This document shows positions 1 to 64,000 of a stretch of DNA of 64,000 nt, piece after piece; position 1 is the stretch's first letter; the number at the start of each line of letters is the position of its first letter. Where the stretch lies: positions 1,305 through 65,304 of the forward strand of contig CAZUUH010000001.1 of NCBI GenBank assembly GCA_964623415.1, written 5' to 3'. The stretch comes from an uncultured Candidatus Saccharibacteria bacterium (lineage in GTDB: Bacteria; Patescibacteriota; Minisyncoccia; Phycocordibacterales; UBA9973). Position numbers and translations under genes: made by a program. Under the pieces are notes generated by a model, which saw only the letters and a list, made by a program, of their open reading frames with translations, was not told the origin of the DNA and ran no database searches.

Positions 1-105
1 CATGGGTGCTGCCATTTGCAATAGAAAAGTGTCTACTGGTAGTAATGACCATGCAAAGGTGGGCCTGGAAATAACAGACGTTATCCAGTGACAGAGGTAA
101 AAGTT

Positions 106-150
106 GCGCCGGAGGAATATTCATTTTGAGTATTTCTTCCGGCGCTTTTT
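106..150 (+). terminator. Intrinsic terminator ending an upstream transcription unit (12-bp stem gcgccggaggaa/ttcttccggcgc with one G.U, then T5)
   Basis: Read directly: hairpin 106-145 followed by ttttt 146-150. The six-frame ORF at 104 starts with TTG inside this hairpin, so that N-terminus is spurious. Confidence 0.55.
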
Positions 151-181
151 ATATTATTTATTTAGTAGTATAATATATATT

Positions 182-1363
182 ATGGGTTTTTTATTTTCAT
201 CTAAAAACAATAAGACAATTGCCATTTTTGATATTGGTTCTGGTAGTATTGGTGGTGCAATAGTTAAAATAGGTTCATCTTCGAATCCTGTTATTTTGAC
301 TTCTGTGAGAGAAGATATAATTTTAAAGAATGAAGTGGATCAAAGTAGTTTAATTTCTCAAATGATTAAAACCTTGCATAAAACAGCTAGCAATCTTTTA
401 TATATGAAAATGGCTCCTGTAGATGAGATATTTTGTGTTCTCTCATCTCCTTGGTATTTATCAGAAAATAAAATAATTAATTTTACTAAAAAAAATAAAA
501 AGTTTATTTTTACAAAAAAAATAGCAAATAAAATTCTTCAGGAAGAAATTTCTGGGATTGTTAAATCTCATAATGATAGATATAATATAATAGATAATGA
601 TTACGATAATTCAGATGTAATTGAACAGCACGTATTATCTGTAAAATTAGATGGTAAAGATGAACTTAGTCCAATTGGTAAAACTTGTAAAGAGATTTTA
701 TTTGAATTAATAGTTTCTTTTTCTCCTAAATCTTGCATTTTGGGTATTAAAAATTCCTTAGGTCTAATTTTTCATGATAAAAAAGTTAGTTTTTTATCTT
801 TTACTTCAGCTACGCATCTTGTTCTTCGAGATAAATTACTAAAAAATAATAGCTATATAATTATTGATGTTGCAGGAGAAGTTACAGACATTTCTATTAT
901 TTCAGATGGGATTTTATCTCAAATGGTTTCTTTACCATTTGGTAGGAATAAATTATTTAGAGAGATATCCAATAAATTAAATATAGATTTAAGGGAAGCA
1001 AAAGAAATCTTTAAATTATATTCTAGAGATAATATTTTCGATGGGCAAAAAAGTAAAATTTCTCCAGTTGTTTATTCCGTAATTTCAAAATTAAAAGAAG
1101 ATTTTAATAAAGTGATATTAGAAATACCCAATATTAATAAGAATATACCTAAAAATATTTTTATTACAGCAGATGATGATATAAAAAACTTTATGTATAC
1201 GATTTTCAGTAAAGATTGTTATATTTCAAATAATAATCATAAGTTTAATGTAGAGAAGATAGAAGCTAACGAATTACTTTATCTATGTGATTTTGTAAGT
1301 GGTTATCATGACCCATTTTTAATGATTGAAGCAATTGCTATTAATAAAAAACTTTTTAGTTAA
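182..1363 (+). CDS. Actin-like (ASKHA) ATPase, FtsA/PilM-like
   Basis: N-terminal IAIFDIGSGSIGGAIV and later IIIDVAGEVTDISII resemble the two phosphate-binding motifs of FtsA/PilM. The first ATG after the terminator is at 182. Confidence 0.4.
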   Translation: MGFLFSSKNNKTIAIFDIGSGSIGGAIVKIGSSSNPVILTSVREDIILKNEVDQSSLISQMIKTLHKTASNLLYMKMAPVDEIFCVLSSPWYLSENKIINFTKKNKKFIFTKKIANKILQEEISGIVKSHNDRYNIIDNDYDNSDVIEQHVLSVKLDGKDELSPIGKTCKEILFELIVSFSPKSCILGIKNSLGLIFHDKKVSFLSFTSATHLVLRDKLLKNNSYIIIDVAGEVTDISIISDGILSQMVSLPFGRNKLFREISNKLNIDLREAKEIFKLYSRDNIFDGQKSKISPVVYSVISKLKEDFNKVILEIPNINKNIPKNIFITADDDIKNFMYTIFSKDCYISNNNHKFNVEKIEANELLYLCDFVSGYHDPFLMIEAIAINKKLFS

Positions 1364-1367
1364 ATTT

Positions 1368-2762
1368 ATGCCTAAAGTTTTAATGGAAGACATGAAATTT
1401 AATAATAAGAAAAAAACCGAAATTAAAAAATCGGTTAATAGTATTGTTAAAAATTTTGAAATACCCAATCTTAAGAAAAAAAATGAAAATAATACAAAAA
1501 CAGAAGTTGGAATAGAAAAATTAGAGCATCCACAAAAATTTAAAAAAGAAAGAGTTAGTCGTAAAAGATTGGGCCAAACACCTAGTTTTAAAAAGAATAA
1601 GAAAATTATTAACAATGCAACTTTAATAATTTTTATTTTTTGTTTTATATTAGGTATTTCTTATTGGGGAGGAGAGTTAATTTATAAAGCAAACATAAAC
1701 ATAAAGTCAAAAATTCAAGAGATAGATATTCAAGATAAAATATTTAGTGCAGTTAAAGATTCAACTAGTAATTTAATTAACTTTGAAATAATAATGACCT
1801 CAGATAAAAAGGTTAAAAGTTTAATATTAACTGATACAAAAGAAGTTTCTTTAAAATCAAAAGGAACTGTAACTTTTTATAATGAATTTAGTGCTACACC
1901 ACAGAAAATAATAGCTGGTTCTTTTGTTTCTGATGATGATGGTAAAGCCTATAAAATTGATAAAACAATTATAATTCCTGGTTACAAATTAGATAAAGAT
2001 AAAAAAGTTATTCCAGGTAAGATAAATACACCAGTAACTGCTTTTTTGGCTGGAGATATTTACAATGGTTTACCGGAAAAGATTTACATAAGTTCTTTTA
2101 AAAATACAGATAAATATAAAAAAATATATGGTTTAATGGAAGAACCGTTTAAGGGTGGAGCCTCTGGTCTTGTTTATTATCTTAATGATGAGAACAAAAG
2201 ATTTATTAAAGAGGTTGTAGAATCTTCATTAAAAAATGATCTAATAAATCAGGTTAAAGCAGAATTACCTAAAGGTTATATTTTATATAATGATGCATCA
2301 AATTTTTCTTACAAGATCGATGACGATATTTTGTCTATTTCTAAAGAAGCCAAGATCGATGTTTATGGTTACTTATCAGTAGTTATATTAAATGAAAATA
2401 GTTTAATAAAAGCTATAATGAAAAATTATCTTCCTGCTGTTTCCAATGAAAATGAAATTAAAGAAATAAAATTAAGCGGACTTAATGATTTATCTTTTAG
2501 TTTTAAAGAAAAAGATTTTGTAATTACAAAAGATGTTGAAAAAGTAGAATTTTCTTTAGATGGTATCCTTGATGCTATTTGGTATCCCGATTTAGAAAAT
2601 TTAAAGAATAAATTATTGGGAATTAACAAAAATGATGTTTCTAATATTTTTAAACAAGATCCAGGCATAGCTTCTGCTATTGTTAAGATTTTTCCACCAT
2701 GGAAAAATGTTCTGCCTAATAATATTTTAAGAATTAATATGATTAGTAATTTGACTAAATAA
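1368..2762 (+). CDS. Hypothetical membrane-anchored protein with one TM helix and a large extracytoplasmic domain
   Basis: Long ORF with one hydrophobic segment (LIIFIFCFILGISYW) after a Lys-rich N-terminus. The track start at 1326 is TTG, so the ATG at 1368 is preferred. No family recognised. Confidence 0.4.
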   Translation: MPKVLMEDMKFNNKKKTEIKKSVNSIVKNFEIPNLKKKNENNTKTEVGIEKLEHPQKFKKERVSRKRLGQTPSFKKNKKIINNATLIIFIFCFILGISYWGGELIYKANINIKSKIQEIDIQDKIFSAVKDSTSNLINFEIIMTSDKKVKSLILTDTKEVSLKSKGTVTFYNEFSATPQKIIAGSFVSDDDGKAYKIDKTIIIPGYKLDKDKKVIPGKINTPVTAFLAGDIYNGLPEKIYISSFKNTDKYKKIYGLMEEPFKGGASGLVYYLNDENKRFIKEVVESSLKNDLINQVKAELPKGYILYNDASNFSYKIDDDILSISKEAKIDVYGYLSVVILNENSLIKAIMKNYLPAVSNENEIKEIKLSGLNDLSFSFKEKDFVITKDVEKVEFSLDGILDAIWYPDLENLKNKLLGINKNDVSNIFKQDPGIASAIVKIFPPWKNVLPNNILRINMISNLTK

Positions 2763-2791
2763 GATTATTTTGTTATATTTATGAAATAAAA

Positions 2792-3007
2792 ATGAATAAA
2801 AATAATGATGAAAATACTGTTTTAGGTACTGTAACTGAGGCTTTACCAAACGCTTTGTTTAGAGTAGACATAGGTGAAGGAATTATTAATTTAGCTTATT
2901 TATCTGGTAAAATGAGAATGCACAGAATTAAAGTACTGGTTGGAGACAGGGTAGAGGTTTTACTAGATACTTATGGTGGCAAAGGTAGGATTATTAAAAG
3001 AATTTAA
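2792..3007 (+). CDS. infA: Translation initiation factor IF-1
   Basis: GTVTEALPNALFRVDIGEGIINLAYLSGKMRMHRIKVLVGDRVEVLL matches the IF-1 S1-like fold signature. Confidence 0.9.
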   Translation: MNKNNDENTVLGTVTEALPNALFRVDIGEGIINLAYLSGKMRMHRIKVLVGDRVEVLLDTYGGKGRIIKRI

Positions 3008-3117
3008 CATATAGGGCTTGCTTATTTTTACAATATAGTGTAGTATGACTTGATATGCTTAGTATGTTGTAAAATACAGGGTATAACCCTATATTTTTAT
3101 TTAGCGTAATTATAGAA

Positions 3118-3228
3118 ATGAAGATTAAATCATCTGTTAAAAAAATATGCACAAAGTGTAAGCTCGTTAAGAGAAACGGTCATCTTCGTGTTATTTGTTC
3201 TAATCCTAAACATAAACAAAAACAATAA
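3118..3228 (+). CDS. rpmJ: 50S ribosomal protein L36
   Basis: Hand-translated 36-aa [39 protein letters not shown] with the CxxC...C...H zinc ribbon of L36. It lies between infA and rpsM as in the canonical operon. It is shorter than the ORF-track cutoff. Confidence 0.85.
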
Positions 3229-3236
3229 TTTTATAT

Positions 3237-3617
3237 ATGAGAATTCTCGGTATAACTATTCCAAATAATAAACATTTAGATGTAGCATTAACATGCCTTT
3301 ATGGTATTGGTATTTCTAAGTCAAGAAAAATATTAAAACAAGCACAAGTTGAATTTAACTTGAAAAGTGATTCTTTAACTGTCGATCAAGAAAATGCAAT
3401 TCGTAAAATAATTGAAAGTATGACAATTGAAGGTGCATTAAAAAGAGAAGTTGCTTCAAACATAAAAAGACTTAAGGATATAAAGGCTTATAGGGGAGTT
3501 AGACACATGAGACGCTTGCCAGTTAATGGGCAAAGAACAAAAACAAATTCACGAACAACGAGAGGTAACGTTAGAGTAACTATGGGCAGTGGTAAAAGAA
3601 AAGAATCAAAAACATAA
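3237..3617 (+). CDS. rpsM: 30S ribosomal protein S13
   Basis: MRILGITIPNNKHLDVALTCLYGIGISKSRKIL is the S13 N-terminus, in conserved operon position. Confidence 0.92.
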   Translation: MRILGITIPNNKHLDVALTCLYGIGISKSRKILKQAQVEFNLKSDSLTVDQENAIRKIIESMTIEGALKREVASNIKRLKDIKAYRGVRHMRRLPVNGQRTKTNSRTTRGNVRVTMGSGKRKESKT

Positions 3618-3652
3618 TATCACTTAAAATATTTATCACTTAAATTATAACT

Positions 3653-4099
3653 ATGGGAAAAGTAAAAATTATTACAAAAGAAGAAGATAAGGAAATTATA
3701 GCAGAAGAAAAAGTTTCAAATATTGTTCATTCTGTTAAAACACCAAAAAAGAAAATTGTTGCAGGAACATTACATGTTGAAGCTACTTTTAATAATACAA
3801 AAGTTGTCCTATCTGATAAAGATGGTAATACGTTATTTTGGACTTCTTCTGGTTCACTAGGTTTTAAAGGAGCTAAAAAGGGGACACCTTTTGCTGCATC
3901 AAAAGCTGGAGCAGTTATTGGAGAAAAAGCTAAAGCAATAGGTATAAAAGAAGTTGATGTAGTTGTAAAGGGGGTTGGTAGCGGTCGTGAGCCAACAATT
4001 CGTTCTTTTATGTCTTATGATATAGAAATTACAGGCATTAAAGACATGACACCAGTTCCTCACAATGGACCAAAACCAAAGAAACCAAGAAGAGTATAA
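3653..4099 (+). CDS. rpsK: 30S ribosomal protein S11
   Basis: GTLHVEATFNNTKVVLSDKDGNTLFWTSSGSLGFKGAKKGTPFAA is the S11 core motif. Confidence 0.92.
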   Translation: MGKVKIITKEEDKEIIAEEKVSNIVHSVKTPKKKIVAGTLHVEATFNNTKVVLSDKDGNTLFWTSSGSLGFKGAKKGTPFAASKAGAVIGEKAKAIGIKEVDVVVKGVGSGREPTIRSFMSYDIEITGIKDMTPVPHNGPKPKKPRRV

Positions 4100-4103
4100 A
4101 AAT

Positions 4104-4718
4104 ATGAAAAAAGTTAAAAAATATAAAATCGGTAGAAGATTAGGAGCAGGAGTGTTTGAAAAATGTCAAACAACTAAATTTGCTGTTTCTCAAGCTAAGC
4201 ATATAAAAAATTCTAAGAATAAACATGCGAGACCACTTTCTGGTTATGCTGCTCAATTTATAGAAAAACAAAAAGTTCGATTTATGTATGGAATAAGTGA
4301 AAGACAATTTTCTAATTATGTGAATGAAGCTATTTCTAAAAAGAACGAATCGTCTTCTGAAACGGAGAGACTTTTTGAAATTTTAGAAAGTAGACTTGAT
4401 AATGTTGTTTATAGATTTGGTATCACTAATTCAAGAAGACTTTCTCGTCAAATGGTTTCCCATGGCCACATTTTGGTTAATGGTAAAAAGCTTACAGTTG
4501 CATCATCTAGAGTAAAAATTGGAGATATTATTTCTATTAGAGAAGGTAGCAAAAAGAGTGTTTTATTTGCTGATATGGTTAATAGAACAAAAGATTATAA
4601 TTGTCCTAACTGGTTAACTTTCGATGCAGAAAAACTTTCAGGAAAAATTCAAGGAAAACCTAAAAATATAGAAGGTTTTATTGATCTTAATACTGTTTTA
4701 GAGTTTTATAGTCGTTAA
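4104..4718 (+). CDS. rpsD: 30S ribosomal protein S4
   Basis: MKKVKKYKIGRRLGAGVFEKC..., plus an S4 RNA-binding domain. The ATG at 4104 follows the S11 stop; the track ORF begins upstream and overlaps. Confidence 0.9.
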   Translation: MKKVKKYKIGRRLGAGVFEKCQTTKFAVSQAKHIKNSKNKHARPLSGYAAQFIEKQKVRFMYGISERQFSNYVNEAISKKNESSSETERLFEILESRLDNVVYRFGITNSRRLSRQMVSHGHILVNGKKLTVASSRVKIGDIISIREGSKKSVLFADMVNRTKDYNCPNWLTFDAEKLSGKIQGKPKNIEGFIDLNTVLEFYSR

Positions 4719-4788
4719 ATTTAAAATATGGTTAATTTTTATAAAAATAATTAGGAGAACTTAATGTTTTCCAAAAATCATATAATTT

Positions 4789-5766
4789 ATGTCTGATTTA
4801 AATATAATATTACCATCAAAGCTATCTATAGTGAAAGATGAGGAAACAAAAGGAATCTATGAGATAGACGGTCTTTATCCTGGATATGGACATACTCTAG
4901 GAAATTCTCTTCGTAGGATAATCTTGTCTTCTTTACCAGGAGCAGCTATTACTACTCTTAAAATAGATGGAGTAGATCATGAATTCTCTACTATTGATGG
5001 GGTGAAAGAAGATGTCGTTACAATTTTATTACACTTGAAGCAAGTTAGATTTAGATTAACAACAGATGAACCTCAAACAGTTAAAATAAATATTAAGGGA
5101 CCTAAAAAGATTACAGCAGGAGATATCGAAACGAGTGGTCAAGTAGAAGTTTTGAATAAAGATTTATATATTACAGAAGTAACAACTAAGACTTCTTTGT
5201 CTATAGAGATGACAGTTGAAAAAGGTTTAGGCTTTGTTCCTAAAGATCAGCATCAAAAAGAGAAGAATGAGGTTGGTGTTATTTCTTTAGATGCTATTTT
5301 TACTCCAATTCGACGTGTATCTTATGAAGTTGAAAATATGCGTGTTGGTGATAAAACAAACCACAATCGTCTTCGTATGGTAATCGAAACAGATGGAACA
5401 ATTAGTCCTCGTGAGGCTCTTGAAAAATCAATTGTTATTATGGTTGAGCAACTAGAAACTATAATTGGTTTTACTGTTCCTAAGAGAGTATCAAAAGAAG
5501 AAGATGACACAAAAGAAGAAATTAAAGAAGATGAGGATAAAGACAAGAGTGATACTAGTGAAATAACAGATATTCTTAAAACTAGAATTGATACATTGAA
5601 TTTTTCTACTAGAACCTTAAATGCGTTAACAAGTGCAAATATTAGAACGATTGGTGGTATTGCAAGAAAGAAAACCGATGACTTGCTTGAAATTGAAGGT
5701 ATTGGAGGTAAGGGTATCCAGGAGATTAAAAAAGTTTTGAGTGGTTATGGTATAAATTTAAAATAA
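4789..5766 (+). CDS. rpoA: DNA-directed RNA polymerase alpha subunit
   Basis: EIDGLYPGYGHTLGNSLRRIILSSLPGAAI is the alpha N-terminal domain, and a C-terminal HhH domain (LNFSTRTLNALTSANIRTIG) is present. Confidence 0.92.
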   Translation: MSDLNIILPSKLSIVKDEETKGIYEIDGLYPGYGHTLGNSLRRIILSSLPGAAITTLKIDGVDHEFSTIDGVKEDVVTILLHLKQVRFRLTTDEPQTVKINIKGPKKITAGDIETSGQVEVLNKDLYITEVTTKTSLSIEMTVEKGLGFVPKDQHQKEKNEVGVISLDAIFTPIRRVSYEVENMRVGDKTNHNRLRMVIETDGTISPREALEKSIVIMVEQLETIIGFTVPKRVSKEEDDTKEEIKEDEDKDKSDTSEITDILKTRIDTLNFSTRTLNALTSANIRTIGGIARKKTDDLLEIEGIGGKGIQEIKKVLSGYGINLK

Positions 5767-5770
5767 ATAT

Positions 5771-6124
5771 ATGAGACATCACAATAATATTAGAAAATTT
5801 GGGAGAAAGATGAATCAGCGAAATGCTCTTATGAAAGGGTTGGTTTTAGCATTGATCGCTCATGGGAAGATAGAAACAACTGAAGCGAAAGCTAAAGAAT
5901 TACGCCCAATGATTGAAAAAATGGTAACTAAGGCTAATTTGGGAACTTTGTCTTCAAAACGCTTACTTATTTCACGTTTATACAATAGAACAATGGAAGC
6001 GAATAAATTAATAACCGATATTGCTCCTAAGTATAAAGGACGTAATGGTGGATATACAAGAATTACAAAACTTCCACGTCGAGGAGGAGACGCAAGTAAG
6101 ATGGCTATTATTGAATTTATATAA
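5771..6124 (+). CDS. rplQ: 50S ribosomal protein L17
   Basis: MRHHNNIRKFGRKMNQRNALMKGLVLALIAHGKIETTEAKAKELRP matches L17. Confidence 0.9.
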   Translation: MRHHNNIRKFGRKMNQRNALMKGLVLALIAHGKIETTEAKAKELRPMIEKMVTKANLGTLSSKRLLISRLYNRTMEANKLITDIAPKYKGRNGGYTRITKLPRRGGDASKMAIIEFI

Positions 6125-6128
6125 TTTT

Positions 6129-6476
6129 ATGAATAATTACGTTATAGATGCAGAAAATAAAATATTGGGTCGTGTCTCAAGTGAAGCTGCAAAAGCTTTA
6201 ATGGGTAAGAATTTACCTTCTTTTTCAAAAAATAAAGTGGCAGATGTTACAGTTACTATAATAAATGCTAGTAAGACTAAAATGTCCGAAGTAAGAATGA
6301 ATACAACCTTACACGAAAGATACTCTGGTCATCCTGGGGGTTTTAAGGAGGAGACAAATGCTAAGATTATAGAGAAAAAAGGGTGGAAAGCATTATATGA
6401 GATGTCTGTTTATGGTATGTTACCATCAAATAAATTGAGAGCTAAAATAATAAAACGTTTAACAATTAAAGATTAA
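6129..6476 (+). CDS. rplM: 50S ribosomal protein L13
   Basis: MNNYVIDAENKILGRVSSEAAKALMGK is the L13 N-terminus. The ATG at 6129 is 5 nt after the rplQ stop; the track ORF starts upstream inside rplQ. Confidence 0.88.
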   Translation: MNNYVIDAENKILGRVSSEAAKALMGKNLPSFSKNKVADVTVTIINASKTKMSEVRMNTTLHERYSGHPGGFKEETNAKIIEKKGWKALYEMSVYGMLPSNKLRAKIIKRLTIKD

Positions 6477-6481
6477 TAATT

Positions 6482-6898
6482 ATGGAAAAGAAAACAACAA
6501 CAAAAGATAAAGAATATTATAGAGCTACAGGACGTCGAAAGACTGCTGTTGCGGTTGTTAGACTATATAAAGCATCAAAGTTTTCATATACTATAAATGA
6601 TAAGGATTTAACTGATTATTTTAAAACTCCAGAATTAAGAAATATTGTTTCTGGTGCTTTTGATACGACATCACCAGTAGATAAATTTAAAACAGTTATA
6701 ACTGTTCGTGGAGGTGGTATTCATGCTCAAGCAGAGGCTATCCGACATGGTATATCAAGAGCATTGGTTCTTTATGATGGAGAATTACGTGGAACCCTTA
6801 AGAAAGCAAAGATGCTTAAACGTGACCCACGTCAAGTTGAAAGAAAGAAATTTGGTCTTAAAAAAGCTCGTAAGTCACCACAATGGTCTAAACGTTAG
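6482..6898 (+). CDS. rpsI: 30S ribosomal protein S9
   Basis: C-terminal KKFGLKKARKSPQWSKR is the hallmark S9 tail. Confidence 0.9.
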   Translation: MEKKTTTKDKEYYRATGRRKTAVAVVRLYKASKFSYTINDKDLTDYFKTPELRNIVSGAFDTTSPVDKFKTVITVRGGGIHAQAEAIRHGISRALVLYDGELRGTLKKAKMLKRDPRQVERKKFGLKKARKSPQWSKR

Positions 6899-6904
6899 AT
6901 TATA

Positions 6905-6942
6905 CAAAAATCAGAGACTTGAAAAAGTCTCTGATTTTTGTA
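6905..6942 (+). terminator. Intrinsic terminator after rpsI (14-bp stem aaaatcagagactt/aagtctctgatttt, loop gaaa, U-tail)
   Basis: Perfect inverted repeat read from the sequence, immediately after the rpsI stop. Confidence 0.6.
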
Positions 6943-6953
6943 TAATCTCTTAT

Positions 6954-7559
6954 ATGAAAGAAGAAAATAAAAATAAAACAATAATTAATGATTCAGAAAA
7001 TCAAATACAAGATGAAATTGTAAATGATTTAGAGTTTATTGAAACCAATGAAGAAGGGGAGTCTCTATTACCTAAAGATACAATCAAAAAATTAAAAGAA
7101 GAGATCAAGAATTTAAAAAAAGAAAAAGAAGAGTATCTTACTGGTTGGCAAAGAGCTAAAGCTGACTATATTAATTTACAAAAAGAATACGGAGATTCTC
7201 ATGCAAGAAGTTCTGTTTTAGTAAAAGAAAGATTTTTAAAAAGTTTACTTGCAGCAATAGATAGTTTTGATATAGCTTTTAAAAATAAAGAATCTTGGGA
7301 AAAAGTAGATAAGAACTGGCGAGTAGGTGTAGAATATATATATCAACAATTAATGACAGGTCTTTCTGATGAAGGAATAGATAAGATTGATGACATAAAT
7401 GCTAGTTTTGACCCTAAAATACATGAATCTGTTGATGTAGTAGAAACTAAAACAAAAGAACAAGATCATAAGATTGCAGATATAATACAAGTGGGGTACA
7501 AGATTGGTTCAAGAGTAATACGACCAGCTAGAATAAATATTTTTGAGTATAAAGATTAA
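6954..7559 (+). CDS. grpE: Nucleotide exchange factor GrpE
   Basis: Coiled-coil N-terminus, LTGWQRAKADYINLQKEY and a C-terminal IIQVGYKIGSRVIRPARI beta-domain are typical of GrpE. The ATG at 6954 follows the terminator; the track ORF start at 6708 overlaps rpsI and is spurious. Confidence 0.8.
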   Translation: MKEENKNKTIINDSENQIQDEIVNDLEFIETNEEGESLLPKDTIKKLKEEIKNLKKEKEEYLTGWQRAKADYINLQKEYGDSHARSSVLVKERFLKSLLAAIDSFDIAFKNKESWEKVDKNWRVGVEYIYQQLMTGLSDEGIDKIDDINASFDPKIHESVDVVETKTKEQDHKIADIIQVGYKIGSRVIRPARINIFEYKD

Positions 7560-8077
7560 ATAAATAAAGTTTTAATAAATTCTCTTCTTGTTTCTTCGTC
7601 TATTTTATCTGTAACCATTATCATTATTTCGGTTTTTAGACCAAGATCTTTTTTTATATTTGTAAATAAATGTTCGAATGGATAGATTGAAATCCAGACA
7701 GAATTTTTTATACAAACAAACTCGGCCTTCTTTAAAAGATAACGTAGCGCTTCACGTTCATTTTTTCTTTCTTCTGGAAGATCAAGCAATATTATTCTGA
7801 AATATCCATCCCATTCTGTTGAAACGAGACCATTTTCATTTTCTAAGTATAATTGATTTAGTTTATGCTTTCCTTCTTTGGTTAAGCGTATATATTCACA
7901 GTTATCTGATGAAATAGACTCAAGTAATCCATCTGCTTTCATATTTTTTATAGAACGAGAAATCGCATATTTATCCTTTGGGTTTTTGGTATTATTGTGT
8001 AATGTATCAAAAGGCACAGCTTTTTTCCCGGCTAATTTCTTTAAAATACCCCTAGAAATATTGGATTTTTTTACCAT
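7556..8077 (-). CDS. Putative transcriptional regulator: N-terminal winged HTH plus a C-terminal Cas2-like-fold (PaaX-type middle) domain
   Basis: The C-terminal RIILLDLPEERKNEREALRYLLKKAEFVCIKNSVWIS fits the Cas2/PaaX-middle-domain pattern (beta-strand with D, an Arg/Lys helix, G.r.Q.SV). It is a paralog of the gene at 15414..15914. It lies divergent from dnaK. Confidence 0.45.
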   Translation of the reverse strand: MVKKSNISRGILKKLAGKKAVPFDTLHNNTKNPKDKYAISRSIKNMKADGLLESISSDNCEYIRLTKEGKHKLNQLYLENENGLVSTEWDGYFRIILLDLPEERKNEREALRYLLKKAEFVCIKNSVWISIYPFEHLFTNIKKDLGLKTEIMIMVTDKIDEETRREFIKTLFI

Positions 8078-8110
8078 ATAATTATATTATAACATTTTAT
8101 TAGATATTAT

Positions 8111-8165
8111 ACAAGTATTTTGCGGTCACTAAATACTTGTCAAAAATAAAAGATTGGTATATACT
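8111..8165. promoter_or_regulatory. Palindromic operator (acaagtattt-N10-aaatacttgt) overlapping a sigma70-like promoter for dnaK (TTGTCA-17-TATACT)
   Basis: Perfect 10-bp arms at 8111-8120 and 8131-8140. The -35 is at 8137-8142, the 17-nt spacer follows, and the -10 is at 8160-8165. This sits in the divergent intergenic region between the regulator gene and dnaK. Confidence 0.45.
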
Positions 8166-8269
8166 TACTAAATAAAAGATTAAAAATATAAATAGCTCTT
8201 TCTTAAGACTATTAAGTTTTTAATTTATAAATTTAATAAAAAATTATTAGTTAATTTTATAAAAAATAT

Positions 8270-10159
8270 ATGAGTAAAATAATTGGTATAGACTTAGGTA
8301 CAACAAATAGTGCGGTTGCAATTATAGAAGGTGGTCAGCCTAAAATAGTTGAAAATATTGAAGGTGGAAGAACGACCCCCTCAATTGTGGCTATTTCAAA
8401 AAATAGTGATAGACTTGTTGGTTTACTTGCAAAACGTCAATCTGTAACAAATCCACAGAATACAATTTATGGGATTAAAAGATTTATGGGTCATATGTAT
8501 GATGATCCTGAAATTCAAAAAAACGCAACTACTGCTCCTTTTAAAATTCAAAAAGGTAAAGATGGGGGTGTAGAAGTAAATATTGGTGATAAGTGGTATA
8601 GACCAGAAGAAATTTCTTCAATGATACTTGCTAAGATAAAAGCAGATGTTGAAGCGAAAATTGGAGAGAAAATAACAGAAGCAATAATAACTGTTCCTGC
8701 GTATTTTAATGATGCTCAAAGAAAAGCAACTAAAGACGCTGGTATGATTGCTGGTCTTGATGTTAAAAGAATAATAAATGAACCTACAGCAGCAGCTCTT
8801 GCTTATGGATTTAACAAAAAGAAAAATGAACAAATTGCGGTTTTTGATTTCGGAGGTGGAACATTTGATATTTCTGTATTAGAGGTTTCAGATGATGTTA
8901 TTGAAGTTAAATCTACTGATGGAGATTCACATATGGGTGGTCGCGATATAGATCAAAAGATAGTGAATTGGCTAGCAGGTGAATTTAAAAAAGAATCTGG
9001 TATAGATATTACAAAAGATCCTTTAGCGTTACAACGTCTTGATGAAGCAGCTGAGAAAGCTAAGATAGAGCTTTCAACAACACTAGAAACAGAGATAAAT
9101 ATTCCATTTATAACATCAGATGCTAATGGGCCAAAACATTTATTGATTAAAATGTCTCGAGCTACACTTGAGTCTCTTGCAGAAGAATACATTAATCGTT
9201 CTATTGAAATAACAAAGCGCGCAATAGAAGCATCACCATTTAAGATTGAGGATATTGATGAGCTAATAATGGTTGGTGGTCAAACAAGAATGCCAAAGAT
9301 CATAGAAGAGGTTAAGAAATTATTTGGCAAAGAACCAAATCGTTCAATTAATCCAGATGAAGTTGTAGCACTTGGTGCTGCTATACAAGGTGGTGTTCTG
9401 CAAGGTGATGTTAGGGATGTATTGCTTCTTGATGTTATACCTCTTTCCTTAGGGATAGAAACACTTGGAGGTGTTTCAACAAAATTAGTTGAGAGAAACA
9501 CAACTATTCCTACTTCTAAATCACAAGTATTTTCAACTGCTGCCGATAATCAAACTTCTGTTGAAATTCATATAACTCAAGGAGAGAGACCGATGGCTTC
9601 TGATAATAAATCACTCGGAAGATTTATTTTAGATGGAGTTCCTCCTGCACCACGTGGTATGCCACAGATAGAAGTTACTTTTGATGTTGATGCAAATGGT
9701 ATATTAAACGTTAAGGCACAAGATAAAGCATCTGGTAAAGAGCAATCAATCCGTATTGAGGCAAGTTCTGGTTTAACAGATGCAGATATTAAAAAAATGA
9801 AAGAAGAAGCAGAATTACATGCTGAAGAAGACGCAAAAAAGAAAGAACTTGTTGATCAAAAAAATACAGCAGATATGACCATCTTTAATGCAGAAAAGAC
9901 AATAAAGGATTATGGAGATAAAATTACTCCTGAATTAAAAGCATCCGTAGAGGAGAAAATTAATCTTCTTAAGAAAGCTAAGGAAGGAACAGACCCTAAA
10001 GCTATTGATATTGCTACAGAAGAATTATCTAAAGAATTATCTAAAATTGGAGAAGTTATAAATAAAAATAATCCCAATAATGATAGTAATGAAAATAAAA
10101 CTCCAGAACAACAAGAACCAGAAATAAAAGATGCAGAAGTAAAAGAAGAAGGAAAATAA
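8270..10159 (+). CDS. dnaK: Molecular chaperone DnaK (Hsp70)
   Basis: [25 protein letters not shown] and [13 protein letters not shown] motifs match DnaK over the full length. Confidence 0.95.
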
Positions 10160-10171
10160 AATTTAATAGCG

Positions 10172-10208
10172 AGCTGTCCAACAGCTCACGGAGAGGTGTT
10201 GGACAGCT
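10172..10208 (+). promoter_or_regulatory. GC-rich 12-bp perfect stem-loop between dnaK and dnaJ, with no U-tail
   Basis: agctgtccaaca / tgttggacagct with a 13-nt loop. An alternative 7-bp hairpin gagctgt/acagctc uses the same 5' arm. Confidence 0.4.
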
Positions 10209-10225
10209 AAGCTATGTAGAAATTC

Positions 10226-11311
10226 ATGTCTAAAAATTATTACGAAACATTAGGAGTAGATAAAAATGCTTCAAAAGATCAAATAAAAAAAGCTTTTCAT
10301 AAACTTGCAATGAAATATCATCCCGATAAAAATAATGGTGATGATAAGAAATTCAAAGAGGTAAATGAAGCTTATCAGGTTCTTTCTGATGATCAAAAAA
10401 GAGCTCATTATGACCGATTTGGTAATGCAAATATGGGTGGTTTTGGTAATAATCAGAGTGGTTTTGGTGGATTTGAAGGTTTTGATTTTTCTGGTTTTTC
10501 GAATAATCAAGGTTTTGATATGGGTGATATTGGAGATATTTTTGGAGATATTTTTGGAGGTGGAATGGGGCGTTCTAGTCGAAGAGTAAAAAGAGGTAGA
10601 GATATTCAAACTGAAATTACTGTAAGCTTTGAAGAGTCAATCTTTGGAGTTAAAAAAACAATTTCATTAAATAGGCAATCTATTTGTGATATTTGTAATG
10701 GAAGTGGTGCAAAGATTGGAGCTAAAATGAATATCTGTAAGACCTGTGGTGGTTCTGGAAAAATTCAAGAAATAAAAAGATCAATACTCGGATCATTTTC
10801 TACTACTAGACTTTGTGATTCTTGTATGGGAACTGGTAAAATCCCATCTGAAAAATGTTCTAATTGTTCTGGAGCTGGTGTTTATAAAAAACAAGAAGAC
10901 ATAAATATTAATATACCTTCCGGTATTGATGTTGGAGAAATGATTAAGATGACTGGATATGGAGAAGGTATACAAAATGGAACATCTGGAGATTTATATA
11001 TTAAAATAAATATTAAACCTCATCATATTTTTAAAAGAGAAGGGTTGAATTTATTTATGGATCTTCCTATTAAATTATCAGATGCTCTTTTAGGCACAGT
11101 TTATGATCTTAAAACATTAGAGGGTAAAATTGTTCAAGTAAAAATTCCAGAAGGGGTTAATCATCATGAACTTCTTAGAGTTAAAGATAAAGGTGTACCA
11201 TCTAATCGAGGGAGAGGAGATATAATTATTAGAATAATTATTAAAATGCCAGTTAAACTATCACGAAAACAAAAAGAAATAATAGAAGATCTAAAAAAAG
11301 AGGGTATTTAA
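10226..11311 (+). CDS. dnaJ: Chaperone DnaJ (Hsp40)
   Basis: J domain (KYHPDKN), G/F-rich region and four CxxCxGxG zinc-finger repeats. Confidence 0.92.
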   Translation: MSKNYYETLGVDKNASKDQIKKAFHKLAMKYHPDKNNGDDKKFKEVNEAYQVLSDDQKRAHYDRFGNANMGGFGNNQSGFGGFEGFDFSGFSNNQGFDMGDIGDIFGDIFGGGMGRSSRRVKRGRDIQTEITVSFEESIFGVKKTISLNRQSICDICNGSGAKIGAKMNICKTCGGSGKIQEIKRSILGSFSTTRLCDSCMGTGKIPSEKCSNCSGAGVYKKQEDININIPSGIDVGEMIKMTGYGEGIQNGTSGDLYIKINIKPHHIFKREGLNLFMDLPIKLSDALLGTVYDLKTLEGKIVQVKIPEGVNHHELLRVKDKGVPSNRGRGDIIIRIIIKMPVKLSRKQKEIIEDLKKEGI

Positions 11312-11400
11312 AATCCTTTACATATTTTACATTTTTGTTATTATTATAGATATTATTATTTTATTTCAGATGTTTGTTTAAATATCTGTATTTTAAAGAA

Positions 11401-12780
11401 ATGACTAAACGCTCAGTTGCTTCTAAAAAACTTTGGAAGCTTGGTGTTAGAGATTTTAATACTCAATATTTTGATTTTAATAAAGATGGTGATCTTATAG
11501 CAAAAGAAGGTAACAATGTCTACAATCTAAGATACTTAGCTGAAAAATTTGGCACATCGCTTGAAATTCTTTTCCCATATATAATTGAAGAGAGGGTTGA
11601 GGATTTACTTGATTTATCTGCTTCCATAATCAAAAAAATGAAATATCAGGGCAAGTTTTATTATCACTATCCAATGAAAGCAAATCAGACAAAAGAGGTT
11701 GTGATGGCTATGGTTGGTGAAGGTGCAAATATTGAAGTTTCTTCTTATAATGAACTTTATATTATAAAGAAAATGCTTGAGCAAGAATCTTTCAATGAGA
11801 GTATTCGTATTCTTTGTAATGGACCAAAAACTGATAAGTACATAAATCTAATTGATGAGCTTCAACACAGAGGGCTTAAGGTTATTCCTATAATAGAAGG
11901 ACCAAATGAATTAAAAACATTTCAATTTTCTAAATATGATGTTGGTATTAGATTAGATATTCCAATAAAATCAAAAGTAGATCCAACTAAGCAAGTTGAT
12001 AGATTTGGTTTTCCTAAACATGAAATTTTAAAAATGGAATCTTTTAAAAATTTAAAAATTCTTCATTTTAGACTTGGAAAATTAGAAAAAACTCATGATA
12101 TCCTTGAAACTGCGAAATATGCTATGGATGTATACGCTAGATTAAAAGAAAAAAATCCAAATTTGGATAGTATTGATATCGGGGGAGGAATGCCGATACC
12201 TTATGAAAGAAATAAAAAATATTCCACTGAAAAGATTTTAGAAAAACTTTTTGAAATGCTAAAAAGGGAAGCAGAAAAAAGAGAAATACCACATCCAAAT
12301 CTTATTTGTGAATGGGGTAAGTTTATGGTTGCACCAGCACAGATTACAATTTTTAAAGTTATAGATACTAAACCAATAAAGAATAAAAATATTAAAGCAA
12401 ATAAATGGTATGTTATTGATGGTAGTTTTATGAATGATCTTATTGACACATGGGGTCCACTTGAACAAAAATGGTTCGTAGCACCTCTTAGTAATAAGTT
12501 TGATAATAATCTTGAAGATGTTTGGATTTCTGGTTCTTCTTGTGATTCAGATGACATATATACAGGTATAGGTGAATCTATAACTTTACCAGATTATAAC
12601 TATGATGAAAATGAATCATTCTATATAGCATTTTTTGATACAGGTGCTTATCAAGATGCTCTTGCTTCACATCATTGTATGCTTTCATCTCCAATTAAAA
12701 TAATTGCAGAAAATGGTCATATTGTTGTTGCTCGTAAACGAGAAACACCAGAAGATGTAGGTAAAGAATTCGGTTGGTAA
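11401..12780 (+). CDS. speA: Biosynthetic arginine decarboxylase (fold-III PLP decarboxylase, SpeA-like)
   Basis: YHYPMKANQTKEVVMAMVGEGANIEVSS parallels the SpeA YPIKVNQ...GLEAGSK region. It sits next to the other polyamine genes. The track start at 11374 is TTG, so the ATG at 11401 is preferred. Confidence 0.65.
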   Translation: MTKRSVASKKLWKLGVRDFNTQYFDFNKDGDLIAKEGNNVYNLRYLAEKFGTSLEILFPYIIEERVEDLLDLSASIIKKMKYQGKFYYHYPMKANQTKEVVMAMVGEGANIEVSSYNELYIIKKMLEQESFNESIRILCNGPKTDKYINLIDELQHRGLKVIPIIEGPNELKTFQFSKYDVGIRLDIPIKSKVDPTKQVDRFGFPKHEILKMESFKNLKILHFRLGKLEKTHDILETAKYAMDVYARLKEKNPNLDSIDIGGGMPIPYERNKKYSTEKILEKLFEMLKREAEKREIPHPNLICEWGKFMVAPAQITIFKVIDTKPIKNKNIKANKWYVIDGSFMNDLIDTWGPLEQKWFVAPLSNKFDNNLEDVWISGSSCDSDDIYTGIGESITLPDYNYDENESFYIAFFDTGAYQDALASHHCMLSSPIKIIAENGHIVVARKRETPEDVGKEFGW

Positions 12781-12783
12781 ATA

Positions 12784-13872
12784 TTATTTTATATATCCTT
12801 TTTTGACTAACAATTCAGCATTTAAGATTCCTCCTCCTGCTGCCCCACGGACAGTGTTATGTGAGAGAGTGACAAATTTATAATCAAATATATTGCAATC
12901 ACGGAGTCTTCCTATTGTAACCGACATTGCTTTATCATTTCCTCGATCTTTTTTAGGTTGAGGACGATTTTCTTCTTCTGTATAAATTATTGGATTAATA
13001 GGAGCAAATGGAAGTTTTAATTCTTGTGGTTCACCTTTGAAATTTTTCCAAATTTTTATAATTTCTTCTTTTGTAGGCTTCTTATTTTTAAATTCTATAC
13101 TTACACAAGCAAGATGTCCGTCTGAAACTGGTACACGGGTACATGTAGCAGAAATTTTTAAATCTGTTTTATCTACAAATTTTCCATTTTTAATTTCTCC
13201 AAGTATTTTTAATGGCTCTTTCTCTGTTTTTTCTTCTTCACCACAGATAAATGGGACAACATTATCTATCATATCCAAACTTGCTACCCCCGGGTACCCA
13301 GCCCCTGAAACAGCTTGAAGGGTAGTAATAAATATACTTTTTATAGGGTAGCCAGCCTTATTTAGGGCATAAATAGGGGTTAAATAGCTCTGTAAGCTAC
13401 AATTTGGCTTAACTGCTATAAAACCCTTATCAAAACCTCTATTCTTCTTTTGGGCAGGAATTATATCTGTATGTTTGCTATTTATCTCTGGTATAAGCAT
13501 AGGGATATCAGATGTCCATCTATTTGCAGAAGCATTTGATACTACAGGTAAGCCAGCTTTAGCATATTCTTCCTCAGTCTTTTTTATTAATTCTTTATCA
13601 CTTATTTCAAAAGCTGAAAAAATAAAATCACACTTCTTTTTTGCTTTTGAAACATCTACGACATCTTCTACTATTAGGCTTGCAACTTCTTTAGGAATAG
13701 GTGAAGTCATTTGCCATCTGCCACTAACTGAATCTGAATATTTTTTTCCTTGAGAATTTGCTGAAGCGGCAACATAAGTCACACGAAACCAAGGATGATT
13801 CTCAAGTAAACGTATATAATTTTGTCCGACCATCCCTGTTGCACCCAATATTCCTACTTTAATTTTTTTCAT
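12784..13872 (-). CDS. asd: Aspartate-semialdehyde dehydrogenase
   Basis: N-terminal KVGILGATGMVGQ Rossmann motif, active-site-like NCSLQ, and a C-terminal RGAAGGGILNAELL. Confidence 0.7.
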   Translation of the reverse strand: MKKIKVGILGATGMVGQNYIRLLENHPWFRVTYVAASANSQGKKYSDSVSGRWQMTSPIPKEVASLIVEDVVDVSKAKKKCDFIFSAFEISDKELIKKTEEEYAKAGLPVVSNASANRWTSDIPMLIPEINSKHTDIIPAQKKNRGFDKGFIAVKPNCSLQSYLTPIYALNKAGYPIKSIFITTLQAVSGAGYPGVASLDMIDNVVPFICGEEEKTEKEPLKILGEIKNGKFVDKTDLKISATCTRVPVSDGHLACVSIEFKNKKPTKEEIIKIWKNFKGEPQELKLPFAPINPIIYTEEENRPQPKKDRGNDKAMSVTIGRLRDCNIFDYKFVTLSHNTVRGAAGGGILNAELLVKKGYIK

Positions 13873-13876
13873 ATTA

Positions 13877-15214
13877 CTATTTTATAAATTTCTTATAAAC
13901 TGCAGACATTATTTTATTTATATTGTCTGTTTTAATAACAGCCTCAATCCTGTAACAATCTTCATAATAGAAAGCACTTATAAGTAAATCTGCGCCTTTT
14001 TTAACCAGCAAATCGTTAAAGTTACTTACATCTTTAGCAGTAAACAATCCAACAAGATAAATCATACTAGCTTGTGTATTCTTAATATTTCTGATTTCAG
14101 ATTTTAATTCTTGTATTGCTTCTTCTAACTGTCCGTTCTTATTATCTACTATGATTTGGACACTATAGTTAGTATTACTTATAAGTGTCATATTAATTTT
14201 ATATTTTTTAAAGATATTACAAGCGGGAAGTAAGATTTCATTTAATTTCTTGTTCTCATCTGTTAGGAGTATAAAATTTAAATCCTTTTTAATACTTACG
14301 ATCTTTGCCCCTTTCTTTATTTTTTTATTATCACTGATAACTGTTTTTGCCTTAGGATCTATAATCGATGCTATCTCAATAGGGGTTTTAAACATTCGGA
14401 CGTAGGGGATAGCTTTGTCGTGTATAATCTTACCAGCTTCTTCGGCTTCATAATAATTTATAAACGGTATAGTTTTAGCTTTTTGTATTATTTTTGGATC
14501 TGCAGAAAGTACACCATCTACATCTTTCCATAGGATTATTTTATGAGCCTTAAGTGCTGCTCCTATAAAACAAGCTGTCGTATCTGTACCTCCACGACCT
14601 AGTGTAGTAATCTGCCCATCTTTTGTTATACCAGTAAAACCAGGTATAACTATTACATCTTTTTCTTCTTTTAATTTATTTAAAATATTTTTAGAAGATA
14701 TATCGTATTCTATGTTTGCATTCTTGAAATTGTCATCAGTAATTATTTTTATCTCTTCAGATAAGATTTTTTTAGATTTTATTCCAGAAGAATTTAAATA
14801 ATAATTAAAGATGATTGCTGAAATTTTTTCTCCAAATGAAACTATTTTATCTTCAAGTTCATTATCTATTTTATTTAATTTATTCAAATCTTTTTGGAGA
14901 AGAGATAACACATCTTTAATCTCTTGTTTAGCTTTTTCTGCATATTCGGAGGATAAATCGATATCACTTATTATAATTTCATGTTTAGTATATAGCTCCG
15001 TAACGAAATCATTTATAGCTCCTTCATTAAAATTTTCTTTTAAATTTTCAACAAAAGAAAGTAATTTATCTGTGACTCCAGGCATCGCAGAAACTACTGC
15101 TATGGGTAAATAACCAGATTTAATTTCTTCTTCGATTCTTTTCTTTATAAAAAGGATATATTCCTTTTTCAGAATTCCTCCACCAAATTTGTTGACAATA
15201 ACTTTCTTTGACAT
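13877..15214 (-). CDS. lysC: Aspartate kinase
   Basis: NKFGGGIL and TTLGRGGTDTTACFIGAAL...WKDVDGVLSADPKII amino-acid-kinase motifs, with a C-terminal ACT-like region. Confidence 0.75.
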   Translation of the reverse strand: MSKKVIVNKFGGGILKKEYILFIKKRIEEEIKSGYLPIAVVSAMPGVTDKLLSFVENLKENFNEGAINDFVTELYTKHEIIISDIDLSSEYAEKAKQEIKDVLSLLQKDLNKLNKIDNELEDKIVSFGEKISAIIFNYYLNSSGIKSKKILSEEIKIITDDNFKNANIEYDISSKNILNKLKEEKDVIVIPGFTGITKDGQITTLGRGGTDTTACFIGAALKAHKIILWKDVDGVLSADPKIIQKAKTIPFINYYEAEEAGKIIHDKAIPYVRMFKTPIEIASIIDPKAKTVISDNKKIKKGAKIVSIKKDLNFILLTDENKKLNEILLPACNIFKKYKINMTLISNTNYSVQIIVDNKNGQLEEAIQELKSEIRNIKNTQASMIYLVGLFTAKDVSNFNDLLVKKGADLLISAFYYEDCYRIEAVIKTDNINKIMSAVYKKFIK

Positions 15215-15301
15215 AGTTTTATCTCGATTATTAATAACTACTTAAGTGTATAATATTTAGCTTAAAAATCAAGGAGAATTTGGAATATTTCAAATAAACA
15301 C

Positions 15302-15350
15302 ACCACCCACAAAAGAGAATTACTCTTTACGGGTGGTTTTCTTTTTTATT
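15302..15350 (+). terminator. Strong hairpin (accaccc-ac-aaaagag/ctcttt-ac-gggtggt) followed by a T-rich run, preceded by a TATAAT at 15249-15254
   Basis: Read directly from the sequence. It lies in the lysC / PaaX-like intergenic region with no plus-strand gene upstream, so it may be a leader attenuator or a short sRNA terminator. Confidence 0.45.
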
Positions 15351-15376
15351 ATTCCCTATATATTAAAAATCAATAC

Positions 15377-15412
15377 TGACACACTTTCTGCAGGTGCAGA
15401 GTTTGTGTCACT
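15377..15412. repeat. Left copy of a perfect 36-bp inverted repeat (tgacacactttctgcaggtgcagagtttgtgtcact), itself an imperfect palindrome
   Basis: Exact reverse complement of 15915-15950. It ends 1 nt before the ATG of the enclosed gene. Confidence 0.9.
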
Positions 15413-15413
15413 A

Positions 15414-15914
15414 ATGCATTTAAAGTATAATATTAATATGTCTATAGTAAGTGAAATATTAGAAGAACTTTGGAATACAGAATACAATTATAGAGGAGTA
15501 AGAGTAAATATTTTTGGTATACCTAAATTTAAAAAGTATTCACAAAGGAGTGTTCGTACGACGGTTGATCGTTTAAAGAAAAAAGGGATTATAGAAAAAG
15601 AGATTTCTGGGATAATTCTTTCAAAATATGGCAAAGAATATGTAAAAAGAAAATTCGATTCATTGAAACAATTCGAGAAACCAGAAAATATATCAAAAGA
15701 AAGAAAACTTCTTGTGATGTTTGACGTTCCTAGTGAAAGGAAAGGTGAGCGTGAGTGGCTACGTTGGCATCTAAAAAAATTTAATTATATTATGATTCAG
15801 CAAAGTGTTTGGGTTGGACCAGCTCCACTTCCAAAAGAATTCAGTAATTACCTTAAGGAAATTAAACTCGATAAATGTATTAAAACTTTTAAACTTGAAA
15901 AACCGTATAAATAA
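15414..15914 (+). CDS. Putative transcriptional regulator, wHTH + Cas2-like-fold (PaaX-type) domain
   Basis: KLLVMFDVPSERKGEREWLRWHLKKFNYIMIQQSVWVG aligns to the Cas2/PaaX middle-domain pattern, and the N-terminal half looks like a wHTH (VRTTVDRLKKKGIIEK). It is a paralog of 7556..8077. The track start at 15333 is GTG inside the repeat/terminator region, so the ATG at 15414 is preferred. Confidence 0.45.
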   Translation: MHLKYNINMSIVSEILEELWNTEYNYRGVRVNIFGIPKFKKYSQRSVRTTVDRLKKKGIIEKEISGIILSKYGKEYVKRKFDSLKQFEKPENISKERKLLVMFDVPSERKGEREWLRWHLKKFNYIMIQQSVWVGPAPLPKEFSNYLKEIKLDKCIKTFKLEKPYK

Positions 15915-15950
15915 AGTGACACAAACTCTGCACCTGCAGAAAGTGTGTCA
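15915..15950. repeat. Right copy of the perfect 36-bp inverted repeat, starting immediately after the stop codon and followed by T5
   Basis: agtgacacaaactctgcacctgcagaaagtgtgtca followed by ttttt. It can fold as a hairpin and so probably also terminates the gene. Confidence 0.9.
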
Positions 15951-16002
15951 TTTTTGTCAAATAAAATTATTCTTTAAAGGGATTACTAATCTGCAAGGAT
16001 TT

Positions 16003-16030
16003 TTGTATATTTTTACCATTTTGATATAAT
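16003..16030 (+). promoter_or_regulatory. Sigma70-like promoter TTGTAT-16-TATAAT placed only 6 nt before the ATG, implying a leaderless mRNA
   Basis: Hexamers read directly from the sequence. The ATG at 16037 sits at the expected TSS position. Confidence 0.4.
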
Positions 16031-16036
16031 TACAAC

Positions 16037-17281
16037 ATGTCAAAAATATTAGTTATTGGTTGCGGAAATGTGGGAAGCGTAGGCTTGCACAAAATGGCTC
16101 AATTTCCGAAAGTTTTCTCCGAAATACATGTAGTAGGGAGAACTCTTTCGAAGTGTGAGGCTGTTGCCAAATCCGTCTTTAAAAGATTTAAAGTTAAATT
16201 ACATATTCATATTAGTGACGTAGGCAAGGGTGATAATTTCCTAAAATTACTTAAAGAAGTAAATCCGGAGTTGGTAGTAAACTGGGGAAGTCCTTATGAC
16301 AATCTAGTTGTTATGGATGCATGTTTGGAATATGGTGTTAGATATATTGATACAGCTTGTTATGAACATCCAGATAAATATGGTTTTTCATATAAATTAC
16401 AATTAGCTAAAAATGAAGCATATAAAAAGAAAAATCTTCTTGCTATTTTAGGTTGCGGTTTTGATCCAGGAGTTTCAAATATTTTTTCTGCTTATGCTCG
16501 TGATTATCTTTTTGATAAAATAGATACCATAGATATTTTGGATTGTAATGGTGGTTCAAAAGATGAAAGTATTAAATTTGCTCCAAACTTTGATCCAGAG
16601 ATAAATCTTCGCGAGCTTATTCTTCCTATCAAGTATTGGAAAGATGGTAAATGGCAAGAAAAAGGAAAACTTATTGATGAAGATGCTCCTTTCTTTGAAT
16701 TTAATTTTCCTGAGGCAGGGAAGTTCACCCCATACCTTATGTATCATGAAGAGCTTGAGACTATTCCAAGTCATATTCCTGGTTTAAAGAAAATTCGTTT
16801 TTGGATGACATTCTCAAAGAATTATCTTACATATCTTCGAGTCCTTTACAATGTTGGGTTAACTCGTATCGATGAGATTGATTACAATGGTAATAAAGTA
16901 ATCCCTGTAAAATTTTTGAAAGCTATCTTGCCTAAGGGAGAAGATTTTAATAGTGGATACGTGGGCAAGACAAATATTGGGAATATCATAACTGGAAAGA
17001 AGAATGGAAAGAAGAAAATGGTTTATATTTACAATGTTTGTGATCATAAAGAAGCATTTAAAGAAACTGGTGGTAATGCTATTGGCTATACAACAGCTAT
17101 TCCGACTGTTACTTGTGCAAAGCTTGTACTTGAAGGGAAATGGGGTGGAATTGGTGTTAAGAATACAGAGGATGAGTCACTTGATTCAAAAGTTTTCTTG
17201 GATGAAATGGCAAAAGTTGGGCTTACATGGCAAGTAAAGAATTTGAAAGATATCCCAGCCGCACTAAAGAAAAACTACTAA
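16037..17281 (+). CDS. Carboxy(nor)spermidine dehydrogenase/synthase (saccharopine dehydrogenase family)
   Basis: N-terminal ILVIGCGNVGSVGLHKMAQ Rossmann fold, about 414 aa, directly followed by the carboxynorspermidine decarboxylase gene. Confidence 0.75.
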   Translation: MSKILVIGCGNVGSVGLHKMAQFPKVFSEIHVVGRTLSKCEAVAKSVFKRFKVKLHIHISDVGKGDNFLKLLKEVNPELVVNWGSPYDNLVVMDACLEYGVRYIDTACYEHPDKYGFSYKLQLAKNEAYKKKNLLAILGCGFDPGVSNIFSAYARDYLFDKIDTIDILDCNGGSKDESIKFAPNFDPEINLRELILPIKYWKDGKWQEKGKLIDEDAPFFEFNFPEAGKFTPYLMYHEELETIPSHIPGLKKIRFWMTFSKNYLTYLRVLYNVGLTRIDEIDYNGNKVIPVKFLKAILPKGEDFNSGYVGKTNIGNIITGKKNGKKKMVYIYNVCDHKEAFKETGGNAIGYTTAIPTVTCAKLVLEGKWGGIGVKNTEDESLDSKVFLDEMAKVGLTWQVKNLKDIPAALKKNY

Positions 17282-17287
17282 AAAACA

Positions 17288-18475
17288 ATGTCTAATAACG
17301 AAAATATATTTATAGAGCCGTGGATTGAGAGAGATGTCTTTGCAGATGTTGATTTTTCGAAAGTTAAAACCCCGGCTTATATTGTGGGTGAAGAAAAGCT
17401 CGAGAATAATTTAAAGATTCTAAATAAAGTAGAGAAAGGAACTGGTGCTAAAATTCTGATGGCTATAAAAAGTTTTTCCATGTTTAAAGTTTTTCCTCTT
17501 GCTCGCAAATATCTTTCTGGTTCTGAAGCTAGCTCTGTAAATGAGGCGAAGCTTGGCCACACAAAGTTTGGAAAAGAAACTCATACCTTTTCTCCTTCTT
17601 ATACAAATAAAAATATAAAAGAATATTTAAAGTATTCAGATCATTTAGTTTTTAATTCATTTTCTCAGTGGAATAAATTTAAGGATGTCTGCAACGGAAA
17701 AGCTTCTTGTGGAATAAGAGTAAATGTAGAGCATAGCGAAACAGATAATCCTATGTATGACCCAAGTAGACCAAAATCACATTTTGGTGTAACTATTTCA
17801 AACTTTCAAAATGAGAACATTGAAGGTCTAGAAGGATTACATTTTCATAATCTTTGTGAATTAAATGCAGATGCACTGGAAAGAACCCTAAAAGTTTTCG
17901 AAGATAAATTTGGAAAATATTTAGCTAAAATGAAATGGGTGAATTTTGGTGGAGGGCATCACATAACTCGTAAAGATTATGATTTAGATTTACTTTATAA
18001 AACAATAAAAGATTTTAAAACAAGGTATCCTCATTTAGAGGTGTACTTAGAACCAGGAGAAGCTATCGCACTTAATGCTGGAGTCCTCGTGGGTAGTGTT
18101 GTAGATACTTTTAATAATGGTATAAATATAGCTGTTTTGGATGTTTCTCCTACTTGTCATATGCCAGATGTCATAGAAATGCCTTATTTACCTACTATTT
18201 TAGGGGCTAAATCGGCCACAGAGCGAAGTAGTGATATTTATCGCCTAGTAGGACCTAGCTGTCTTACTGGGGATGTAATAGGCGAATATTCTTTCAATAA
18301 ACCTTTAAAGGTTGGTGATAAGGTTGTGTTCTTGAACATGGCCATATATACTATGGTGAAAAATAATACTTTTAATGGAGTAAATTTACCAGATATTTCT
18401 TTATTAAATAAAAAAGGTAAAATAAAAGTAATTAAAAGTTTCGGATACGAAGATTTTAAGAATAGATTATCATAA
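17288..18475 (+). CDS. nspC: Carboxy(nor)spermidine decarboxylase
   Basis: Fold-III PLP decarboxylase of about 395 aa (AIKSFSMFKV, GGGHHIT). Length and context match NspC. Confidence 0.75.
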   Translation: MSNNENIFIEPWIERDVFADVDFSKVKTPAYIVGEEKLENNLKILNKVEKGTGAKILMAIKSFSMFKVFPLARKYLSGSEASSVNEAKLGHTKFGKETHTFSPSYTNKNIKEYLKYSDHLVFNSFSQWNKFKDVCNGKASCGIRVNVEHSETDNPMYDPSRPKSHFGVTISNFQNENIEGLEGLHFHNLCELNADALERTLKVFEDKFGKYLAKMKWVNFGGGHHITRKDYDLDLLYKTIKDFKTRYPHLEVYLEPGEAIALNAGVLVGSVVDTFNNGINIAVLDVSPTCHMPDVIEMPYLPTILGAKSATERSSDIYRLVGPSCLTGDVIGEYSFNKPLKVGDKVVFLNMAIYTMVKNNTFNGVNLPDISLLNKKGKIKVIKSFGYEDFKNRLS

Positions 18476-18480
18476 AAATT

Positions 18481-19533
18481 ATGGAAAATAAAAAAATATT
18501 AGAAGAAAAAATTTCAAATTTTAATCCAAACGAGAATGGTCTTTTCGAACATGGAATCTTTGGATTACCTTTTAATATAGAAGAATCCGAATTAGTACTT
18601 GTCCCTGTGCCTTGGGAAGCCACAGTTTCTTATGGAAGTGGTTCTTCAAAAGGACCAAAGACAATACTTGATGCTTCACAACAGATTGATTTGTATGATT
18701 CTATCTATCCAAATGGTTGGAAAAGGGGAATTGCTATGCAAGATATACCTACAGATATGTATTACGAGAATATGCAAGTCTGCAAGAAAGTTTCTACCTA
18801 TTTAGGAAGTTTTTTAACTGGAAATAAAGACGAAGCACTCCTAGAAGAGATAAATAATGACTGCAAGAATCTTAATAAACGTATTGAAGAAGTTGTAGAT
18901 GGACTTTTAAAAAAAGGAAAAATTGTTGGAATAGTGGGAGGGGATCATAGCTCTCCTTTTGGATATTTCAAATCTTTGGCAAAGAAATATAGAGAATTTG
19001 GGGTTTTATACATAGATGCTCACGCAGATCTTAGATGTGCATATGAAGGTTTTAATTATTCTCATGCTTCCATATTCCACAATGTTCTCTCTATCCCAAA
19101 CATTTCAAAATTAGTTCAAGTTGGAGTAAGAGATATAAGTGAGGAAGAAATGAATATCGTAAAAGATCAAAAAGATAGAATTAAGTTATTTTCTGATTAT
19201 GAAATTAAAAAGGAATTATTTGAAGGAAAAAGTTGGGCAAAAAAATGTGATGAAATAGTAAAAAATTTACCAAAGGACGTTTATATATCTTTTGATATCG
19301 ATGGTCTCGCTCCTTACCTTTGCCCAAATACTGGTACTCCGGTTCCAGGGGGTCTAGGGATAGATGAGCTGGTTTTCTTATTTGAAAAGATAATAGAATC
19401 TAAAAGAAAAATTATTGGTTTTGACCTTTGTGAAGTAGTTCCTGGTAAAGACGGAGATGAATGGGACGGAAACGTCGGCGCTCGCGTACTCTACAAGCTT
19501 TGTTTACTTGCATTAAAAAGTAATTCTTGTTAG
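18481..19533 (+). CDS. speB: Agmatinase (arginase/ureohydrolase family)
   Basis: GGDHS, DAHADL and SFDIDGLAP metal-binding motifs, in polyamine-gene context. Confidence 0.7.
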   Translation: MENKKILEEKISNFNPNENGLFEHGIFGLPFNIEESELVLVPVPWEATVSYGSGSSKGPKTILDASQQIDLYDSIYPNGWKRGIAMQDIPTDMYYENMQVCKKVSTYLGSFLTGNKDEALLEEINNDCKNLNKRIEEVVDGLLKKGKIVGIVGGDHSSPFGYFKSLAKKYREFGVLYIDAHADLRCAYEGFNYSHASIFHNVLSIPNISKLVQVGVRDISEEEMNIVKDQKDRIKLFSDYEIKKELFEGKSWAKKCDEIVKNLPKDVYISFDIDGLAPYLCPNTGTPVPGGLGIDELVFLFEKIIESKRKIIGFDLCEVVPGKDGDEWDGNVGARVLYKLCLLALKSNSC

Positions 19534-19667
19534 TTTAAGTCAAAATCACTTTCAAATAAAAATTCACTTTTAAACCCTAGATGAACCGACTAGGTAATTA
19601 AACGGTAAATGTTATGATAAAAGAAGTAAATGAACTCAAGTTTTATCTTACAAAGAATACTGTGTTT

Positions 19668-21050
19668 TTATTCTATAAATATTTCCTGTCCATTATCTGT
19701 GTCCTTTACTTCATAACCAAGTTTGTTTATCTCGTAACGTAATTTATCACTTTCTTTCCAGTCTTTATTCTGTCTTGCAACTTCTCTAGCTTCTACGAGT
19801 TTCTTAACACTTTTAGGAATTTTATCTTTCTTAAGTTTCAAGATATCAAAACCAAGAACTCTATCAAAGTCTATAATTGTAGCAAGCTTGTCTTCTTTTT
19901 TAATATCTGATTTTAATAAATCTTGAACTATTGCCATAGCTTTGGGCATATTCAAATCATCGTTTATTGCACTTAAAAATTGATCAGCAAATATTTTATC
20001 AGTATTACCAACCTTGTCCCCAAGATTTTTAACTCTATTTATCAGATTATTAAATCCATTTTTTGCAGATATAAGTACATCATCTGTCCATTCCATTTTC
20101 TTTCTGTAATGAACTAAAAATGTTGCGTACCTGAAAGCAAGAGGATTTATATTTTTATTTATAAACTCACTTTTAATAGTTAAAAAATTTCCGGTACTTT
20201 TAGCCATCTTTTCATCATTACCCAAATTAAGGAATTCTCCATGCACCCAATAATTTACCCAAGGTTTTACACCAGTAAAAGCTTCTGTCTGTGCTATTTC
20301 ATTGGTATGATGAGTATTTATATGGTCAACAGCACCACAGTGTATATCAAAATGACTTCCTAGATATTTTAAGCTTATTGCAGAGCACTCTATATGCCAA
20401 CCAGGAAAACCTACACCCCAAGGACTATTCCATTCCATTTGTCTTTTTATATCCCTAGGAGAAAATTTCCATAAAGCAAAATCTGTGGGGTTTCTTTTGT
20501 ATTCATTTATTTCAACTCTCGCACCCTCCCATAGATCTTCTATATTTTGATGAGAAAGTTTAGTGTAATCTTCTACTTTTGAAGTATCAAAATATATGCC
20601 GTCAGCAATTTTATATGTATAACCCTTTTCTTCTAAAATTTTAATCATTTTTATTTGATCTTTTATATGAGAAGTAACAGCACAAAATCTATTGGGGTAG
20701 AGAATATTTAAATTTTTTAAATCTTCTTTAAATGATTTTGTATAAAATTTTGTTATAAATTTAGCTTTTTTGTTTTCCTTTACTGATTCCTTTTCTATTT
20801 TATCTTCACCCATATCTCTGTCACCAGTTAGATGACCAACATCTGTAATATTCATAACATGTTTTACTAAATAACCATTATATAGAATTACACGTTTTAA
20901 CACGTCTTCAAAAATATATGTTCTCATATTACCAATATGAGCATAATTATAAACAGTAGGACCACAAGTATACATATATACTTTTGTGGGTATTATGGGT
21001 GTAAATTCTTCTTTTTCTCTTCTAAGAGTGTTAAATATTACTAAAGACAT
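19668..21050 (-). CDS. cysS: Cysteine--tRNA ligase
   Basis: Class I HIGN motif (YNYAHIGNMRTY) and KMSKS variant KMAKSTGN. Confidence 0.9.
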   Translation of the reverse strand: MSLVIFNTLRREKEEFTPIIPTKVYMYTCGPTVYNYAHIGNMRTYIFEDVLKRVILYNGYLVKHVMNITDVGHLTGDRDMGEDKIEKESVKENKKAKFITKFYTKSFKEDLKNLNILYPNRFCAVTSHIKDQIKMIKILEEKGYTYKIADGIYFDTSKVEDYTKLSHQNIEDLWEGARVEINEYKRNPTDFALWKFSPRDIKRQMEWNSPWGVGFPGWHIECSAISLKYLGSHFDIHCGAVDHINTHHTNEIAQTEAFTGVKPWVNYWVHGEFLNLGNDEKMAKSTGNFLTIKSEFINKNINPLAFRYATFLVHYRKKMEWTDDVLISAKNGFNNLINRVKNLGDKVGNTDKIFADQFLSAINDDLNMPKAMAIVQDLLKSDIKKEDKLATIIDFDRVLGFDILKLKKDKIPKSVKKLVEAREVARQNKDWKESDKLRYEINKLGYEVKDTDNGQEIFIE

Positions 21051-21840
21051 ATAAAAAAGTTAAAACAGTTACTATTAATGATAATGTTGTTAATCTTATT
21101 AATATCTTTATCTTTTTACTATTCTTATCTATTAACATCAAATTAGTAATGTTATAAAGATTTGTGAAATTTTTACTTTGCTCACTTATCATATCTTTTG
21201 ATTCAGAATGTTCATTTTGAATTACCGAATTATAATAATCAAAATGCTCACCAAATATGTTTACAAGATTTTCAAAGAATACCTTCAATATTCTTTCGTT
21301 TGAATTCAAGCTTTTGTCTATTTTAATTAATAAATAATTCTTATTATATATAAGTTTAGAAATATTTTTATTTTTAGGATTTATAATTTTATTCTCTAGT
21401 TCTTTAACTGCTAAACCATTTATGGTCAGTTGCTCTTTAAGATTAACATACAAGCTTTTCATTAAATAAAAAGATAGCAAACCATTGTTTGTTATTTTAA
21501 GCTTATCTAAAATAGCAGAATCCATTTCTAAATTATTTAAAAACTCCGAAATAGCATCTATCTTATTGTCATGTATAGTTAGGACAATATCTTCACCGAC
21601 TATAAACATTATTTTATTATCTGTAATTTTATTGTCATTATGGATTATTTTAGGAAAATAAAATGAAGCAAAAATTGTACCACTTGTAGATTTTATTTTA
21701 GTTTTTTGTGTTTTTGAACGTATTTCTTCTTCTATTGGTATTGGAATTTGATATTCTTCAAGAAGATAAACAAGCTCTTCTTCTGTAGGGGATTCGAGAT
21801 CTATCCAAAGCAAACCGTTGTGACTATATTTCGATATCAT
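21031..21840 (-). CDS. CorA-like protein truncated after the first TM helix (no GMN motif); possible remnant or degenerate gene
   Basis: N-terminal LLWIDLESPTEEELVYLLEEYQIPIPIEEEIRSK is CorA-like. There is a single C-terminal TM helix, and the ORF ends 20 nt into cysS. Confidence 0.4.
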   Translation of the reverse strand: MISKYSHNGLLWIDLESPTEEELVYLLEEYQIPIPIEEEIRSKTQKTKIKSTSGTIFASFYFPKIIHNDNKITDNKIMFIVGEDIVLTIHDNKIDAISEFLNNLEMDSAILDKLKITNNGLLSFYLMKSLYVNLKEQLTINGLAVKELENKIINPKNKNISKLIYNKNYLLIKIDKSLNSNERILKVFFENLVNIFGEHFDYYNSVIQNEHSESKDMISEQSKNFTNLYNITNLMLIDKNSKKIKILIRLTTLSLIVTVLTFLYVFSNI

Positions 21841-21900
21841 ATATATTATATTATACTAGGTAAAAACATATTTTCAAAACAGTAAAAGATAATACAGGGG

Positions 21901-21929
21901 TTGCATTTTAAATGATTTTTGTGTAATAT
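21901..21929 (+). promoter_or_regulatory. Sigma70-like promoter TTGCAT-17-TAATAT upstream of rplU
   Basis: Hexamers read directly. A small hairpin tctaagaa/ttcttaga at 21937-21959 follows, just before the ATG. Confidence 0.4.
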
Positions 21930-21970
21930 AGCTTTATCTAAGAAAATAGTCTTCTTAGACAAACAATTTT

Positions 21971-22345
21971 ATGGCTACTAAAAAAACTACAATAATAAAA
22001 GACAAAGGTGTTGTTGATATAGAAAATAATGAATTCGCAGTTATTTTTACTGGTGGAAAACAGTATAAAGTATATGTAGGCAATACATTGAAGATAGAGA
22101 AATTAGAGGGGGATTTTAAAATGGGTGATAAAATCATTTTTGATAAAGTCTTACTTGTAGATAATGGCATAGATACAACAATAGGTTCACCATATATAAA
22201 TGGAGCCAAGGTTGAAGCAATTTTTCAAAAAAATGCTAAGCATCAAACAGTTAAAGTTGTAAAATATAAACAAAAAAGTAGATACTTAAAGAAAAACGGG
22301 CACAGGCAACCATACACAGAAGTCAAAATTTCTTCAATTAAATAA
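21971..22345 (+). CDS. rplU: 50S ribosomal protein L21
   Basis: FAVIFTGGKQYKVYVGNTLKIEKL matches the L21 core. Confidence 0.85.
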   Translation: MATKKTTIIKDKGVVDIENNEFAVIFTGGKQYKVYVGNTLKIEKLEGDFKMGDKIIFDKVLLVDNGIDTTIGSPYINGAKVEAIFQKNAKHQTVKVVKYKQKSRYLKKNGHRQPYTEVKISSIK

Positions 22346-22346
22346 A

Positions 22347-22375
22347 ATAAAACGCCCATTGGGCGTTTTATTATT
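22347..22375. terminator. Bidirectional intrinsic terminator (aaaacgccca-t-tgggcgtttt) between rplU and recR
   Basis: Perfect 10-bp palindrome flanked by A and T runs. Confidence 0.65.
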
Positions 22376-22994
22376 GTCTATTTTTAAGTGCATTTTTTAT
22401 CGTTTCAGAATCTGAGTATTCAAGTTCAGTCCCAGTAGAGAGTCCGCGACCCAAAGATACAATTTTAAAATTAAATTTTTTCTGTAGCGAAGATAACATT
22501 TCTCTTATATACATATCTGTATGTTCTCCTTGTGGGTTTAATGATAATGCAATTATTATTTCCTTTAAAACACCACTCGACAAACCCTCCTCTACTTTTT
22601 TTATTAATTCTTTTAAATGTATGAAGGATGGAGTTTCTTTCGTAACAATAGGGACTAAACCTCCTAAAATAAAGTACATCCCATTATAATTTTTACTTTT
22701 AGATATTGATTCATAATCAACATCTTTCTCTACAATTAGAAGAGAACTTCTGTCAGTTTTTAGGTTAGAACAATTTTTACAAAAATTTTCTTTATTAAAT
22801 TCATCTTCAAAAAACAAAAAACAAGACGGACATTGTTTAATATTATTCTTTATAGAACTAATGCTCTCTGATAAATCTTTTACATACTGCTTATTTTTAT
22901 GTAATAGGAAATAAACAAAACGCTTTGCTTGGCGTTCGCCAATACCAGGAAATTCTTTAAAATATTTTGATAATTTTTCTATTTGATTTTCCAT
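22371..22994 (-). CDS. recR: Recombination protein RecR
   Basis: HhH motif FPGIGERQAKRF, a C4 zinc finger (CPSC...CKNC) and a Toprim C-terminus. Confidence 0.88.
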   Translation of the reverse strand: MENQIEKLSKYFKEFPGIGERQAKRFVYFLLHKNKQYVKDLSESISSIKNNIKQCPSCFLFFEDEFNKENFCKNCSNLKTDRSSLLIVEKDVDYESISKSKNYNGMYFILGGLVPIVTKETPSFIHLKELIKKVEEGLSSGVLKEIIIALSLNPQGEHTDMYIREMLSSLQKKFNFKIVSLGRGLSTGTELEYSDSETIKNALKNRQ

Positions 22995-23013
22995 AATTTA
23001 AAAATTCTAGAAA

Positions 23014-24399
23014 TTAAAATCCTTCAATATCTGCTTTAGAAATACCACTGTTACTACCATTATTATTCTTATCGATGGTCATAAAAGTCGTTGTTTTCTC
23101 ATCAAAATATAAATCAACCTTACCAACTGGTCCATTTCTATGTTTTTCAATAAGAATTTCTGCAATATTTGTTTTTTCGCTTTCATCTTTACCTTTGTCT
23201 TCTCTGTGAATAAACATCACAATATCAGCATCTTGTTCAATGGATCCAGAATCACGAAGGTCAGATAATCGTGGCCTACCACCACGAGATTCAACAGCAC
23301 GAGAAAGCTGTGATAAAGCAAGCACTGGTACATCAAACTCTTTTGCGAGAGATTTAAGAGATCGTGATATTTCTGTCACTTGATTAACCATACTATCATA
23401 ATTCTTAGATGTAGACATCAGCTGTAAATAATCAACAATGATTAACCCGAGCCCGTGTTCAGCTTTAATACGTCTACACACAGAACGCATTCTAGCTATA
23501 GAGTTACCAGCAAGATCGTCAACAAAAATTGGTGCCTTGGATAGACTATCAAGCGAGTCTCTTATTTTTGCAAATTCTGTTTCAGATGATAGATTACCAG
23601 TTCGAAGACTCCAAGCATTAACTCTTGATTGAGCTGCTAGAAGTCTATCCACTAATTGTTGAGTACTCATTTCCAAGGAAAATATTGTTACTGAAGTTTT
23701 ATTATTCAAAGCTGCCTGTCTGGCAATATCCAAAGCTAGAGTTGTTTTACCCATAGATGGTCGAGCTGCTAAAATAATTAAATCAGACCTCTGAAGGCCA
23801 GAAAGATATTGATCAAGATCACGAAATCCTGTAGGAACACCACGAAGTTCACCTTTGTTCTCGTGAAGTTTTTCTAATCTTTCCCATGCTTCTGGTAAAC
23901 TATCACGAAGTGCATGAACTGTATTACCGCCAGAGTTACTACTAATACCCATCATTTTCTTTTCTGCTTGATCCAATACATCTAAAACATCTTCAATATC
24001 TTCTCTAAACCCCAACTCTGAGATATCGTCACCAGCATCAATTATTTTTCTAAGAATATGCTTTTTGTTAACTATATCAGCGTAATATCTAATATTAGTA
24101 GAAGCAGGTACGGAGTTAGTTAATTCACTTAGATATACATTCCCGCCAACTTGATCGAGAAAACTCTTTTCTTCAAGTTTTTGAGAAAGTGAGAGTAAAT
24201 CTATCGGTTGACCCTTACTAGAAAGCTCAAGCATTGATTTAAATATTTCACTATGCCTAGAAACATAAAAAGAATCTGGTTTTATAAAATCTATTATTTC
24301 ATGTATCGCACCAGGTCTTAACATTATAGAACCGAGAATAGCTTTCTCAGCATCAATACTCTGTGGTGGAACTCTAAGTTTTTCTTTTCTTTCACTCAT
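23014..24399 (-). CDS. dnaB: Replicative DNA helicase DnaB
   Basis: N-terminal PPQSIDAEKAILGSIM, Walker A ARPSMGKTTLAL and the RecA-like C-domain. Confidence 0.92.
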   Translation of the reverse strand: MSERKEKLRVPPQSIDAEKAILGSIMLRPGAIHEIIDFIKPDSFYVSRHSEIFKSMLELSSKGQPIDLLSLSQKLEEKSFLDQVGGNVYLSELTNSVPASTNIRYYADIVNKKHILRKIIDAGDDISELGFREDIEDVLDVLDQAEKKMMGISSNSGGNTVHALRDSLPEAWERLEKLHENKGELRGVPTGFRDLDQYLSGLQRSDLIILAARPSMGKTTLALDIARQAALNNKTSVTIFSLEMSTQQLVDRLLAAQSRVNAWSLRTGNLSSETEFAKIRDSLDSLSKAPIFVDDLAGNSIARMRSVCRRIKAEHGLGLIIVDYLQLMSTSKNYDSMVNQVTEISRSLKSLAKEFDVPVLALSQLSRAVESRGGRPRLSDLRDSGSIEQDADIVMFIHREDKGKDESEKTNIAEILIEKHRNGPVGKVDLYFDEKTTTFMTIDKNNNGSNSGISKADIEGF

Positions 24400-24504
24400 A
24401 GAAATTATTGTATATTATAATAAGATTTTTTAAAACTGGTAATTTTGGACAAATGTGTTAGTAATATGTGCAAAACTATTCATTTTTTGGTATTATATTA
24501 AAAT

Positions 24505-25476
24505 ATGGGAAAAAGACTTTTATCAGGAGTAAAACCAACTGGAGCACCACATTTAGGTAACTATTTTGGGGCTATGCAACAGTTCGTAAGGTTACAAAAT
24601 GAATATGATTCTTTCATAATGATTGCGGACTATCATGCGCTCAATCTAATTCACGATAAAAAAGAAATGGAGTCTAATATCCTTGGAGTTGCTTTAGATT
24701 ACCTTGCAATAGGTTTAAATCCTAAAAAAGTAGCAATATTCAAACAATCAGACATAAGTTCTCATACAGAACTTGCTTGGATTTTCGACACCATAACAAC
24801 GGTTCCATATTTAATGAGAGCTCATGCCTTTAAAGATGCAGAAGCAAAGAATAAAGAAATAAATGTTGGAACTTTCAATTATCCAATGCTTATGGCAGCT
24901 GATATTCTGCTTTACGACACAGAAATTGTACCTGTCGGCTCTGATCAAAAACAACATGTTGAATATGCTAGAGATACTGCTGTAAAATTTAATAATATTT
25001 TTGGTCAAACTTTTGCTATACCAGAACCACTAATTATTAACGATATTGCAACAATAAAAGGTACTGATGGGAGAAAGATGAGTAAGAGTTATAAAAATAC
25101 AATACCTCTATTTGGAACAGATGATGAAATCAAAAAAGCAGTTATGAGTATTGTTACTGATTCTAAATCTCCCAATGAAGCCAAAAATCCAGATGAGTGT
25201 AATATTTTTAATTTACATAAATTGTTCTTAAAAGAAGATGATATAAATATTCTTAGAAAAAGATATGAAGAGGGTACTATTGGATACAAAGAATCTAAAG
25301 AAATGCTTTTTTTAGAAATACTAGATCTAGTTAAGCCAATGAGAGAAAGAAGAGATTATTATGCTAAAAATATAAAGAAAGTTAAGAACATATTAAAATA
25401 TGGTGCAAAGAAAGCTAATAAAATAGCTAAGAATAAAATAGAGGTCGTTAAGAATAAAATAGGTGTTAATTTATGA
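24505..25476 (+). CDS. trpS: Tryptophan--tRNA ligase
   Basis: LSGVKPTGAPHLGNY (HIGH region) and KMSKS. Confidence 0.9.
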   Translation: MGKRLLSGVKPTGAPHLGNYFGAMQQFVRLQNEYDSFIMIADYHALNLIHDKKEMESNILGVALDYLAIGLNPKKVAIFKQSDISSHTELAWIFDTITTVPYLMRAHAFKDAEAKNKEINVGTFNYPMLMAADILLYDTEIVPVGSDQKQHVEYARDTAVKFNNIFGQTFAIPEPLIINDIATIKGTDGRKMSKSYKNTIPLFGTDDEIKKAVMSIVTDSKSPNEAKNPDECNIFNLHKLFLKEDDINILRKRYEEGTIGYKESKEMLFLEILDLVKPMRERRDYYAKNIKKVKNILKYGAKKANKIAKNKIEVVKNKIGVNL

Positions 25477-25685
25477 AATATTTAATTACTTTTGTTTTGG
25501 TTGTATTAAATCTAATCAATATTCCACTTAATAAATTGTTTGTAACTACTCAGAAATGGTATTTACCAATGTGGAAAAAAGATAAAGTTATATATTTTGC
25601 CTTTGCGCCTTTTTACTGGATTCTAACAGCTCTAACATTTATTTTTGGATACCCAAGTGAGCTTTTAGCAAGATTAATACATTAA
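25473..25685 (+). CDS. Small hypothetical membrane protein (2 TM)
   Basis: The ORF overlaps the trpS stop (ATGA) and has two hydrophobic segments. No homology recognised. Confidence 0.3.
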   Translation: MKYLITFVLVVLNLINIPLNKLFVTTQKWYLPMWKKDKVIYFAFAPFYWILTALTFIFGYPSELLARLIH

Positions 25686-25697
25686 AAATTAAAATAT

Positions 25698-27104
25698 ATG
25701 CAAGAAAGAAAATATATAAAAGATTTAGAGAATTTAATTGGGCAAGAGGTTACAATATCTGGATGGGTAGATGTAAGACGTGATCAAGGAAAAATGATTT
25801 TTCTTGATTTTCGAGATGTTACTGGTATTGTCCAAGGAGTAATATTGCCAAATAGTGAAGCTATGATTCTAGGTAAAACTCTTAGGGAAGAATTTGTAGT
25901 TTCTATTTTAGGTAAAGTAAATGAGAGACCAGATAAAAACAAAAAAGAAGGGGTCTTGAATGGTAATATAGAGCTTGAAGTTCTTAAAATTGAGATATTA
26001 AATGAATCTAAGGCGCTTCCTTTCCCAATAGGTGGAGATACGAGAGATATAAATGAGTCTGTACGTTTAAAATATAGATATCTAGATCTTAGAAATGCGA
26101 GGATGCACAAAAATATAGATCATCGTTTTAGAATACAAAATTATATAAGAAAATATCTTGAAGAAAATAGTTTTACCGAAATAGAAACTCCATTACTTTC
26201 AGCTCCAACCCCTGAAGGATCTAGATCTTACATAGTGCCAAGTAGAATTTGGCAAGGAAATTTTTATTCATTACCGCAATCACCACAACAATATAAGCAA
26301 TTATTAATGGTTGCTGGTTTTGAAAAATACTTTCAATTTGCTAGGTGTATGAGAGATGAGGACACACGTGGTGATCGTCAACCAGAATTTACTCAGCTTG
26401 ATATAGAAATGTCTTTCGTAACAGAAGAAGAAGTAATGCAATTAAACGAAAAGATGCTTATTAATTTAGTTCAAAAATATTATCCTAATAAAAAAATACA
26501 GCAAATTCCATTTCCAAGAATTTCTTATAAAGAAGCAATGGAAAAATATGGCAATGATAGACCAGATATAAGAGAAAACAAAAACGACAATGACCTTCTT
26601 GCGTTTTTATGGGTTGTAGATTTTCCAATGTTTGAAAAGACTGGAGAAGATAATGTTGATGGTACTGGTGAATGGACATTTACACATAATCCATTTTCTA
26701 AACCTAGAGATAATCATTTTGAGAAATTTATGCAAAAAGAAGATATTGGTAGTATTTTAACAACCCAATATGATATTACTTTAAATGGTCTTGAAATTGG
26801 AGGTGGAAGTATAAGAAACCATAAAGCTGAAGCTCTAAAGAATACTTTTGAAATTATGGGTTATGATAAAGATAGAATAGATAATAACTTTGGTCATATG
26901 TTAGAAGCTTTGGATTTTGGAGCACCTCCACACGGTGGAATTGCTTGGGGTTTTGATAGGTTAATAATGATACTTGAAAATGAACCAAATATTCGTGAAG
27001 TTATTCCTTTTGCAAAAACAGGAGATGGTAAAGATTTAATGATGAACGCACCCACAAAAGTATCCGATAATCAACTTAAAGAACTTGGTATAAATAAAAA
27101 ATAA
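25698..27104 (+). CDS. aspS: Aspartate--tRNA ligase (compact form)
   Basis: FQFARCMRDEDTRGDRQPEFTQLDIEMSF (motif 2) and GGSIRNH...GFDRLIMIL (motif 3). At 468 aa it is shorter than typical bacterial AspRS (reduced insertion domain). Confidence 0.88.
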   Translation: MQERKYIKDLENLIGQEVTISGWVDVRRDQGKMIFLDFRDVTGIVQGVILPNSEAMILGKTLREEFVVSILGKVNERPDKNKKEGVLNGNIELEVLKIEILNESKALPFPIGGDTRDINESVRLKYRYLDLRNARMHKNIDHRFRIQNYIRKYLEENSFTEIETPLLSAPTPEGSRSYIVPSRIWQGNFYSLPQSPQQYKQLLMVAGFEKYFQFARCMRDEDTRGDRQPEFTQLDIEMSFVTEEEVMQLNEKMLINLVQKYYPNKKIQQIPFPRISYKEAMEKYGNDRPDIRENKNDNDLLAFLWVVDFPMFEKTGEDNVDGTGEWTFTHNPFSKPRDNHFEKFMQKEDIGSILTTQYDITLNGLEIGGGSIRNHKAEALKNTFEIMGYDKDRIDNNFGHMLEALDFGAPPHGGIAWGFDRLIMILENEPNIREVIPFAKTGDGKDLMMNAPTKVSDNQLKELGINKK

Positions 27105-27105
27105 T

Positions 27106-27888
27106 ATGACAGAAGAGGGAACAAAAACATCTCTTTATAATGTCAAAGCTGGTAACTTTGAAGGACCACTTGATTTACTCCTTTCTCTTATAGAACAAAG
27201 AAAGTTTTTTATTAATGAAATATCTTTAGCAGAAGTAACAAATGATTATATTTCTTATATAAAATCACTTTCTGATACAGAAAACGAGAAACATATAGCA
27301 GATGTTTCTTATTTTTTATTAATTTCTGCAACTTTAATATTAATCAAAAGTAAATCTTTATTACCAGCACTAACTTTAACAGAAGATGAAACTGAAAAAA
27401 TAAATGATCTAGAAAAACGTTTAAAAATATACCAAATAATAAAAGAATCTAGTATACCTGTAAAAAATAATTTTGGAACAAAAATAATATTTATGCCCAA
27501 TGAAAGGATTTGGGATGATCCATTATTTTCTCCAGATAAATCAATAACAATTGAAAATATAAGTAATCTTATTTTTGATGTTATATCAAGAGTACCCAAA
27601 AAATCAGAAAACTTACCAGAAGTAGAAATTAAAAAAGTTATAAACATAGAAGATGTAATGAATAACTTAACAGATAGAATACAAAATGCGATGAACCTCT
27701 CCTTCAGAAGCTTTGCGAGAGATAGCGGAGCTAAAACAGAAGAGGAAGCCAAAGTTCATGTTATTATTTCCTTTTTGGCTATGTTAGAATTAGTAAGAGA
27801 GGGTATTTTAGATGTAATTCAAAATTCTTCTTTTGGCGATATAGAAATAAACAAACAACAATCAGATATGGTTAATATTACAAATTAA
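27106..27888 (+). CDS. scpA: Segregation and condensation protein A
   Basis: FEGPLDLLLSLIEQRKFFINEISLAEVTNDY is the ScpA signature, and the gene is followed by scpB. Confidence 0.75.
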   Translation: MTEEGTKTSLYNVKAGNFEGPLDLLLSLIEQRKFFINEISLAEVTNDYISYIKSLSDTENEKHIADVSYFLLISATLILIKSKSLLPALTLTEDETEKINDLEKRLKIYQIIKESSIPVKNNFGTKIIFMPNERIWDDPLFSPDKSITIENISNLIFDVISRVPKKSENLPEVEIKKVINIEDVMNNLTDRIQNAMNLSFRSFARDSGAKTEEEAKVHVIISFLAMLELVREGILDVIQNSSFGDIEINKQQSDMVNITN

Positions 27889-27897
27889 TTTTAATAT

Positions 27898-28440
27898 ATG
27901 GAACTAGAATCAAAAATTGAAGGTTTACTTTTTTATAAAGGAGAAGATGTCGAAATTAAAAAGTTGGCAGAGTTATTAGAAGTAACAGAAGAAGAGATAG
28001 AAGAAGGTTTAAATAAGTTAGAATCTTCTTTATCTAAAAGAGGTCTAGTTATTGTAAGGAAAGACAAATCTGTTGTATTAGGTATTTCATCTGAACTAAG
28101 TCCGATTATTGAATCCATAAGAAAAGAAGAAATAACCAAAGATTTATCCAAAGCATCGCTTGAAACACTTTCTATTATTTTATATAAAAATGGAGTATCA
28201 CGAAGTGAAATTGATTATATTCGTGGTGTAAATTCTAGTTTCATTTTAAGAAATCTTTTAATAAGGGGTCTAGTTGAAAAGATAGTCGACCCTAAAGATA
28301 ACAGAAAATTACTATACAGACCGACCTTTGAATTATTGTCATACATGGGGGTAACAAGCATAGAACAAATACCTAATTATTTAAATGTTAAAGATCAATT
28401 AGAGGAAATTATTAATAAAATAGAAACAACAAATGAGTAA
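27898..28440 (+). CDS. scpB: Segregation and condensation protein B
   Basis: IEGLLFYKGEDVEIKKLAELLEVTEEEIEEGLNKL is a ScpB winged-helix N-terminus. Confidence 0.75.
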   Translation: MELESKIEGLLFYKGEDVEIKKLAELLEVTEEEIEEGLNKLESSLSKRGLVIVRKDKSVVLGISSELSPIIESIRKEEITKDLSKASLETLSIILYKNGVSRSEIDYIRGVNSSFILRNLLIRGLVEKIVDPKDNRKLLYRPTFELLSYMGVTSIEQIPNYLNVKDQLEEIINKIETTNE

Positions 28441-29491
28441 CGCACTAAAAATTTTTATACCAGCTGTTATAAGTTTTATTATAGGAATAATATTAACTCC
28501 AATCGCAACACATTATTTTTATAAATATAAAATGTGGCGTAAATCATCTAGGATTGATAATATACTTCCATCTAATGCTAACAATTTTTCAAAAATACAC
28601 GAATCAGATAAAGAAACTTCAACGCCTAGAGTTGGAGGAATAATAATTTGGGCTTCAGTAATTCTGACACTAGGTATAGTTTGGGTAATAGATATTATTC
28701 TAGAAAATAATCTTTCAGAAAAATTATATTTTATAACCAGAAATCAAACATTATTACCATTTTTCACCTTAATTGTTGCTTCTATTATAGGTTTATCTGA
28801 TGATTTTATACAAATATTTGGTAAAGGAAAATGGACAAAAGATCCTATAATTTTAAGATACTTAAAAGTTGGGATTATTATAATTCTTGGTTTAATTATC
28901 GGTTTATGGTTCTATTTTAAACTAGGGGTTAGTGAATTATATATACCATGGTATGGTTTTATAAGCTTAGGGTATCTATTTATACCATTTTTTATACTTA
29001 TAATGCTATCATTGTGGTCTTCTAGCGTTATAGACGGTATAGATGGTTTATCTGGTGGAATAATGGCTTCAATTTTCATGGCATATACCCTTATATCTTA
29101 CTTTAATAATCAAGCAGTGATAGCAACATTCTGTGCAGTTATTACAGGAGGAATATTATCTTTCTTGTGGTTCAATATACCTCCTGCAAGATTTTATATG
29201 GGGGAAACAGGTATGATAGGTTTAACTGTGACACTTTCCGTAATTGCTTTCATGACAAATACTGTTGTATTATTACCAATAATTGCATTTCCTCTTTTTG
29301 TAACATCTTTATCTGTTGTAATTCAAATGACTTCAAAAAAATTAAGACGTGGCAAAAAAGTATTTTTACTTGCACCACTTCATCATCACTTTGAGGCACT
29401 GGGTTGGTCAAAGTATAAAGTAACAATGCGTTATTGGATTGTTGGAGTTATAACATCAATAATAGGAGTAATAATATCAATGATAGACTAA
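28433..29491 (+). CDS. mraY: Phospho-N-acetylmuramoyl-pentapeptide transferase
   Basis: DGIDGLSGG and LAPLHHHFE motifs, with multiple TM helices. Confidence 0.9.
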   Translation: MSNALKIFIPAVISFIIGIILTPIATHYFYKYKMWRKSSRIDNILPSNANNFSKIHESDKETSTPRVGGIIIWASVILTLGIVWVIDIILENNLSEKLYFITRNQTLLPFFTLIVASIIGLSDDFIQIFGKGKWTKDPIILRYLKVGIIIILGLIIGLWFYFKLGVSELYIPWYGFISLGYLFIPFFILIMLSLWSSSVIDGIDGLSGGIMASIFMAYTLISYFNNQAVIATFCAVITGGILSFLWFNIPPARFYMGETGMIGLTVTLSVIAFMTNTVVLLPIIAFPLFVTSLSVVIQMTSKKLRRGKKVFLLAPLHHHFEALGWSKYKVTMRYWIVGVITSIIGVIISMID

Positions 29492-30606
29492 TGAAATTTA
29501 AAAAAATAGACACAATTTTTTTATGGATAGTTGCAACCTTGATTTTTATGGGTCTGATTTTCTTTACATCTGCTTCACTTGGAATACTTACTAAAAATGA
29601 AACTAAATTTTATGGTGTGATGTTTAGTCAGTATGTTCTTGGTTTTGGAGGGGGACTTATAGCTCTTTTCTTGGGTCTAAAGATTCCACATAAATTCTGG
29701 AGAAAATATTCTATTCCACTATTCATAATATCAATAATATTAACATTATTAGTATTTATTCCTGGTTTGGGTCAATCTCATGGTGGAGCGAGAAGATGGG
29801 TTGAAATATTTGGTTATAATTTCCAACCTGTTGAATTTTTAAAAATTGGTTTTATTTTTTATTTTGCAACTTGGTTATCTTGGGTAAAAGGTAGAGTTAA
29901 AAATCCATTATTTAGTATTGTTCCACTTATTGTTTCCTTAAGTGTTATTGCCCTAATGTTATTAAAACAACCTGATACAAAAAGTATTATATTAATAACT
30001 ATTACTGCAGTTGTAATGCTTTTTGTCTCTGGAACACCAGTAAAATACCTTTTAGCTGTTTTTGGTATTGTTTTAGTTGCATTTTCCATACTTGTGTATT
30101 CCACACCATATCTTCAAAATAGAGTTAATACTTTCTTAAATCCCAACGAAAACAGCCAAAGTTCTTCTTACCAACTACAACAATCACTAATAGCAATTGG
30201 TTCTGGTGGTTTATTAGGAAGAGGACTAGGACAAAGTATTCAAAAATTTAATTATCTACCAGAACCACAAGGTGATTCTATATTTGCTGTAATTGGTGAA
30301 GAAATAGGATTTATCGGTTGTACTATTATTATTTTATTATTTTTATCTTTTGCTTTTCGTGGATATAGAATCGCAATACGTAACGCACCAGATCCTTTTT
30401 CGAAATTAGTTGTAATTGGTTTTATAACAATGATAACCTCTCAATCATTTATGAATATAGCTTCCATAACAGGATTATTCCCCTTGACTGGAGTACCTCT
30501 TGTATTCATATCTCAAGGAGGAACAGCTCTATTATTATCAATGGGAATGGTTGGAATTATTTTAAATATTTCTAGTTTCCAAGGGAAAAATCTACTAGAA
30601 AAGTAA
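29491..30606 (+). CDS. ftsW: SEDS-family peptidoglycan polymerase FtsW/RodA
   Basis: QPVEFLKIGFIFYFATWLS, ten TM segments, and a position between mraY and murG. The start overlaps the mraY stop (taATG). Confidence 0.8.
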   Translation: MKFKKIDTIFLWIVATLIFMGLIFFTSASLGILTKNETKFYGVMFSQYVLGFGGGLIALFLGLKIPHKFWRKYSIPLFIISIILTLLVFIPGLGQSHGGARRWVEIFGYNFQPVEFLKIGFIFYFATWLSWVKGRVKNPLFSIVPLIVSLSVIALMLLKQPDTKSIILITITAVVMLFVSGTPVKYLLAVFGIVLVAFSILVYSTPYLQNRVNTFLNPNENSQSSSYQLQQSLIAIGSGGLLGRGLGQSIQKFNYLPEPQGDSIFAVIGEEIGFIGCTIIILLFLSFAFRGYRIAIRNAPDPFSKLVVIGFITMITSQSFMNIASITGLFPLTGVPLVFISQGGTALLLSMGMVGIILNISSFQGKNLLEK

Positions 30607-30631
30607 TTTAAAATAGATTATAATATAATAT

Positions 30632-31756
30632 ATGAAAATATTACTTACAGGTGGTGGAACTGGTGGACATTTTTATCCACTTATAGCTATAGCCGAAAAA
30701 CTTAATGAAATAAAAAATAGTGAAAAAATAATTGATTTTAAATTATATTATATGTCAGATAAACCTTATGACAAGAAGGCTTTATTTGATAATAAAATAA
30801 CTTTTATTCAAATACCTTCAGGAAAAATGAGAAGATATTTTTCTTTTAAAAACTTTCTAGATATATTTTCATTAATAACAGGAGGATTTTTTGGTTTAAT
30901 TACAATGTTCTTTGTGTTTCCGGATGTGGTTATATCAAAAGGAGGATACGCCTCTTTCCCAGCAGTATTTGCATCTAGAATACTAGGTATACCAATAATT
31001 ATCCATGAATCTGATTCATCACCAGGTAAAATGAACCTTTGGGCTTCTAAATTCGCTTCTCGTGTAGCTATTTCTTGGGCTGAAGCAATAAAATATTTAC
31101 CAAAAGAGAAAACAGTTCTAACCGGGCAACCAATACGTAAAGAAATAATTTCTGGTGATCCAAATGGTGCCTTAGAATTTTTTAAACTAAAAGATGGTTT
31201 AAAAACAATTTTAATTTTAGGCGGTTCACAAGGAGCAGAAATTATAAATAATATAATATTAGATTCAGCTCCAGAACTTTTAACTAAATATCAAATAATT
31301 CATCAAACTGGCCAAGATAAAATAAACGACGTAAAATCAAGATTTGATTTAATAATTGAAAATAATCCAAATAAATCGAGATATGTTCCAATACCATTTC
31401 TAAATGTTTTATCTACTAGGATGGCTGCTGGGTGTGCAGATATTGTAATATCACGAGCTGGTTCAGCAATTTTTGAAATTGCGTCTTGGGGTATACCTTC
31501 CATAATAATACCAATAACTAATTCAAACGGTGATCATCAAAGGAAAAATGCTTTCAATTATGCAAGAAGTGGAGGGTGTGAAGTCATAGAAGAAAACAAT
31601 TTATCAAAAAGTTTATTAATTTCTAGAATAGAATTAATCCTTTCTTCAGAAGAAAAAACAAAAAGTATGAAAGAGAAAGCACTCTCTTTTGCGAAGCATG
31701 ATGCTGCTTTTAAAATTGCAAAAGAAGCAATAGATATTGCACTGACTCATTATTAA
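30632..31756 (+). CDS. murG: Undecaprenyldiphospho-muramoylpentapeptide beta-N-acetylglucosaminyltransferase
   Basis: MKILLTGGGTGGHFYPLIAIAEKL and the GT28 C-terminal domain. Confidence 0.88.
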   Translation: MKILLTGGGTGGHFYPLIAIAEKLNEIKNSEKIIDFKLYYMSDKPYDKKALFDNKITFIQIPSGKMRRYFSFKNFLDIFSLITGGFFGLITMFFVFPDVVISKGGYASFPAVFASRILGIPIIIHESDSSPGKMNLWASKFASRVAISWAEAIKYLPKEKTVLTGQPIRKEIISGDPNGALEFFKLKDGLKTILILGGSQGAEIINNIILDSAPELLTKYQIIHQTGQDKINDVKSRFDLIIENNPNKSRYVPIPFLNVLSTRMAAGCADIVISRAGSAIFEIASWGIPSIIIPITNSNGDHQRKNAFNYARSGGCEVIEENNLSKSLLISRIELILSSEEKTKSMKEKALSFAKHDAAFKIAKEAIDIALTHY

Positions 31757-31758
31757 AA

Positions 31759-33045
31759 ATGAAAAAATTTTTATTTTTAACAATTACAATGTTTTGTGGG
31801 TTACTCTTATCTTTTCCTGATATGGTTTTTTCTGATACAGCAAATAATCTTAAAAACCAAATTGAAAAAACCAATAATCAGATAGAAACAATTAATAGTG
31901 AAATAAAAGTTTTATCAAACCAAATAGCTGAAACAGCAGAAGAAAAAGAAAGTTTAGCTAAAATAATTAAAGAACTAAATCTAACAAGATCAAAATTACT
32001 AAAAGAAAGGGAACAGATACAAAAAAAGATTACTAATGCTGGTTTAATAATAAATGACTTATCAACTAATATAAAAAACAAAGAAAGTTCTATTTATCTA
32101 GCCAAACAATCTCTATCTTTAATGATAAATAATCTAAATCAAAATGAAAAAACTCCTTTTATGGAGAGATTGTTGTCTAATAAAAGTTTTACTGATTTTA
32201 GTAACGAATATAATAATATTATTAGTTTAAATGATAAAATTAGAGACAATATAAATATTTTATCAAATAAAAAGATAGAACTAGAAGAATCTAAAAATGC
32301 AAAAGAAGAGGAAAAGAAAAACTTAGATTCTCTTAAAAATAATCTTATTCAAAAAGAACAAGCAGTTGTGGTCACAAAGAAAGAGAAAGACTCACTTCTG
32401 TCGGAAACAAAAAATAAAGAAATTGTTTATCAGCAAATGTTATCAGAAAAAATAAAACTAAGAGATTCTTTTGAGAAAGAATTACTTGCATATGAATCTC
32501 AATTAAAATATATTCTTGATAAAAAATCATTACCAAAAGAAGGTTCAGCTGTTTTGTCTTGGCCACTTGATTATGTACTTATAACATCACTTTTTGGAGA
32601 AAGATGGGGTAGAATGCACTCTGGTTTAGATTTCAGAGCCTCAATTGGTACTCCTGTTAAAAGTGTAATGGATGGTGAAGTAATTGGTACTGGTGATACA
32701 GATGTAGCTTGTAAAGGAGCTTCTTTTGGAAAATGGGTTTTAGTAAAACATAACAATGGGCTATCTAGTGTTTACGGACACTTATCTGTAATAAGTGTTA
32801 AAAAAGGTGAAAAAATAAAAACAGGTAAAGTAATTGGATTATCTGGCAATACCGGATCATCTACAGCTCCTCACTTACACCTAGGAGTATATGCTTCAGA
32901 TGGAGTAAAAATAGATAATGTTCCAAGTGCAGTATGCTATGGAAAAATATTCGTACAACCTATGGCTCCAACAAATGCATATTTAAATCCACTACTTTAT
33001 TTACCAAAAACAACCAACAATATGTACAAAGCTGGAGTATTATAA
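31759..33045 (+). CDS. EnvC-like M23 peptidase with an N-terminal coiled coil
   Basis: Signal/TM segment, long coiled coil and HSGLDFRASIGTPVKSVMDGEVI ... HLHLGVY M23 motifs. Confidence 0.8.
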   Translation: MKKFLFLTITMFCGLLLSFPDMVFSDTANNLKNQIEKTNNQIETINSEIKVLSNQIAETAEEKESLAKIIKELNLTRSKLLKEREQIQKKITNAGLIINDLSTNIKNKESSIYLAKQSLSLMINNLNQNEKTPFMERLLSNKSFTDFSNEYNNIISLNDKIRDNINILSNKKIELEESKNAKEEEKKNLDSLKNNLIQKEQAVVVTKKEKDSLLSETKNKEIVYQQMLSEKIKLRDSFEKELLAYESQLKYILDKKSLPKEGSAVLSWPLDYVLITSLFGERWGRMHSGLDFRASIGTPVKSVMDGEVIGTGDTDVACKGASFGKWVLVKHNNGLSSVYGHLSVISVKKGEKIKTGKVIGLSGNTGSSTAPHLHLGVYASDGVKIDNVPSAVCYGKIFVQPMAPTNAYLNPLLYLPKTTNNMYKAGVL

Positions 33046-33057
33046 TATAATATTTTC

Positions 33058-33354
33058 ATGAGCGAAGAAAATAAATCTGGTGTTAGAGTTAGATGGGGGT
33101 GGATAATAATCTTAGCTGGTATTATTTTTTTATTATTTAAAGTCGACATAAAAGAAAAGGTAGAATCTGAACAATTCAAAGAAAACATATCTTATATAAA
33201 AAATAAAATAAATTATTTTTGGGATAAATACGTAGTAGATTTTACTAAATCAAAAATAGGAGAAGTTATAACTAATGTAGCAACCGATAGTCTAAAAACA
33301 GTTCAAGAGAATGTAACAAAAAACATAAAAGAAAATTTTGAAGATAAAGAATAA
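33058..33354 (+). CDS. Small hypothetical membrane protein
   Basis: One TM helix (WGWIIILAGIIFLLF). No homology recognised. Confidence 0.3.
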   Translation: MSEENKSGVRVRWGWIIILAGIIFLLFKVDIKEKVESEQFKENISYIKNKINYFWDKYVVDFTKSKIGEVITNVATDSLKTVQENVTKNIKENFEDKE

Positions 33355-33355
33355 A

Positions 33356-33381
33356 AAAAGAAGCCCGAAAGCTTCTTTTTT
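33356..33381. terminator. Bidirectional terminator (aaagaagc-ccgaaa-gcttcttt with flanking A/T runs)
   Basis: Perfect 8-bp stem between the convergent small ORF and tRNA-Leu. Confidence 0.6.
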
Positions 33382-33383
33382 TG

Positions 33384-33465
33384 TGCCCGAGGTGGGGGTC
33401 GAACCCACATCCCTTACGAGACACGATTTTAAGTCGTGCGCGTATACCAATTCCGCCACTCGGGC
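33384..33465 (-). tRNA. tRNA-Leu (anticodon UAA), type II with a long variable arm
   Basis: The reverse complement folds as a cloverleaf: acceptor GCCCGAG/CTCGGGC, anticodon loop CTTAAAA, variable arm of about 14 nt, and a GGTTCGA T-loop. Confidence 0.85.
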
Positions 33466-33529
33466 AAATAACCTTATATAATAATTACACAATTTTAAAA
33501 AAAATACAAATTCTGTTATACTAAAGATT

Positions 33530-34954
33530 ATGCAAGAATATTATACAACGATTGGTTTAGAAATACACGCAGAATTAAAAACAAAATCAAAAATGTTTTG
33601 CGGTTGTAAAAATGATCCAAATGAGAAAAACCCAAACTCAAACATCTGCCCTGTATGTATGGCTTACCCAGGCACGCTTCCTGTTATAAACAAAGAAGCG
33701 GTTTTAGACGTTATCAAAGTTGGACTTGCTCTTGGTGCTGATATAGCAAATTTTACTGAATTTGATCGTAAAAATTATTTTTACCCAGACATACCAAAAG
33801 CTTACCAAATTTCCCAATATAAACACCCCATAGTTTCAGGGGGAGAATTAAATGGTATTAAAATAACTCGCGTTCATCTGGAAGAGGATACCGCAACATC
33901 AAAACATCCAGAAAAAAATGAAAAAGACTACAGTTTAGTAGATTTTAATCGTGCAGGAGTTCCACTTATGGAGCTTGTAACTGAACCAGTCATACATTCA
34001 GCAAAAGAAGCTTTAGATTTCGGAAAAGAACTTCAATTACTTTTGAAATATCTTGGTGTTTCAGATGCAAACATGGAAAAAGGTGAAATGCGTGTTGAAT
34101 TAAACATATCTATTTCTTCTGATCCCAATAAGTTTGGCACAAAAGTAGAAGTTAAAAATATTAATTCTTTCCGCGCTGTTGAAAAAGCAGCAGAATTTGA
34201 AACAAAAAGAATGATAGAGTTACTAGATAAGGGTGAAGGAGATAAAATAGTTCAAGAAACTCGTGGATGGGATGAAAATAAAGGAATTACATTTTCTCAA
34301 CGTTCTAAAGAAAATGCAAATGATTATAGATATTTCCCAGATCCAGATTTGCCTAAATTATATTTAAAAGAAATTTTTGATTTAGAAAAATTAAAAAATG
34401 AACTTCCTGAATTACCTAAAAAAAGAAGATCCAGGTATAAAGAAGATTATGGAATTAAAGATGAAGATATTGAAAGCTATATCGTAGATAAAGAGCTGGG
34501 TGATTGGTTTGAAAATGTAGCTAATTTGTTAAAAGATAAAAATAAAATACAAATAGCTTCGAATTATATAACTTCTGATTATTTAGGCTTAAAGAAAAGT
34601 AATTTAGAAGTTAAACTTCCAAAAATAGAGAACTTTGTAGAATTAATCAATATGATAAACGAGAATCTCATATCTTCTCGTGCAGCTAAGGATATTTTAG
34701 CAATGATTGTTATTGAAGATAATTCGCCAATAGAAATAGCTAAAATAAAAGATTTATTACAAAAAAATGATGAGAATGAATTAAGGGAGATAGTCCAAAA
34801 AACTATTAATAAAAATACAATAATAATAGAAACATACAAAAGTGGTAAAGAAAATGCTCTTATGTCTCTAGTAGGCCAAGTTATGAAAGAAACAAATGGT
34901 GGAGCAAATCCACAATTAGTTCAAAAGTTACTCAAAGAATTAATTATAAAATAA
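33530..34954 (+). CDS. gatB: Asp/Glu-tRNA amidotransferase subunit B
   Basis: IGLEIHAELKTKSKMFCGC...PVCMAYPGTLPV is the GatB N-terminus, with a C-terminal YqeY-like domain. Confidence 0.9.
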   Translation: MQEYYTTIGLEIHAELKTKSKMFCGCKNDPNEKNPNSNICPVCMAYPGTLPVINKEAVLDVIKVGLALGADIANFTEFDRKNYFYPDIPKAYQISQYKHPIVSGGELNGIKITRVHLEEDTATSKHPEKNEKDYSLVDFNRAGVPLMELVTEPVIHSAKEALDFGKELQLLLKYLGVSDANMEKGEMRVELNISISSDPNKFGTKVEVKNINSFRAVEKAAEFETKRMIELLDKGEGDKIVQETRGWDENKGITFSQRSKENANDYRYFPDPDLPKLYLKEIFDLEKLKNELPELPKKRRSRYKEDYGIKDEDIESYIVDKELGDWFENVANLLKDKNKIQIASNYITSDYLGLKKSNLEVKLPKIENFVELINMINENLISSRAAKDILAMIVIEDNSPIEIAKIKDLLQKNDENELREIVQKTINKNTIIIETYKSGKENALMSLVGQVMKETNGGANPQLVQKLLKELIIK

Positions 34955-34973
34955 GTGCTATAATATAAATATT

Positions 34974-36026
34974 ATGGAGAATAAAAAAATTCGTATAGCT
35001 ATAAATGGTTTTGGTAGAATTGGTAGAGCTTTTTTAAAAGCATCTTGGGGTAATAAAGAAATTGAAATTGTAGCAGTAAATGACCTCGGTACAATTGAAA
35101 GCTTAACTTATCTGTTACAATACGACACTGTATATGGTAAATGGAATCACAAAATAGGTATTAAAGTTAATGAAGAAAATGAAACAGACAGATATATTAC
35201 AATAGATGGTTTAAAAATTAAATATCTATCAGAAAAAGATACAACAAAGCTTCCTTGGAAAGATTTAAACATTGATGTTGTTATTGAATCTACTGGCATT
35301 TTTACATCTTATGACAAAGCTAAATTTCATTTAGATTGTGGCGCTAAAAAAGTTGTAATCTCTGCTCCATCAAAGAGTAAAGAATCTGAAACACACGGAG
35401 AAACTATTTTACTTGGAGTTAATGAAGAAAAATTTGGAACTTGTGATATCACATCAAATGCTTCATGTACAACAAATGCTGCTTCTCCAATTATTTCTAT
35501 AGTACACGAAAGTCTTGGTGTAGAAAAAGCCATTCTAAATACAGTTCACGGATACACAGCAACCCAATCAATCGTTGATAGCCCAAGTAAAAAGGACTTA
35601 AGAGAGGGAAGAGCTGCCGCTCAAAACATAATTCCATCTTCTACAGGTGCTGCTATTGCTGTCACAGAAGCATTCCCAATACTTAAGGGATTATTTGATG
35701 GCATCTCAATTCGTGTGCCTGTTATATGTGGTTCTATTGTAGATATAACTTTTATCTCTAAAAAGGATACTAATCTAGAAGAGGTCAATAATATATTAAA
35801 AAATGCATCAAAAGATACCCGTTGGGAAAAAATATTTACAGTAACAGAAGACCCAATAGTTTCATCAGATATTCTAGGAGAAAGTCATGCTTGTATTGCC
35901 GATTTAGCAATGACTCGTGTTGTTGGCGGTAATCTTATAAAGATACTTGGTTGGTATGATAATGAAATGGGATACACTTACACTCTCATAGACCACGCAA
36001 TAAAAACAGGTAAAACCATAAAATAA
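34974..36026 (+). CDS. gap: Glyceraldehyde-3-phosphate dehydrogenase
   Basis: INGFGRIGR, and SNASCTTNAASP with the active-site Cys. Confidence 0.9.
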   Translation: MENKKIRIAINGFGRIGRAFLKASWGNKEIEIVAVNDLGTIESLTYLLQYDTVYGKWNHKIGIKVNEENETDRYITIDGLKIKYLSEKDTTKLPWKDLNIDVVIESTGIFTSYDKAKFHLDCGAKKVVISAPSKSKESETHGETILLGVNEEKFGTCDITSNASCTTNAASPIISIVHESLGVEKAILNTVHGYTATQSIVDSPSKKDLREGRAAAQNIIPSSTGAAIAVTEAFPILKGLFDGISIRVPVICGSIVDITFISKKDTNLEEVNNILKNASKDTRWEKIFTVTEDPIVSSDILGESHACIADLAMTRVVGGNLIKILGWYDNEMGYTYTLIDHAIKTGKTIK

Positions 36027-36046
36027 ATTTATGATATAATATAAAT

Positions 36047-36505
36047 ATGAAAATATTTATTGGAGCAGATCATGCTGGCTATGAACTTAAAGAAAATCTT
36101 AAGAAATATATTACAGAATATTTTAATTTTGAAATAATAGACAAAGGAGCTTTTTCTTATAATAAAGATGATGATTACACAGATTTTATTATTCCTGTAG
36201 CCATAGAAGTTTCTCAAAACGAAAATTCATTAGGAATTATTATTGGAGGAAGTGGTCAAGGTGAACAAATAGGAGCAAATAAGATAGATAAAATACGTGC
36301 CATCGAATATTATGGTGGAAATTTAGATATAGTGAAACTAGGCAAAGAGCACAATAATGCAAATATACTTTCTATAGGAGCTAGGTTTATTGATACAGAT
36401 GAGGCAAAAGAAGCAACTAAATTATTCATTGAAACACCTTTTTCGAAAGAAGAAAGACACGAGAGAAGAATTGACCAAATTAAAAATATTGAATTAAATA
36501 ATTAA
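36047..36505 (+). CDS. rpiB: Ribose-5-phosphate isomerase B
   Basis: MKIFIGADHAGYELK...GIIIGGSGQGEQIGANK is the RpiB/LacAB signature. Confidence 0.85.
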   Translation: MKIFIGADHAGYELKENLKKYITEYFNFEIIDKGAFSYNKDDDYTDFIIPVAIEVSQNENSLGIIIGGSGQGEQIGANKIDKIRAIEYYGGNLDIVKLGKEHNNANILSIGARFIDTDEAKEATKLFIETPFSKEERHERRIDQIKNIELNN

Positions 36506-36509
36506 TAAA

Positions 36510-37196
36510 ATGACTGAAATTATTCCAGCAGTTTTAGCAAAAGATTACATTGATTTAAATCAAAAAGTTGCTAAATATATAAATATTGCCAAAATTGTAC
36601 AGATAGATATTTGTGATGGATTATTTGTTGAAAGCACATCTTGGCCAATGGGTAAGTCTGACCTCGATAGCGTAAATGAGATTTTAGAAGAAGAGGAGGG
36701 TTTACCTTTTTGGAAAGAAATAGACTATGAATTAGATCTTATGGTTTTAAATGCTCACAAAAAATTTGATTTTTTTATGCGTTTAGGAGCTAAAAGAATA
36801 ATATTCCATCTTGAAGCTGAAGAAGAAAAGAGTTTTAAAGAATTTTTAGAATCAATGGACCCTTACTATAAGGATAATATAGAAATAGGACTAGCTATAA
36901 ACACAACAACACCTATAGAAAAAATTTCTCAATTTATTAATTACATTGATTTTGTACAATGTATGGGTATATCAAAAATAGGTTTCCAGGGACAAAATTT
37001 TGATGAAAAATCATTAACACAAATAAAATTATTACGTGAAAAATATCCAGAACTTAAAATAACAGTAGATGGGGGAGTAAACGAAAACACAGCAAAAAAG
37101 TTACTCTCTAATGGAGCAGATAGCCTTATTGTAGGTTCTGTTTTATTAAATAGTATAGATATAAAAGAAACCTTTGAAGTATTTAGTAGATTATAA
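36510..37196 (+). CDS. rpe: Ribulose-phosphate 3-epimerase (probable)
   Basis: IIPAVLAKDYIDLNQKV...IVQIDICDGLFVESTSWPMG parallels the Rpe ILSADF...HxDVMDGxFVPN motif, in pentose-phosphate gene context. Confidence 0.6.
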   Translation: MTEIIPAVLAKDYIDLNQKVAKYINIAKIVQIDICDGLFVESTSWPMGKSDLDSVNEILEEEEGLPFWKEIDYELDLMVLNAHKKFDFFMRLGAKRIIFHLEAEEEKSFKEFLESMDPYYKDNIEIGLAINTTTPIEKISQFINYIDFVQCMGISKIGFQGQNFDEKSLTQIKLLREKYPELKITVDGGVNENTAKKLLSNGADSLIVGSVLLNSIDIKETFEVFSRL

Positions 37197-38141
37197 ATTC
37201 AAAGTAATTTCTACTAAAACAAACAATAACCAAAACAAAAAGAGGAAAACAGCCTCTCTTCTTGTTATTATTTTACCAGACTTCATAAAATAAAATAAAG
37301 CAAAAGAAGCAAAAACCATAAATAGACCAGTAGAATAGATTATTTTTACTGGAAAATAAAATGGTTTTATGAGAGCTAAAATCCCCACAACAATTGTTGC
37401 ATCAGCTAAAACTGTTCCCAAAATGTCACCAACAGCAAGAGAATCATTGTTCTTTTTTACAGCAGAAATACCAAAAAATAATTCTGGCATTGTTGTGCCA
37501 AGCCCGACAACCAACATTCCAATAATGATAGAACTGACCCCTAAGTATGTAGCAATAAAAAGTGTCGAATTAACAATAAAATGAGAACCCACAAGAAGCA
37601 TTGCCATACTAAGAACTAAACAGAGAATATTTTTATTTTTATCTTTTCTTGTAGTTTCAATAAAATTATTTACATTGTAATTCTCTCTTAATTCTCTATC
37701 TTTTTTAAAAGAAATGTAGTAAAAAATTAAACCTACGAAAACCAAAGCCAAGCCTTCAATACGAGAGTAAAAACCATTTAAACCTAAAATAAGTGGCAAA
37801 ATTAAAAATAATGGATAAATATTATTTTCTTTTAAAATTTTACTTTCTATCTTAAGACCACGACCAGAAATAAAAATAATTGCAGCAAATACAAGAGTTA
37901 AATCTGCAACGTTTGAACCAAAGAGAGTTCCTAATCCCAGAGAAGATACACCTTTAATGGAAGCGTTTATTGAAACTAATGTTTCTGGAATTATTGAAAC
38001 GATAGCAACAATAATAAAACCGACTATATATTTTGAAATCTTAAAACTATCTGATAATTTAAAAGCATATTTTGTAGAAAGTGTAGCACCCTTAATAATC
38101 AAAAATGCTGAAACTCCGAAGATAATTAAATTTAATAACAT
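37191..38141 (-). CDS. CaCA-family cation/Ca2+ exchanger (YrbG-like)
   Basis: Two alpha-repeat motifs (GTLFGSNVADL and GTTMPELFFGISAV) in a protein with about 10 TM helices. Confidence 0.75.
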   Translation of the reverse strand: MLLNLIIFGVSAFLIIKGATLSTKYAFKLSDSFKISKYIVGFIIVAIVSIIPETLVSINASIKGVSSLGLGTLFGSNVADLTLVFAAIIFISGRGLKIESKILKENNIYPLFLILPLILGLNGFYSRIEGLALVFVGLIFYYISFKKDRELRENYNVNNFIETTRKDKNKNILCLVLSMAMLLVGSHFIVNSTLFIATYLGVSSIIIGMLVVGLGTTMPELFFGISAVKKNNDSLAVGDILGTVLADATIVVGILALIKPFYFPVKIIYSTGLFMVFASFALFYFMKSGKIITRREAVFLFLFWLLFVLVEITLNL

Positions 38142-38199
38142 GTATATAATATAGCATAATAGATTAGTAATTTAAAATTATTTTTGTTAAAATAGTATT

Positions 38200-39051
38200 A
38201 TGTTTAAGCTAAATGAAGGTAAAATAAAAGAACTAGAAAAAACTGCAAATAACATCAGGAAAAATATCATAAAGATGTTATCTTTAGCTAAAAGTGGCCA
38301 TACAGCTGGAGCACTTGGAATGGCTGATATTTTCACTTTTTTATATTTTTATGCTTTAAAACATGACCCCAACAATCCAAATCTTAAAAATAAAGACCAT
38401 TTAGTTTTATCAAATGGTCACATTTGCCCAGTTCTATATGCAACAATGGCAGAGGCTCAATATTTTAATAAAAATGAACTATTTAATTTAAGAAAATTTG
38501 GTTCTATGTTACAAGGTCATCCCCACAGAGAATTCATGCCAATTATTGAGACATCTTCTGGTCCACTAGGGGAGGGATTATCACAAGCAATAGGAATAGC
38601 TCTTGCTTTAAAGATTGACAATAAGGATATGGGAGATGGTAATAACATTTTTTGTATTTCAAGTGATGGAGAATTAAATGAAGGCCAAACTTGGGAAGCA
38701 GTAATGCTTGCTGCAAAAGAAAAACTAAATAAATTGATATTGATAATCGACAGAAATAATATCCAAATAGAAGGGAACACAGAAGAAATTATGCCTCTTG
38801 AAAATTTAAAAAATAAATTTGAGTCTTTCAACTGGTTTGTAAAAGAGATTAATGGGCATGATTTTAACGAAATGAATGAAGCTATAATTAAAGCACAAGA
38901 AAATACAAATAAGCCATCCGTAATCATCGCACACACAACACCATCTAAGGGAATCAAAAAATGGGAGAATGATTATCGTTGGCATGGCAAAACTCCTAAT
39001 CAAAAAGAAGCAGAAGAGGCAATTATAGAATTAAATAAATTATATGCTTAA
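38200..39051 (+). CDS. Transketolase, N-terminal (TPP-binding) subunit
   Basis: GHTAGALGMADIFTFLY and GDGELNEGQTWEAVMLA are TPP-binding motifs. It is a split transketolase with the following gene. Confidence 0.85.
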   Translation: MFKLNEGKIKELEKTANNIRKNIIKMLSLAKSGHTAGALGMADIFTFLYFYALKHDPNNPNLKNKDHLVLSNGHICPVLYATMAEAQYFNKNELFNLRKFGSMLQGHPHREFMPIIETSSGPLGEGLSQAIGIALALKIDNKDMGDGNNIFCISSDGELNEGQTWEAVMLAAKEKLNKLILIIDRNNIQIEGNTEEIMPLENLKNKFESFNWFVKEINGHDFNEMNEAIIKAQENTNKPSVIIAHTTPSKGIKKWENDYRWHGKTPNQKEAEEAIIELNKLYA

Positions 39052-40042
39052 TCAATCATTAAAATTAAATACAAAAATTTTTAACAATGATGTAGAGAAA
39101 GGTCATACACGCCTAGGGTTCGGTGAGGGTTTATTACAAGCTGGAATGATTGATCAAAATATTGTTGCTTTATGTGCAGACTTAACAGAATCAACTAAAA
39201 CAAATCTATTTGCTGAAAAATTTCCTGAAAGATTTATACAAGTAGGAATAGCAGAACAAAATATGGCTTCTGTTGCAAGCGGTATGGCATCTTTAGGAAA
39301 AATACCTTTTATAGTTTCTTATGGAATATTCAACCCAGGACGTAATTGGGAACAAATAAGAACCAATATTTGTTACAACAATCAAAATGTTAAAATTATT
39401 GGCTCTCATGGTGGTTTATCTGTCGGAGAGGATGGTGGAAGTCACCAAATGCTTGAAGACATAGCAATAACAAAAGCAATACCAAACATTATAGTTATTT
39501 CTCCTTGTGATAAAATAGAAGCTAAAAAAGCAACTCTTGCAATCTCAAAAAACGAAAAGCCTACATATATGCGTTTAGCTAGAAATAGCACCCCTGTAAT
39601 AACAAGCGAAGAAACCCCATTTGAAATAGGAAAAGCGCAAATAGTTTTTGAGCCAGAACTTGGTCTTGCTCGTGTAGGAATAATAGCAACAGGACCAATA
39701 CTTTATAAAGCAATAATTTCTGCTCGTGAACTTGAAAAAAGAGGAGTGAAAACAAAAGTAATGAATTTATCAACAATAAAACCTCTAGATGAGAATGCAA
39801 TTATATCACTAGCAAAAGAAGTAAAGTGTCTAGTTACAGTAGAAGACCATCAGATAAATGGAGGAATGGGTGGTAGCGTATCTCAATTACTTTCAAAGAA
39901 TTATCCAATACCAATTGAATTTATTGGAGTAGATGATCAATTTGGACAATCAGGAACTCCAGAAGAACTAGAAAAACACTATCATATTGATACAATAGAC
40001 ATTATAGAAAAAGTAGAAAAGGTTATTAAAAGAAAATTATAA
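39044..40042 (+). CDS. Transketolase, C-terminal (pyrimidine-binding) subunit
   Basis: Conserved Pyr/C-terminal transketolase domain. The gene overlaps the N-terminal subunit gene by 8 nt. Confidence 0.85.
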   Translation: MLNQSLKLNTKIFNNDVEKGHTRLGFGEGLLQAGMIDQNIVALCADLTESTKTNLFAEKFPERFIQVGIAEQNMASVASGMASLGKIPFIVSYGIFNPGRNWEQIRTNICYNNQNVKIIGSHGGLSVGEDGGSHQMLEDIAITKAIPNIIVISPCDKIEAKKATLAISKNEKPTYMRLARNSTPVITSEETPFEIGKAQIVFEPELGLARVGIIATGPILYKAIISARELEKRGVKTKVMNLSTIKPLDENAIISLAKEVKCLVTVEDHQINGGMGGSVSQLLSKNYPIPIEFIGVDDQFGQSGTPEELEKHYHIDTIDIIEKVEKVIKRKL

Positions 40043-41008
40043 TAATTTTTCTAATTCATCTTTTCTTAATAGACCATCATGCGGTCCAAGATAAGAAACA
40101 ACAGAAGATGCATTTATTGAACCATATTTTAATGCTGTTTTTATATCTTTTAAAGAATTTATAGCTACCATAAAAGCAGAAGAGAAGGCATCTCCGGCAC
40201 CAGTTGGTTCAACAAAAGATTTTGATTCCACTATTTTTTCAAAATATATTTCTTTACCATCATAAGCATAAGAACCATGTGAACCATTTGTTATAACCAC
40301 CATTTTAGGCCCTAGAGAATAAAGCATTTTGGCTAATTCATGAATATCAGATATTTCTGTATCTAAAATTGATTTTGCTTCTTTCATATTACAAAACAAT
40401 ATATCTGTTCTTTTATAAATTTGACTCAAAGCTTCTACTCCAATACGTATTTGAAAAGTTCCAGGCTGAAAAGCTAACTTGATATCCTTATTCTTTTCTA
40501 AGTAATTTAAAATCTGATTATGAAAATACAAAGAATCTTCGCCCAAAGAACTTAAATATACCCAAGAAGGTTTATACTTTTTTTCTAATTCTTCAGATAA
40601 ATTATATTTATATTTTTCATGCTTAACTAAAATAGTACGTTCATCCTTATACCAAAGAACATAATGGCAATTAGTTTTCATTAGATTTTCTTTATTCACC
40701 AAAGAAATATCAACATTTTCATTTTCTAATTTAGATATAGATAAATTACCGTTATCATCATTCCCAATGTTTGTAATTAGTGCTGTATTAAAACCTAAAC
40801 GACTAGTTCCAATTGCAAAATTAGGGCTATTGCCAACAGCATAACAAGTAGAAGATTCATCATAGGGTATCTTACCCCCATAATTTAGACATAGTTCACA
40901 ATGAGTGTTATCGCTATTACATAAAGTTTCAGCTTCAGATATTTTAATAAAAATATCGAGAGCAATATCACCAATTGCTAAAAAATCAATTTCTCTATTA
41001 TCATCCAT
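40037..41008 (-). CDS. PfkB-family carbohydrate kinase (ribokinase-like)
   Basis: N-terminal LAIGDIALDIF, and C-terminal TGAGDAFSSAFMVAI in the anion-hole/catalytic region. Confidence 0.8.
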   Translation of the reverse strand: MDDNREIDFLAIGDIALDIFIKISEAETLCNSDNTHCELCLNYGGKIPYDESSTCYAVGNSPNFAIGTSRLGFNTALITNIGNDDNGNLSISKLENENVDISLVNKENLMKTNCHYVLWYKDERTILVKHEKYKYNLSEELEKKYKPSWVYLSSLGEDSLYFHNQILNYLEKNKDIKLAFQPGTFQIRIGVEALSQIYKRTDILFCNMKEAKSILDTEISDIHELAKMLYSLGPKMVVITNGSHGSYAYDGKEIYFEKIVESKSFVEPTGAGDAFSSAFMVAINSLKDIKTALKYGSINASSVVSYLGPHDGLLRKDELEKLL

Positions 41009-41076
41009 ATATTTATTGTATCATATTATGTTATAATTGTAAGAGTATTTATTAATATAATAAAAGATATTACAGA

Positions 41077-41934
41077 ATGAAAACATTAAGAGAATACATT
41101 AAAGAAGCTGAAGAAAAACATATTGCTATCGGACATTTCAATGTATCTAACATTGAAGGTTTACATGGTGTATACAATGCTGCTCGTAAATTATCATTAC
41201 CAATAATAATTGGTGTTTCAGAGGGAGAAGAAAATTTCATTGGTATGGAAGAAATAGCTTGTTTAGTTAAGACAATAAGAGAAAGAGATAACTACCCAAT
41301 ATTCTTAAATGCCGATCATCATTATAGTTTTGAATCTGTAAAAAAAGTAATAGACATTGGTTATGATTCTGCGATAATAGATGCAGTTAAACTTCCACTT
41401 GAAGAAAATATTTTACTTACAAAAAAATGTGTTGAATATGCAAGAAGTAAAGAAAAAGATATTTTAATAGAAGCAGAAATAGGTTTTATTGGTACTTCAT
41501 CTAAAATATTAGACGATATCCCAGATGGTGTTACGGAAAAAACTATAACTAAAAAAGAAGATGCCAAATATTTTATAGAAAATACTGGTATAGATTTACT
41601 TGCACCGTCTGTTGGTAATATTCATGGAATGATAAAAAATGGTAATCCTAAGTTAGATATAGAAAGAATCAAAGAAATAAGAAAAACATGTGGTGTACCT
41701 CTTGTTCTTCATGGAGGATCTGGTATCTCTGATGATGATTTTAAAAAAGCAATTGAAGCTGGAATTTCTATTATCCACATAAACACTGAAATTCGTGTTG
41801 CATACAAAGAAGCACTAGAGAAATTCTTAAAAGAAAATCCGAACGAAATTGCACCTTACAAAATATTAGAACCAGCTGTCTTAGCAATAGAAGAAGTAAC
41901 ACTAAAAAGACTAAAACTCTTTAATAACTTATAA
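41077..41934 (+). CDS. fba: Class II fructose-bisphosphate aldolase
   Basis: IAIGHFNVSNIEG, LHGGSGISDDDFKKAIEAGISIIHINTEI and the Zn-binding His residues. Confidence 0.88.
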   Translation: MKTLREYIKEAEEKHIAIGHFNVSNIEGLHGVYNAARKLSLPIIIGVSEGEENFIGMEEIACLVKTIRERDNYPIFLNADHHYSFESVKKVIDIGYDSAIIDAVKLPLEENILLTKKCVEYARSKEKDILIEAEIGFIGTSSKILDDIPDGVTEKTITKKEDAKYFIENTGIDLLAPSVGNIHGMIKNGNPKLDIERIKEIRKTCGVPLVLHGGSGISDDDFKKAIEAGISIIHINTEIRVAYKEALEKFLKENPNEIAPYKILEPAVLAIEEVTLKRLKLFNNL

Positions 41935-41939
41935 AAATT

Positions 41940-41964
41940 AAAACCCCTTATTATAAGGGGTTTT
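41940..41964 (+). terminator. Intrinsic terminator after fba (aaaacccctta-tta-taaggggtttt)
   Basis: Perfect 11-bp stem followed by a T/A-rich tail. Confidence 0.65.
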
Positions 41965-42003
41965 AATTTGCAAATATATACTTTTTATGTTATTATTTTA
42001 CTT

Positions 42004-42660
42004 ATGAATATATTAACCGCAACAAAACGAGGTAAGGCAGATAAGCTAGATGCTATACGATCTAACGGTATGGTTCCAGCTGTCGTCTATGGCGTTCGTG
42101 TGGAAAACACCATGCTTTCCGTACCAGCCATCAATTTCGAAAAAATATTTAACATAGCTGGTGAGACAAGTGCAATCGTACTTGAAATTAAAGATGAAAA
42201 GGGGAGTTCTAAAAAAGTTGATGTTCTAATCCATGATGTCCAACTTGACCCATTAAAAAGTAATCCAATACACATAGACTTTTTGGCTATCGATATGAAC
42301 AAGAAAGTTACAGTCAATATTCCTATTGAGTTTATAGGAATAGCTCCAGCTGAAAAAGATGGTTTAGGTAATTTGGTTAAAGCTCTTTATGAAATTGAGA
42401 TTGAAGCACTTCCAAAAGATATACCTCATAATATAGAAGTTAATTTATCTTCTCTTACAACTCTTGATTCACAAATACGTGTTTGTGATATAAAACTTCC
42501 TAATGGAATAGAGGTACTAACAGACAAAGAAGAAGTATTGGCTTCCATAACTACAATAAAAGAAGAAATTGAAGAAACACCAGTTGATTTATCTTCAATA
42601 GAAGTTGAAAAGAAAGGAAAGAAAGAGGAGGAAGGTGAGTCTAAAGAAGAATCTAAATAA
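42004..42660 (+). CDS. rplY: 50S ribosomal protein L25 / general stress protein Ctc
   Basis: LTATKRGKADKLDAIRSNGMVPAVVYG is the L25 N-terminus, and a Ctc-type C-terminal extension is present. The ATG at 42004 is preferred because the track start lies inside the terminator. Confidence 0.85.
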   Translation: MNILTATKRGKADKLDAIRSNGMVPAVVYGVRVENTMLSVPAINFEKIFNIAGETSAIVLEIKDEKGSSKKVDVLIHDVQLDPLKSNPIHIDFLAIDMNKKVTVNIPIEFIGIAPAEKDGLGNLVKALYEIEIEALPKDIPHNIEVNLSSLTTLDSQIRVCDIKLPNGIEVLTDKEEVLASITTIKEEIEETPVDLSSIEVEKKGKKEEEGESKEESK

Positions 42661-42678
42661 CATTATACTACTACATAT

Positions 42679-42716
42679 AAAAACATCTTAGTGTGAATAT
42701 ACTAAGATGTTTTTAT
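42679..42716 (+). terminator. Intrinsic terminator after rplY (aaacatcttagt / actaagatgttt then TTTT)
   Basis: Stem-loop read directly from the sequence. Confidence 0.6.
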
Positions 42717-42734
42717 ATGATACAATAATTCAGT

Positions 42735-44144
42735 ATGGTTTTTAAATTTAAAAAATACAGCTTATTACCAGCCTCTATATTAACTATATTTAGTATAGTT
42801 TGTATAAATTTTATTCCTAATAAATACGCAATAGCTCTAGATTGTACAAATCCAGAATATGCAAAATCTAATGAATCATATTGTCGTAATCAGCTAAACC
42901 AATACTTAGAAGAAGAAGCTAGGTTGTTAAAAGAATTAGAACAACAAAGTAAAAAAAGTGCGAACTATGCATCTGAAGTTAAAAGACTAACAACAGAGAT
43001 AAATGCACTTAAAACAAAAATTAAAGCACGTGAAAATTCTATTGCTTTGCTTAAGAACGACATCAATACCAAAAAATCTACAATAAATACACTCACAAGT
43101 AAGATCGATAGAGAAAAACAATCACTTGCTCAATTAATCAGAAAAGAAAGACAAATTGATAATATATCAATAGTGTCTTTGATTTTATCTAATGATAATA
43201 TCTCTGATATATATGGAGACTTAAGCACCTTTTCTTCTATTAAAGAGGGTATACAAGAATCTATTGATAAAATAAATGGTACAAAACGTTTAACAGAAGC
43301 AGAAAAAATTGAATTAGAAAAAAAGCGAGACGAAGAAACAAATGCTAAATATGAACTAGAAAGTACCCAAAAAAGGACAGTACAAGTTGAAGGTGATAAG
43401 AAAAGGCTTTTAGCCGAATCTAAAAACCAAGAAACAGCTCTCGCTAAAATTGCTGCTGAGAAAAAAGTTCAAGCCGAAAAAATAAGAACTGCGTTAATTA
43501 AATTTCAAGGTAGTGGTATTTCAAGTAAATCAATATCTTTTGGTGAAGCGTATGATTATGCGAAAAAAGCTTCTGCAAAAACAGGAGTTCGAGCAGCTCT
43601 TATCCTTGCTATAATGCAACAAGAAACTGGTTTTGGAAATAATGTTGGTGGATGTTATGTCACAGATTTAGCAACAGGAGATGGAAAGGGTATCCAATCT
43701 GGTGCATCCTATGAAAAAGTTATGGGGATTGGAAGTTTGAGTATTTTTAAACGTATTACAGAAGAGCTTAGTTTAAATTGGAATACAACACCTGTATCTT
43801 GCCCAATAGATATTAAAGGTTATGGTACCGCTACAAAATATTATCCTGGACGTGGGTACGGAGGAGCTATGGGTTATACGCAATTCATTCCAAGTACATG
43901 GGTATTAGTTGAAGATAGAGTTGAGTCATATTTAGGAACAAAAATAGCAAACCCATGGAATCCAAGTAATGCTGTTATGGCAACAGCTGTATTCTTACAA
44001 GACCTAGGAGCTGGAGCTCAAACATATACAGCTGAATATAATTCGGCTTGTAGATACTATGGTTCCTGTTCTAGTTATGCAAGTTCTGTAATGAAAAAGG
44101 CTTCTCTAATACAACTTGATATAAATAAACTAGAAGACTTATAG
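42735..44144 (+). CDS. Exported protein with a coiled-coil N-terminus and a C-terminal lytic-transglycosylase-like (SLT/lysozyme-like) domain
   Basis: Signal/TM segment and a long coiled coil. The C-domain has AIMQQETGFG and GYTQFIPSTW, resembling the SLT E-S...GLMQ(F/I)MP.T motifs. Confidence 0.5.
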   Translation: MVFKFKKYSLLPASILTIFSIVCINFIPNKYAIALDCTNPEYAKSNESYCRNQLNQYLEEEARLLKELEQQSKKSANYASEVKRLTTEINALKTKIKARENSIALLKNDINTKKSTINTLTSKIDREKQSLAQLIRKERQIDNISIVSLILSNDNISDIYGDLSTFSSIKEGIQESIDKINGTKRLTEAEKIELEKKRDEETNAKYELESTQKRTVQVEGDKKRLLAESKNQETALAKIAAEKKVQAEKIRTALIKFQGSGISSKSISFGEAYDYAKKASAKTGVRAALILAIMQQETGFGNNVGGCYVTDLATGDGKGIQSGASYEKVMGIGSLSIFKRITEELSLNWNTTPVSCPIDIKGYGTATKYYPGRGYGGAMGYTQFIPSTWVLVEDRVESYLGTKIANPWNPSNAVMATAVFLQDLGAGAQTYTAEYNSACRYYGSCSSYASSVMKKASLIQLDINKLEDL

Positions 44145-44195
44145 AATTATAAACTATTGCAAAACTTATAAAATAATGATATCATCACATAACGT

Positions 44196-44420
44196 ATGAA
44201 GAAAGATATACACCCAAAATTTAACGATAAAGCAAAAGCAAACTGTGCATGTGGAGCTTCTTTTACAATAGGTTCAACAATGGATGAAATAAACGTTGAA
44301 ATCTGTAGTCAGTGTCATCCTTTTTACACAGGGAATGAAAAGGTGTTAGACACAGCAGGACGTGTAGACCGCTTCAAGAAACGTGTTGCTTCTGCAAAAA
44401 ATACAAAATCTAAGAAATAA
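44196..44420 (+). CDS. rpmE: 50S ribosomal protein L31
   Basis: MKKDIHPKFNDKAKANCACGASFTIGST...CSQCHPFYTG matches L31. Confidence 0.9.
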   Translation: MKKDIHPKFNDKAKANCACGASFTIGSTMDEINVEICSQCHPFYTGNEKVLDTAGRVDRFKKRVASAKNTKSKK

Positions 44421-44432
44421 ATAATATTAAAA

Positions 44433-44480
44433 AATCAGCGGTTCTAACCTCCAAAAGAGGTGCAACCACTGATTTTTTTT
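44433..44480 (+). terminator. Intrinsic terminator after rpmE (an 11-bp stem with one mismatch and an inner cctc/gagg stem, then T8)
   Basis: Read directly from the sequence. Confidence 0.65.
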
Positions 44481-44496
44481 ATGTTATAATAAAACT

Positions 44497-45477
44497 ATGA
44501 ACATAGAGGATCTAGAACAGCTTAAAAAAGACCACAAAACTAGTTATTTCGCTCTAGAATATGAGCGTCTTTTAAAAGAAGAAGAGAAGGTAAATGAAAT
44601 GGTCTCCCAAGATGAAAGTCTAAAAGAACTCGCAGAAGAAGAGATACAAAATATTAAATTCCAAAAAGAAGCAATTGAAAGGCAATTAGAGGAAATAAAA
44701 AAAAGTGAAAAAGAAGAAGAAGAATTTCCTAATGAAATAATCTTAGAAGTTAGAGCTGGTGCTGGTGGCGACGAAGCATCACTTTTTGCATGGGAGCTTG
44801 CTCATATGTATGAAAGATATACGGAGAAAAAGAATTGGAGTTTTAAAACAATAGACATATCTAGTAACGAAGTTGGTGGTTACAAAGAAGCTTCTTTTGA
44901 AATAAAAGGTAAGGATGTTTATAGGTTACTAAGATACGAAACCGGAGTTCACAGAGTTCAGCGTATCCCTGCAACAGAAAAGAATGGCCGTATACATACA
45001 TCTACAGCATCAGTTGCAATTCTTCCACTAAGAAAAAAGACAAAAATAATTATAAACCCAGCAGACTTAGAAATGGAATATTCTCGTTCTGGAGGAGCTG
45101 GTGGTCAAAATGTAAACAAAGTGGAAACTGCAGTACGTTTAATCCACAAACCAACTGGTATAGATGTTCGTTGTACAACAGAAAGAAAACAGCTTGCTAA
45201 TCGCGAAAAAGCAATGGAAATTCTTATATCAAAATTGCAGTTATTAAAAGATGAAGAAGAGGCAAGTAAATATTCTGGAGAGAGAAAGAACCAAATAGGT
45301 ACAGCAGATAGGAGTGAGAAAATCCGTACATATAACTTTCCTCAAGATAGAATCACTGATCATAGGATAAAACAATCTTGGTCAAATATACCAAGTATAA
45401 TGGAGGGTAATATAGACAAGATGATAGATGCCCTTTCATCTGGGGTTATCGGTGAAGCAGAAGAACTTGAAGATTAA
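44497..45477 (+). CDS. prfA: Peptide chain release factor 1
   Basis: GGQ motif ([17 protein letters not shown]) and the PAT tripeptide (RIPATE) typical of RF1 rather than the RF2 SPF. Confidence 0.88.
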
Positions 45478-45682
45478 GAGAAAGTGATAAAAAGAGCTAT
45501 TGCTTTATTTTTATATGTCTGTTATAGTTCAGCCAGTAGTTTGCTTATGTTTTGGTATCTTTCATTCTTCGTGTTTAGAGCATTGAGGTATGTAAATGAA
45601 ATCAGCTTCGCGATTACATTTATAAGTTAGTTTTTTCAAGTGGTAAATATGAAAGTATTTCCATAAGAATACATTGTCATAT

Positions 45683-45943
45683 ATGGCAAAAAAGTTATAT
45701 GTTGGTGGTCTTCCTTACAAGACTTCTAACGATGAGTTAAAAGCTCATTTTAGTGCAGCAGGGGAAGTTTCCTCAGCAACAATTATTATGGATAAGATGA
45801 CTGGTCGCTCAAAGGGCTTTGGCTTCGTAGAAATGGAAAACGATGCTGATGCAGATACAGCTATCTCAATGTTTGATGGTAAAGACTTCGAAGGAAGAAA
45901 CCTTACAGTCAATGAAGCTCGTCCAATGGAACCAAGAAAATAA
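45683..45943 (+). CDS. RRM-domain RNA-binding protein
   Basis: RNP-2 LYVGGL and RNP-1 KGFGFVEM. The ATG at 45683 is preferred because the track start at 45674 is TTG. Confidence 0.85.
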   Translation: MAKKLYVGGLPYKTSNDELKAHFSAAGEVSSATIIMDKMTGRSKGFGFVEMENDADADTAISMFDGKDFEGRNLTVNEARPMEPRK

Positions 45944-45956
45944 TACATTTTCTATT

Positions 45957-45990
45957 AAAACCCTCTGATTATATCAGGGGGTTTTAATTT
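45957..45990 (+). terminator. Intrinsic terminator after the RRM gene (aaaaccctctgat-tata-tcagggggtttt)
   Basis: Stem-loop with a T-run. Confidence 0.6.
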
Positions 45991-45998
45991 TTATTCAG

Positions 45999-46028
45999 TT
46001 TGCAACATAAAGGTTTTTTTGTTACAAT
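45999..46028 (+). promoter_or_regulatory. Sigma70-like promoter TTGCAA-17-TACAAT about 20 nt upstream of tRNA-Ile
   Basis: Hexamers read directly from the sequence. Confidence 0.4.
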
Positions 46029-46048
46029 ATCTATTAGTTTCTTATTCT

Positions 46049-46120
46049 GCGTGTGTAGTTCAGTGGTAGAACGCTGTCCTGATAAGACAGAGGTCCTTGG
46101 TCCGATTCCAAGCACACGCA
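46049..46120 (+). tRNA. tRNA-Ile (anticodon GAU)
   Basis: Cloverleaf with acceptor GCGTGTG/CACACGC, anticodon loop CTGATAA and T-arm CTTGG-TCCGATT-CCAAG. It overlaps the spurious N-terminus of track ORF 46000..46395. Confidence 0.88.
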
Positions 46121-46146
46121 CAAGGCTTTATAGGCCTTTTAACATT

Positions 46147-46395
46147 ATGAATAAAAAAAATAAAACTCCATGGTGGAGAGATGGAGTTATAATTTTTGTT
46201 AAAGTTTCAAGTTATATTGCAATCCCAATAGTTATAGCATCAATAGTTGGTAATAAACTTGATCAAAAATATAATTCTGGTAATTTACTTTTTTTAACAT
46301 TCATAGGATTCGCGTTTATTTCAACTATCTATTTAATCTGGAAAGAAATGAAAATTTACAAAAAGAAAATAGATAAAGAAGAGTCTCAAAAATAA
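46147..46395 (+). CDS. Small membrane protein preceding atpB (AtpI/AtpZ-like position)
   Basis: Two hydrophobic helices immediately upstream of atpB. The ATG at 46147 follows the tRNA and a small hairpin (aaggc/gcctt). Confidence 0.4.
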   Translation: MNKKNKTPWWRDGVIIFVKVSSYIAIPIVIASIVGNKLDQKYNSGNLLFLTFIGFAFISTIYLIWKEMKIYKKKIDKEESQK

Positions 46396-46399
46396 AAAT

Positions 46400-47299
46400 A
46401 TGAAATCTGAAATTAGAGAAGAAAATAATCTACAATCAAACGAAAATAGTTTAAACATAGAATCTGAAATAGGGAATATTACTCACAATGAAGAAATTAT
46501 GCATGAATCAACATTGTATGCTGAGCCAATATTCCATATAGGAGATTTTACTGTTACAAATGCACTATTTACAAGCTGGATAGTTGTATTTATTTTAATA
46601 ATATTCTCCATAATTTTAAAAATTAAAATTAAAAAAATTCCAAATGGAATACAAAATTTTTTTGAAATAGTTATTGAGGGGGCAGTATCTCTTTGTGATC
46701 AGATAACAAATAATAGAAAAATAACAGAAAGAGCTTTTCCTATAGTAATGGCTGTATTTTTATTTGTCCTACTCAACAATTGGATCGGAATATTACCATT
46801 CTCTGGATTGGGTCTTATTGAAACAACAGAACATGGAAAGGTATTTATCCCAATAATAAGATCCGGAACCGCTGATATAAACGGTACATTACCACTTGCA
46901 ATTCTTTCAGTTTTAGGTGCAAATATTTTTGGAGCTATCAGTATAGGGCTCTGGAAAACCATTAATAAATATGTTAATCTAAGTGCACTTGGTAGTATTT
47001 TTACCAAGATTAAAAAAGATCCAACTATTTTAATGACAGCACCTATATTATTTGCTGTAGGGGTAATAGAATTTATTGGAGAATTCGCTAAGATAGCTTC
47101 TCTTTCTTTTCGTTTATTTGGAAATGTCTTTGCAGGAGAAGTCTTACTTGCCTCAATGGGTGCAATAATGGCTTATATGTTACCAACTCCATTTTTACTT
47201 CTTGAAGTTTTTGTAGGGTTAATACAAGCTTTTATTTTTGCAATGTTGACATTGGTATATTACACAATATCAAGTATGGATCACGAAGAAGAGCATTAA
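46400..47299 (+). CDS. atpB: ATP synthase F0 subunit a
   Basis: LLNNWIGILPF, and FRLFGNVFAGEVLL containing the conserved Arg. Confidence 0.88.
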   Translation: MKSEIREENNLQSNENSLNIESEIGNITHNEEIMHESTLYAEPIFHIGDFTVTNALFTSWIVVFILIIFSIILKIKIKKIPNGIQNFFEIVIEGAVSLCDQITNNRKITERAFPIVMAVFLFVLLNNWIGILPFSGLGLIETTEHGKVFIPIIRSGTADINGTLPLAILSVLGANIFGAISIGLWKTINKYVNLSALGSIFTKIKKDPTILMTAPILFAVGVIEFIGEFAKIASLSFRLFGNVFAGEVLLASMGAIMAYMLPTPFLLLEVFVGLIQAFIFAMLTLVYYTISSMDHEEEH

Positions 47300-47341
47300 A
47301 ATAAATTTGATTTTAATAATAAAGAGGTCAATCATTATTAG

Positions 47342-47572
<231 letters not shown>

Positions 47573-47586
47573 TTTACTATTTACAT

Positions 47587-47616
47587 CTGAATATTTGTTC
47601 TATCTCAAATATTCAG
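47587..47616 (+). promoter_or_regulatory. 11-bp perfect stem-loop (ctgaatatttg / caaatattcag) right after atpE with no U-tail, followed by a double SD for atpF
   Basis: Read directly from the sequence. It is a likely mRNA stabiliser or stoichiometry element. Confidence 0.4.
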
Positions 47617-47661
47617 GAGTAAGGAGTAAAACCCTTATTAATAAAATATTTAAAATAATTT

Positions 47662-48153
47662 ATGGATTCATTTATAGAAACATTTCACATAGACTGGAAA
47701 ACAATAATCGCACAAGCAATAAACTTTATTATTGTATTGTTTGTTTTAAATTTTTTAGCGATAAAACCTTTAAAGAAAATGATGAATGAAAGGACAAATA
47801 ATATTGAAAAAGGGTTAAATGATGCAAAGAAAAATTCTGAAATATTAAAAAATACAGAGAATGAATATAATGAAGCTATTCTTAAGGCAAAAAAAGAAGC
47901 TCAAATAATATTTGAAGATGGAAAGAAGGATGCTTTAGACAAAAAAACAGAAATGCTAAATCAGGCAAAGATAGAGGTTGAAAATATGATTTTAAATGGT
48001 AAAAAAGTATTAGAATCCGAAAAAATAAAAATTCTAGATGAGGCAAAAAAAGAAATAGTAAGCTTAGTTGTAAAATCAACAGAAAAAATTCTTGAATCAA
48101 AAGAAGAAGAGGGTTTGAATAATAATATAATTTCAAAAATAAAGAAAATATAA
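47662..48153 (+). CDS. atpF: ATP synthase F0 subunit b
   Basis: N-terminal TM helix followed by a long charged helix, in operon position. Confidence 0.8.
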   Translation: MDSFIETFHIDWKTIIAQAINFIIVLFVLNFLAIKPLKKMMNERTNNIEKGLNDAKKNSEILKNTENEYNEAILKAKKEAQIIFEDGKKDALDKKTEMLNQAKIEVENMILNGKKVLESEKIKILDEAKKEIVSLVVKSTEKILESKEEEGLNNNIISKIKKI

Positions 48154-48157
48154 ATAT

Positions 48158-48565
48158 ATGTCAAATGTTTCAATTAAAAATATAGCAGAAGCAATATATG
48201 AATCATCTCAAGATAAAAAAGATGAAGATCTTTCTAATATTTTAAAAAATGCTGTAAATTTAATTCACAAAAAACATTTAATCAATAAATCTAGAGAAAT
48301 TCTCTTAGAACTCGATAAAATAATCAATAAAAAAGAGGAAAGAGCAAAAGCAATAATCAGTCTTAAAACAGAAATCGATAAAAATTTACAAGAAGAAATA
48401 GAAGATTTTATAAAAAACAGATATAAAATAAAAAAAGTTACACTTGAATTTAATATAGATAAAAAACTTTTAGGAGGCATGAAGATACAAGTTGGAGACG
48501 AGATAATAGATACCACGTATAAAAATAAACTTAAAAAATTAGAAAATTATCTTATAACTAACTAA
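48158..48565 (+). CDS. atpH: ATP synthase subunit delta (short form)
   Basis: C-terminal [27 protein letters not shown] matches the OSCP/delta C-terminus. At 135 aa it is shorter than usual. Confidence 0.65.
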
Positions 48566-48573
48566 AAAATATT

Positions 48574-50073
48574 ATGACAAAAAATTACATTGTAGAAAAT
48601 TTAAAAAAACAAATAGAAAATTTTAAAGAAGAAATAAAAGCTGAAAAAATTGGTCATGTTATTGAAGTTTTTGATGGTATCGCAAAAATATCTGGTCTTT
48701 CAGATATAAAATCATCAGAAATGATATCTTTCTTAAATGGTGAAGTTGGGCTTGCATTAAACCTAGAAGAAGATTCTGTTGGTGTTATTATACTTGGAGA
48801 CTACTCAAAGATACATGAAGGTGATGAAGTTAAAGCAACCGGTAAAATACTTTCTGTACCAGTAGCAAATGCTCAGATAGGAAGAGTTTTAAATGCTCTC
48901 GGCGAACCAATTGACGGGAAAGGTAAAATAAAAGAAGAAGAAATAAGACCAATAGAAAAGGTTGCTCCTGGAGTTATAACAAGACTATCCGTTAGTCAAG
49001 CACTACAAACAGGAATAAAAGCTATCGATGCGCTTATCCCTATTGGACGTGGACAACGTGAACTTATCATTGGTGACCGTCAGACGGGTAAAACAGCTAT
49101 CGCAATAGATACTATATTAAACCAAAAAGGACAAGACGTAGTTTGCGTTTATGTTTCAATAGGACAAAAAGATTCCAAACTTCGTAAAATTCAAACAAGA
49201 TTAGAAGAAGGAGGAGCTATGGATTATACTATTATTGTATCTGCTGGGTCATCTGAAAGTGCTGCTTTGTCTTATATAGCACCATATACAGGAGTTTCAA
49301 TTGCTGAATATTTTATGGATCAAGGAAAAGATGTTTTAATAATCTATGATGATTTATCAAAACACGCAGTTGCTTATCGTGAAATATCACTTTTGTTACG
49401 TCGTCCACCAGGTCGCGAAGCTTTTCCAGGAGATGTGTTTTATTTACACTCAAGATTATTAGAAAGAGCTTGCAGAAGGAATAAAGAATATGGAGGTGGA
49501 TCAATAACAGCACTACCCATAATTGAAACACAATCAGGTGATATCTCTGCTTATATTCCAACAAATGTTATATCAATTACAGATGGACAAATATTCCTTG
49601 AAACAGATTTGTTTTATAAAGGAATTCGTCCAGCCGTAAACGTTGGATTTTCTGTATCTCGAGTAGGGTCATCTGCTCAAATAAAAGCAATGAAAAAAGT
49701 TTCTGGAACATTAAAGCTTGATCTAGCTCAATTTCGTGAACTTGAAGCCTTCGCACAATTTGGTTCAGATCTTGATGAAAATACAAAGAAACAACTTGAG
49801 CGAGGTAAAAGAGCGATAGAAATATTAAAACAACCACAATATTCACCAGTTAAAGTTGAAGATCAAGTTGTTATACTTTACGCTTTAACTAAAGGCTATG
49901 TAGACGATGTTTCTATCGATAAAATAAAATCTTTTGAAGAAAATTTAATAGAATATGCAAACAGAAACGCAAAAACTTTTTATGAAGAAATTAATAAAGA
50001 AAAAATGTGGTCAGAAGAAGGAGAAAAAGAGTTAATAAAAATAATAGAAGATTTTAAAAAATCATTTAATTAA
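48574..50073 (+). CDS. atpA: ATP synthase F1 alpha subunit
   Basis: [18 protein letters not shown] Walker A, and full-length alpha homology. Confidence 0.95.
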
Positions 50074-50075
50074 AT

Positions 50076-52369
<2,294 letters not shown>

Positions 52370-52382
52370 AAAATAAAATAAT

Positions 52383-52826
52383 ATGCAAAAGAAAATAAAA
52401 TTAAAAATAGTTACACCAGAAAAACTTATTTTAGAAGAACTAGTCGATGAGGTTAGTATTCCGACAACCGAAGGGGAAATAACAATATTACCTAATCATA
52501 TACCATTAATCTCAAAAATTTCTTCTGGTGATATTGTTGTTTTAAATAAAGGAGAAATTGTGCCTATTGCTGTTGTTGGAGGTTTACTTGAAGTTAAAAG
52601 AGAAAACGAAGAAACAATTATAACAATTCTAGCTGATTTTGCAGAACATGTATCTTCTATATCTGAAGAAGAAATAGAAAAAGCTAAACAAAGAGCAGAA
52701 GAATTACGTAAACAAAGAGAAAATAAAGAAGTAGTTGATTTTGAGTATTTTGCTGGAGAATTAGAAAGAAATCTAACAAGAATAAAAATAGCAGATAAAT
52801 GGAAAACTAAAAAATATAGAAAATAA
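52383..52826 (+). CDS. atpC: ATP synthase F1 epsilon subunit
   Basis: IVTPEKLILEELVDEVSIPTTEGEITILPNHIPLIS is the epsilon beta-sandwich. Confidence 0.85.
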   Translation: MQKKIKLKIVTPEKLILEELVDEVSIPTTEGEITILPNHIPLISKISSGDIVVLNKGEIVPIAVVGGLLEVKRENEETIITILADFAEHVSSISEEEIEKAKQRAEELRKQRENKEVVDFEYFAGELERNLTRIKIADKWKTKKYRK

Positions 52827-52832
52827 AAAATT

Positions 52833-52866
52833 AAACCCCGGCAATATAAGCCGGGGGTATTTTTTA
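52833..52866. terminator. Bidirectional intrinsic terminator closing the atp operon (ccccggc-aatataa-gccgggg with flanking A/T runs)
   Basis: GC-rich stem, with T5 downstream on the plus strand and an A-run upstream. Confidence 0.7.
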
Positions 52867-53331
52867 TAAAGAAATCTCATCATAAATTTTTCTCCATTGC
52901 ATCTTACTGCAATAAGAAATAAAATTTTTTCCCACACATAAAGAGGAATCATTTGAGAGACATTTAATCTTAAAAGATTCTCCAAAATAATTCCTTACTT
53001 TAATAAAGGTACTTTTTGTCCAGTAAATACCTTTATTAAAATCAAGATTGTTAATATCTGTAACTGAATAGACGATAGGTTCGTCTCTTTCAATTAGAGA
53101 AACAACTCTTCCAGAAATAATAATCTTTTCTGGAATAAATAGCCAATTCAAAAAATTTTTTACCTTTTTGTAACTAAACCGAAAAAATTCAGCTAGATAC
53201 TCAAAGATAAAAACTACACCAGCTACGACTACTCCTATTACAATTAAAATAACTATAATAAGAACAGGAAAATCATCACTTGATGAAGCAACAACCCTGT
53301 TGTTAACTTCATCTAAATTTTTTGTCTCCAT
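52864..53331 (-). CDS. Hypothetical membrane-anchored protein (one TM, C-terminal globular domain)
   Basis: A single hydrophobic helix (VLIIVILIVIGVVVAGVVFIF). No family recognised. Confidence 0.35.
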   Translation of the reverse strand: METKNLDEVNNRVVASSSDDFPVLIIVILIVIGVVVAGVVFIFEYLAEFFRFSYKKVKNFLNWLFIPEKIIISGRVVSLIERDEPIVYSVTDINNLDFNKGIYWTKSTFIKVRNYFGESFKIKCLSNDSSLCVGKNFISYCSKMQWRKIYDEISL

Positions 53332-53377
53332 GGCTTTAAAATTTTATATATTATATAATCTTTTGCCATAATAGTCA

Positions 53378-53551
53378 ACTATCTATATTTTTCACGCCAA
53401 TCATAATCTTCTTCTTCATCATCCTTTTTATCAACAATAGGAGTCCCACAACTTGGGCAAAGTTCATCATAACTACGTAGTCCACACCTTGGACAAATTG
53501 GCTCTTTTTTAACCAAATCACTATTTTCACTATTATTTTCTTCGTAATCCA
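53378..53551 (-). CDS. Small zinc-ribbon protein (57 aa), upstream of and co-directional with the membrane protein
   Basis: Hand-translated from the reverse strand: MDYEENNSENSDLVKKEPICPRCGLRSYDELCPSCGTPIVDKKDDEEEDYDWREKYR, with CPRC..CPSC. It is below the ORF-track length cutoff. Confidence 0.35.
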
Positions 53552-53615
53552 TATATTTAATTATATATTAAATTATATATTTTTTAAAGATTCCAATTAA
53601 TGATATAATATTGTT

Positions 53616-54416
53616 ATGGAACAAAAAACAACCACAAATATCATAGCAACTATAGGCCCATCTAGTTGCGATAAAGAAACTTTATCACAAATGATAGATC
53701 ACAATATGGATATGGCTCGTTTAAATTTTTCATGGGGTTCATATGAATGGTTCATAGATGTTATTGGTTTGATAAAAGAACTTAGCAAAGAAAAAAATAA
53801 ATATATACCTATAATACAGGATTTATCTGGACCAAGAATCCAAGATGAAAATGGACATTATTTTAATAATGAAAGTAAGGATAAAATAATTACAGAAAAG
53901 GATATAGCTGATTTAGAATTTGGAATAAAAAATAATGTTGATTATATTGCAATGTCTTTTGTAGGTTGTAAAGATGACATTGTAGAACTAAGAAATATTA
54001 TAAAAGAAAAAGGTGGTAAACAAAAAATTATTGCAAAAATAGAAAGGAAAATGGCTGTAGACAATCTATGTGAAATTATACAAGAAGCAGACGCTATAAT
54101 GGTTGCTCGTGGAGATCTTGGTAATGAATTTGCGTTAGAAGAAATACCTTTTATTCAACACAAAATAATACAGGCTTCAAACCTAGCCGATAAGATGGTC
54201 ATCGTAGCAACACAAATGTTGTTATCAATGGTTGAAAACGATAAACCTACAAGAGCTGAAGTTACAGACATTGCTTATGCCATATTAGACGGAGCAGATG
54301 GTATTATGCTATCAGAAGAATCTGCTAAAGGAAAACACCCAGTTCTTGCGATAAAAATAATGGAAAATATTGCAAGATTTGCTGAAAAACATCGCAATAT
54401 TATTAAAATAGATTAA
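53616..54416 (+). CDS. pyk: Minimal pyruvate kinase (A/TIM-barrel domain only; B lid and C-terminal allosteric domain absent)
   Basis: IIATIGPSS...MARLNFSWG, DLSGPRI, MVARGDLG and PTRAEVTDIAYAILDGADGIMLSEESAKGK align to the PK A domain. The roughly 100-aa B-domain insert and the C domain have no counterpart. Confidence 0.65.
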   Translation: MEQKTTTNIIATIGPSSCDKETLSQMIDHNMDMARLNFSWGSYEWFIDVIGLIKELSKEKNKYIPIIQDLSGPRIQDENGHYFNNESKDKIITEKDIADLEFGIKNNVDYIAMSFVGCKDDIVELRNIIKEKGGKQKIIAKIERKMAVDNLCEIIQEADAIMVARGDLGNEFALEEIPFIQHKIIQASNLADKMVIVATQMLLSMVENDKPTRAEVTDIAYAILDGADGIMLSEESAKGKHPVLAIKIMENIARFAEKHRNIIKID

Positions 54417-54422
54417 AATAAA

Positions 54423-55394
54423 ATGACAAAACATATATACATAACAAGAAAAATACCTGAAGTTGGTCTTAATATATTAAAAGAAAAAGGTATATCTTAT
54501 ACTATTGGTAAATTTAAAAAACCACCAACCAAAAAAGATTTAATAATCGAGCTTAAAAAGAAACAGTACGATGGTGTTATTTCTTTTTTAACAGACAAAA
54601 TAGATAAAGATATATTTGATGCATGTAAAACAATAAAAGTTTTTGCGAATTTCGCTGTTGGTTTTAATAATATTGATATAGAAGAAGCAAAAAAGAGAAA
54701 TATAGAAATATCAAATACACCTGGTACATCTGGAACAGCTGTAGCTGAGCACACTGTTGCATTAATGCTTTCATTAACAACAAGATTAGTGGAAGCCGAT
54801 GAATATATGCGCCGTGGTAAATTCAAAGGTTGGGATCCAGATATATTTATAGGTACAGATATGAAGGGCAAGACAATTGGTTTAATCGGAGTAGGGGAGA
54901 TAGGAACAAAAGTTGCAAAAATGCTTCATTATGGATTTGGTTCGAAGGTTATCTATAGTGATATTATAAAAAACGAAGAATTAGAAAAGATTGATGGGGT
55001 AAAAAAAATGGATACAAAAGATGTTCTAAAAAATGCAGATATTGTATCGTTACATGTTCCTTTGTTGCCAAGTACTTATCACCTTATAAACAAAGAAAGT
55101 ATCTCAACTATGAAAAAAACATCTTTCCTTATAAACACATCTCGTGGTCCTGTAGTTGATGAAAAAGCACTGGTTTGGGCTCTTAAAAAAGATATTATTC
55201 GTGGAGCCGGAATTGATGTCTTCGAATTTGAACCAAAATTAGCAAAAGGATTAACTAAATTACCAGATGTCATAATAACACCACATATAGCATCAGCTAG
55301 GCAGTCTGCTCGAGATATGATGTCAGAAATTGCAGTAAAAAATATAATCTCTGCGTTGGAAACAGGCAAAGTAATAAATAGTGTTATAAAATAA
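54423..55394 (+). CDS. D-isomer-specific 2-hydroxyacid dehydrogenase (D-lactate/glycerate dehydrogenase-like)
   Basis: NAD-binding GKTIGLIGVGEIGTKVAKML and catalytic-domain homology (SRGPVVDEKAL, ITPHIAS). Confidence 0.8.
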   Translation: MTKHIYITRKIPEVGLNILKEKGISYTIGKFKKPPTKKDLIIELKKKQYDGVISFLTDKIDKDIFDACKTIKVFANFAVGFNNIDIEEAKKRNIEISNTPGTSGTAVAEHTVALMLSLTTRLVEADEYMRRGKFKGWDPDIFIGTDMKGKTIGLIGVGEIGTKVAKMLHYGFGSKVIYSDIIKNEELEKIDGVKKMDTKDVLKNADIVSLHVPLLPSTYHLINKESISTMKKTSFLINTSRGPVVDEKALVWALKKDIIRGAGIDVFEFEPKLAKGLTKLPDVIITPHIASARQSARDMMSEIAVKNIISALETGKVINSVIK

Positions 55395-55423
55395 GACTTA
55401 TTATAATTGTGTGCAAAACTTGA

Positions 55424-56293
55424 TTGCGTATTAATTATGAAGATAATATAATTAAATATATGGAAAAAAATAATTTTTTAAAGAAGTTCTATTTTATTAT
55501 AATATTATTATTAATAGTAGTTGGAGTTACTAATTTAGTCGAAGCAAAACAAGCAACAAATTCAATAACCGTCGAAATTGATGAGGATAAGAGTAATCAA
55601 AACAATAAAGAGATTAATCAAAATGAAAACAGAAATAGAGTTCAAACTCTAAAAGATGAAACAAATGATCAAGTAGGAGCTATTAGACAAGAAAGCAAAG
55701 AACGCATACAAGCAATGGTTGAGACAGCCAAGCAAGCTAGATCAGAATTTGTAAATGAAGTTAAAACAATAAGACAAGAAACTCTAACAAAAGCCGAAGA
55801 AGTTAAAGCTCAATTTAGAGAAGGATTAAATAAAATAAAAAACGAAGCAAAGAAAAATTCTACAGAGAAAATAATTAATTCTATAAATGAATTAAATATT
55901 AGATTAACCAAGCAATTATCAGATAAGATAAATCAAATAGAAAATGTAATTGTTGGTATAGAGTCTCGCATTATTAAAGGAGAAGAAAAAGGTCTTGATC
56001 TTGTAAAAGTTAAAGACTTATTAACAAAATCTAAAGGAGAAATATCAAAATCTAAAGATGCTATACTTTTGCAATCTCAAAAAATTTACACAGTAACTAT
56101 TACAGATGAATCAACATTAAAAACTAAAACACAAGAAACTAGAAATCTATTTAAATCAGAAATCAAAATAGCTAGAGACAGTGTTGTTAAGGCTCACGAA
56201 GCAGTTCGTGACGCAGCCATTCTACTTGGAGAAATTTCTGATATAGATGACGAAGAAGCTGAAACTGAAGAAGAAAAAGTAATCGTAGAATAA
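55424..56293 (+). CDS. Hypothetical exported coiled-coil protein
   Basis: N-terminal TM/signal segment, low-complexity charged coiled coil and an acidic C-terminus. Confidence 0.35.
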   Translation: MRINYEDNIIKYMEKNNFLKKFYFIIILLLIVVGVTNLVEAKQATNSITVEIDEDKSNQNNKEINQNENRNRVQTLKDETNDQVGAIRQESKERIQAMVETAKQARSEFVNEVKTIRQETLTKAEEVKAQFREGLNKIKNEAKKNSTEKIINSINELNIRLTKQLSDKINQIENVIVGIESRIIKGEEKGLDLVKVKDLLTKSKGEISKSKDAILLQSQKIYTVTITDESTLKTKTQETRNLFKSEIKIARDSVVKAHEAVRDAAILLGEISDIDDEEAETEEEKVIVE

Positions 56294-56321
56294 TAATTAT
56301 TAATATTAATAAAATAAAAAT

Positions 56322-56588
56322 ATGGAAGAAAATAAAAAAAACAAATCTAATATTTCAATAATAATTATCGTATTGATTGCTTTAATTATACTCATAATAT
56401 TAAAAAATAGTATTTTCAATAAAAATACTAAAGAGATTACAGAAGAACAAATAAATAATGCTAAAATAGAAGAAGCTATACAAAAAGATAACACTGAAGA
56501 CATTAAAAAGAATATTGATGAAATAACAATAGAAGACATAACAGACTTAGAAATGGATTCTATTGATAAAGAAATTGATACCTTGTAA
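56322..56588 (+). CDS. Small hypothetical membrane protein
   Basis: One TM helix (IIIIVLIALIILIIL) and an acidic tail. Confidence 0.3.
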   Translation: MEENKKNKSNISIIIIVLIALIILIILKNSIFNKNTKEITEEQINNAKIEEAIQKDNTEDIKKNIDEITIEDITDLEMDSIDKEIDTL

Positions 56589-56607
56589 TTATATAAAGAT
56601 TTATAAA

Positions 56608-56636
56608 CTAAAAGCCGGAATATCCGGTTTTTAGTT
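56608..56636 (+). terminator. Intrinsic terminator (ctaaaagccgga-ata-tccggtttttag)
   Basis: Stem-loop with a T-run. Confidence 0.6.
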
Positions 56637-56666
56637 TGCTTAAATTAAAAATGTTATAATAAATGT

Positions 56667-57827
56667 ATGGAACCACTTGCTTCAAAAATTAGACCCAAAA
56701 ATCTTAAAGAATTTGTAGGACAAGAACACTTAGTTGGTAAAGATAAACCTCTAAAAATTGCTATCGACAAAAAACATCTTTTTTCTTTTATATTATGGGG
56801 ACCTCCTGGGGTTGGAAAAACAACTTTAGCTAAAATATATGCTCAATCATTAAATGCTGATTATTATGAATTATCAGCTGTTTCTGCTGGTAAAGATGAT
56901 ATAAAAAAGATATTAGATAATTCAGAAAAGAAAGGAACAGGGGAGTTATTTGGCCCTAAAATATTATTTTTAGATGAAATACATAGATTCAACAAAGCCC
57001 AACAAGACTTTCTTTTACCATATGTTGAAAGTGGTAGATTAACCTTAATTGGAGCGACTACGGAGAACCCAAGCTTCGAGGTTATACCTGCTTTACTTTC
57101 TAGGTGTAGAGTTTTTGTACTTAATGAACTAAAAGATAAAGAGATAAAAAAAATTTTAAAAAATACAGGTTATAATCTTGATAGAGATACAACAAATTGG
57201 CTTATATCAATGTCTCTCGGTGATGCAAGACAAGCTATAACAATGATAGAAAACACCATTTCTCTCTATAAAAAAATTACAGTTGAAACATTAAAGAATA
57301 CCTTGCAATCAAAATTCCTTCGTTATGATAAAAAAGGAAGCGAACATCATGATACTATAAGTGCTTTTATTAAAAGTATGCGTGCGTCCCAACCAGACCC
57401 CACATTATACTATTTGTCAAGGATGCTAGAGTCTGGTGAAGATCCAAAATTTATAGCCAGAAGAATGATAATTTTTGCTGCTGAAGATATTGGACTTGCT
57501 CAACCAACAGCTCAAGTCGTTGCAAATGGTGTATTTAGAGCTGTAGAGGTCGTAGGAATGCCTGAATGTGCAGAAAATCTAGCCTTTGGTTCTGTATACT
57601 TAGCTTTAGCCAAGAAAGACCGTAGTTCTTATAATGCATATCTTAAAGCAAAGGAAGATGTCGTAAGATATGGGAATCTACCTATACCAATGTCTATAAG
57701 AAATGCACCTACAAAATTAATGAAGGATTTAGGATATGGGGAGGGCTATGATAAATACACAAGTAAAAACCTAATGCCAGATAAATTAAAGGGAAGAAAA
57801 TATTTTAAATATAATAAAGTGTCGTAA
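56667..57827 (+). CDS. rarA: Replication-associated recombination protein A (AAA+ ATPase)
   Basis: Walker A GPPGVGKTTLAK, Walker B ILFLDEIHRF and the MgsA C-terminal domain. Confidence 0.85.
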   Translation: MEPLASKIRPKNLKEFVGQEHLVGKDKPLKIAIDKKHLFSFILWGPPGVGKTTLAKIYAQSLNADYYELSAVSAGKDDIKKILDNSEKKGTGELFGPKILFLDEIHRFNKAQQDFLLPYVESGRLTLIGATTENPSFEVIPALLSRCRVFVLNELKDKEIKKILKNTGYNLDRDTTNWLISMSLGDARQAITMIENTISLYKKITVETLKNTLQSKFLRYDKKGSEHHDTISAFIKSMRASQPDPTLYYLSRMLESGEDPKFIARRMIIFAAEDIGLAQPTAQVVANGVFRAVEVVGMPECAENLAFGSVYLALAKKDRSSYNAYLKAKEDVVRYGNLPIPMSIRNAPTKLMKDLGYGEGYDKYTSKNLMPDKLKGRKYFKYNKVS

Positions 57828-57969
57828 AATTGGATTGTGTGTACATTAATTTTTAATTTTTAAGTAAATTAATGACGCAAAAGATATATTGTGCGACGTT
57901 ATTATATAAAAATTATCTATAAGAATATACAGCTTTTACTACTTCCCTAAGTTGTAATTCCCAAATAAA

Positions 57970-58839
57970 TTATTTGTAACTAGATACACAAGCATTAAAA
58001 GAATTAACTTGTTTATTATATAAATTTATTTTTTCTTTTGTTTCTTTAATTAAATTATTATATAAATCAATATCATTATTATATTCTTTTATCTCTGATC
58101 TTTTAGATCTACCCCTTTCTATATCCTTCTCAAGAATAATCCTTTTTGTAGATAATTCATTTTCAAGTAATTCTATCTTATTTCTATCCTCATATATCAA
58201 ATTATGCAAATTTTCATCAATCTTTGGACAAACACCCCTTAAAACACCAAAATGTTGTACAGCCATCCAGACATTTTTACCCTCAAAAACTCCCTTAGAA
58301 ACCGCTACCCCAATTTCTCTATATTTATCATTTAAGATATTTGCTCGATGCCCAGGACTATTCATCCATGCTTCTACGAGAGCTTCTTCATTTTTAAAAT
58401 TACCCATTGCTAAGTTTTCACCAACTATAATATATTCATAATTATAAAAATCAGCTAAATTCGTAACACCAAAATTATCTGGAGAGATATGGTCAAAATA
58501 TTGTTCACTAAACATATCTCTTATTTTTTCTTCAGCCATCTTATCGAGTAAAATATTCTCTGTTAAAGAATTTTTTATCCCATTTTTTTCTCTATAAATA
58601 TTAGTTAAATTTATAACCTTTATCTTATCTAAAAATATATCCTTACTATTAATATACCTATCATCAGTAACTCTAAGTGGGCCAGATAGATCTACTTTAC
58701 TATCAGAAACAAGTTCTTCTCCCCCGTTCAAACTTTTTATTTCTTTTATATCTTTATTTATAAAATTGTTTCTAATAATAAAAAAAGACAATAGAACGAA
58801 AAAAGATATTAATGTTATATAAAAATTTTTATTACTCAT
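57970..58839 (-). CDS. CAP/SCP/PR-1-like domain exported protein
   Basis: N-terminal TM segment. GENLAMGNFKNEEALVEAWMNSPGHRANILNDKYREIGVAV matches the CAP-domain signature, and there is a coiled-coil tail. Confidence 0.65.
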   Translation of the reverse strand: MSNKNFYITLISFFVLLSFFIIRNNFINKDIKEIKSLNGGEELVSDSKVDLSGPLRVTDDRYINSKDIFLDKIKVINLTNIYREKNGIKNSLTENILLDKMAEEKIRDMFSEQYFDHISPDNFGVTNLADFYNYEYIIVGENLAMGNFKNEEALVEAWMNSPGHRANILNDKYREIGVAVSKGVFEGKNVWMAVQHFGVLRGVCPKIDENLHNLIYEDRNKIELLENELSTKRIILEKDIERGRSKRSEIKEYNNDIDLYNNLIKETKEKINLYNKQVNSFNACVSSYK

Positions 58840-58844
58840 TTTAT

Positions 58845-59222
58845 TTATTCTTTACAAGAAGAAGATAAACTTAAACCATATTTCTCTGCATCCTCTTTAC
58901 TAGCAAACCAAATCTTATTCTCTTCTTTTATCCGACTAGATAAAGCACAAGAAATACTATAATATAATTTACCGTTTTTCGAAGCAACATATTTCTTTGC
59001 CTTATTGTCTATAACTTCAGATGAAATATCATTATTAATGTCTACTATGCTATAAAAACCATTGTCTTCTCTATATTCTGGTATTTTATCTTTTAAAACA
59101 GATAATTTTCCTAAGAAAAAGGAAATTAACCCAACTAAAATAATTATAAATACATAAATAATGGTTTCTCTTTCTTTAATTATCAATCTATTGATTTTAT
59201 TAATAAAATTGGTTATAATCAT
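58845..59222 (-). CDS. Hypothetical membrane-anchored protein with a C-terminal Cys motif resembling an Ada-like metal-binding domain
   Basis: KLYYSISCALSSRIKEENKIWFASKEDAEKYGLSLSSSC roughly fits the Ada/YHxxxC...C pattern. The assignment is weak. Confidence 0.3.
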   Translation of the reverse strand: MIITNFINKINRLIIKERETIIYVFIIILVGLISFFLGKLSVLKDKIPEYREDNGFYSIVDINNDISSEVIDNKAKKYVASKNGKLYYSISCALSSRIKEENKIWFASKEDAEKYGLSLSSSCKE

Positions 59223-59274
59223 ACTTACTTGATTATAAATAATAAATTAGTTAATAGCTAGTAAATAACATTAT

Positions 59275-59547
59275 ATGGCACATAGGAAAGCCGGCGGAAC
59301 GGCGAAAAACTTAAGAGATTCCCAACCAAAATATTTAGGAACAAAACTTTATGCTGGAGAAAAAGCTAAGGCTGGTTCTGTTATTGTTCGCCAACGTGGA
59401 ACAAAAATCTTACCTGGTAATAACGTAGGTCTTGGTAAAGACCATACACTTTTTGCCCTAAAAGAAGGTACAGTTAAATTTGGAACAAAAAGAAAGGTTA
59501 ATTTCAATAAAACAACTTCTGTTAAAAAAGTAGTTAACATAATCTAA
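59275..59547 (+). CDS. rpmA: 50S ribosomal protein L27
   Basis: [29 protein letters not shown] matches the L27 N-terminus. Confidence 0.92.
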
Positions 59548-59550
59548 ATT

Positions 59551-59581
59551 AAAAATCCTCATCAATTGATGAGGATTTTTA
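59551..59581. terminator. Bidirectional terminator between rpmA and rplI (atcctcatc-aatt-gatgaggat flanked by A5 and T5)
   Basis: Perfect 9-bp palindrome with symmetric A/T runs. Confidence 0.7.
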
Positions 59582-59595
59582 ATAATACTTTAAAT

Positions 59596-60036
59596 TTAAA
59601 TAGCTTCTACTATAACTTCACACTCCCCTTTCATATCGCCTTTTTTGATTAAAACCTTGTGTGATCCAATATTTTTTATATTTTCCATTATAAGAGATTT
59701 TTCTTCTATCTCAATACCCGTATCTTTTTTTATAGCATCTATAATATCTTTTTGAGAAACAGCTTTAAATAAATGCCCCTTTTCATTAGTTTTAGCTTTT
59801 ATAACAACAGATTTATTGTTAATAGAAGAAACTAGTTCTTTAAAAATTTTAATTTCTTCTTGTCTTTTTCTTTCCATCTTATTCTTCATATCATTAAGCT
59901 TTGCAAGCTCATTTTTAGTAGCAAGAATAGCAAGACCTTTTGATATAAGAACATTCTCAGCATATCCATCTTTAAAATCTTTAACATCATACCTATTCCC
60001 GACCTTGGGAATATCAGTAAGTAAAATAACTTTCAT
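59596..60036 (-). CDS. rplI: 50S ribosomal protein L9
   Basis: MKVILLTDIPKVGNRYDVKDFKDGYAENVLISKGLA matches the L9 N-domain. Confidence 0.88.
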   Translation of the reverse strand: MKVILLTDIPKVGNRYDVKDFKDGYAENVLISKGLAILATKNELAKLNDMKNKMERKRQEEIKIFKELVSSINNKSVVIKAKTNEKGHLFKAVSQKDIIDAIKKDTGIEIEEKSLIMENIKNIGSHKVLIKKGDMKGECEVIVEAI

Positions 60037-60045
60037 AAAAATTTA

Positions 60046-61323
60046 TTATTTAGCTAATAAAATTTCGACAGCTTTTTCTAATTGAGGATCTAATTTATTT
60101 TTAATATCATTTTCTGTAATAATAACTTTATAATCTGGTTCGAGACCTTGCAATGAAATAGAATTACCATTTGGAGTTAGCCAATTTGCTACTGTTACTT
60201 TTATAGAAGTATCCTCGGTAATTTTTACAAGTTCTTGGACAGAACCCTTACCGTAAGTTTTATCTCCCACAAGAGTAGCTACTCCATGCTCACGTAAAGC
60301 ACCAGCTAATATCTCTGAAGCAGAAGCTGATCCTCCATCTACCAATACAACAATACCTAAGTTTTTGTTAAACAATCTTGGACCACGGCTTCTATATATT
60401 TTATCTTTTCTTACATCTCCAAAATCTTCTTTTAGAATAGTTTCTCCTTCATCTATAAACCAAGAACCTATAGTAACTGCTGCCTCTAAATATCCACCGG
60501 GGTTACCTCTTAAATCAATAATTAATTTATTAGATTTTGACTTAATAAATTCAACAAGAGCATCCCTAAACAATGAAGGTGAATTTTCTGAAAAACTATA
60601 CAAACTTATTACAAACACGCCATCATTTCTTAATTTTGCATCAATTGTTGGTATCTGAACTCTATCTCTTGTAATAGATATTTCTCTTGTTTTATTCTCC
60701 CCTACACGAACAATAGTAAGTACGACAGTAGTTCCTCTTGGTCCACGAATAAGTTCCACTGCTTTATTCTCAGAAATATTTTCAGTTGAAATATTATCTA
60801 TTTTTAAAACCTTATCTCCAGGTTTCAAACCAGCATTCCAAGCTGGAGTGTCTTTAAGTGGAGCTATTATAGTTAAAACCTTATCTTTTATTCCAATTTC
60901 TGCTCCAATACCCTCAAATGAGCCTAAGACCTCTTCTTTAAATGCCTTATCTTCTTCAGGTGGAAAGAAAACTGTGTAGGGATCATTTAAAGATGAAGCG
61001 AGCCCAGATATTGCTCCCCAAATTCTTTCATCGTCAGAAGTTTTGTCGCTATAGATAGATTTTTCATTAAGAACATTCCAAGCTTTCCAAAAAATACTAA
61101 AGTCTGCTGTTGTGTTGGTTTGTGGTTGTTTATTAATTACAGAACCAACCTTATCTATATCTGATCGATGGTAATAACCTATATAAATACCAATACTTAA
61201 AATAGCTCCAATTATAACAAGTGAAGTTAAAACATAAATAACTAAATTAGATAATTTAAACTTTTTTAAACTTGAAAAAAAATTTTTATTAATATTAAAT
61301 ATTTTTATTTTTGAAATTTTCAT
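60046..61323 (-). CDS. ctpA: Carboxyl-terminal processing protease (S41 family)
   Basis: PDZ domain (GLKPGDKVLKIDN) and the catalytic VVLVDGGSASASEILAGAL region. Confidence 0.85.
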   Translation of the reverse strand: MKISKIKIFNINKNFFSSLKKFKLSNLVIYVLTSLVIIGAILSIGIYIGYYHRSDIDKVGSVINKQPQTNTTADFSIFWKAWNVLNEKSIYSDKTSDDERIWGAISGLASSLNDPYTVFFPPEEDKAFKEEVLGSFEGIGAEIGIKDKVLTIIAPLKDTPAWNAGLKPGDKVLKIDNISTENISENKAVELIRGPRGTTVVLTIVRVGENKTREISITRDRVQIPTIDAKLRNDGVFVISLYSFSENSPSLFRDALVEFIKSKSNKLIIDLRGNPGGYLEAAVTIGSWFIDEGETILKEDFGDVRKDKIYRSRGPRLFNKNLGIVVLVDGGSASASEILAGALREHGVATLVGDKTYGKGSVQELVKITEDTSIKVTVANWLTPNGNSISLQGLEPDYKVIITENDIKNKLDPQLEKAVEILLAK

Positions 61324-61332
61324 AATATATTT

Positions 61333-62571
61333 TTATTCTTCAGAAGGTCCCAAAAGAGCTTCTTTTGTATATCTATTGCTTGGATCCCAAAGCATCCAAG
61401 AATCAATACCATTATCGTAAACAGCCTTAATTTGAGCTCTTATCATATCCTTAGTATATGTTGCCCCTAAATCAAAATCTTGTAACCATGGCCTAATCTC
61501 AGCTATTTTAGAGACACTTAGGAGCATTCCCTTGGCAATTCCACTCTCCAAAGCCCTATCTATAACCTCATATGGATATAGAGCTGGATTTGTATAACCA
61601 GCGTGACCTTTTGGATAATGAGATGGGTATACCATAGGGCATAAATAATCAAAATAAGGTAAAGCTCTTTCCCATACTTGGCCTATACCCATATCATCCC
61701 AAGCTTCAGTTGTTAGACCAAAAACATCTCCAGAAATAGGAATATCATTTTCTTTTTTAATTTCGGAAGATAAATATTTAAAGAATAACTCAATATTATC
61801 TGCACGAGTCATACCTTCTTTTAAATTATAATTTATATCTTTAATATTCCCATCAGATGGATATCTTATATAATCAAAATTTATCTCATCAAAACCTACA
61901 TCATAAGATTCCTTAGCAATTCTTAAAGTATAATCCCATACTTCTTGACTCGTTGGATCAAGGAATGATAAACCTTTTTTATCTTTCCAAACACCACCAT
62001 CACTTAGTTTCTTCACAGCCCACTCTGGTTTTAATTTAGTAAGATACGGGTCTTGAAAAACAGAAATTCTGCCTATTATATATATACCCTTAGAATGTAA
62101 AAGTGATGTAATCTCACGAATATTTTTAATACGTTTTTCTACACTACCTATCTCTTTAACAAGAGGATCATTCATTTCAAAAGCAACTCTCCCTGTTGAA
62201 TCTTTAATATCAATAACAACTGCATTTAGCTCTGTCTCATCTATCATTTTAAGAAGAGAGTTACGAAAATCTTTTGAACCAGCAACCCAAGATGACATAT
62301 ATAAAGCCTTTACCTTAAGAGGAGTCCCCATGTGGGTAACGGGTATTTCTAATTCCTTGTTTATTAACTCTTCTTTATCTGCAGATTCTGCTAGTTTTTG
62401 GTAATCAAATATTTCTACTTCTGTATTTTTAGTATTATTTAAATCATACTCAACTTTATTTACAGCAATTGGATATATTTCAGGTAATAAAAAATAAATA
62501 ACCCCTCCAGATAAAACTAAAATGAGGATAATAATTAAGAAATTTTTCTTGTGTATTTTTTTAAAAGACAT
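61333..62571 (-). CDS. Exported TIM-barrel glycoside-hydrolase-like (GHL family) protein
   Basis: N-terminal TM/signal segment. The VKALYMSSW...NAVVIDIKD pattern is typical of uncharacterised GH-like lipoprotein/TIM-barrel families. The assignment is tentative. Confidence 0.45.
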   Translation of the reverse strand: MSFKKIHKKNFLIIILILVLSGGVIYFLLPEIYPIAVNKVEYDLNNTKNTEVEIFDYQKLAESADKEELINKELEIPVTHMGTPLKVKALYMSSWVAGSKDFRNSLLKMIDETELNAVVIDIKDSTGRVAFEMNDPLVKEIGSVEKRIKNIREITSLLHSKGIYIIGRISVFQDPYLTKLKPEWAVKKLSDGGVWKDKKGLSFLDPTSQEVWDYTLRIAKESYDVGFDEINFDYIRYPSDGNIKDINYNLKEGMTRADNIELFFKYLSSEIKKENDIPISGDVFGLTTEAWDDMGIGQVWERALPYFDYLCPMVYPSHYPKGHAGYTNPALYPYEVIDRALESGIAKGMLLSVSKIAEIRPWLQDFDLGATYTKDMIRAQIKAVYDNGIDSWMLWDPSNRYTKEALLGPSEE

Positions 62572-62574
62572 ATT

Positions 62575-62790
62575 TTATTTGTTAATATCTATATTATCAA
62601 CGAAAGTCTTACTGCGTTCAGAATTATTGGCAATACGAATCTTTACTTCAAGATAAAACAAATAAGAAACATACATAATTAAAAACCCTGTAATAACAAA
62701 TAGAACTTTCCTCCAAGAATTTGGAAAACCTAAAAATGGTAAAATCATTACCCATAAACCTATAATAAATAAAGTTTTTTCTTTTCTCAT
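62575..62790 (-). CDS. Small hypothetical membrane protein (2 TM)
   Basis: Hydrophobic 71-aa ORF co-directional with its neighbours. Confidence 0.3.
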   Translation of the reverse strand: MRKEKTLFIIGLWVMILPFLGFPNSWRKVLFVITGFLIMYVSYLFYLEVKIRIANNSERSKTFVDNIDINK

Positions 62791-62808
62791 TATCTTATTA
62801 TATCTTAT

Positions 62809-63516
62809 TTATTTAGGCTCCACAATAACCACGAATTCACCTTTTTGTTTTTCTTTATTTTCTAAAAAATAATTCAGCAATTCTTCTGCTTTACCTGAAA
62901 CAAATTGCTCAAATTGTTTTGTTAATTCCCTACCAATAACAATATTTTTGTTAGGAGAATATATTTTCAAAGACTCAAGTGTTTTAATTATACGGTGAGT
63001 TGACTCGTAAAAAACATTTACTCTCTTTGAAGAAGCTATTTCTTTAAAGAGAGTTTCTCTGCCCTTTTTATGTGGCAAAAAACCCAAAAAAATAAATTCT
63101 GCAGAAGACACCCCGCTTGCACAAAGTGCTGTAACTAGTGCACTTGGACCAGGTATAGGAACAATTTTTGCATCTTTACCAAATGCTTTACGAATATTTG
63201 AAATAAGCATAACTCCTGGATCAGATATCGTTGGTGTACCTGCATCAGAAACCAGAGCAACATCTTTCCCGTCTTTAAGCATATTTATGATTCTTGATTC
63301 TCTTCCATCTGTAGCATGAGCATTGTAACTCATTGTAAGATTAGAAATACTGTATTTTTCAAGTAAAACTTTAGTTGTTCTTGTATCTTCACACAATACA
63401 ACATCAACTTCTTTAAGAATACGAAGAGCTCGAAGAGTAATATCTTCCAAATTTCCTATCGGTGTCGCAACTATATATAAAGTCCCTAAGTCTTCCATAA
63501 TTTTATTATAACACAA
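62809..63516 (-). CDS. rsmI: 16S rRNA (cytidine1402-2'-O)-methyltransferase
   Basis: LYIVATPIGNLEDITLRALRILKEVDVVLCEDTR is the RsmI (tetrapyrrole-methylase fold) N-terminus. Confidence 0.88.
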   Translation of the reverse strand: MCYNKIMEDLGTLYIVATPIGNLEDITLRALRILKEVDVVLCEDTRTTKVLLEKYSISNLTMSYNAHATDGRESRIINMLKDGKDVALVSDAGTPTISDPGVMLISNIRKAFGKDAKIVPIPGPSALVTALCASGVSSAEFIFLGFLPHKKGRETLFKEIASSKRVNVFYESTHRIIKTLESLKIYSPNKNIVIGRELTKQFEQFVSGKAEELLNYFLENKEKQKGEFVVIVEPK

Positions 63517-63518
63517 AA

Positions 63519-63550
63519 AAGGTGCTGACTTAGAGCCAGCACCTTCTCCT
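63519..63550 (-). terminator. Intrinsic terminator on the minus strand for the small ORF at 63562..63762 (aaggtgctg...cagcacctt then T-run on the minus strand)
   Basis: 9-bp stem, with A6 on the plus strand equal to T6 downstream on the minus strand. Confidence 0.55.
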
Positions 63551-63561
63551 ATAGATTAGTT

Positions 63562-63762
63562 TTATCCTAATTTCTTCTTTTTAGGGAATATACTCCTTAT
63601 CAGAGCTCCCGCAAAAAACAAAGTTACTAATGTTACGATTGCAAAGAAAATCGCAACGATTAAGTCTTTGTTAAATTCCTTAAAAACAATGCTACCAGTA
63701 TAAATACTAATAGCAAGACAACAAAAAGAAAAAGAAATTTTCTCTATTGTTTTCATGGTCAT
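63562..63762 (-). CDS. Small hypothetical membrane protein
   Basis: Two hydrophobic helices, followed by a terminator. Confidence 0.3.
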   Translation of the reverse strand: MTMKTIEKISFSFCCLAISIYTGSIVFKEFNKDLIVAIFFAIVTLVTLFFAGALIRSIFPKKKKLG

Positions 63763-63771
63763 TGGTTTTGG

Positions 63772-63972
63772 TTACAAAAAAATTCTATCTAAAAAAGAAT
63801 TTAGAACCATTGCATTCTCATTAAATGCTTGTTTTATTCTTCTAAAGAAGGTGTTCTTCTTTTTAGATTCCAACATCGTAAAAAACAATGTGGAAATTAC
63901 CATAATAATCCAAATTACACAAAAGAAATAAAATTCTTTTTTCTTTTGTAAAAAAATGGTTAAAGTAACCAT
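63772..63972 (-). CDS. Small hypothetical membrane protein (near the window edge)
   Basis: Hydrophobic 66-aa ORF. No homology recognised. Confidence 0.25.
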   Translation of the reverse strand: MVTLTIFLQKKKEFYFFCVIWIIMVISTLFFTMLESKKKNTFFRRIKQAFNENAMVLNSFLDRIFL

Positions 63973-64000
63973 TGAATTAAATCCCGCTATAAAAGTTCCT

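Follow-up and report, generated by a model that had tools for sequence, protein, structure and literature searches.

PaaX (TIGR02277 / COG3327) is a repressor of the paa genes that responds to phenylacetyl-CoA; it also represses its own gene, in competition with RNA polymerase (PMC9493321). Its operator has the form TGATTC-N27-GAATCA, its Cas2-like middle domain is a dimerisation module, and its C-terminal domain binds phenylacetyl-CoA (PMC9493321). The Hsp70 genes of other bacteria are controlled by different proteins. HrcA is a dedicated negative regulator in the grpE-dnaK-dnaJ neighbourhood and acts at CIRCE, a long inverted repeat in chaperone promoters of the sigma-70 type; hrcA is usually the first gene of a co-directional operon. 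HspR of actinobacteria, Helicobacter, and Deinococcus is a small, autoregulated repressor of the MerR type, the gene of which is the last in the dnaK operon. The HAIR element has the sequence CTTGAGT-N7-ACTCAAG, and the CtsR box has the sequence GGTCAAA-N3-GGTCAAA. To our knowledge, almost nothing is known about how genes are regulated in the Candidate Phyla Radiation (CPR); its ultra-small members cannot be cultured on their own, and very few transcription factors can be recognised in their genomes. Searches of the literature found no account of dnaK being regulated by a PaaX-like protein, nor of how Patescibacteria regulate their heat-shock genes.

The window (the whole 64-kb stretch of DNA that was analysed) contains a gene for a short, two-domain relative of PaaX, which faces dnaK across an intergenic region of 192 nt with a 30-bp palindrome (Table 1). 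Each sequence element described in the initial annotation is present, and the arrangement is conserved and coherent. The comparative data strongly support the reading of the protein, a member of the PaaX_M (Cas2-like) family, as a candidate for a repressor dedicated to dnaK(-dnaJ) and to its own gene in Paceibacteria.

Table 1 Positions of the genes, protein domains, promoter elements, and candidate operator of the regulator-dnaK locus in the window
Feature	Coordinates	Strand	Basis or remark
grpE, 201 aa	6954..7559	+	Translation and gene call with Pfam GrpE
Regulator gene, 173 aa, winged helix and PaaX_M (Cas2-like)	7556..8077	-	Open reading frame, Pfam, structural model, gene call
PaaX_M / Cas2-like ferredoxin-fold domain, residues 87-166	7580..7819	-	Most conserved part of the protein
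N-terminal part of the regulator, probable recognition helix at residues 33-48	7841..8059	-	
Extended -10 of the regulator promoter, TGTTATAAT	8086..8094	-	Read from sequence; conserved TA-AAT block
-35 of the regulator promoter, TTGTAT	8109..8114	-	4/6 bases belong to the proximal operator arm
Candidate operator, 30-bp dyad-symmetric, ACAAGTATTT-TGCGGTCACT-AAATACTTGT	8111..8140	.	
-35 of the dnaK promoter, TTGTCA	8137..8142	+	4/6 bases belong to the distal operator arm
-10 of the dnaK promoter, TATACT	8160..8165	+	17 nt from the -35
dnaK, 629 aa, presumed regulated gene	8270..10159	+	Translation and gene call
dnaJ, 361 aa	10226..11311	+	Translation and gene call

The gene grpE is the end gene of a string of ribosomal-protein genes and rpoA, and it converges on the regulator gene with an overlap of 4 nt. 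The divergent 173-residue reading frame that the initial annotation had placed between grpE and dnaK is present on the reverse strand and contains the peptide quoted there. An independent gene call on identical contigs returned the same genes, with matches to Pfam GrpE, PaaX_M, HSP70, and DnaJ, and again gave the regulator a length of 173 aa. The gap between dnaK and dnaJ is 66 nt, and dnaJ is presumably co-transcribed with dnaK. The regulator had also been described as occupying the position of HrcA. It does sit in the grpE-dnaK-dnaJ locus; however, the term is loose, because the regulator gene is divergent rather than the head of a co-directional operon. Whereas PaaX is linked to the paa genes, the regulator is linked to grpE, dnaK, and dnaJ.

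The regulator resembles PaaX in having a winged helix followed by PF20803. The match to PaaX_M (PF20803, 'PaaX central Cas2-like domain') in Pfam has E=2.3e-16 and a score of 60.1 bits, against a cut-off of 24 bits. The N-terminal half has only a faint match to MarR_2, and the N-terminal model of PaaX and the Pfam Cas2 model do not match the regulator at E up to 10. PaaX_C gives no Pfam match, and the protein stops seven residues past the PaaX_M match. The score against the PaaX equivalog of NCBIfam, TIGR02277, is 27.6 bits, whereas the cut-off of that model is 264.55. No match to HrcA was found in Pfam or NCBIfam. The regulator is a short relative of PaaX and not its orthologue, since the ligand-binding C-terminal domain of PaaX is absent: the protein lacks the five-helix domain PaaX_C and has no evident pocket for phenylacetyl-CoA.

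The AlphaFold model of the regulator, calculated with 69 homologues, has a pLDDT of 83.7. The modelled N-terminal half is a winged helix-turn-helix, with helices at residues 7-15, 23-26, and 33-48, a beta hairpin at 52-65, and a helix at 67-79; the prediction is in agreement with the winged helix suggested in the initial annotation. Residues 93-172 are modelled as beta-alpha-beta-beta-alpha-beta-alpha, which comprises the ferredoxin-like beta-alpha-beta-beta-alpha-beta fold of the Cas2 type and a single terminal helix at the C-terminus. Modelled by itself, the C-terminal domain has a pLDDT of 92. Its best fold match is PaaX of E. coli, followed by Cas2 proteins, and the closest folds in the PDB to the regulator are those of PaaX (8a39, 3l09, and 3kfw). 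The assignment of the C-terminal domain to the pattern of Cas2 and the PaaX middle domain thus agrees with both the Pfam score and the fold comparison. A search of PDB sequences with the family profile gave no significant match, indicating that the relation to PaaX and Cas2 structures is visible by fold comparison only.

In the alignments, the C-terminal domain is conserved more strongly than the DNA-binding half. Its invariant residues include W89, D90, R94, D99, E102, R104, K105, E107, R108, the run R112-Y-L-L-K-K-A118, F120, C122, K124, N125, and others. In the region of the recognition helix, Y37, A38, R41, S42, K44, and N45 are invariant. The Cas2-like domain is probably a dimerisation or sensor module. 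Speculatively, its near-invariance would be consistent with contact to a highly conserved partner, for example DnaK.

The palindrome in the intergenic region is perfect, ACAAGTATTT-N10-AAATACTTGT, as had been annotated. The candidate operator is long and dyad-symmetric like that of PaaX, yet its sequence differs from the TGATTC-N27-GAATCA of PaaX. It is the sole match in the 64 kb at up to three mismatches, whereas 0.01 matches are expected from shuffled sequences. A position weight matrix of related sites gives the site in the window a score of 46.8 and the runner-up position a score of -10.5, which is below that of the best shuffle, so that the window has no second copy. To compare related loci, one genome per species was scanned and the best 80 of 304 loci were kept. 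Each of these 80 loci contains exactly one copy of the operator, of which that of locus L040 is divergent, and no further copies were found in the flanks of the loci. The consensus of the operator family is ACAAGTATTT-n-GYGRYCRC-n-AAATACTTGT, and positions C2, A3, G12, G14, C17, C19, A22, and G29 are invariant across the 80 loci.

Metagenome contigs were scanned with the motif TTTNGYGRYCRCNAAATACTTGT. Among the 120 matches listed, 111 are in the regulator-dnaK locus. The other nine are chance matches to half-sites inside coding regions of unrelated, GC-richer organisms, and seven of them are in a single aldo-keto-reductase-like gene of GC-rich organisms. No copies were found in viral contigs. 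Within the sequences examined, the operator is specific to the regulator-dnaK intergenic region. Since no further copy occurs there, the regulator appears to be a dedicated regulator of dnaK(-dnaJ) and of itself rather than a global heat-shock regulator.

The arms of the operator overlap the promoters of both genes. The near-consensus promoter TTGTCA-17-TATACT, reported previously for dnaK as overlapping the right arm, is present at 8137-8165. In an operator-anchored alignment, positions 27-32 are conserved, and a block similar to TATAAT is conserved in the same phase as the -10 of dnaK in the window. A dnaK-side promoter derived from the operator arm was found in 64 of the 80 loci. On the opposite side, the promoter of the regulator reads TTGTAT-17-TGnTATAAT, and its -10 ends 8 nt before the ATG at 8077, so that the transcript would begin at the ATG or a few bases from it and be leaderless or nearly so. 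A conserved 'CA' at -17/-16 of the anchored alignment corresponds to the TG of this extended -10. Among the 60 loci with a clear start of the regulator gene, 45 have a regulator-side -10 at 16-18 nt from the arm-derived -35, and in 56 the gap between the operator and the ATG of the regulator is 30-34 nt. The arm-derived -35 together with the extended -10 explains both this fixed spacing and the conserved 'CA'. The TATAAT at 8106-8111, which abuts the site, was considered as the -10 of the regulator and rejected: its key A(-11) is poorly conserved, and the element at 8086-8094 fits the spacing better.

The arrangement on the dnaK side is less uniform, and the distance from the operator to the ATG of dnaK varies from 26 to 864 nt. 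In about one-fifth of the loci the dnaK-side form of the promoter is missing, dnaK starts 26-45 nt past the site, and a promoter TTGACA-18-TATACT is positioned on the regulator side. In these loci the site would sit in the leader of dnaK. It is also possible that an alternative promoter, TTGACA-18-AATACT, is embedded within the site.

The reading that is probably correct is that the regulator is a dimeric factor that binds the palindrome at 8111-8140 and serves as a dedicated, autoregulated repressor of Hsp70. The locus combines a DNA-binding domain with a dyad site over core promoter elements, and both are conserved. A dimer of the regulator would bind the 30-bp palindrome, the outer arms of which, ACAAG and CTTGT, would each contribute to the -35 hexamer of one of two divergent promoters. 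The bound dimer would cover both -35 boxes, exclude RNA polymerase, and shut off the promoters of dnaK-dnaJ and of the regulator. PaaX exerts autorepression by competition with RNA polymerase, and the same mode of action may apply to the regulator. Release of the repressor would be expected under proteotoxic stress; an intrinsically heat-labile fold could bring it about, or else feedback by a conserved partner, which might be DnaK as in the case of HspR. The initial annotation had recognised in the locus the geometry of an autoregulated repressor and its operator, and had proposed a non-canonical heat-shock regulator. The domain composition and fold, the geometry, the conservation of synteny, site, spacing, and promoter boxes, and the uniqueness of the site are seen, whereas binding of the site by the regulator, repression, and the response to heat are what we infer.

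The position of the site would also permit activation of dnaK, for example by recruitment of RNA polymerase near the -35. The operator extends from about -61 to about -32, counted from the putative start of dnaK transcription, a region in which some activators bind. However, its centre, about 46 bp upstream (near -46.5), is off the usual phases of class I/II activators, which are typically -41.5 and -61.5. The dnaK promoter is already near-consensus and conserved (TTGTCA-17-TATACT/TATAAT) and needs no activator, the -35 of the regulator's own promoter also lies within reach of a protein bound at this site, and the homologous PaaX is a repressor. Activation is therefore unlikely. Repression is the likelier direction of regulation because a near-consensus dnaK promoter would need a brake and no activator, and because of the mode of action of PaaX.

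The gene is conserved next to dnaK in related genomes, a check that the initial annotation had proposed. The regulator is head-to-head with dnaK in 79 of the 80 loci (best 80 of 304), and the palindrome is present in all 80. At the remaining locus the contig ends 178 nt upstream, and the gene order past that point is off the contig. Two members of the family with 32-37% identity to the regulator were traced to their contigs. The first faces an operon of grpE-dnaK-dnaJ. The second faces grpE, which is followed by an HD-domain gene and by a gene of 620 aa that is cut by the end of the contig; this operon reads as grpE-HD-dnaK. That the distant members face operons starting with grpE indicates that the link to Hsp70 genes outlasts changes in gene order. 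The intergenic sites of these members are ACAAGTATTT-N10-GAATTGTTGT and ACAAGTTTTT-N10-AAAATCTTGT, which keep the outer arms ACAAG-N20-(C/G)TTGT and differ in the centre. Judged from the sequences compared, the set of regulator, dnaK, and operator is conserved across hundreds of species of Patescibacteria/CPR.

The fixed distance of the operator to the ATG of the regulator and its variable distance to that of dnaK (26-864 nt) could indicate that the regulator acts on itself or on a distant target only, and that its adjacency to dnaK is inherited gene order. This is quite improbable, since the head-to-head link to Hsp70 is kept through a change of gene order down to 32% identity, and the -35 and -10 on the dnaK side are phased with the distal arm in the 64 loci mentioned above. 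Furthermore, paralogues of the regulator elsewhere are in quite different contexts, which indicates that the linkage to dnaK is specific to this clade and not a habit of the family.

The coincidence of the outer arms with -35-like hexamers raises the alternative that the 30-bp element is part of the promoter architecture, the site of another factor, an RNA thermometer, or a terminator. However, the invariant centre G-Y-G-R-Y-C-R-C has no role in a promoter, and the element is upstream of both putative transcription starts. In 130 distinct sites, the symmetric positions 13/18 of the operator are C-G in 37, T-A in 38, C-A in 27, and T-G in 28. The two positions thus assort independently and show no sign of selection for base pairing, in line with a site that protein binds as double-stranded DNA. 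Rfam gave no match in the region, and the folding of the leader (8172-8275) is no better than that of shuffled sequences (z -1.44). A hairpin or RNA element was rejected on these three grounds. In the distant clades the site and the protein change together, and the locus of a paralogue shows the same geometry with a separate site. The probability that the element has one of these other functions is accordingly low.

It is extremely unlikely that the regulator is a Cas2-type nuclease or toxin: the Cas2-like fold, the naming of some family members as such by the NCBI pipeline, and the invariant D99 at the end of the first strand, which is the place of the metal-binding Asp of Cas2, are outweighed by best profile and fold matches to PaaX, the lack of a Pfam Cas2 match, a full winged helix fused to the Cas2-like domain, and neighbours (grpE and dnaK) that include no cas gene or antitoxin-like partner. 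Cas2 is a stand-alone protein of about 90 aa encoded near cas1/CRISPR, whereas the regulator, which has no association with cas1 or CRISPR, differs from Cas2 and VapD ferredoxin-fold proteins in carrying the domain as a fusion next to chaperone genes.

In Paceibacteria (Patescibacteria/CPR), the candidate dnaK repressor would take the place that HrcA-CIRCE or HspR-HAIR has in other bacteria. The absence of CIRCE upstream of dnaK, stated in the initial annotation, holds for the whole window at up to three mismatches. In 1.76 Mb of related loci, none of the promoters had a CIRCE at up to four mismatches, and HAIR and CtsR boxes gave only scattered two-mismatch matches off promoters in the same 1.76 Mb. 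Approximate probes for groEL, groES, the N-terminus of HrcA, and clpB had no match in the 1.76 Mb of dnaK-local sequence. In its presumed role the regulator-operator pair is like HrcA-CIRCE in combining a dedicated negative regulator in the grpE-dnaK-dnaJ neighbourhood with a long inverted repeat in a chaperone promoter of the sigma-70 type. In contrast to HrcA-CIRCE, the protein family and the site are unrelated, the gene is divergent and not the first of the operon, and the sequences examined showed no site at groESL. The likeness to HspR-HAIR is that of a small repressor tied to the dnaK operon and autoregulated, although autoregulation is presumed for the regulator; feedback through DnaK is a plausible logic common to both. 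Unlike HspR, the regulator is not of the MerR type, its gene is not the last of the dnaK operon, and its locus contains no HAIR. The regulator and its operator look like a previously undescribed Hsp70 switch.

The regulator fits an unnamed family of Patescibacteria proteins of about 170-200 aa, which have two domains, a short winged helix-turn-helix and PaaX_M. A word-indexed search returned 1890 relatives with lengths of 170-195 aa; among the best 120, identity to the query is 56-100%. The relatives all contain PF20803, and those with names are from Nomurabacteria, Paceibacterota, and Patescibacteria. An exhaustive search at E up to 1e-3 found 1753 members among cluster representatives at 50% identity. 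The alignments show a family signature, WDG.WR...D.PE..K..R..LR..L...F....S.W..P, which is present in the regulator. Distant paralogues, with about 27-30% identity, occur several per genome beside unrelated genes, among them those for RmuC, surface proteins, and gap/pentose-phosphate metabolism. The NCBI pipeline often labels these paralogues 'CRISPR-associated endonuclease Cas2'.

A second PaaX_M protein is encoded in the window itself, at 15438-15914 (158 aa, PaaX_M 47 bits). The gene has its own 30-bp palindrome, ACACACTTTCTGCAGGTGCAGAGTTTGTGT, at 15379-15408, which stops 29 nt upstream of the ATG; immediately past the gene, at 15919-15948, the palindrome occurs again as an exact copy in inverted orientation. 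The promoter reads TTGTGT-17-TATAAT-6 nt-ATG, with the same geometry as at the dnaK regulator. The gene precedes an operon for polyamine synthesis, with genes similar to those of saccharopine dehydrogenase and Orn/DAP decarboxylase and a gene for agmatinase. Four orthologues (74-86% identity) have the same pair of sites, which share the core ACAAAnTCTGCAnnTGCAGAnTTTGT and have outer bases specific to each genome. This second locus supports the notion, based on sequence comparison, that each member of the family may use a long palindrome of which one arm doubles as the -35 of its own promoter.

A wider reading, which is put forward tentatively, joins these observations: the clade would be the heat-shock repressor of Hsp70 in Paceibacteria, with the almost invariant Cas2-like domain as its sensor, and would belong to a major, lineage-specific family of CPR transcription factors. 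The sensor could be a client or partner of DnaK, providing feedback by chaperone titration, or a heat-labile dimerisation module. The CPR family would be autoregulated from leaderless genes by palindromes of 26-30 bp, the arms of which double as -35 elements. If true, this would be a fourth, structurally unrelated solution to the repression of Hsp70, alongside HrcA, HspR, and CtsR.

For a core stress gene, the locus provides a candidate pair of regulator and operator that is concrete enough to test: a 173-aa protein, a 30-bp site with eight invariant bases, and two defined promoters. E. coli or an in vitro system would suffice for such tests, so that cultivation of the organism is unnecessary. 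Characterisation of the family corrects the recurrent mislabelling of its members in databases as Cas2 endonucleases. With the dnaK repressor proposed here, the few known bacterial repressors of chaperone genes would gain a new protein family, and it would be shown that the Cas2-like fold has been reused as a regulatory module without the ligand domain of PaaX.

The window encodes a second member of the wHTH plus PaaX_M family, a protein of 158 aa. The sequence TGACACACTTTCTGCAGGTGCAGAGTTTGTGTCA is present as two exact inverted 34-bp copies, one on each side of the gene. The upstream copy overlaps the TTGTGT-17-TATAAT promoter of the gene, which has a leaderless geometry. Both flanking sites are retained in the orthologues at the related loci L125, L010, L047, and L012, and in most of these the outer bases of the two copies agree within one genome. 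The bracketing of the gene by two sites could reflect looping, a roadblock, or a cassette.

The gene is located between two sets of metabolic genes, which together form a polyamine (carboxyspermidine-type) pathway cluster adjoining the chaperone locus.

Coordinates of features in the window and of example copies of the structured repeat in related loci (L numbers)
Feature	Position	Strand	Remark
Terminator-like hairpin	6899-6946		20-bp stem; 3' of rpsI
Arginine/ornithine-decarboxylase-like gene, asd, aspartate kinase	11374-15214		directly 3' of dnaJ
Second wHTH plus PaaX_M family gene, 158 aa	15438-15914	+	whole region 15377-15950
Paired sites around the 158-aa gene	15377-15410 and 15917-15950		exact inverted 34-bp copies
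Putative polyamine operon	16037-19533		downstream of the 158-aa gene; saccharopine-DH-like, Orn/DAP-decarboxylase-like, and agmatinase genes
~105-nt repeat	L027:3364-3468	-	
~105-nt repeat	L078:2754-2858	-	
~105-nt repeat	L078:5539-5645	+	
~105-nt repeat	L130:5513-5617	-	

The stop codons of the converging grpE and regulator genes overlap by 4 nt (TTAA, 7556-7559) with no terminator between them, and therefore each transcript would run antisense into the other gene. At its other end, grpE is appended to the string rpsM-rpsK-rpsD-rpoA-rplQ-rplM-rpsI. The hairpin that follows rpsI contains a TTGAAA-16-TATAAT promoter-like site that ends 8 nt before the grpE ATG (6954), so that a promoter of the leaderless type may drive grpE as well. 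This hairpin and promoter region contains no copy of the operator.

A structured repeat of ~105 nt, found in related loci, forms a three-way junction of a long closing stem and two hairpins, with compensatory changes in 21 of the 30 pairs. The 80 genome loci (the best 80 of 304) contain 31 copies, located in the leader of dnaK, between dnaK and dnaJ, or in the regulator/grpE spacer; in metagenome loci, the lysC-asd spacer also holds the repeat. Copies occur in either orientation. The repeat has no match in Rfam and resembles an intergenic element of Paceibacteria of the REP/MITE or terminator type. In the window, its covariance model (R1) identified no copy; only the short hairpin TAGCTCTTTCTTAAGACTA is present, at ~8194-8212.

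In the related locus L113 (Ga0116171_10003604), the entire grpE/regulator/dnaK/dnaJ locus appears to be present twice in mirror orientation, with a junction at ~7128 and two sites, at 3736 and 10499. The doubling is probably a palindromic assembly artefact rather than a real duplication.

Many proteins of the wHTH plus PaaX_M family (among them P0307, P0347, P0353, P0358, and P0367) are publicly annotated as 'CRISPR-associated endonuclease Cas2'. Since the gene neighbourhoods examined for the proteins so named contain no cas genes, the naming looks like a systematic misannotation of the family.

Follow-up and report, generated by a model that had tools for sequence, protein, structure and literature searches.

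PaaX, the repressor of phenylacetate catabolism in E. coli W (PDB 8A39; PaaX-like structures 3L09 and 3KFW/Rv0674), acts in competition with RNA polymerase and also represses the promoter of its own gene. It combines an N-terminal winged helix with PF20803 (PaaX_M), the "PaaX protein central Cas2-like domain" of Pfam, and also has a helical domain, PaaX_C, reported to bind phenylacetyl-CoA. The PaaX operator is made up of widely spaced inverted half-sites, TGATTC-N27-GAATCA (PMC9493321). Cas2 (type II-A: 5ZYF, 5XVN/5XVO, 6QXF) is a stand-alone protein of ~90-110 aa, encoded with cas1 beside an array and involved in spacer capture. In its ferredoxin-like fold (b1-a1-b2-b3-a2-b4), a motif hhhhFD(h)P ends beta-1 with an invariant Asp and is followed by a basic helix and then by Q.SVW/SV(F/Y).

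Here we describe two short proteins, A and B, encoded in a 64 kb stretch of DNA (hereafter the window) from an uncultivated Paceibacteria bacterium, which share PF20803 and a predicted winged helix with PaaX, and the fold and motifs listed above with Cas2. They are about half as long as PaaX (173 and 158 aa against 305 residues in 8a39), lack PaaX_C and have no paa genes among their neighbours (dnaK/grpE, ask, polyamine genes, tmk and dut); B, moreover, is bracketed by two putative operators. As in PaaX, the candidate operators would be palindromic, with spaced half-sites overlapping a promoter: TGACACA-N20-TGTGTCA for B and ACAAGTATTT-N10-AAATACTTGT for A. Unlike Cas2, A and B carry a fused winged helix and occur without Cas1, array or cas neighbourhood, and their role would be sequence-specific operator binding and dimerization instead of spacer capture. 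The winged-helix dimers of the MarR, PadR and BlaI/MecI types differ from them in having helical, not ferredoxin-fold, dimerization modules and shorter operators. With HrcA/CIRCE and HspR/HAIR, A appears to share a repressor gene in the grpE-dnaK-dnaJ locus, a palindrome at the dnaK promoter and autoregulation. This likeness would be one of functional analogy only: A is related to HrcA and HspR neither in sequence nor in fold, and its operator sequence is unrelated to theirs.

Two short paralogues of PaaX type

The two genes are placed as follows.

7556..8077, minus strand: gene A, 173 aa, winged helix plus PaaX_M (Cas2-like), from the open reading frame and a PF20803 match at residues 87-166
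15438..15914, plus strand: gene B, 158 aa, winged helix plus Cas2-like/PaaX_M domain, from PF20803 and orthologue lengths

A and B are paralogues. They are 42% identical over 53 residues (BLASTP, E = 3e-13), and a six-frame translation of the window holds no copies other than these two, which find each other at E ~1e-11 (phmmer). The original prediction had paired them by their C-terminal blocks, both of which lie within these reading frames, and had drawn B at 15414..15914. The start of B is most likely the ATG at 15438 (MSIVSE...), because the alignment of orthologues (156-160 aa) begins at that Met, which a conserved TATAAT precedes by 6 nt. The 158-aa orthologues are 72-87% identical.

The C-terminal block of both proteins is a Cas2-like ferredoxin fold of PaaX_M type, a Cas2-like assignment already known from the Pfam name. 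PF20803 scores 60.1 bits in A and 47.1 bits in B, both above the gathering score of 24, and is precomputed on all listed homologues of the two. A and B look like PaaX truncated after the middle domain, ending 7-12 residues beyond the PaaX_M match with no Pfam match to PaaX_C. The N-terminal PaaX winged helix (PF07848, cut-off 24.8) reaches 13.7 bits in B (E = 0.078) and gives no match in A, and TIGR02277 scores 27.6 and 26.1 bits for the two proteins against a cut-off of 264.55.

AF2 models of A (pLDDT 80) and B show a winged helix followed by beta-alpha-beta-beta-alpha-beta, and the top Foldseek PDB match of both is PaaX 8a39. Confidence in the B model is low (pLDDT 60 overall, and 39-64 over the N-terminal half), so that the "recognition helix" of B is identified from winged-helix topology and weak Pfam matches (CggR_N, Penicillinase_R). 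Profile and structure searches bear out the earlier description of a Cas2-like fold joined to a predicted winged helix, as in a truncated PaaX. The remark that no CRISPR component lies nearby also stands: Tandem Repeats Finder detected no array in the 64 kb, the open reading frames of the window are housekeeping genes, and the ten least obvious of them contain no Cas domain.

Gene A and the dnaK locus

Four further features surround the start of A.

8270..11311, plus strand: dnaK-dnaJ, inferred target operon of A (dnaK 8270-10159, dnaJ 10226-11311), from open reading frames and Pfam HSP70 and DnaJ matches on identical Logan contigs
8111..8140, no strand assigned: putative A operator, a 30-bp palindrome ACAAGTATTT-N10-AAATACTTGT in the divergent A-dnaK intergenic region, unique in the window
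8137..8165, plus strand: inferred promoter-like site for dnaK, TTGTCA-17-TATACT, 10/12 consensus matches, its -35 overlapping the dnaK-proximal operator arm
8086..8094, minus strand: inferred A promoter, extended -10-like TGTTATAAT, 8 nt upstream of the A ATG, read from the sequence

The predicted tie between A and the heat-shock locus proved to be nearly constant. In 75 of 76 loci from other genomes, A and dnaK diverge from each other within 900 nt; in the remaining one they are still adjacent, at 928 nt, and the pairing is kept even where grpE or dnaJ is displaced by kilobases. The palindrome lies ~32-33 nt before the A start codon, a distance found again in 54 of 86 loci with a strict pattern; most of the other loci carry visible variants of it. 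A recognition-helix motif, YA(I/L)xRS(I/L)K, is conserved as strongly as the operator. The overlap of the inferred dnaK promoter with the operator arm recurs in orthologous loci, and TGnTATAAT-like strings occupy the same position in most of them; matches to the promoter hexamer consensus are no commoner than in shuffled sequence. We found neither CIRCE nor HAIR in 2.04 Mb of loci (the best CIRCE-like strings had 4/18 mismatches, with none at dnaK, where HAIR was likewise not found), and Pfam finds in A PaaX_M alone, with no homology to HrcA or HspR.

We take A for the probable repressor of dnaK-dnaJ in this lineage. It would bind the palindrome between the divergent A and dnaK genes, thereby controlling dnaK-dnaJ and A itself, and would take the role that HrcA/CIRCE or HspR/HAIR have in other bacteria.

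Gene B and its flanking palindromes

B is flanked by two copies of a long palindrome.

15377..15411, no strand assigned: putative upstream B operator, TGACACA-CTT-TCTGC-AGGT-GCAGA-GTT-TGTGTCA, its centre 44 nt before the ATG
15916..15950, no strand assigned: putative downstream B operator, the upstream sequence in exact reverse complement, beginning 2 nt beyond the stop, with TTTTTG after it
15426..15431, plus strand: inferred leaderless B promoter, TATAAT 6 nt before the ATG, with the -35 position in the right operator arm

As inverted repeats of 35 nt, the two copies match exactly, and the palindrome measures 34 bp. Among about 85 B loci, equivalent sites occur upstream in 78, with the centre fixed 42-47 nt before the start, and downstream in 80, 16-101 nt after the stop; the TATAAT is invariant in an alignment of five B cassettes. 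At arm positions 14-17 the sequence varies, but complementarity is kept at 96%, compared with 48% after shuffling of the partner arms. Upstream and downstream arms agree in 55 of 71 loci (chance expectation, 13), and six of seven solo sites bear the arm of the local B.

Residues 37, 40, 41 and 44, in the helix before the wing, change together with the arm class (z = 11-17 with kinship ignored; z <= 5 in the spacer control). Moreover, in protein pairs at least 85% identical outside this helix, 28 of 30 arm changes accompany helix changes. Residues 99 and 122, in the Cas2-like domain, vary in step with the central 4 bp (z = 9-13, again with kinship ignored); some five or six class switches underlie this coupling, and close relatives show it less strongly. 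This is the first hint from sequence that, in PaaX-type regulators, the Cas2-like domain may touch DNA at the operator dyad. Across dozens of genomes, four B helix residues track four operator bases.

The homology, fold, synteny, sites and protein-site covariation computed here are best explained, with a probability of roughly 0.7, if A and B are PaaX-like dimeric repressors with long palindromic operators, each most likely acting on a palindrome that overlaps its own promoter. We infer that both bind DNA, that they repress and do not activate, that they respond to signals (no sensor domain is obvious in either) and that the Cas2-like domain contacts DNA. B would bind the two 34-bp palindromes that bracket it (variable arm, ACA, N3, TCTGC, N4, GCAGA, N3, TGT, variable arm), the winged helices reading the outer arms and the Cas2-like dimer probably sitting on the dyad and reading the central 4 bp. 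It would repress itself and any promoter sharing the upstream site, that is, tmk-dut in most genomes and perhaps ask in this one. The gene and both operators would form one unit that stays together when the gene changes place.

Alternative explanations and significance

According to the original prediction, B would be the dedicated regulator of the adjacent polyamine operon (carboxynorspermidine synthase/decarboxylase, agmatinase), as A is of the heat-shock operon. In the window, B does lie between ask and a carboxynorspermidine synthase-like gene, and its downstream site lies 87 nt before the ATG of that gene. Nevertheless, the centre of this site is ~104 nt upstream of the same ATG, outside the inferred promoter, and none of 84 other B orthologues adjoins polyamine genes. 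In ten other genomes the synthase-like gene is next to ask, at a distance of 83-261 bp, with neither B nor a B-type palindrome between them. The usual neighbours of B are genes for thymidylate kinase (tmk), dUTPase (dut), SHMT, NUDIX and MazG proteins, with tmk synteny in 28 of 63 loci, and in the closest relatives (81-86% identity) B lies between grpE and A (L012, L049, L082, L084), these genomes being otherwise collinear with the window. A polyamine role is largely disproved as a general statement, and we regard it as quite unlikely. Since B is not a polyamine regulator and in nearly all loci carries the two flanking palindromes, whose arms and centre covary with its residues, it would be an autoregulated repressor moving with its own operators. 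The wider claim of an expanded family of locus-specific regulators stands for family size (5349 representatives of the short forms at 50% identity, E <= 1e-3, mostly 150-215 aa; 1890 homologues of A; at least ten further paralogues in the fetched loci) and for the constant place of A at dnaK, and falls for B, which is mostly found by tmk/dut. The palindromes themselves might instead be RNA hairpins, intrinsic terminators or stabilisers insulating the gene, and not protein-binding DNA: they are long, often preceded by A runs and followed by T runs, as by the TTTTTG in the window, and a terminator scan flagged the inner hairpin. This we consider unlikely. On the sense strand, G-T and A-C mismatches are about equally frequent (55 vs 46 upstream, 49 vs 47 downstream), which shows no wobble bias; positions 8-10, though inside the would-be stem, are only 63-72% complementary; and positions 3-7 and 11-13 are invariant in sequence, not merely paired. 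The covariation of the arms with specific B residues also speaks against it, as does the upstream copy, whose spacing to the ATG is constant and which overlaps the -35 position. The two roles are compatible, and the downstream site may do both. It often lies between convergent genes, where there is no promoter for a classical operator, and is flanked by A and T runs; it could be a terminator also, or instead.

Two further explanations draw on the Cas2-like domain. B could be a genuine Cas2, a stray CRISPR adaptation subunit, as PGAP names many orthologues. TIGR01573 gives it 24.9 bits, where the cut-off is 24.5, in a match of just 38 residues (A has none), PF09827 is precomputed on a few orthologues, and the best PDB sequence matches of the B profile are type II-A Cas2 (LLVMFDIPTE aligned to LLLMFDMPTD, E = 0.08). 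Foldseek lists, after PaaX, Rv0674 and then type II-A Cas2, with more than ten Cas2 chains in all (E = 0.014-0.3, 20-28% identity), and the Asp closing beta-1 is invariant (D99 in A, D96 in B). But B carries an N-terminal winged helix, scores far higher with PaaX_M (47 bits) and stands as one conserved gene that has operators of its own, without array or cas gene in the window or any cas family among the Pfam-annotated neighbour-gene clusters. We consider the name wrong and this identity scarcely credible. Alternatively, palindrome, B and palindrome could make up a small mobile or selfish cassette, in which B would recognise terminal inverted repeats in the manner of a transposase and nuclease activity would come from the Cas2-like domain and its invariant Asp. 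The varying place of B in otherwise collinear genomes, between grpE and A or between ask and the synthase-like gene, agrees with this, as do homology that begins and ends at the palindromes and the exact 35-nt inverted repeats; protein-repeat covariation would also be expected of a transposase and its ends, and the fast change of specificity suggests few constrained sites. However, most fetched loci have a single B orthologue, under strong purifying selection (72-87% identity) and often in tmk synteny, with no target-site duplication visible, no relatives found in viral contigs and no known transposase fold in B. Both "ends" have the full dyad symmetry expected of the site of a dimeric repressor, the promoter geometry of the upstream copy is fixed, and three genomes keep solo sites in frame within argS. 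A mobile or selfish element of this kind is highly improbable. Very unlikely, too, is a self-contained, occasionally mobile cassette of B and its two 35-nt inverted palindromes, in which the Cas2-like domain reads, and perhaps cuts, the repeat centre while the winged helices read the arms; if true, this would be a relative of the Cas2 module, free-living and able to recognise palindromic repeats in the absence of Cas1. In a milder version, the Cas2-like domain of the whole PaaX family would be a sequence-reading DNA-binding module, not only a dimerization one; we know of no solved structure of a PaaX-DNA complex.

The repressor reading of A and B bears on several aspects of Patescibacteria (CPR) biology. 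The "CRISPR-associated endonuclease Cas2" label that the NCBI pipeline gives to many B orthologues inflates CRISPR counts in CPR and needs correction. To our knowledge, almost nothing is known about transcription control in these bacteria, because most are uncultivated. A would provide a concrete and testable candidate for the dnaK heat-shock repressor of the large class Paceibacteria, with a defined operator at a locus where CIRCE and HAIR are absent, and B offers an unusually clean natural "recognition code".

Two short proteins with a Cas2-like domain

The genes of the window (G+C about 30%) and all their close homologues come from uncultivated Paceibacteria/Nomurabacteria, within the Patescibacteria (CPR). 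The original prediction described two related proteins with a Cas2-like fold in this stretch, an observation that BLASTP, phmmer and Pfam profile searches confirmed. The two open reading frames, hereafter A and B, both contain the conserved C-terminal block:

7556-8077, minus strand: A, 173 aa
15438-15914, plus strand: B, originally called from 15414

We place the start of B at 15438 because its orthologues are 156-160 aa long, their alignment starts at MSIVSE and this codon is preceded, at a distance of 6 nt, by an invariant TATAAT. A and B share 42% identity across 53 residues (BLASTP, E = 3e-13), and phmmer found no third copy in the six-frame translation of the window.

Both proteins exceed the gathering score (24) of PF20803, "PaaX protein central Cas2-like domain", with 60.1 bits for A and 47.1 bits for B. 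The resemblance to Cas2 is therefore real, yet not new, the fold assignment being already recorded in Pfam. PaaX_C is missing from both, and with about 27 bits each they stay far below the 264.55 required by TIGR02277, the PaaX equivalog. AlphaFold2 predicted a winged helix followed by beta-alpha-beta-beta-alpha-beta (mean pLDDT 80 for A, only 60 for B), and the top PDB match of both models in Foldseek was the E. coli phenylacetate repressor PaaX (8a39). For the B model, Rv0674 (3kfw) came next, and then type II-A and other Cas2 chains, with 20-28% identity across about 70 residues. Searched against PDB sequences, the B profile had type II-A Cas2 proteins as its best matches (LLVMFDIPTE over LLLMFDMPTD), at only E = 0.08, and no PaaX chain appeared up to E <= 10. 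In both families, beta-1 ends in an invariant Asp.

Could B be a true Cas2? Many of its orthologues are named "CRISPR-associated endonuclease Cas2" by NCBI, since B just passes the Cas2 equivalog TIGR01573 (24.9 against a cut-off of 24.5), and "PaaX" by JGI. Against this reading stand the PF20803 score, far above its cut-off, and the absence of a CRISPR array from the window and of any Cas domain from its less obvious ORFs, in agreement with what had first been noticed. A true Cas2 is thus contradicted, and the recurrent naming of B as Cas2 is a misnaming, which is a new point. We found no literature on a PaaX-Cas2 link, on HrcA in CPR or on PaaX with 8A39, and none on HrcA or heat shock that mentions Patescibacteria.

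A joint profile of A and B recovered 5349 cluster representatives (taken at 50% identity) with E <= 1e-3, of which 2634 had E <= 1e-10; almost all of the top 150 are short forms of 150-215 aa. Ten more paralogues beyond the A- and B-type genes occur in 2 Mb of loci fetched from other genomes (numbered with L), and with these counts it is fair to say that the lineage has an expanded family of such small regulators. One class, of about 186-198 aa, carries at its N terminus a hydrophobic, possibly membrane-spanning segment, followed by the winged helix and PaaX_M:

L062 2841-3464
L073 3828-4436
L099 722-1324
L119 1679-2269
L123 2396-3073

Because in L062 and L073 this gene sits between asd and an arginine decarboxylase-like gene, other genomes may possess a polyamine-locus paralogue.

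Protein A and the dnaK locus

When one genome was scanned for each species, 80 loci containing A were obtained, on which the genes of the window were mapped. The divergent neighbour of A is dnaK in 75 of the 76 loci whose upstream DNA is long enough, and in the last one it lies 928 nt off. This link is kept despite the displacement of grpE by up to 7 kb and the absence of dnaJ from many loci. The spacer between A and dnaK holds a candidate operator, unique in the window:

8111-8140: A operator palindrome, 30 bp, ACAAGTATTT-N10-AAATACTTGT

The strict pattern is found about 32 nt from the start of A in 54/86 loci, with recognisable variants in most of the rest. Its sequence is conserved, unlike that of the sites flanking B, and so is the recognition-helix motif of A, YA(I/L)xRS(I/L)K. 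Elsewhere in the loci of A and B, the operator was matched only with three to four mismatches or more, which is at the level of noise, and no additional regulon member was visible within 10 kb on each side. CIRCE and HAIR, the operators of the heat-shock repressors HrcA and HspR, were absent from all loci scanned.

A -35-like TTGTCA/TTGACA lies inside the dnaK-side arm of the operator, with a -10-like box 17 nt further, and TGnTATAAT is found 8 nt upstream of the ATG of A. We only infer from these motifs the promoters of dnaK and A, because such matches are equally common in shuffled sequence; in our promoter and terminator scans, match numbers did not exceed those of shuffles. Most economically, A would be the repressor of dnaK-dnaJ throughout this class and control its own gene as well. 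Its strict linkage to dnaK, with a defined candidate operator, is a new point.

Some features of the surrounding region may be recorded here. The ends of the convergent genes grpE and A overlap at the stop codons by 4 nt (7556-7559), so that no terminator would fit between the two. A perfect hairpin (6897-6948; 24-nt arms, 4-nt loop) separates the rpsI stop from the grpE start; it is terminator-like but its tail is T-poor, and its 3' arm includes a promoter-like TTGAAA-16-TATAAT. In many Paceibacteria a polyamine gene set (11374-19533 in the window; loci L006-L080) is syntenic with the dnaK locus.

Protein B and its flanking palindromes

In the window, B is surrounded by arginine decarboxylase-like, asd, ask, carboxynorspermidine synthase-like, carboxynorspermidine decarboxylase and agmatinase-like genes, and the products of ask and asd could supply aspartate semialdehyde for the synthase. 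B had accordingly been proposed to regulate polyamine genes. This is contradicted by its orthologues, none of which (0/84) lies beside polyamine genes, and by ten other genomes in which ask and the synthase-like gene are 83-261 bp apart with nothing intervening. From the original reading, the fold, the position of A at the dnaK locus and the expanded family stand, and the polyamine role of B does not. The commonest upstream divergent neighbour of B is thymidylate kinase (tmk; 28 of the 63 loci with enough sequence), across spacers of mostly 101-118 nt; dUTPase, SHMT, NUDIX, MazG, nucleoside deoxyribosyltransferase and DUF1599 genes are also found around it.

An exact 35-nt inverted repeat encloses B:

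15377-15411: upstream copy
15916-15950: downstream copy

Each copy is in turn dyad-symmetric, TGACACA-N3-TCTGC-N4-GCAGA-N3-TGTGTCA. Counterparts flank practically every orthologue (78 upstream, 80 downstream, from about 85 B loci), the upstream site being centred at a fixed 42-47 nt before the ATG and the downstream one 16-101 nt past the stop. Counted from the dyad, the bases at positions 3-7 (TCTGC) and 11-13 (ACA) never change; those at positions 14-17 differ from genome to genome but are 96% complementary, compared with 48% after shuffling of the partner arms. Upstream and downstream arms are the same in 55/71 loci (13 expected by chance). Arms differ between genomes, and the sites of other loci were seen only through a palindrome search in each locus; the 35-nt repeat of the window had no match at <=8 substitutions elsewhere in all A loci.

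A pure RNA hairpin or terminator would also give such palindromes, but G-T and A-C mismatches are equally frequent in them, which places the symmetry at the DNA level, and the spacer positions 8-10 are only 63-72% complementary; this reading is therefore contradicted. A further, unlikely reading is that palindrome-B-palindrome is a mobile cassette. In the closest relatives (81-86% identity), B is found between grpE and A, the loci being otherwise collinear, and in an alignment of five cassettes similarity starts at the upstream palindrome and stops at the downstream one; this relocation, the exact inverted repeats and the fast change of specificity all favour mobility. We nevertheless disfavour it, given the usually single B orthologue per locus, its strong conservation and frequent synteny with tmk, the dyad symmetry of the ends, and the absence of target duplications and of B relatives in viral contigs. 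The grpE/A junction of the window bears no cassette remnant, although the cassette occupies that position in related genomes. An independent assembly of the same strain (L162, Logan SRR8925774 contig) is broken within the upstream palindrome, about 192 nt 5' of ask, as expected of a 35-nt inverted repeat assembled with k = 31, and this is not evidence of inversion.

Solo sites of the B type elsewhere in the loci bear the arm of the local B in 6/7 cases. One such site (L090 ~14752, local arm CTATACA) lies between thyA-folA and convergent kinase-like and dCMP deaminase-like genes. Complete in-frame palindromes of the B type were seen within argS (L125 ~6608, L127 ~820, L143 ~5941), downstream of tmk-dut, at about codon 180-210, where they encode ..TNSAMAE(S/F)V..; their arms fit the local B in 2/3 loci. 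B-type palindromes also lie between or after tandem Cys-rich paralogues of about 570-590 aa, with N-terminal CxxC...CPxC motifs and no Pfam match:

L077 10884-17972
L078 12667-16348
L087 634-2373

Residue-to-base covariation and the function of B

When arm class was compared with the columns of the protein alignment, mutual information peaked at residues 37, 40, 41 and 44 (z = 11-17), all within the helix before the beta-hairpin wing, whereas the spacer, used as a control, gave z <= 5 with scattered columns. The pairing of helix and arm is modular.

Arm classes and helix residues of B
TGAC / TGAT: R37, R40, T41, D44
TGCT: K37, R40, A/G41
CTAT: D37, Y40, N41, S44
GGAA: K37, Q40, V41, N44
TGAA: R37, Q/E/H40, V41, D44

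In protein pairs with 85% identity or more outside the helix, 28/30 arm differences accompany helix differences, and identical arms go with identical helices in 6/7. The central 4 bp covary with residues 99 (beta1-alpha1 loop, beside the invariant Asp) and 122 (beta2-beta3 turn) of the Cas2-like domain (z = 9-13), a signal that comes from few class switches and loses strength when close relatives are compared.

Central 4 bp and Cas2-like-domain residues of B
CATG: T99, K122
ACCT: T or S99, Q122
ACGT: V or I99, H122
GATA: E99, K122
CTAC: N99, K122

We conclude that B is a predicted DNA-binding protein, dimeric and autoregulated; the putative operators bracketing its gene and the residue-to-base covariation, both drawn from comparison of sequences, are new points. 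B probably has a leaderless promoter (TATAAT-N6-ATG), whose -35 position the upstream site would overlap, along with the promoter region of the divergent neighbour. The downstream site may act as a roadblock or terminator, or in looping, and both putative operators move with the gene. The spacing of half-sites is similar to that of PaaX, TGATTC-N27-GAATCA (PMC9493321). The synthase-like gene has a TATAAT-N6-ATG (16025-16039) of the same geometry as that of B (15426-15440), which suggests that leaderless transcripts are common in this genome.

The tmk-dut neighbours, the solo site at thyA-folA and those in argS point, with less certainty, to a function of B in thymidylate and dNTP metabolism; in the window, the only potential targets seen are B itself and perhaps ask. 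Should the covariation of the central base pairs be genuine, the dyad is where the Cas2-like dimer sits and reads bases.

Follow-up and report, generated by a model that had tools for sequence, protein, structure and literature searches.

The carboxyspermidine/carboxynorspermidine pathway was reportedly described for Vibrio cholerae by Lee and coworkers in 2009, and the carboxyspermidine pathway for Campylobacter jejuni by Hanfrey and coworkers in 2011. The gene cluster presented here shares with these systems the families of its dehydrogenase and its decarboxylase, as well as L-aspartate-beta-semialdehyde (ASA) as a substrate. It differs in the signature residues, which are unlike those of Agrobacterium CASDH and Vibrio CANSDH, and in having lysC-asd as part of a conserved cluster. 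Another ASA-consuming pathway, the archaeal-type shikimate entry by ADH synthase and dehydroquinate synthase II, is said to go back to White in 2004. CPR bacteria (Patescibacteria) are thought to be host-dependent for almost all building blocks.

The carboxyaminopropylagmatine (CAPA) spermidine pathway of Synechocystis, with the enzymes CAPADH, CAPADC and APAUH (Xi et al. 2023, Sci Adv, PMC10599626), resembles the cluster in several respects: the same three families are adjacent and accompanied by an arginine decarboxylase, ASA is the aminopropyl donor, the dehydrogenase has the His-Glu and Phe signatures and the ureohydrolase an arginine after DAHxD, and genomes are of either a ureohydrolase type or a deiminase/amidase type. 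The differences are an aspartokinase and Asd inside the cluster, whereas Xi et al. have the aspartokinase in the pathway scheme only, a cysteine in place of Asn104 and a short SpeA-like decarboxylase. The enzyme activities of the cluster presented here are predicted ones, and its host belongs to the CPR, outside the 15 phyla listed by Xi et al.

A pathway-embedded aspartokinase is known from ectoine and hydroxyectoine clusters, in which Ask_Ect boosts or secures ASA for a non-proteinogenic product (PMC5924519, PMC3979721). Producers of ectoine have retained their housekeeping aspartokinases together with complete aspartate-family pathways, and their clusters usually do not include asd. In the present cluster, lysC is embedded along with asd, the product would be a polyamine and the host probably lacks any synthesis of aspartate-family amino acids. 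A homologous cluster in the complete 0.69-Mb genome of the OD1 bacterium RAAC4 was reported as 'alternative polyamine biosynthesis' (Kantor et al. 2013, PMC3812714). The polyamine cluster in OD1 is thus already known; its linkage to lysC and asd is apparently undescribed, as no published description was found in the literature.

Proposed gene cluster for spermidine synthesis

ORF listing together with NCBIfam and Pfam searches recovered all six enzyme genes that the initial annotation had located at 11401–19533 of the window, the whole 64-kb stretch of DNA that was analysed. The first gene (11401..12780, plus strand) encodes a short SpeA-like fold-III PLP decarboxylase of 459 aa, a candidate arginine decarboxylase making agmatine, with the substrate suggested by the context. 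On the minus strand follow asd (12784..13872), coding for an aspartate-semialdehyde dehydrogenase of the archaeal/eukaryotic 'EA' type (TIGR00978), and lysC (13877..15214), coding for a monofunctional aspartate kinase with two ACT-like domains (TIGR00657). The asd gene is located 4 nt downstream of lysC, and the two form an operon. It is divergent from a plus-strand operon with gaps of 5–6 nt. This encodes a CASDH-family reductive-condensation dehydrogenase (16037..17281; Pfam and PDB matches), an nspC-family carboxy(nor)spermidine/carboxyaminopropylagmatine decarboxylase (17288..18475; TIGR01047) and an arginase-fold ureohydrolase (18481..19533; Pfam Arginase), either an aminopropylagmatine ureohydrolase (APAUH) or an agmatinase. 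The gene identities are established at the family level, and so is the synteny.

We read the locus, with a probability of about 0.7, as a conserved cluster of Paceibacteria (CPR) for de novo synthesis of spermidine from L-arginine and L-aspartate, with lysC-asd as its own precursor supply. We infer the substrates, the order of steps and the dedication of ASA to the spermidine pathway as follows. LysC would phosphorylate aspartate, and the EA-type Asd would reduce aspartyl phosphate to ASA. The short SpeA-like decarboxylase would transform arginine into agmatine. The CASDH-family dehydrogenase would catalyse the NADPH-dependent reductive condensation of ASA with an amine acceptor, the nspC-type decarboxylase would take off the carboxyl group and the ureohydrolase would take off urea. 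In this route, lysC-asd is probably the ASA supply of the pathway and not the trunk of lysine, threonine and methionine synthesis. A complete and conserved pathway of six enzymes, leading from arginine and aspartate to spermidine, would mean that spermidine is needed and not reliably scavenged, and it would count among the few biosynthetic abilities that CPR cells have retained. It would also add a large radiation of uncultured bacteria to the range of the recently described CAPA-type enzymes.

Conservation in relatives

The cluster was compared with 34 species-representative loci carrying the same LysC clade, 32 of which were assessable for Asd. Asd follows LysC in all 32, and the dehydrogenase is encoded divergently upstream of lysC in 27 of the 34 loci. 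A layout that recurs in so many species-representative genomes is not a chance arrangement. This bears out the functional tie between lysC-asd and the polyamine genes that had been proposed from the single sequence, and since the relatives conserve the layout, lysC and asd are probably the precursor supply for polyamine synthesis. The divergent core of lysC-asd and dehydrogenase-decarboxylase is kept down to 39% LysC identity, in Paceibacteria, Falkowbacteria and Magasanikbacteria-type genomes, and three of three context look-ups from other assemblies had the same core. The nspC gene comes after the dehydrogenase gene in every relative with enough sequence, directly or past one ORF.

In four fetched relatives (L002, L006, L011 and L031), the ureohydrolase gene is replaced by genes for an agmatine-deiminase-like and an N-carbamoylputrescine-amidase-like protein. 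One locus (L022) has both types around lysC-asd. This swap between sister lineages, with the rest of the cluster fixed, indicates that the cluster is one pathway unit. Against the proposed role of lysC-asd stand two same-clade loci with no ASA-consuming neighbour, L041 within 7 kb and L018 within 1.3 kb.

All named members of the LysC clade are CPR bacteria, either Ca. Nomurabacteria or Paceibacterota. Judged by its sequence, the host is of the Paceibacteria/Nomurabacteria type (CPR, OD1) and has a reduced gene set. The window also bears hallmarks of a reduced genome, among them a transketolase that is split, an AspRS of short length and low scores with bacterial models.

Acceptor of the aminopropyl group

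The dehydrogenase has both Pfam domains, Sacchrp_dh_NADP and Sacchrp_dh_C, and matches the PDB entries 4INA, 8DEB, 4RL6 and 8H4Z with E values of 1e-105 to 1e-123. It is a dehydrogenase of the saccharopine-dehydrogenase fold with the catalytic histidine, and it is accompanied by a CASDC, as expected for this group of pathways. The decarboxylase scored 481 bits with TIGR01047 (cut-off 409), and its gene starts 6 nt after the dehydrogenase gene, the neighbourhood of the CAPA pathway. Profile searches thus confirmed both assignments at the family level. A true saccharopine or homospermidine enzyme, the identity that would have spoken against the initial annotation, is not supported.

The amine acceptor is, as far as the residues can tell, somewhat more probably agmatine, in a CAPA route with removal of urea as last step and no free putrescine, than putrescine in a carboxyspermidine route. 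The signature positions of the dehydrogenase are Cys108, Phe117 and His237-Glu238. CAPADH has Asn/Phe/Glu, whereas CASDH and CANSDH have Ile/Trp/Asp or Val/Glu/Asp (PMC10599626). Agmatine may be the acceptor because the dehydrogenase has the His-Glu of CAPADH and not the His-Asp of the two reference enzymes compared by Xi et al., Agrobacterium CASDH and Vibrio CANSDH (PMC10599626). His-Glu was present in 30 of 30 CPR dehydrogenase orthologs, and the phenylalanine in all clade members. In the Slr0049 numbering used to define CAPADH (Glu228, or Asn104 with Phe113), the enzyme has the Glu228 that Xi et al. used as filter and lacks the full triad, as the Asn104 position is a cysteine across the Paceibacteria clade. 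Its Cys/Phe/Glu is also distinct from the putrescine-type Ile/Trp/Asp of the A. tumefaciens CASDH.

If agmatine is the acceptor, the agmatinase of the initial annotation may be an aminopropylagmatine ureohydrolase. The ureohydrolase scored 178 bits with the Pfam Arginase model and has 3PZL as best PDB match, an enzyme characterised as APAUH by Xi et al. (PMC10599626). Residues specific for APAUH are Glu60 and Arg151 (PMC10599626). Of these two residues, the comparison covered Arg151: the motif DAHADLR (DAHxDxR), which holds its equivalent, does not vary within the clade and is apparently missing from E. coli SpeB. A split into ureohydrolase and deiminase/amidase types was described by Xi et al. 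for genomes with CAPADH (PMC10599626), and its presence among the relatives was counted for the CAPA route. The enzyme families of the initial annotation stand, namely a dehydrogenase condensing an amine with ASA and an agmatinase-related hydrolase, but His-Glu and DAHxDxR favour a revision of the diamine as acceptor and of the agmatinase function.

The classical carboxyspermidine route is a serious competitor, though the less probable one. Agmatine would first be transformed into putrescine, for which this genome would use an agmatinase and the relatives agmatine deiminase with N-carbamoylputrescine amidase, and putrescine would then be condensed with ASA; the reading of the cluster and of lysC-asd as its supply would remain unchanged. 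The agmatinase model TIGR01230 gave 168.5 bits for the ureohydrolase, just below the cut-off of 174.3, and 229 bits, above it, for that of the Magasanik-type relative L040. The replacement genes in the relatives best match the models of agmatine deiminase and N-carbamoylputrescine amidase, but with 290 versus 382 bits and 255 versus 410 bits they are well below the equivalog cut-offs. The cysteine at the CAPADH signature position Asn104 favours the putrescine route as well, and the homologs of B. fragilis (8DEB) and C. leptum take putrescine in vitro (PMC10413350). Against it, the dehydrogenase has the equivalents of Glu228 and Phe113, positions occupied by Asp and by Trp or Glu in the CASDH of Agrobacterium and the CANSDH of Vibrio, and agmatine was the preferred substrate of its nearest homologs of solved structure, 4RL6 and 8H4Z, in the tests by Xi et al. 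(PMC10599626). The APAUH-type arginine after DAHxD and the match to 3PZL also argue for agmatine. Specificity studies could draw on such natural variants, with Cys in place of Asn104 and with a deiminase and an amidase taking turns with the ureohydrolase.

The norspermidine branch of the initial annotation found no support, because neither a 2,4-diaminobutyrate aminotransferase nor a decarboxylase was detected in the cluster or among the window ORFs scanned. The carboxynorspermidine pathway differs in this respect; here, no 1,3-diaminopropane and hence no norspermidine is expected. The dehydrogenase scored 336 bits with the CANSDH equivalog NF043000, for which the cut-off is 800.

Role of aspartokinase and aspartate-semialdehyde dehydrogenase

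LysC scored 247 bits with TIGR00657 (cut-off 208.7). Its AF2 model (pLDDT 89.8) superimposes over the full length with the Thr-sensitive aspartokinase of M. jannaschii (3C1N, TM 0.90). According to the model, LysC keeps two ACT-like domains, as in amino acid-regulated aspartokinases; Pfam ACT domains were not significant, the sequence being too diverged for Pfam. Asd scored 379 bits with TIGR00978 asd_EA (cut-off 301). Its best PDB matches were the Asd enzymes of fungi and of M. jannaschii, with the active-site motif NCS aligned. Asd identities to relatives with an EA-type Asd were 63–83%, while L027 and L041 have another Asd type.

LysC and Asd might instead be ordinary housekeeping enzymes of the aspartate family and only chance neighbours of the polyamine genes, with ASA going mainly to lysine/diaminopimelate, threonine or methionine via genes located elsewhere. 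The two-ACT architecture resembles that of Thr- or Lys-inhibited aspartokinases. The window contains the peptidoglycan genes mraY, murG and ftsW, which imply a need for a diamino acid. The evidence from this genome covers its 64-kb window, and some CPR of the LysC clade carry amino acid genes, such as leuB and ilvB-like genes in L027. We nevertheless consider this reading unlikely. ASA-consuming pathways are neighbours of lysC-asd in 30 of the 32 assessable relatives. The initial annotation had seen no dapA, hom or thrA in the window, and this was upheld: among about 60 ORFs scanned with NCBIfam or Pfam, nearly all window ORFs of at least 100 aa, no dapA, dapB, hom or thr genes were found. Tblastn with DapA and DapB matched neither the window nor any of the CPR loci, whereas the control, a Coriobacteriia locus (L043), has the order dapB-lysC-dapA. 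Overall, dapA/dapB, hom, thrB/thrC and lysA were absent near lysC-asd in the window and the CPR loci. A lysine riboswitch (L-box) or other riboswitch was not found before lysC. Gene sets for amino acid biosynthesis are absent or greatly reduced in OD1 (Nelson and Stegen 2015, PMC4508563), and the complete RAAC4 genome was found to lack a full pathway for most amino acids (Kantor et al. 2013, PMC3812714).

The 30 loci comprise 27 with the polyamine dehydrogenase and three (L023, L027 and L029), lacking polyamine genes, with same-clade lysC-asd directly behind genes for ADH synthase (265–292 bits, cut-off 241) and DHQ synthase II. This archaeal-type shikimate entry also starts from ASA, which is used together with 6-deoxy-5-ketofructose-1-phosphate (PMC4162585). 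It is absent from the window and provides comparative evidence for a movable supply module: located beside either polyamine or ADHS/DHQS-II genes, lysC-asd appears as a portable precursor unit. Tentatively, aspartokinase and Asd of Paceibacteria-type CPR might no longer serve amino acid synthesis and be only a portable ASA generator, mostly for spermidine and re-deployed once onto the archaeal-type shikimate entry. An organism scavenging nearly everything else would then still make spermidine from two amino acids, and the strongly diverged ACT domains of LysC might sense a metabolite of the polyamine pathway, not lysine or threonine. The cluster would be a clear natural example of aspartokinase and Asd uncoupled from amino acid synthesis and is of interest for the way in which modules supplying a precursor move together with pathways. 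For annotation, it suggests that finding lysC and asd in CPR genomes should not be taken to imply a capability for lysine or threonine synthesis.

Candidate arginine decarboxylase

The start of the decarboxylase was set to the ATG at 11401, as this methionine (Met10 of the longer ORF) is conserved in relatives; the ORF lister had chosen a TTG at 11374. At least 12 relatives have this gene next to asd. A diaminopimelate (LysA-like) or other amino acid decarboxylase, which would leave the cluster dependent on agmatine or putrescine imported or made by another enzyme, is very improbable: the NCBIfam models of SpeA (NF003763, 161 bits, cut-off 369) and LysA (121 bits) both remained below cut-off, a single-sequence search had SpeA (85.9 bits) close to the M. 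jannaschii diaminopimelate decarboxylase (78.7 bits, full length) and several relatives (L017, L020, L024 and L028) have no such gene beside asd, but the family profile A2 preferred SpeA structures (131–142 bits) over diaminopimelate decarboxylase (97 bits), the motifs CDSDD and GAYQ...H, with CDSDD and GAYQ invariant, resemble SpeA and not the CESxD of diaminopimelate decarboxylase, the gene is co-located in Paceibacteria and Magasanik-type clades alike, and ureohydrolase or deiminase and amidase require a guanidino substrate, provided only by arginine decarboxylation.

Intergenic insert

The space between lysC and the dehydrogenase gene is 100–260 nt in relatives. Only this genome has a small gene there (15438..15914, plus strand), whose product combines a winged-helix-like N-terminal part with a PaaX_M (Cas2-like) domain (Pfam PaaX_M 47 bits, CggR_N 23 bits). 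It is flanked by two copies of a palindrome-containing 42-nt repeat. The left copy (15371..15412) is located between lysC and the small regulator-like gene, the right copy (15915..15956) 80 nt upstream of the dehydrogenase gene. The copies form an inverted repeat with 95% complementarity and an identical 34-nt core, which occurs twice in the window versus zero expected. The small protein may be a regulator or part of a mobile cassette. Its ortholog in L009 is 78% identical, is encoded elsewhere and is flanked by the same palindrome.

Gene content of the polyamine cluster

The genes listed by the initial annotation for a spermidine/norspermidine cluster were all recovered by ORF listing and profile searches between 11401 and 19533. 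The cluster starts 62–90 nt past dnaJ with a fold-III PLP decarboxylase of 459 amino acids on the plus strand. Its start was placed at ATG 11401, the conserved Met of the relatives, and not at TTG 11374 as in the ORF listing. Convergent with this gene across a 3-nt gap is a minus-strand operon of the aspartokinase gene lysC (13877–15214) and, 4 nt away, the aspartate-semialdehyde dehydrogenase gene asd (12784–13872); both exceeded the curated cut-offs (TIGR00657 and TIGR00978). Divergent from lysC, an operon on the plus strand, its genes 6 and 5 nt apart, encodes a dehydrogenase of the carboxyspermidine dehydrogenase (CASDH) family with both saccharopine-dehydrogenase domains (16037–17281), an nspC-type decarboxylase (17288–18475; TIGR01047 above the curated cut-off) and an arginase-fold ureohydrolase (18481–19533; below the equivalog cut-off). 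The G+C content is about 30% across the window, with no compositional break at the polyamine cluster.

Profile search, signature residues and structure matches upheld the dehydrogenase and nspC-type decarboxylase assignments at the family level. The dehydrogenase matched four solved structures of the group of CASDH and carboxyaminopropylagmatine (CAPA) dehydrogenase (CAPADH), with E values of 1e-105 to 1e-123. The alternative raised at the outset, a true saccharopine dehydrogenase or homospermidine synthase, was rejected on account of the His-Glu-Glu triad and of best matches that all belong to the CASDH/CAPADH group. The first decarboxylase is SpeA-like: its family profile scored 131–142 bits with SpeA structures versus 97 bits with diaminopimelate decarboxylases, and the invariant CDSDD and GAYQ motifs agree. 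This enzyme and the ureohydrolase both score below equivalog cut-offs, so their substrates are only what we infer.

Compared with locus L006 of another genome, the dehydrogenase-decarboxylase segment (window 15994–18478) has 89–90% nucleotide identity (98% and 93% amino acid identity), versus 69–78% for every flanking gene, dnaK and asd among them. The edges of this segment are the lysC intergenic region and the swapped genes of the terminal step. The identities suggest that the two-gene segment was recently recombined or horizontally exchanged between Paceibacteria lineages.

Proposed spermidine pathway

In the classical route, agmatine is converted to putrescine, and putrescine and L-aspartate-beta-semialdehyde (ASA) yield carboxyspermidine and then spermidine. 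A third route uses homologous enzymes: agmatine and ASA yield carboxyaminopropylagmatine, then aminopropylagmatine, and finally spermidine and urea (Xi et al. 2023; PMC10599626). The dehydrogenases differ in three signature residues, Asn104, Phe113 and Glu228 in Slr0049 numbering: CAPADH has Asn/Phe/Glu, Agrobacterium CASDH Ile/Trp/Asp and the Vibrio carboxynorspermidine dehydrogenase (CANSDH) Val/Glu/Asp (PMC10599626). The window dehydrogenase has Cys108, Phe117 and His237-Glu238 at these positions. Orthologs of the Paceibacteria clade carry the same residues, and the His-Glu pair is present in 30/30 orthologs of the candidate phyla radiation (CPR). In Magasanik-type orthologs, the three positions are Asn, Leu or Met, and Glu.

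The ureohydrolase provided further signatures. Glu60 and Arg151 (Sll0228 numbering) are both specific for the aminopropylagmatine ureohydrolase (APAUH) (PMC10599626). Of these two positions, the comparison covers Arg151; its equivalent is present in the window enzyme (DAHADLR), and all members of the ureohydrolase clade have an Arg following DAHxD. Among solved structures, 3PZL is the best match; Xi et al. characterised this enzyme as an APAUH (PMC10599626). Sister lineages have the ureohydrolase swapped for agmatine-deiminase-like and N-carbamoylputrescine-amidase-like genes, which score well below equivalog cut-offs. The CAPADH genomes of Xi et al. show the same split between ureohydrolase and deiminase/amidase (PMC10599626).

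The initial annotation had assumed the classical route. ASA as aminopropyl donor stands, as it would serve this role in either order of steps. Putrescine as acceptor is the less probable part: the signature residues favour the CAPA order at roughly 60:40. This preference is one we infer, because close homologs of the dehydrogenase take putrescine in vitro (PMC10413350). On paper, the six genes would suffice to make spermidine from arginine, aspartate, ATP and NADPH. The norspermidine branch lost its support because diaminobutyrate aminotransferase and decarboxylase are absent from the window and the equivalog model of Vibrio CANSDH scored 336 bits versus a cut-off of 800.

Conservation of lysC and asd with ASA-consuming enzymes

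The pathway families themselves are already known. A polyamine cluster was noted in one sentence on an OD1 genome (Kantor 2013; PMC3812714), beyond which polyamine synthesis in CPR was not found discussed in the literature covered, which was incomplete. Within the same coverage, no paper was found in which a CASDH/CAPADH cluster includes lysC and asd as conserved genes; this negative means only that evidence is absent. The closest precedent for the logic of a pathway-embedded lysC is the specialised aspartokinase of ectoine clusters (PMC5924519).

The arrangement was the same in all three context look-ups (LysC 55–69% identical): dnaK, dnaJ, decarboxylase, one or two variable genes, asd and lysC, with the dehydrogenase and decarboxylase genes divergent. 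A scan with one genome per species yielded 34 loci with this LysC clade at 39–60% identity, which were searched with the window proteins by tblastn. The asd gene lies directly downstream of lysC in 32/32 assessable loci. The proposed tie of lysC and asd to the polyamine genes was borne out by a dehydrogenase gene divergently upstream of lysC in 27/34 loci. Two of the 34 loci end at a contig edge, L018 has nothing in the 1.3 kb present and the nearby genes of L041 are only for signalling.

At three loci (L023:7874–12554, L027:4616–9004 and L029:8181–12554), lysC-asd lies directly behind genes for 2-amino-3,7-dideoxy-D-threo-hept-6-ulosonate synthase (ADHS; 265–292 bits, cut-off 241) and 3-dehydroquinate synthase II (DHQS-II). 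These two enzymes form the archaeal-type shikimate entry, which begins from ASA (PMC4162585). L023 also has the remaining shikimate genes next to them: EPSP synthase, a shikimate kinase/dehydrogenase fusion, DHQase I, chorismate synthase and prephenate dehydrogenase/chorismate mutase. Just upstream of ADHS/DHQS-II-lysC-asd, L029 carries a fusion of EPSP synthase with chorismate synthase. The gene contexts suggest that some CPR can make aromatic amino acids via a bacterial copy of the archaeal route. In a LysC distance tree, the shikimate-linked genes group as a single clade, with a polyamine-linked clade on either side. With 27 polyamine-linked and three ADHS/DHQS-II-linked loci, 30 of the 32 assessable relatives therefore pair lysC-asd with enzymes consuming its product.

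Two other genes were seen at the relatives' loci. L002:12544–13233 and L006:12522–13211, located between asd and the gene for the SpeA-like decarboxylase, each encode a protein resembling tRNA-dependent cyclodipeptide synthases (TIGR04539, 61 bits versus a cut-off of 45); the window has no such gene. An ORF of 571 amino acids between the dehydrogenase and decarboxylase genes (L002:6858–8573, also in L003) has no NCBIfam or Pfam match.

Use of ASA in the organism

ASA may putatively serve spermidine synthesis alone in this organism. The synteny of lysC-asd with ASA-consuming neighbours is consistent with this reading, as is the lack of a lysine riboswitch. The initial annotation had seen no competing branch in the 64-kb window, and dapA, dapB, hom and thr genes were indeed absent there and from all fetched CPR neighbourhoods. 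Escherichia coli DapA and DapB queries had no match in the window or any CPR locus; they matched only a Coriobacteriia locus, where lysC between dapB and dapA served as positive control. The 0.69-Mb OD1 genome RAAC4 is reported to have no complete pathway for most amino acids (Kantor 2013; PMC3812714). Gene sets for making amino acids are reported to be missing or much reduced in OD1 genomes generally (Nelson and Stegen 2015; PMC4508563). However, the evidence covers the window and the fetched neighbourhoods, and ASA goes into another pathway in at least some members of the CPR that carry a LysC of this clade. The aspartokinase also retains the full two-ACT architecture at the fold level, with a TM score of 0.90 between its predicted model and the threonine-sensitive enzyme of M. 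jannaschii; Pfam no longer recognises its ACT sequence.

Regulation and an inserted PaaX_M gene

No riboswitch or leader was detected upstream of lysC or the dehydrogenase gene at gathering or E ≤ 1 thresholds, and promoter and terminator scans were not above shuffled expectation. The spacer between these genes is 822 nt long in the window versus 100–260 nt in relatives because a gene of 158 amino acids is inserted there. It encodes a winged-helix-like N-terminus and a PaaX_M Cas2-like domain and is flanked by two copies of an internally palindromic repeat of 42–43 nt with the core CTGCAGGTGCAG (gene and repeat pair at 15371–15956). No further copy of the motif occurs in the window, and none in 85 other loci. 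The ortholog in L009 (19584–20200 with repeats) has a different genomic position and the same flanking palindromes, and the gene and repeats therefore travel as one unit. A conserved cluster regulator was rejected, as no genome but this one has the gene within the cluster. The unit is either an autoregulated repressor with its operators or a RAYT/REP-like mobile cassette. The gene may now influence both divergent operons.

A second PaaX_M-domain gene (7556–8077, minus strand) lies divergently beside grpE-dnaK-dnaJ and is kept in relatives (L002:18106–18636, L004:18807–19334 and L006:18117–18629). It shares 42% identity over 53 amino acids with the PaaX_M gene of the polyamine cluster. No hrcA was seen at the grpE-dnaK-dnaJ locus, and the second gene is a candidate regulator of the heat-shock operon in these bacteria.

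Host genome

[quoted passage not shown] Bacterial models give weak scores for many of its genes. All named relatives of the aspartokinase are Candidatus Nomurabacteria, Paceibacterota or Paceibacteria. The genome is of the CPR (OD1/Parcubacteria) type.

Several housekeeping enzymes come in reduced or split form. The AspRS (25698–27104, 468 amino acids) matched the bacterial model in two stretches, with the insertion domain missing. The transketolase (38200–40042) is split into two ORFs, and the pyruvate-kinase ORF (53616–54416, 266 amino acids) comprises the barrel only.

The CPR-type lysC-asd/dehydrogenase cluster is also present in records labelled 'uncultured Gammaproteobacteria' (L032, L040) and 'Saccharibacteria' (L020, L030). 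Their LysC sequences fall with those of Magasanikbacteria or Paceibacteria, and the taxonomic labels of these four MAGs look doubtful.

Follow-up and report, generated by a model that had tools for sequence, protein, structure and literature searches.

A close described counterpart in layout is the REP/RAYT system, in which a single-copy gene of about 0.5 kb lies between its own palindromic repeats, gene and repeat variant are matched, and scattered repeat copies are found mostly past gene ends, some of them with terminator-like A/T runs (PMC3337134); long perfect palindromes occur in REP systems as well (PMC3337134). RAYT proteins are HUH/Tyr transposases of the IS200/IS605 type, whereas the protein considered here combines a winged helix with a Cas2 fold; REP sequences are extragenic and number tens to hundreds of copies, whereas the palindrome considered here occurs in roughly 5–10 copies per genome, as extrapolated from gene-centred loci, some of them in frame within genes, and the unit of gene plus repeats itself changes position. 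The Rickettsia palindromic elements (RPE) are found in frame in coding genes, where they add a peptide segment, and also in intergenic DNA. The palindromes described here share this distribution, but RPE are about 100–150 bp long, have no associated gene and belong to Rickettsia, whereas the present elements are 34–46 bp long, tied to a gene, and found in Patescibacteria. In pdif modules and integron cassettes a single gene stands between two short, partly palindromic sites in varied contexts, as it does here; at the present locus, however, no Xer or integrase recognition features were identified, the gene has its own predicted promoter, and no circle was observed. Transposons and MITEs, finally, have fixed inverted ends and target-site duplications, in contrast to the full palindromes of variable orientation found here.

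At the protein level, the nearest relatives are PaaX and Cas2. PaaX has the same N-terminal winged helix and central Cas2-like domain (PF20803; structures 8a39, 3kfw, 3l09); in addition it carries a C-terminal ligand domain and controls the paa genes, which are under the control of phenylacetyl-CoA, whereas the protein examined here stops after the Cas2-like domain and no paa genes were found among its neighbour families. The PaaX operator of Escherichia coli has the form TGATTC-N27-GAATCA, and its own promoter is repressed by steric hindrance of RNA polymerase (PMC9493321). The corresponding hexamers here, TGACAC-N22-GTGTCA, are likewise inverted and far apart; unlike the PaaX operator, the whole 34 bp are self-complementary, a second copy lies past the stop codon, and further copies are dispersed. 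The likeness to Cas2 consists of the fold and of the conserved Asp at the end of strand 1 (D96 here), but CRISPR Cas2 adjoins cas1 and an array, whereas the neighbours of this gene family are housekeeping genes; the window (the whole 64-kb stretch of DNA that was analysed) contained no CRISPR array. The PGAP label of the gene, "CRISPR-associated endonuclease Cas2," is misleading. The partnership of this gene with a palindrome does not seem to have been described; a full-text literature search of incomplete coverage found no account of the association.

In the window, the 36-mer TGACACACTTTCTGCAGGTGCAGAGTTTGTGTCACT at 15377–15412 is the exact reverse complement of 15915–15950, as stated in the preliminary description and corroborated by independent assemblies, where the upstream copy was seen in five Logan contigs and the downstream copy in an independent contig. 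The two copies enclose 502 bp, and their identity continues beyond 36 nt, at 95% over 42 nt; shuffled sequence yielded 0 matches, and a search of the 64-kb window allowing up to 3 mismatches found no third copy. The earlier statements that each copy can form a hairpin (−17 to −20 kcal/mol each by folding) and that the right copy starts on the first base past the TAA stop (15912–15914) and is followed directly by T5 also hold (Table 1). Rfam at gathering thresholds returned two tRNAs and nothing else in the window. The window also contains an ordinary terminator at 15302–15350, whose stem is unrelated to the palindrome. The 34-bp core of the upstream copy (15377–15410), TGACAC-A-CTT-TCTGC-AGGT-GCAGA-GTT-T-GTGTCA, is chimeric, with a "CTT-type" left arm and an "AAC/GTT-type" right arm; the downstream core (15917–15950) combines an AAC-type left arm with a CTT/AAG-type right arm. 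Among 45 loci compared, such mirror-image chimeras occurred only in the window; in L122, the closest relative among the metagenomes, one copy is a perfect AAC-type palindrome and the other a perfect CTT-type one. Exact repeats of this kind interrupt short-read assembly at set positions. Contigs from six SRA runs carried an identical lysC or CANSDH gene, entered the same 36-mer and ended there, and all seven Logan contigs recovered (7/7) ended at or just short of the repeat, five of them after entering it.

Table 1. Features of the palindrome-bracketed gene in the window.
Feature	Position	Strand	Basis
Upstream palindrome copy	15377–15412		Sequence; folding; equivalent upstream palindrome in all orthologous loci
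−35-like hexamer TTGTGT	15403–15408	+	In right arm of upstream palindrome, 17 bp before −10
−10 hexamer TATAAT	15426–15431	+	6 nt before ATG 15438
CDS, 158 aa, winged helix and Cas2-like (PaaX_M) domain	15438–15914	+	Orthologue alignment, profiles, fold search
Downstream palindrome copy	15915–15950		Exact reverse complement of upstream copy; folding
T5 tract	15951–15955	+	Directly 3' of downstream hairpin

By sequence comparison, the gene appears to be bracketed by a lineage-specific palindrome throughout Paceibacteria-type CPR bacteria. A palindrome upstream and another downstream were found in every homologue examined (about 66 loci, 87–34% identity; the set comprised L001, L003, L004, 36 genome loci and about 33 metagenome loci), and equally in three distant homologues at 39, 36 and 34% identity. 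The pair in the window is thus no local oddity. The fallback view, a terminator on the right with a chance mirror image on the left, is refuted. The flanking palindromes are about 34–46 bp long and near-perfect, with perfect arms of 15–28 bp; the upstream one is centred about 45 nt ahead of the start codon, the downstream one just past the stop codon. Covariation was assessed on 50 gene-flanking 34-mers from loci chosen by the gene: 90.5% of cells were paired, 11 of the 15 pairs showed double changes, and double-change cells numbered 137, where shuffles gave 39.5 ± 7.5 and slid controls no more than 29. Compensatory changes preserve self-complementarity as palindrome and protein diverge together. 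On the sense strand, mismatches of the G.U type were about as frequent as those of the A.C type, at 14 against 17 downstream and 12 against 10 upstream; this lack of a G.U excess argues against a constraint at the RNA level, and a purely RNA-level hairpin was down-weighted. Copies on one contig mostly agree in their outer hexamers, which are specific to the genome, and a copy within ArgS does so too (L107); in some genomes (L009, L017, L087, L129) the outer hexamers differ between the upstream and the downstream copy. The relative orientation of the two copies varies among loci, many pairs being fully symmetric, and in many loci the two copies are no more complementary to each other than each is to itself.

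The enclosed gene was confirmed as encoding a winged-helix protein with a Cas2-like domain. Profile matches were obtained with PaaX_M (PF20803; E = 2.6e-12, 47 bits against a cut-off of 24), with TIGR01573 cas2 (24.9 bits against a cut-off of 24.5), with PADLOC Cas2 models (1e-6) and, weakly, with the N-terminal winged-helix family PF07848 (E = 0.078). A sequence search of the PDB gave no useful match, and the structural relatives came from a fold search, in which the AF2 model (pLDDT 81.5) aligned with PaaX (8a39), Rv0674 (3kfw) and wHTH regulators, and which also returned 3l09 and Cas2 chains. The Cas2-like half is much more conserved than the winged helix, and D96, which aligns with the conserved Asp position of the Cas2 models, is invariant. 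The recognition-helix region differs by clade, in parallel with the outer hexamers of the palindrome; in the distant clade L036–L039, the recognition helix and wing are missing and the flanking palindromes are kept, so that the winged helix may not be what recognises the palindromes. Neither an HUH/Tyr motif nor a known recombinase fold was detected in Pfam, NCBIfam or the conserved columns. Exact look-ups of the protein gave no match, probably since public k=31 contigs break at the repeat and not because the gene is rare; the protein is highly conserved, with 72–87% identity over hundreds of clusters.

The preliminary description had placed the left copy 1 nt before the start codon, at an in-frame ATG at 15414. 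The position matching ATG 15438, however, starts nearly all orthologues, which are 158 aa long; with this start, the left copy ends 25 nt before the gene. An exact TATAAT was found in 42 of 54 loci and lies 6–8 nt ahead of the ATG in 40 of 52, and the layout TTGTnn, 16–17 nt, TATAAT recurs in many orthologous loci, so that TTGTGT within the palindrome of the window would act as the −35 element of a promoter that is predicted to be leaderless or nearly so, with conserved geometry. The TATAAT at 15249, earlier proposed as the upstream promoter, is not the promoter of the regulator gene. In 41 of 48 loci the centre of the upstream palindrome lies at −43.5 to −48.5 from the ATG (about 45 nt), and the upstream copy overlaps the −35 and the spacer of the conserved predicted promoter. 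A paralogue in the window (7556–8077) likewise has a conserved palindrome, the right arm of which coincides with the −35 (TTGTCA) of the dnaK promoter. On the downstream side, the hairpin with T5 (−20.2 kcal/mol, z = −6.3) looks like an intrinsic terminator. The same geometry bears on the earlier suggestion that the 36 nt of perfect complementarity between the copies form a long-range duplex of the 5' and 3' ends of the mRNA, enclosing the open reading frame as an RNase III processing site: with the −10 at 6–8 nt before the ATG, the upstream copy falls upstream of the predicted transcription start and outside the transcript, mutual pairing is in many loci no better than self-pairing, and solo copies exist elsewhere. 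This duplex is therefore unsupported and highly improbable.

These observations are probably, at moderate confidence, best explained by a PaaX-type mini-repressor that is bracketed by its own operator of long-spaced inverted hexamers, an operator that is at the same time a low-copy dispersed palindromic element. A dimer of the protein would bind the palindrome through the outer hexamers TGACAC-N22-GTGTCA; binding at the upstream copy would occlude the −35 and repress the gene's own promoter, and the downstream copy would serve as a terminator hairpin and might offer the protein a second site to bind. Binding and autorepression are suggested by position, by covariation and by analogy with PaaX. 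Several findings count against this reading: a dimer contacting two half-sites does not account for the perfect self-complementarity of the 22-bp spacer or of arms that reach 28 bp; clade L036–L039 keeps the palindromes in spite of its lost recognition helix and wing; the outer hexamers of the upstream and downstream copies differ in some genomes; and the dispersed copies are not at promoters (1 at a divergent against 32 at convergent or tandem gene pairs).

A search of related genomes for further copies, as the preliminary description had proposed, found the same palindrome alone at other places, 5–50 nt past stop codons and within genes. The far intergenic copies lie between 8 convergent, 24 tandem and 1 divergent gene pairs, and many copies are preceded by A-runs and followed by T-runs; of the distant copies, 33 of 77 are inside coding sequences. 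A regulon of promoter operators was rejected as an explanation for the dispersed copies, since these sit at 3' ends or in coding sequences and not at promoters. About 6 extra copies were counted in roughly 480 kb of gene-centred loci, and a scan of viral contigs found no palindrome. The copies in coding sequences all read in one frame (32/32), as the peptide TNSAMAEFV, and occur in MiaA, ArgS, PGK and other genes with a lineage-dependent presence. Comparison with homologues free of the palindrome confirmed the insertion for MiaA, ArgS, PGK and an AlkD-like gene, and in the last three the insertion is present or absent among close relatives; the copies add or replace residues and do not recruit existing codons. 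For the AlkD-like gene, the comparison of L113 with L049 aligned the empty site with one palindrome arm at 10 of 14 positions, a weak match.

The position of many copies past stop codons, with their flanking A- and T-runs, and the good downstream hairpin with T5 in the window would also be expected if the palindromes were a hairpin element, selfish or structural (a mini-MITE or terminator module), with no relation to the protein, acting as bidirectional terminators that insulate the gene and travel with it as transcription-unit boundaries. An upstream copy, however, is found even where nothing needs terminating, as at the divergent lysC junction of the window and at 10 other divergent loci; such a module does not account for the conserved distance between palindrome and promoter, for the parallel divergence of palindrome and protein, seen as far as 34% identity, or for the missing sense-strand G.U bias, and the stems of the window's ordinary terminators (15302–15350) are unrelated. 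This explanation appears quite unlikely. Low-copy sites that are conserved across species, both in coding sequences and between genes, could also serve the architecture of the chromosome or act as roadblocks, in the manner of parS/ParB, Ter/Tus-RTP or NBS/Noc; a site-specific DNA-binding protein would then have a handful of sites along the chromosome, and the one next to its own gene would serve autoregulation. TerB is found beside the tus promoter, and TerI overlaps that of rtp, and here too one site overlaps the protein's own promoter; yet roadblock sites do not require perfect hairpin symmetry, the copies in coding sequences change residues where existing codons would have been recruited, and copies come and go between close relatives, so that this possibility is rated very low.

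More weight is due to a REP/RAYT-like process, in which the Cas2-fold protein cuts, copies or homogenises the palindromes by way of DNA hairpins or cruciforms, and the bracketed gene is the master copy of a low-copy family of mobile elements. The architecture is that of a REPtron, a single-copy gene of about 500 bp with its own palindromes and a gene-specific repeat type (PMC3337134); the Cas2-like half with its invariant D96 is the most conserved part of the protein, the clade without the winged helix keeps its palindromes, close relatives differ in whether ArgS, PGK and the AlkD-like gene carry an insertion, the copies of one genome evolve in concert, and perfect arms of 15–28 bp suggest elements that are made or corrected as a hairpin. 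This process is nevertheless unlikely, given a protein without an HUH/Tyr motif or known recombinase fold, a low copy number with no copies in the window beyond the pair, and the lack of observed excision or insertion junctions; catalysis by a PaaX-type Cas2-fold domain was not found in the literature searched. A related and likewise doubtful proposition is that the Cas2-fold protein is the dedicated partner (a nuclease, recombination or maintenance factor) of undescribed mobile elements of CPR bacteria, perfect palindromes of 34–46 bp that bracket its own gene, insert in frame into essential genes, and move the cassette via a circle.

The suggestion of a mobile cassette held in part: only the segment from palindrome to palindrome is conserved between loci, and the unit occupies different sites. 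In L007, L020 and L122 it lies between grpE and a paralogue, in the window between lysC and CANSDH; the alternative positions are clean empty sites in otherwise syntenic genomes, the presence/absence polymorphism for which the preliminary description had proposed to compare orthologous loci. The ends, in contrast, are not the terminal inverted repeats of a transposon, given that they are full palindromes of variable orientation, that target-site duplications were not seen at the few junctions compared, and that solo copies occur elsewhere. Location within a polyamine biosynthesis cluster turned out to be incidental, since the neighbours of the orthologues vary (41 different neighbour pairs among 53 loci).

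The further idea that the window's perfect 36-bp inverted repeat around 502 bp marks a recombinase-invertible segment, switching the regulator on and off, draws on the fact that k=31 assemblies all break at the repeat, where the inner orientation is unreadable. Since the repeats contain or adjoin the −35 and −10, inversion would not disconnect the promoter from the gene; the relative orientation of the copies varies among loci, with many pairs fully symmetric, the gene has the same orientation in the three syntenic relatives (L007, L020, L122), and no recombinase was found among the immediate neighbours when 66 loci were clustered. An invertible switch is accordingly not supported and scarcely credible. 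Simple inversion between the copies was also rejected as the origin of the chimeras in the window, as it would give identical direct chimeras and not mirror images.

The unit may relocate by recombination at the palindromes. Crossing over once between two perfect palindromes, one AAC-type and one CTT-type, would yield exactly the two mirror-image chimeras of the window, as expected, by comparison with pdif modules and integron cassettes, from integration of a circle at the centre of a site; gene conversion in inverted register would also give them. Such a circle, carrying the gene and a single palindrome, might insert itself at a solo palindrome; no solo palindrome was present at either of the two empty sites, and circle integration thus stays a proposal. 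No excision or insertion junctions and no circular form were observed. The protein itself may have a role in mobilisation, and may help dispersed copies to spread or to persist.

CPR bacteria, or Patescibacteria, have few regulators and are thought to carry few mobile elements. Here, a conserved small protein is tied to a hairpin-forming repeat that also reshapes essential proteins, MiaA, ArgS and PGK among them. Should binding of the palindrome be all that the protein does, the locus would offer, for organisms beyond the reach of culture, a ready operator–regulator pair and a model of a leaderless promoter with its −35 in the operator. Should the protein handle palindromes as well, a new partnership of repeat and gene and a new activity of the Cas2 fold would be at hand, and with it a RAYT/REP-like system that evolved independently of HUH transposases. 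Such palindrome handling would place the Cas2 fold, in a non-CRISPR setting, on palindromic repeats of CRISPR-repeat size, and would bear on how Cas2 came to act on palindromic repeats.

The regulator gene is enclosed by TGACACACTTTCTGCAGGTGCAGAGTTTGTGTCACT and its exact reverse complement; a search of the 64-kb window allowing up to three mismatches recovers this 36-mer at these two places only, and shuffled sequence yields no matches. Each copy is itself an imperfect palindrome, with a predicted hairpin of -17 to -20 kcal/mol. The exact repeat pair reported in the preliminary description is borne out by this reverse-complement match and by its recurrence in independent contigs. Six public sequencing runs (SRR8925805, SRR8925774, SRR16642449, SRR16642457, SRR16642447, SRR27197516) contain contigs with lysC or the downstream dehydrogenase whose protein sequence is identical to that of the window; these Logan contigs (L147-L153, same strain or species) all stop at or just before the repeat, the behaviour expected of k=31 assembly graphs at an exact inverted repeat of 36 bp; of the six that cover the lysC side, five enter the 36-mer itself. 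The two copies are genuine and reproducible, and the repeat fragments k=31 assemblies systematically; the orientation of the 502-bp inner segment is not readable from such contigs. The start codon first proposed, ATG 15414, is in frame, but homologues align from ATG 15438 (almost all of the 120 closest, at 156-160 aa), which has a TATAAT 6 nt upstream.

Features of the cassette, its surroundings and related loci (plain coordinates, window; L-numbers, loci fetched from related genomes, metagenomes or Logan contigs)
Feature	Position	Remark
Paralogue, 173-aa wHTH + PaaX_M (Cas2-like) gene	7556-8077 (-)	between grpE and dnaK
Upstream palindrome of paralogue, ACAAGTATTT-N10-AAATACTTGT	8112-8141	conserved in window, L007, L020, L122, L027
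Extended -10, TGTATAAT	15247-15254	between lysC start and cassette
Hairpin + T-run	15302-15350	3' of this -10; -17 to -19.7 kcal/mol on either strand
Upstream 36-mer copy	15377-15412	
Putative -35, TTGTGT	15403-15408	right arm of upstream copy
Cassette gene	15438-15914 (+)	158 aa
Downstream 36-mer copy	15915-15950	starts on base after TAA stop, then TTTTT
Start region of next gene (carboxynorspermidine dehydrogenase, CANSDH)	16025-16039	TATAAT (16025) 6 nt before ATG (16037)
Intragenic palindrome of a distant clade, AAGTTCGCCATGGCGAACTT	L037:10062-10087; L036:5594-5619	at position of lost recognition helix/wing; besides two flanking copies
34%-identical homologue with palindrome pair	L156:1459-2041	between fusA (EF-G) and tuf (EF-Tu)
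Palindrome in MiaA gene, 26/34, family pattern ACAAACTCTGC....GCAGAAATTGT	L026:9829-9862	encodes ITNSAIAEIV

The product, from a Paceibacteria/Nomurabacteria-type CPR bacterium, contains the PaaX-type central Cas2-like domain (PF20803, 2.6e-12), barely meets the cut-off of the NCBIfam cas2 model and shows weak matches to winged-helix domains over its N-terminal half; the PaaX C-terminal domain is absent. Fold searches with its AlphaFold model (pLDDT 81.5) recovered Mycobacterium tuberculosis Rv0674, Escherichia coli PaaX and a Jannaschia PaaX-like protein over both domains, Cas2 chains for the C-terminal half and wHTH regulators for the N-terminal half. The protein is a truncated PaaX-type regulator and not a CRISPR Cas2, neither cas1 nor an array being present. 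Among 1.84 billion representatives, 17 clusters matched at 1e-30 and 233 at 1e-10, most of the matches listed being 155-180 aa long. The sequence is unusually conserved (72-87% identity within the top 120 clusters). Hardly any position varies in the Cas2-like half, and D96, aligned with the conserved start of Cas2 models, is one of those retained; the presumed recognition-helix region differs between clades.

Bracketing by palindromes is a trait of the family. The first three orthologous loci have wholly different neighbours (L20/IF3; rpoB; a purine cluster), and each carries a palindrome of ~34 bp on both sides of the gene, as do all 36 reference-genome loci (87-40% identity), about 33 metagenome loci and three further homologues (39, 36 and 34% identity). 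The most divergent of these homologues splits fusA and tuf, normally a very conserved gene pair. The general form in the window's clade is 4-7 variable nt, ACA NNN TCTGC NNNN GCAGA NNN TGT, and the complement of the variable part; more distant clades have different cores, for example GTTCGCCATGGCGAAC, CTGACGGCCGTCAG and TTACGATCGTAA. Perfect complementarity usually extends over 17-23 bp per arm (maximum 28 bp). In 50 distinct gene-flanking 34-mers, from loci picked by gene and not by motif, 90.5% of cells were paired, 11 of 15 pairs had changed on both sides, and double-change cells numbered 137, where shuffles gave 39.5 +/- 7.5 and slid pairing no more than 29. Since mismatches on the sense strand did not favour G.U over A.C, the symmetry does not look like an RNA-only constraint. 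Two metagenome-assembled genomes each contain two cassette genes with their own palindrome variants, differing in the outer arms (GGCAAC vs TGGTAC; JAENWX01, L013 and L014) or in the cores (JBDRJU01, L037 and L039), an arrangement resembling a one-RAYT-one-REPIN-type rule, with binning contamination possible.

Comparison of syntenic relatives supports the mobile cassette of the preliminary description in modified form: to judge from differing insertion sites and empty sites, it is the whole palindrome-gene-palindrome unit that relocates. Gene order in L007, L020 and L122 is that of the window (grpE, paralogous wHTH-Cas2-like gene, dnaK, arginine decarboxylase, asd, lysC); these three relatives carry the cassette between grpE and the paralogue. 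It lies between lysC and the CANSDH gene in the window, where the stop codons of grpE and the paralogue overlap with no cassette remnant. Conversely, the divergent lysC-CANSDH junction of L114 is only ~108 bp long and has no cassette, and L105 has another gene there. From one locus to another, the DNA beyond the palindromes is unrelated, and the 53 loci with both neighbours present 41 different neighbour pairs, so that the proposed link to polyamine genes is incidental; one clade often retains a thymidylate-kinase-like gene upstream.

The window's palindromes may record such an event. At most loci the palindromes are perfect and of two types, named by a variable triplet (e.g., AAC/GTT and CTT/AAG or TTT/AAA); L122, the nearest relative among the metagenomes, carries a perfect AAC-type copy on the upstream side and a perfect CTT-type copy on the downstream side. 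In the window, alone among 45 loci, the upstream copy combines a CTT-type left arm with an AAC-type right arm, and the downstream copy is the converse. If a circle consisting of the gene and one perfect AAC-type palindrome met a perfect CTT-type solo palindrome, one crossover in the shared core would produce exactly these two chimeras; they could also stem from gene conversion in inverted register. Inversion between the copies was rejected as their origin, as it predicts identical chimeras in direct orientation, which are not seen.

Promoter geometry is likewise shared. Of 54 distinct loci, 42 have an exact TATAAT as the hexamer preceding the start codon, and in 40 of 52 the hexamer and the ATG are 6-8 nt apart, a predicted leaderless or near-leaderless arrangement; the CANSDH gene has the same geometry, with no Shine-Dalgarno sequence at its start, and it may be frequent in this genome. 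The upstream palindrome is centred 43.5-48.5 nt 5' of the ATG in 41 of 48 cases, and a TTGTnn hexamer in its right arm stands 16-17 bp upstream of the -10; the upstream copy therefore overlaps the predicted -35 and lies outside the gene's own predicted transcript. An mRNA duplex processed by RNase III is not supported by this position, nor an invertible switch, with the predicted -35 inside the upstream repeat. The distance from stop codon to downstream copy is unconstrained (2 to 84 nt). Separately, the hairpin between lysC and the cassette has no counterpart in the short spacer of L114, and its region (15247-15350), with no Rfam match, may represent a small transcript, the leader of lysC or an insulator.

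The reading with the best support makes the palindrome the predicted cognate DNA site of the protein. TGATTC-N27-GAATCA is the sequence bound by E. coli PaaX, which represses its own promoter through steric hindrance (PMC9493321); the outer hexamers of the present palindrome, TGACAC-N22-GTGTCA, share this long-spaced inverted geometry, and they are the genome-specific part of the palindrome, varying together with the recognition-helix region. By binding at the upstream copy the protein would silence the promoter of its own gene; the transcript would end at the downstream copy. The palindrome upstream of the paralogue, whose right arm is the TTGTCA -35 of the dnaK promoter in five genomes, shows what appears to be the same palindrome/-35 design in the family at large. 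No HrcA is evident at the grpE-dnaK locus in this lineage, and the paralogue and its palindrome are candidates for a heat-shock repressor and operator.

Further copies occur away from the gene: perfect palindromes between convergent genes with A-run/T-run flanks (L012, L018), a copy after a neighbouring gene (L004) and copies within coding genes (L016, L026). Scanning metagenomes for ACAAACTCTGCNNNNGCAGAGTTTGT recovered 106 loci, with about 37 sites beside the gene and 77 away from it; the distant intergenic sites (8 convergent, 24 tandem, 1 divergent) lie nearly all 5-50 nt downstream of a stop codon. Thirty-three sites fall within long ORFs, with a single reading frame in 32/32 real genes, T-N-S-A-(M/G/P/R/I)-A-E-F-V, the hosts being MiaA, ArgS, PGK, FolD, an RluD-like protein, an AlkD-like protein and a reverse transcriptase (RVT_1, 1.3e-25). 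In the last, the palindrome occupies the same position in four species (L048, L079, L091, L126), directly preceding the GLPLGNLTSQ motif. Alignment with homologues lacking the segment identifies it as an added or replaced loop, found in some species and missing from others of similar divergence; ArgS has it in 5 of about 28 orthologues, and four species carry differing, individually perfect palindromes at the same ArgS position. Within a contig the copies mostly have genome-specific outer hexamers in common (the L107 ArgS copy included), with exceptions; copy number extrapolates from these loci to roughly 5-10 per genome. The L026 palindrome occupies a different MiaA position with no length change relative to other MiaA proteins, and looks made by substitution or conversion rather than insertion. 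Five MiaA proteins (L068, L056, L088, L076, L117) have further lineage-specific, GC-rich in-frame inserts (SPRLRRAKK, PLSGAGGG) containing short GC-rich inverted repeats, which may be other families of coding-region hairpin elements.

The closest known architecture is REP/RAYT, from which the cassette differs in lacking the defining HUH/Tyr transposase and in its low copy number; Rickettsia palindromic elements likewise have in-frame coding copies, but differ in size, associated gene and host phylum. The full-text literature searched, with incomplete coverage, yielded no description of this gene-palindrome association. The association is unlikely to be something more radical than a variant of known systems. 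The operator model leaves three points unexplained: the self-complementarity of the whole element, its spread to gene ends and coding loops, and the persistence of flanking palindromes in a distant clade (40-45% identity) where the recognition helix and wing are missing from the protein. On account of these points, the Cas2-fold half, which is highly conserved, may act in a REP/RAYT-like way.
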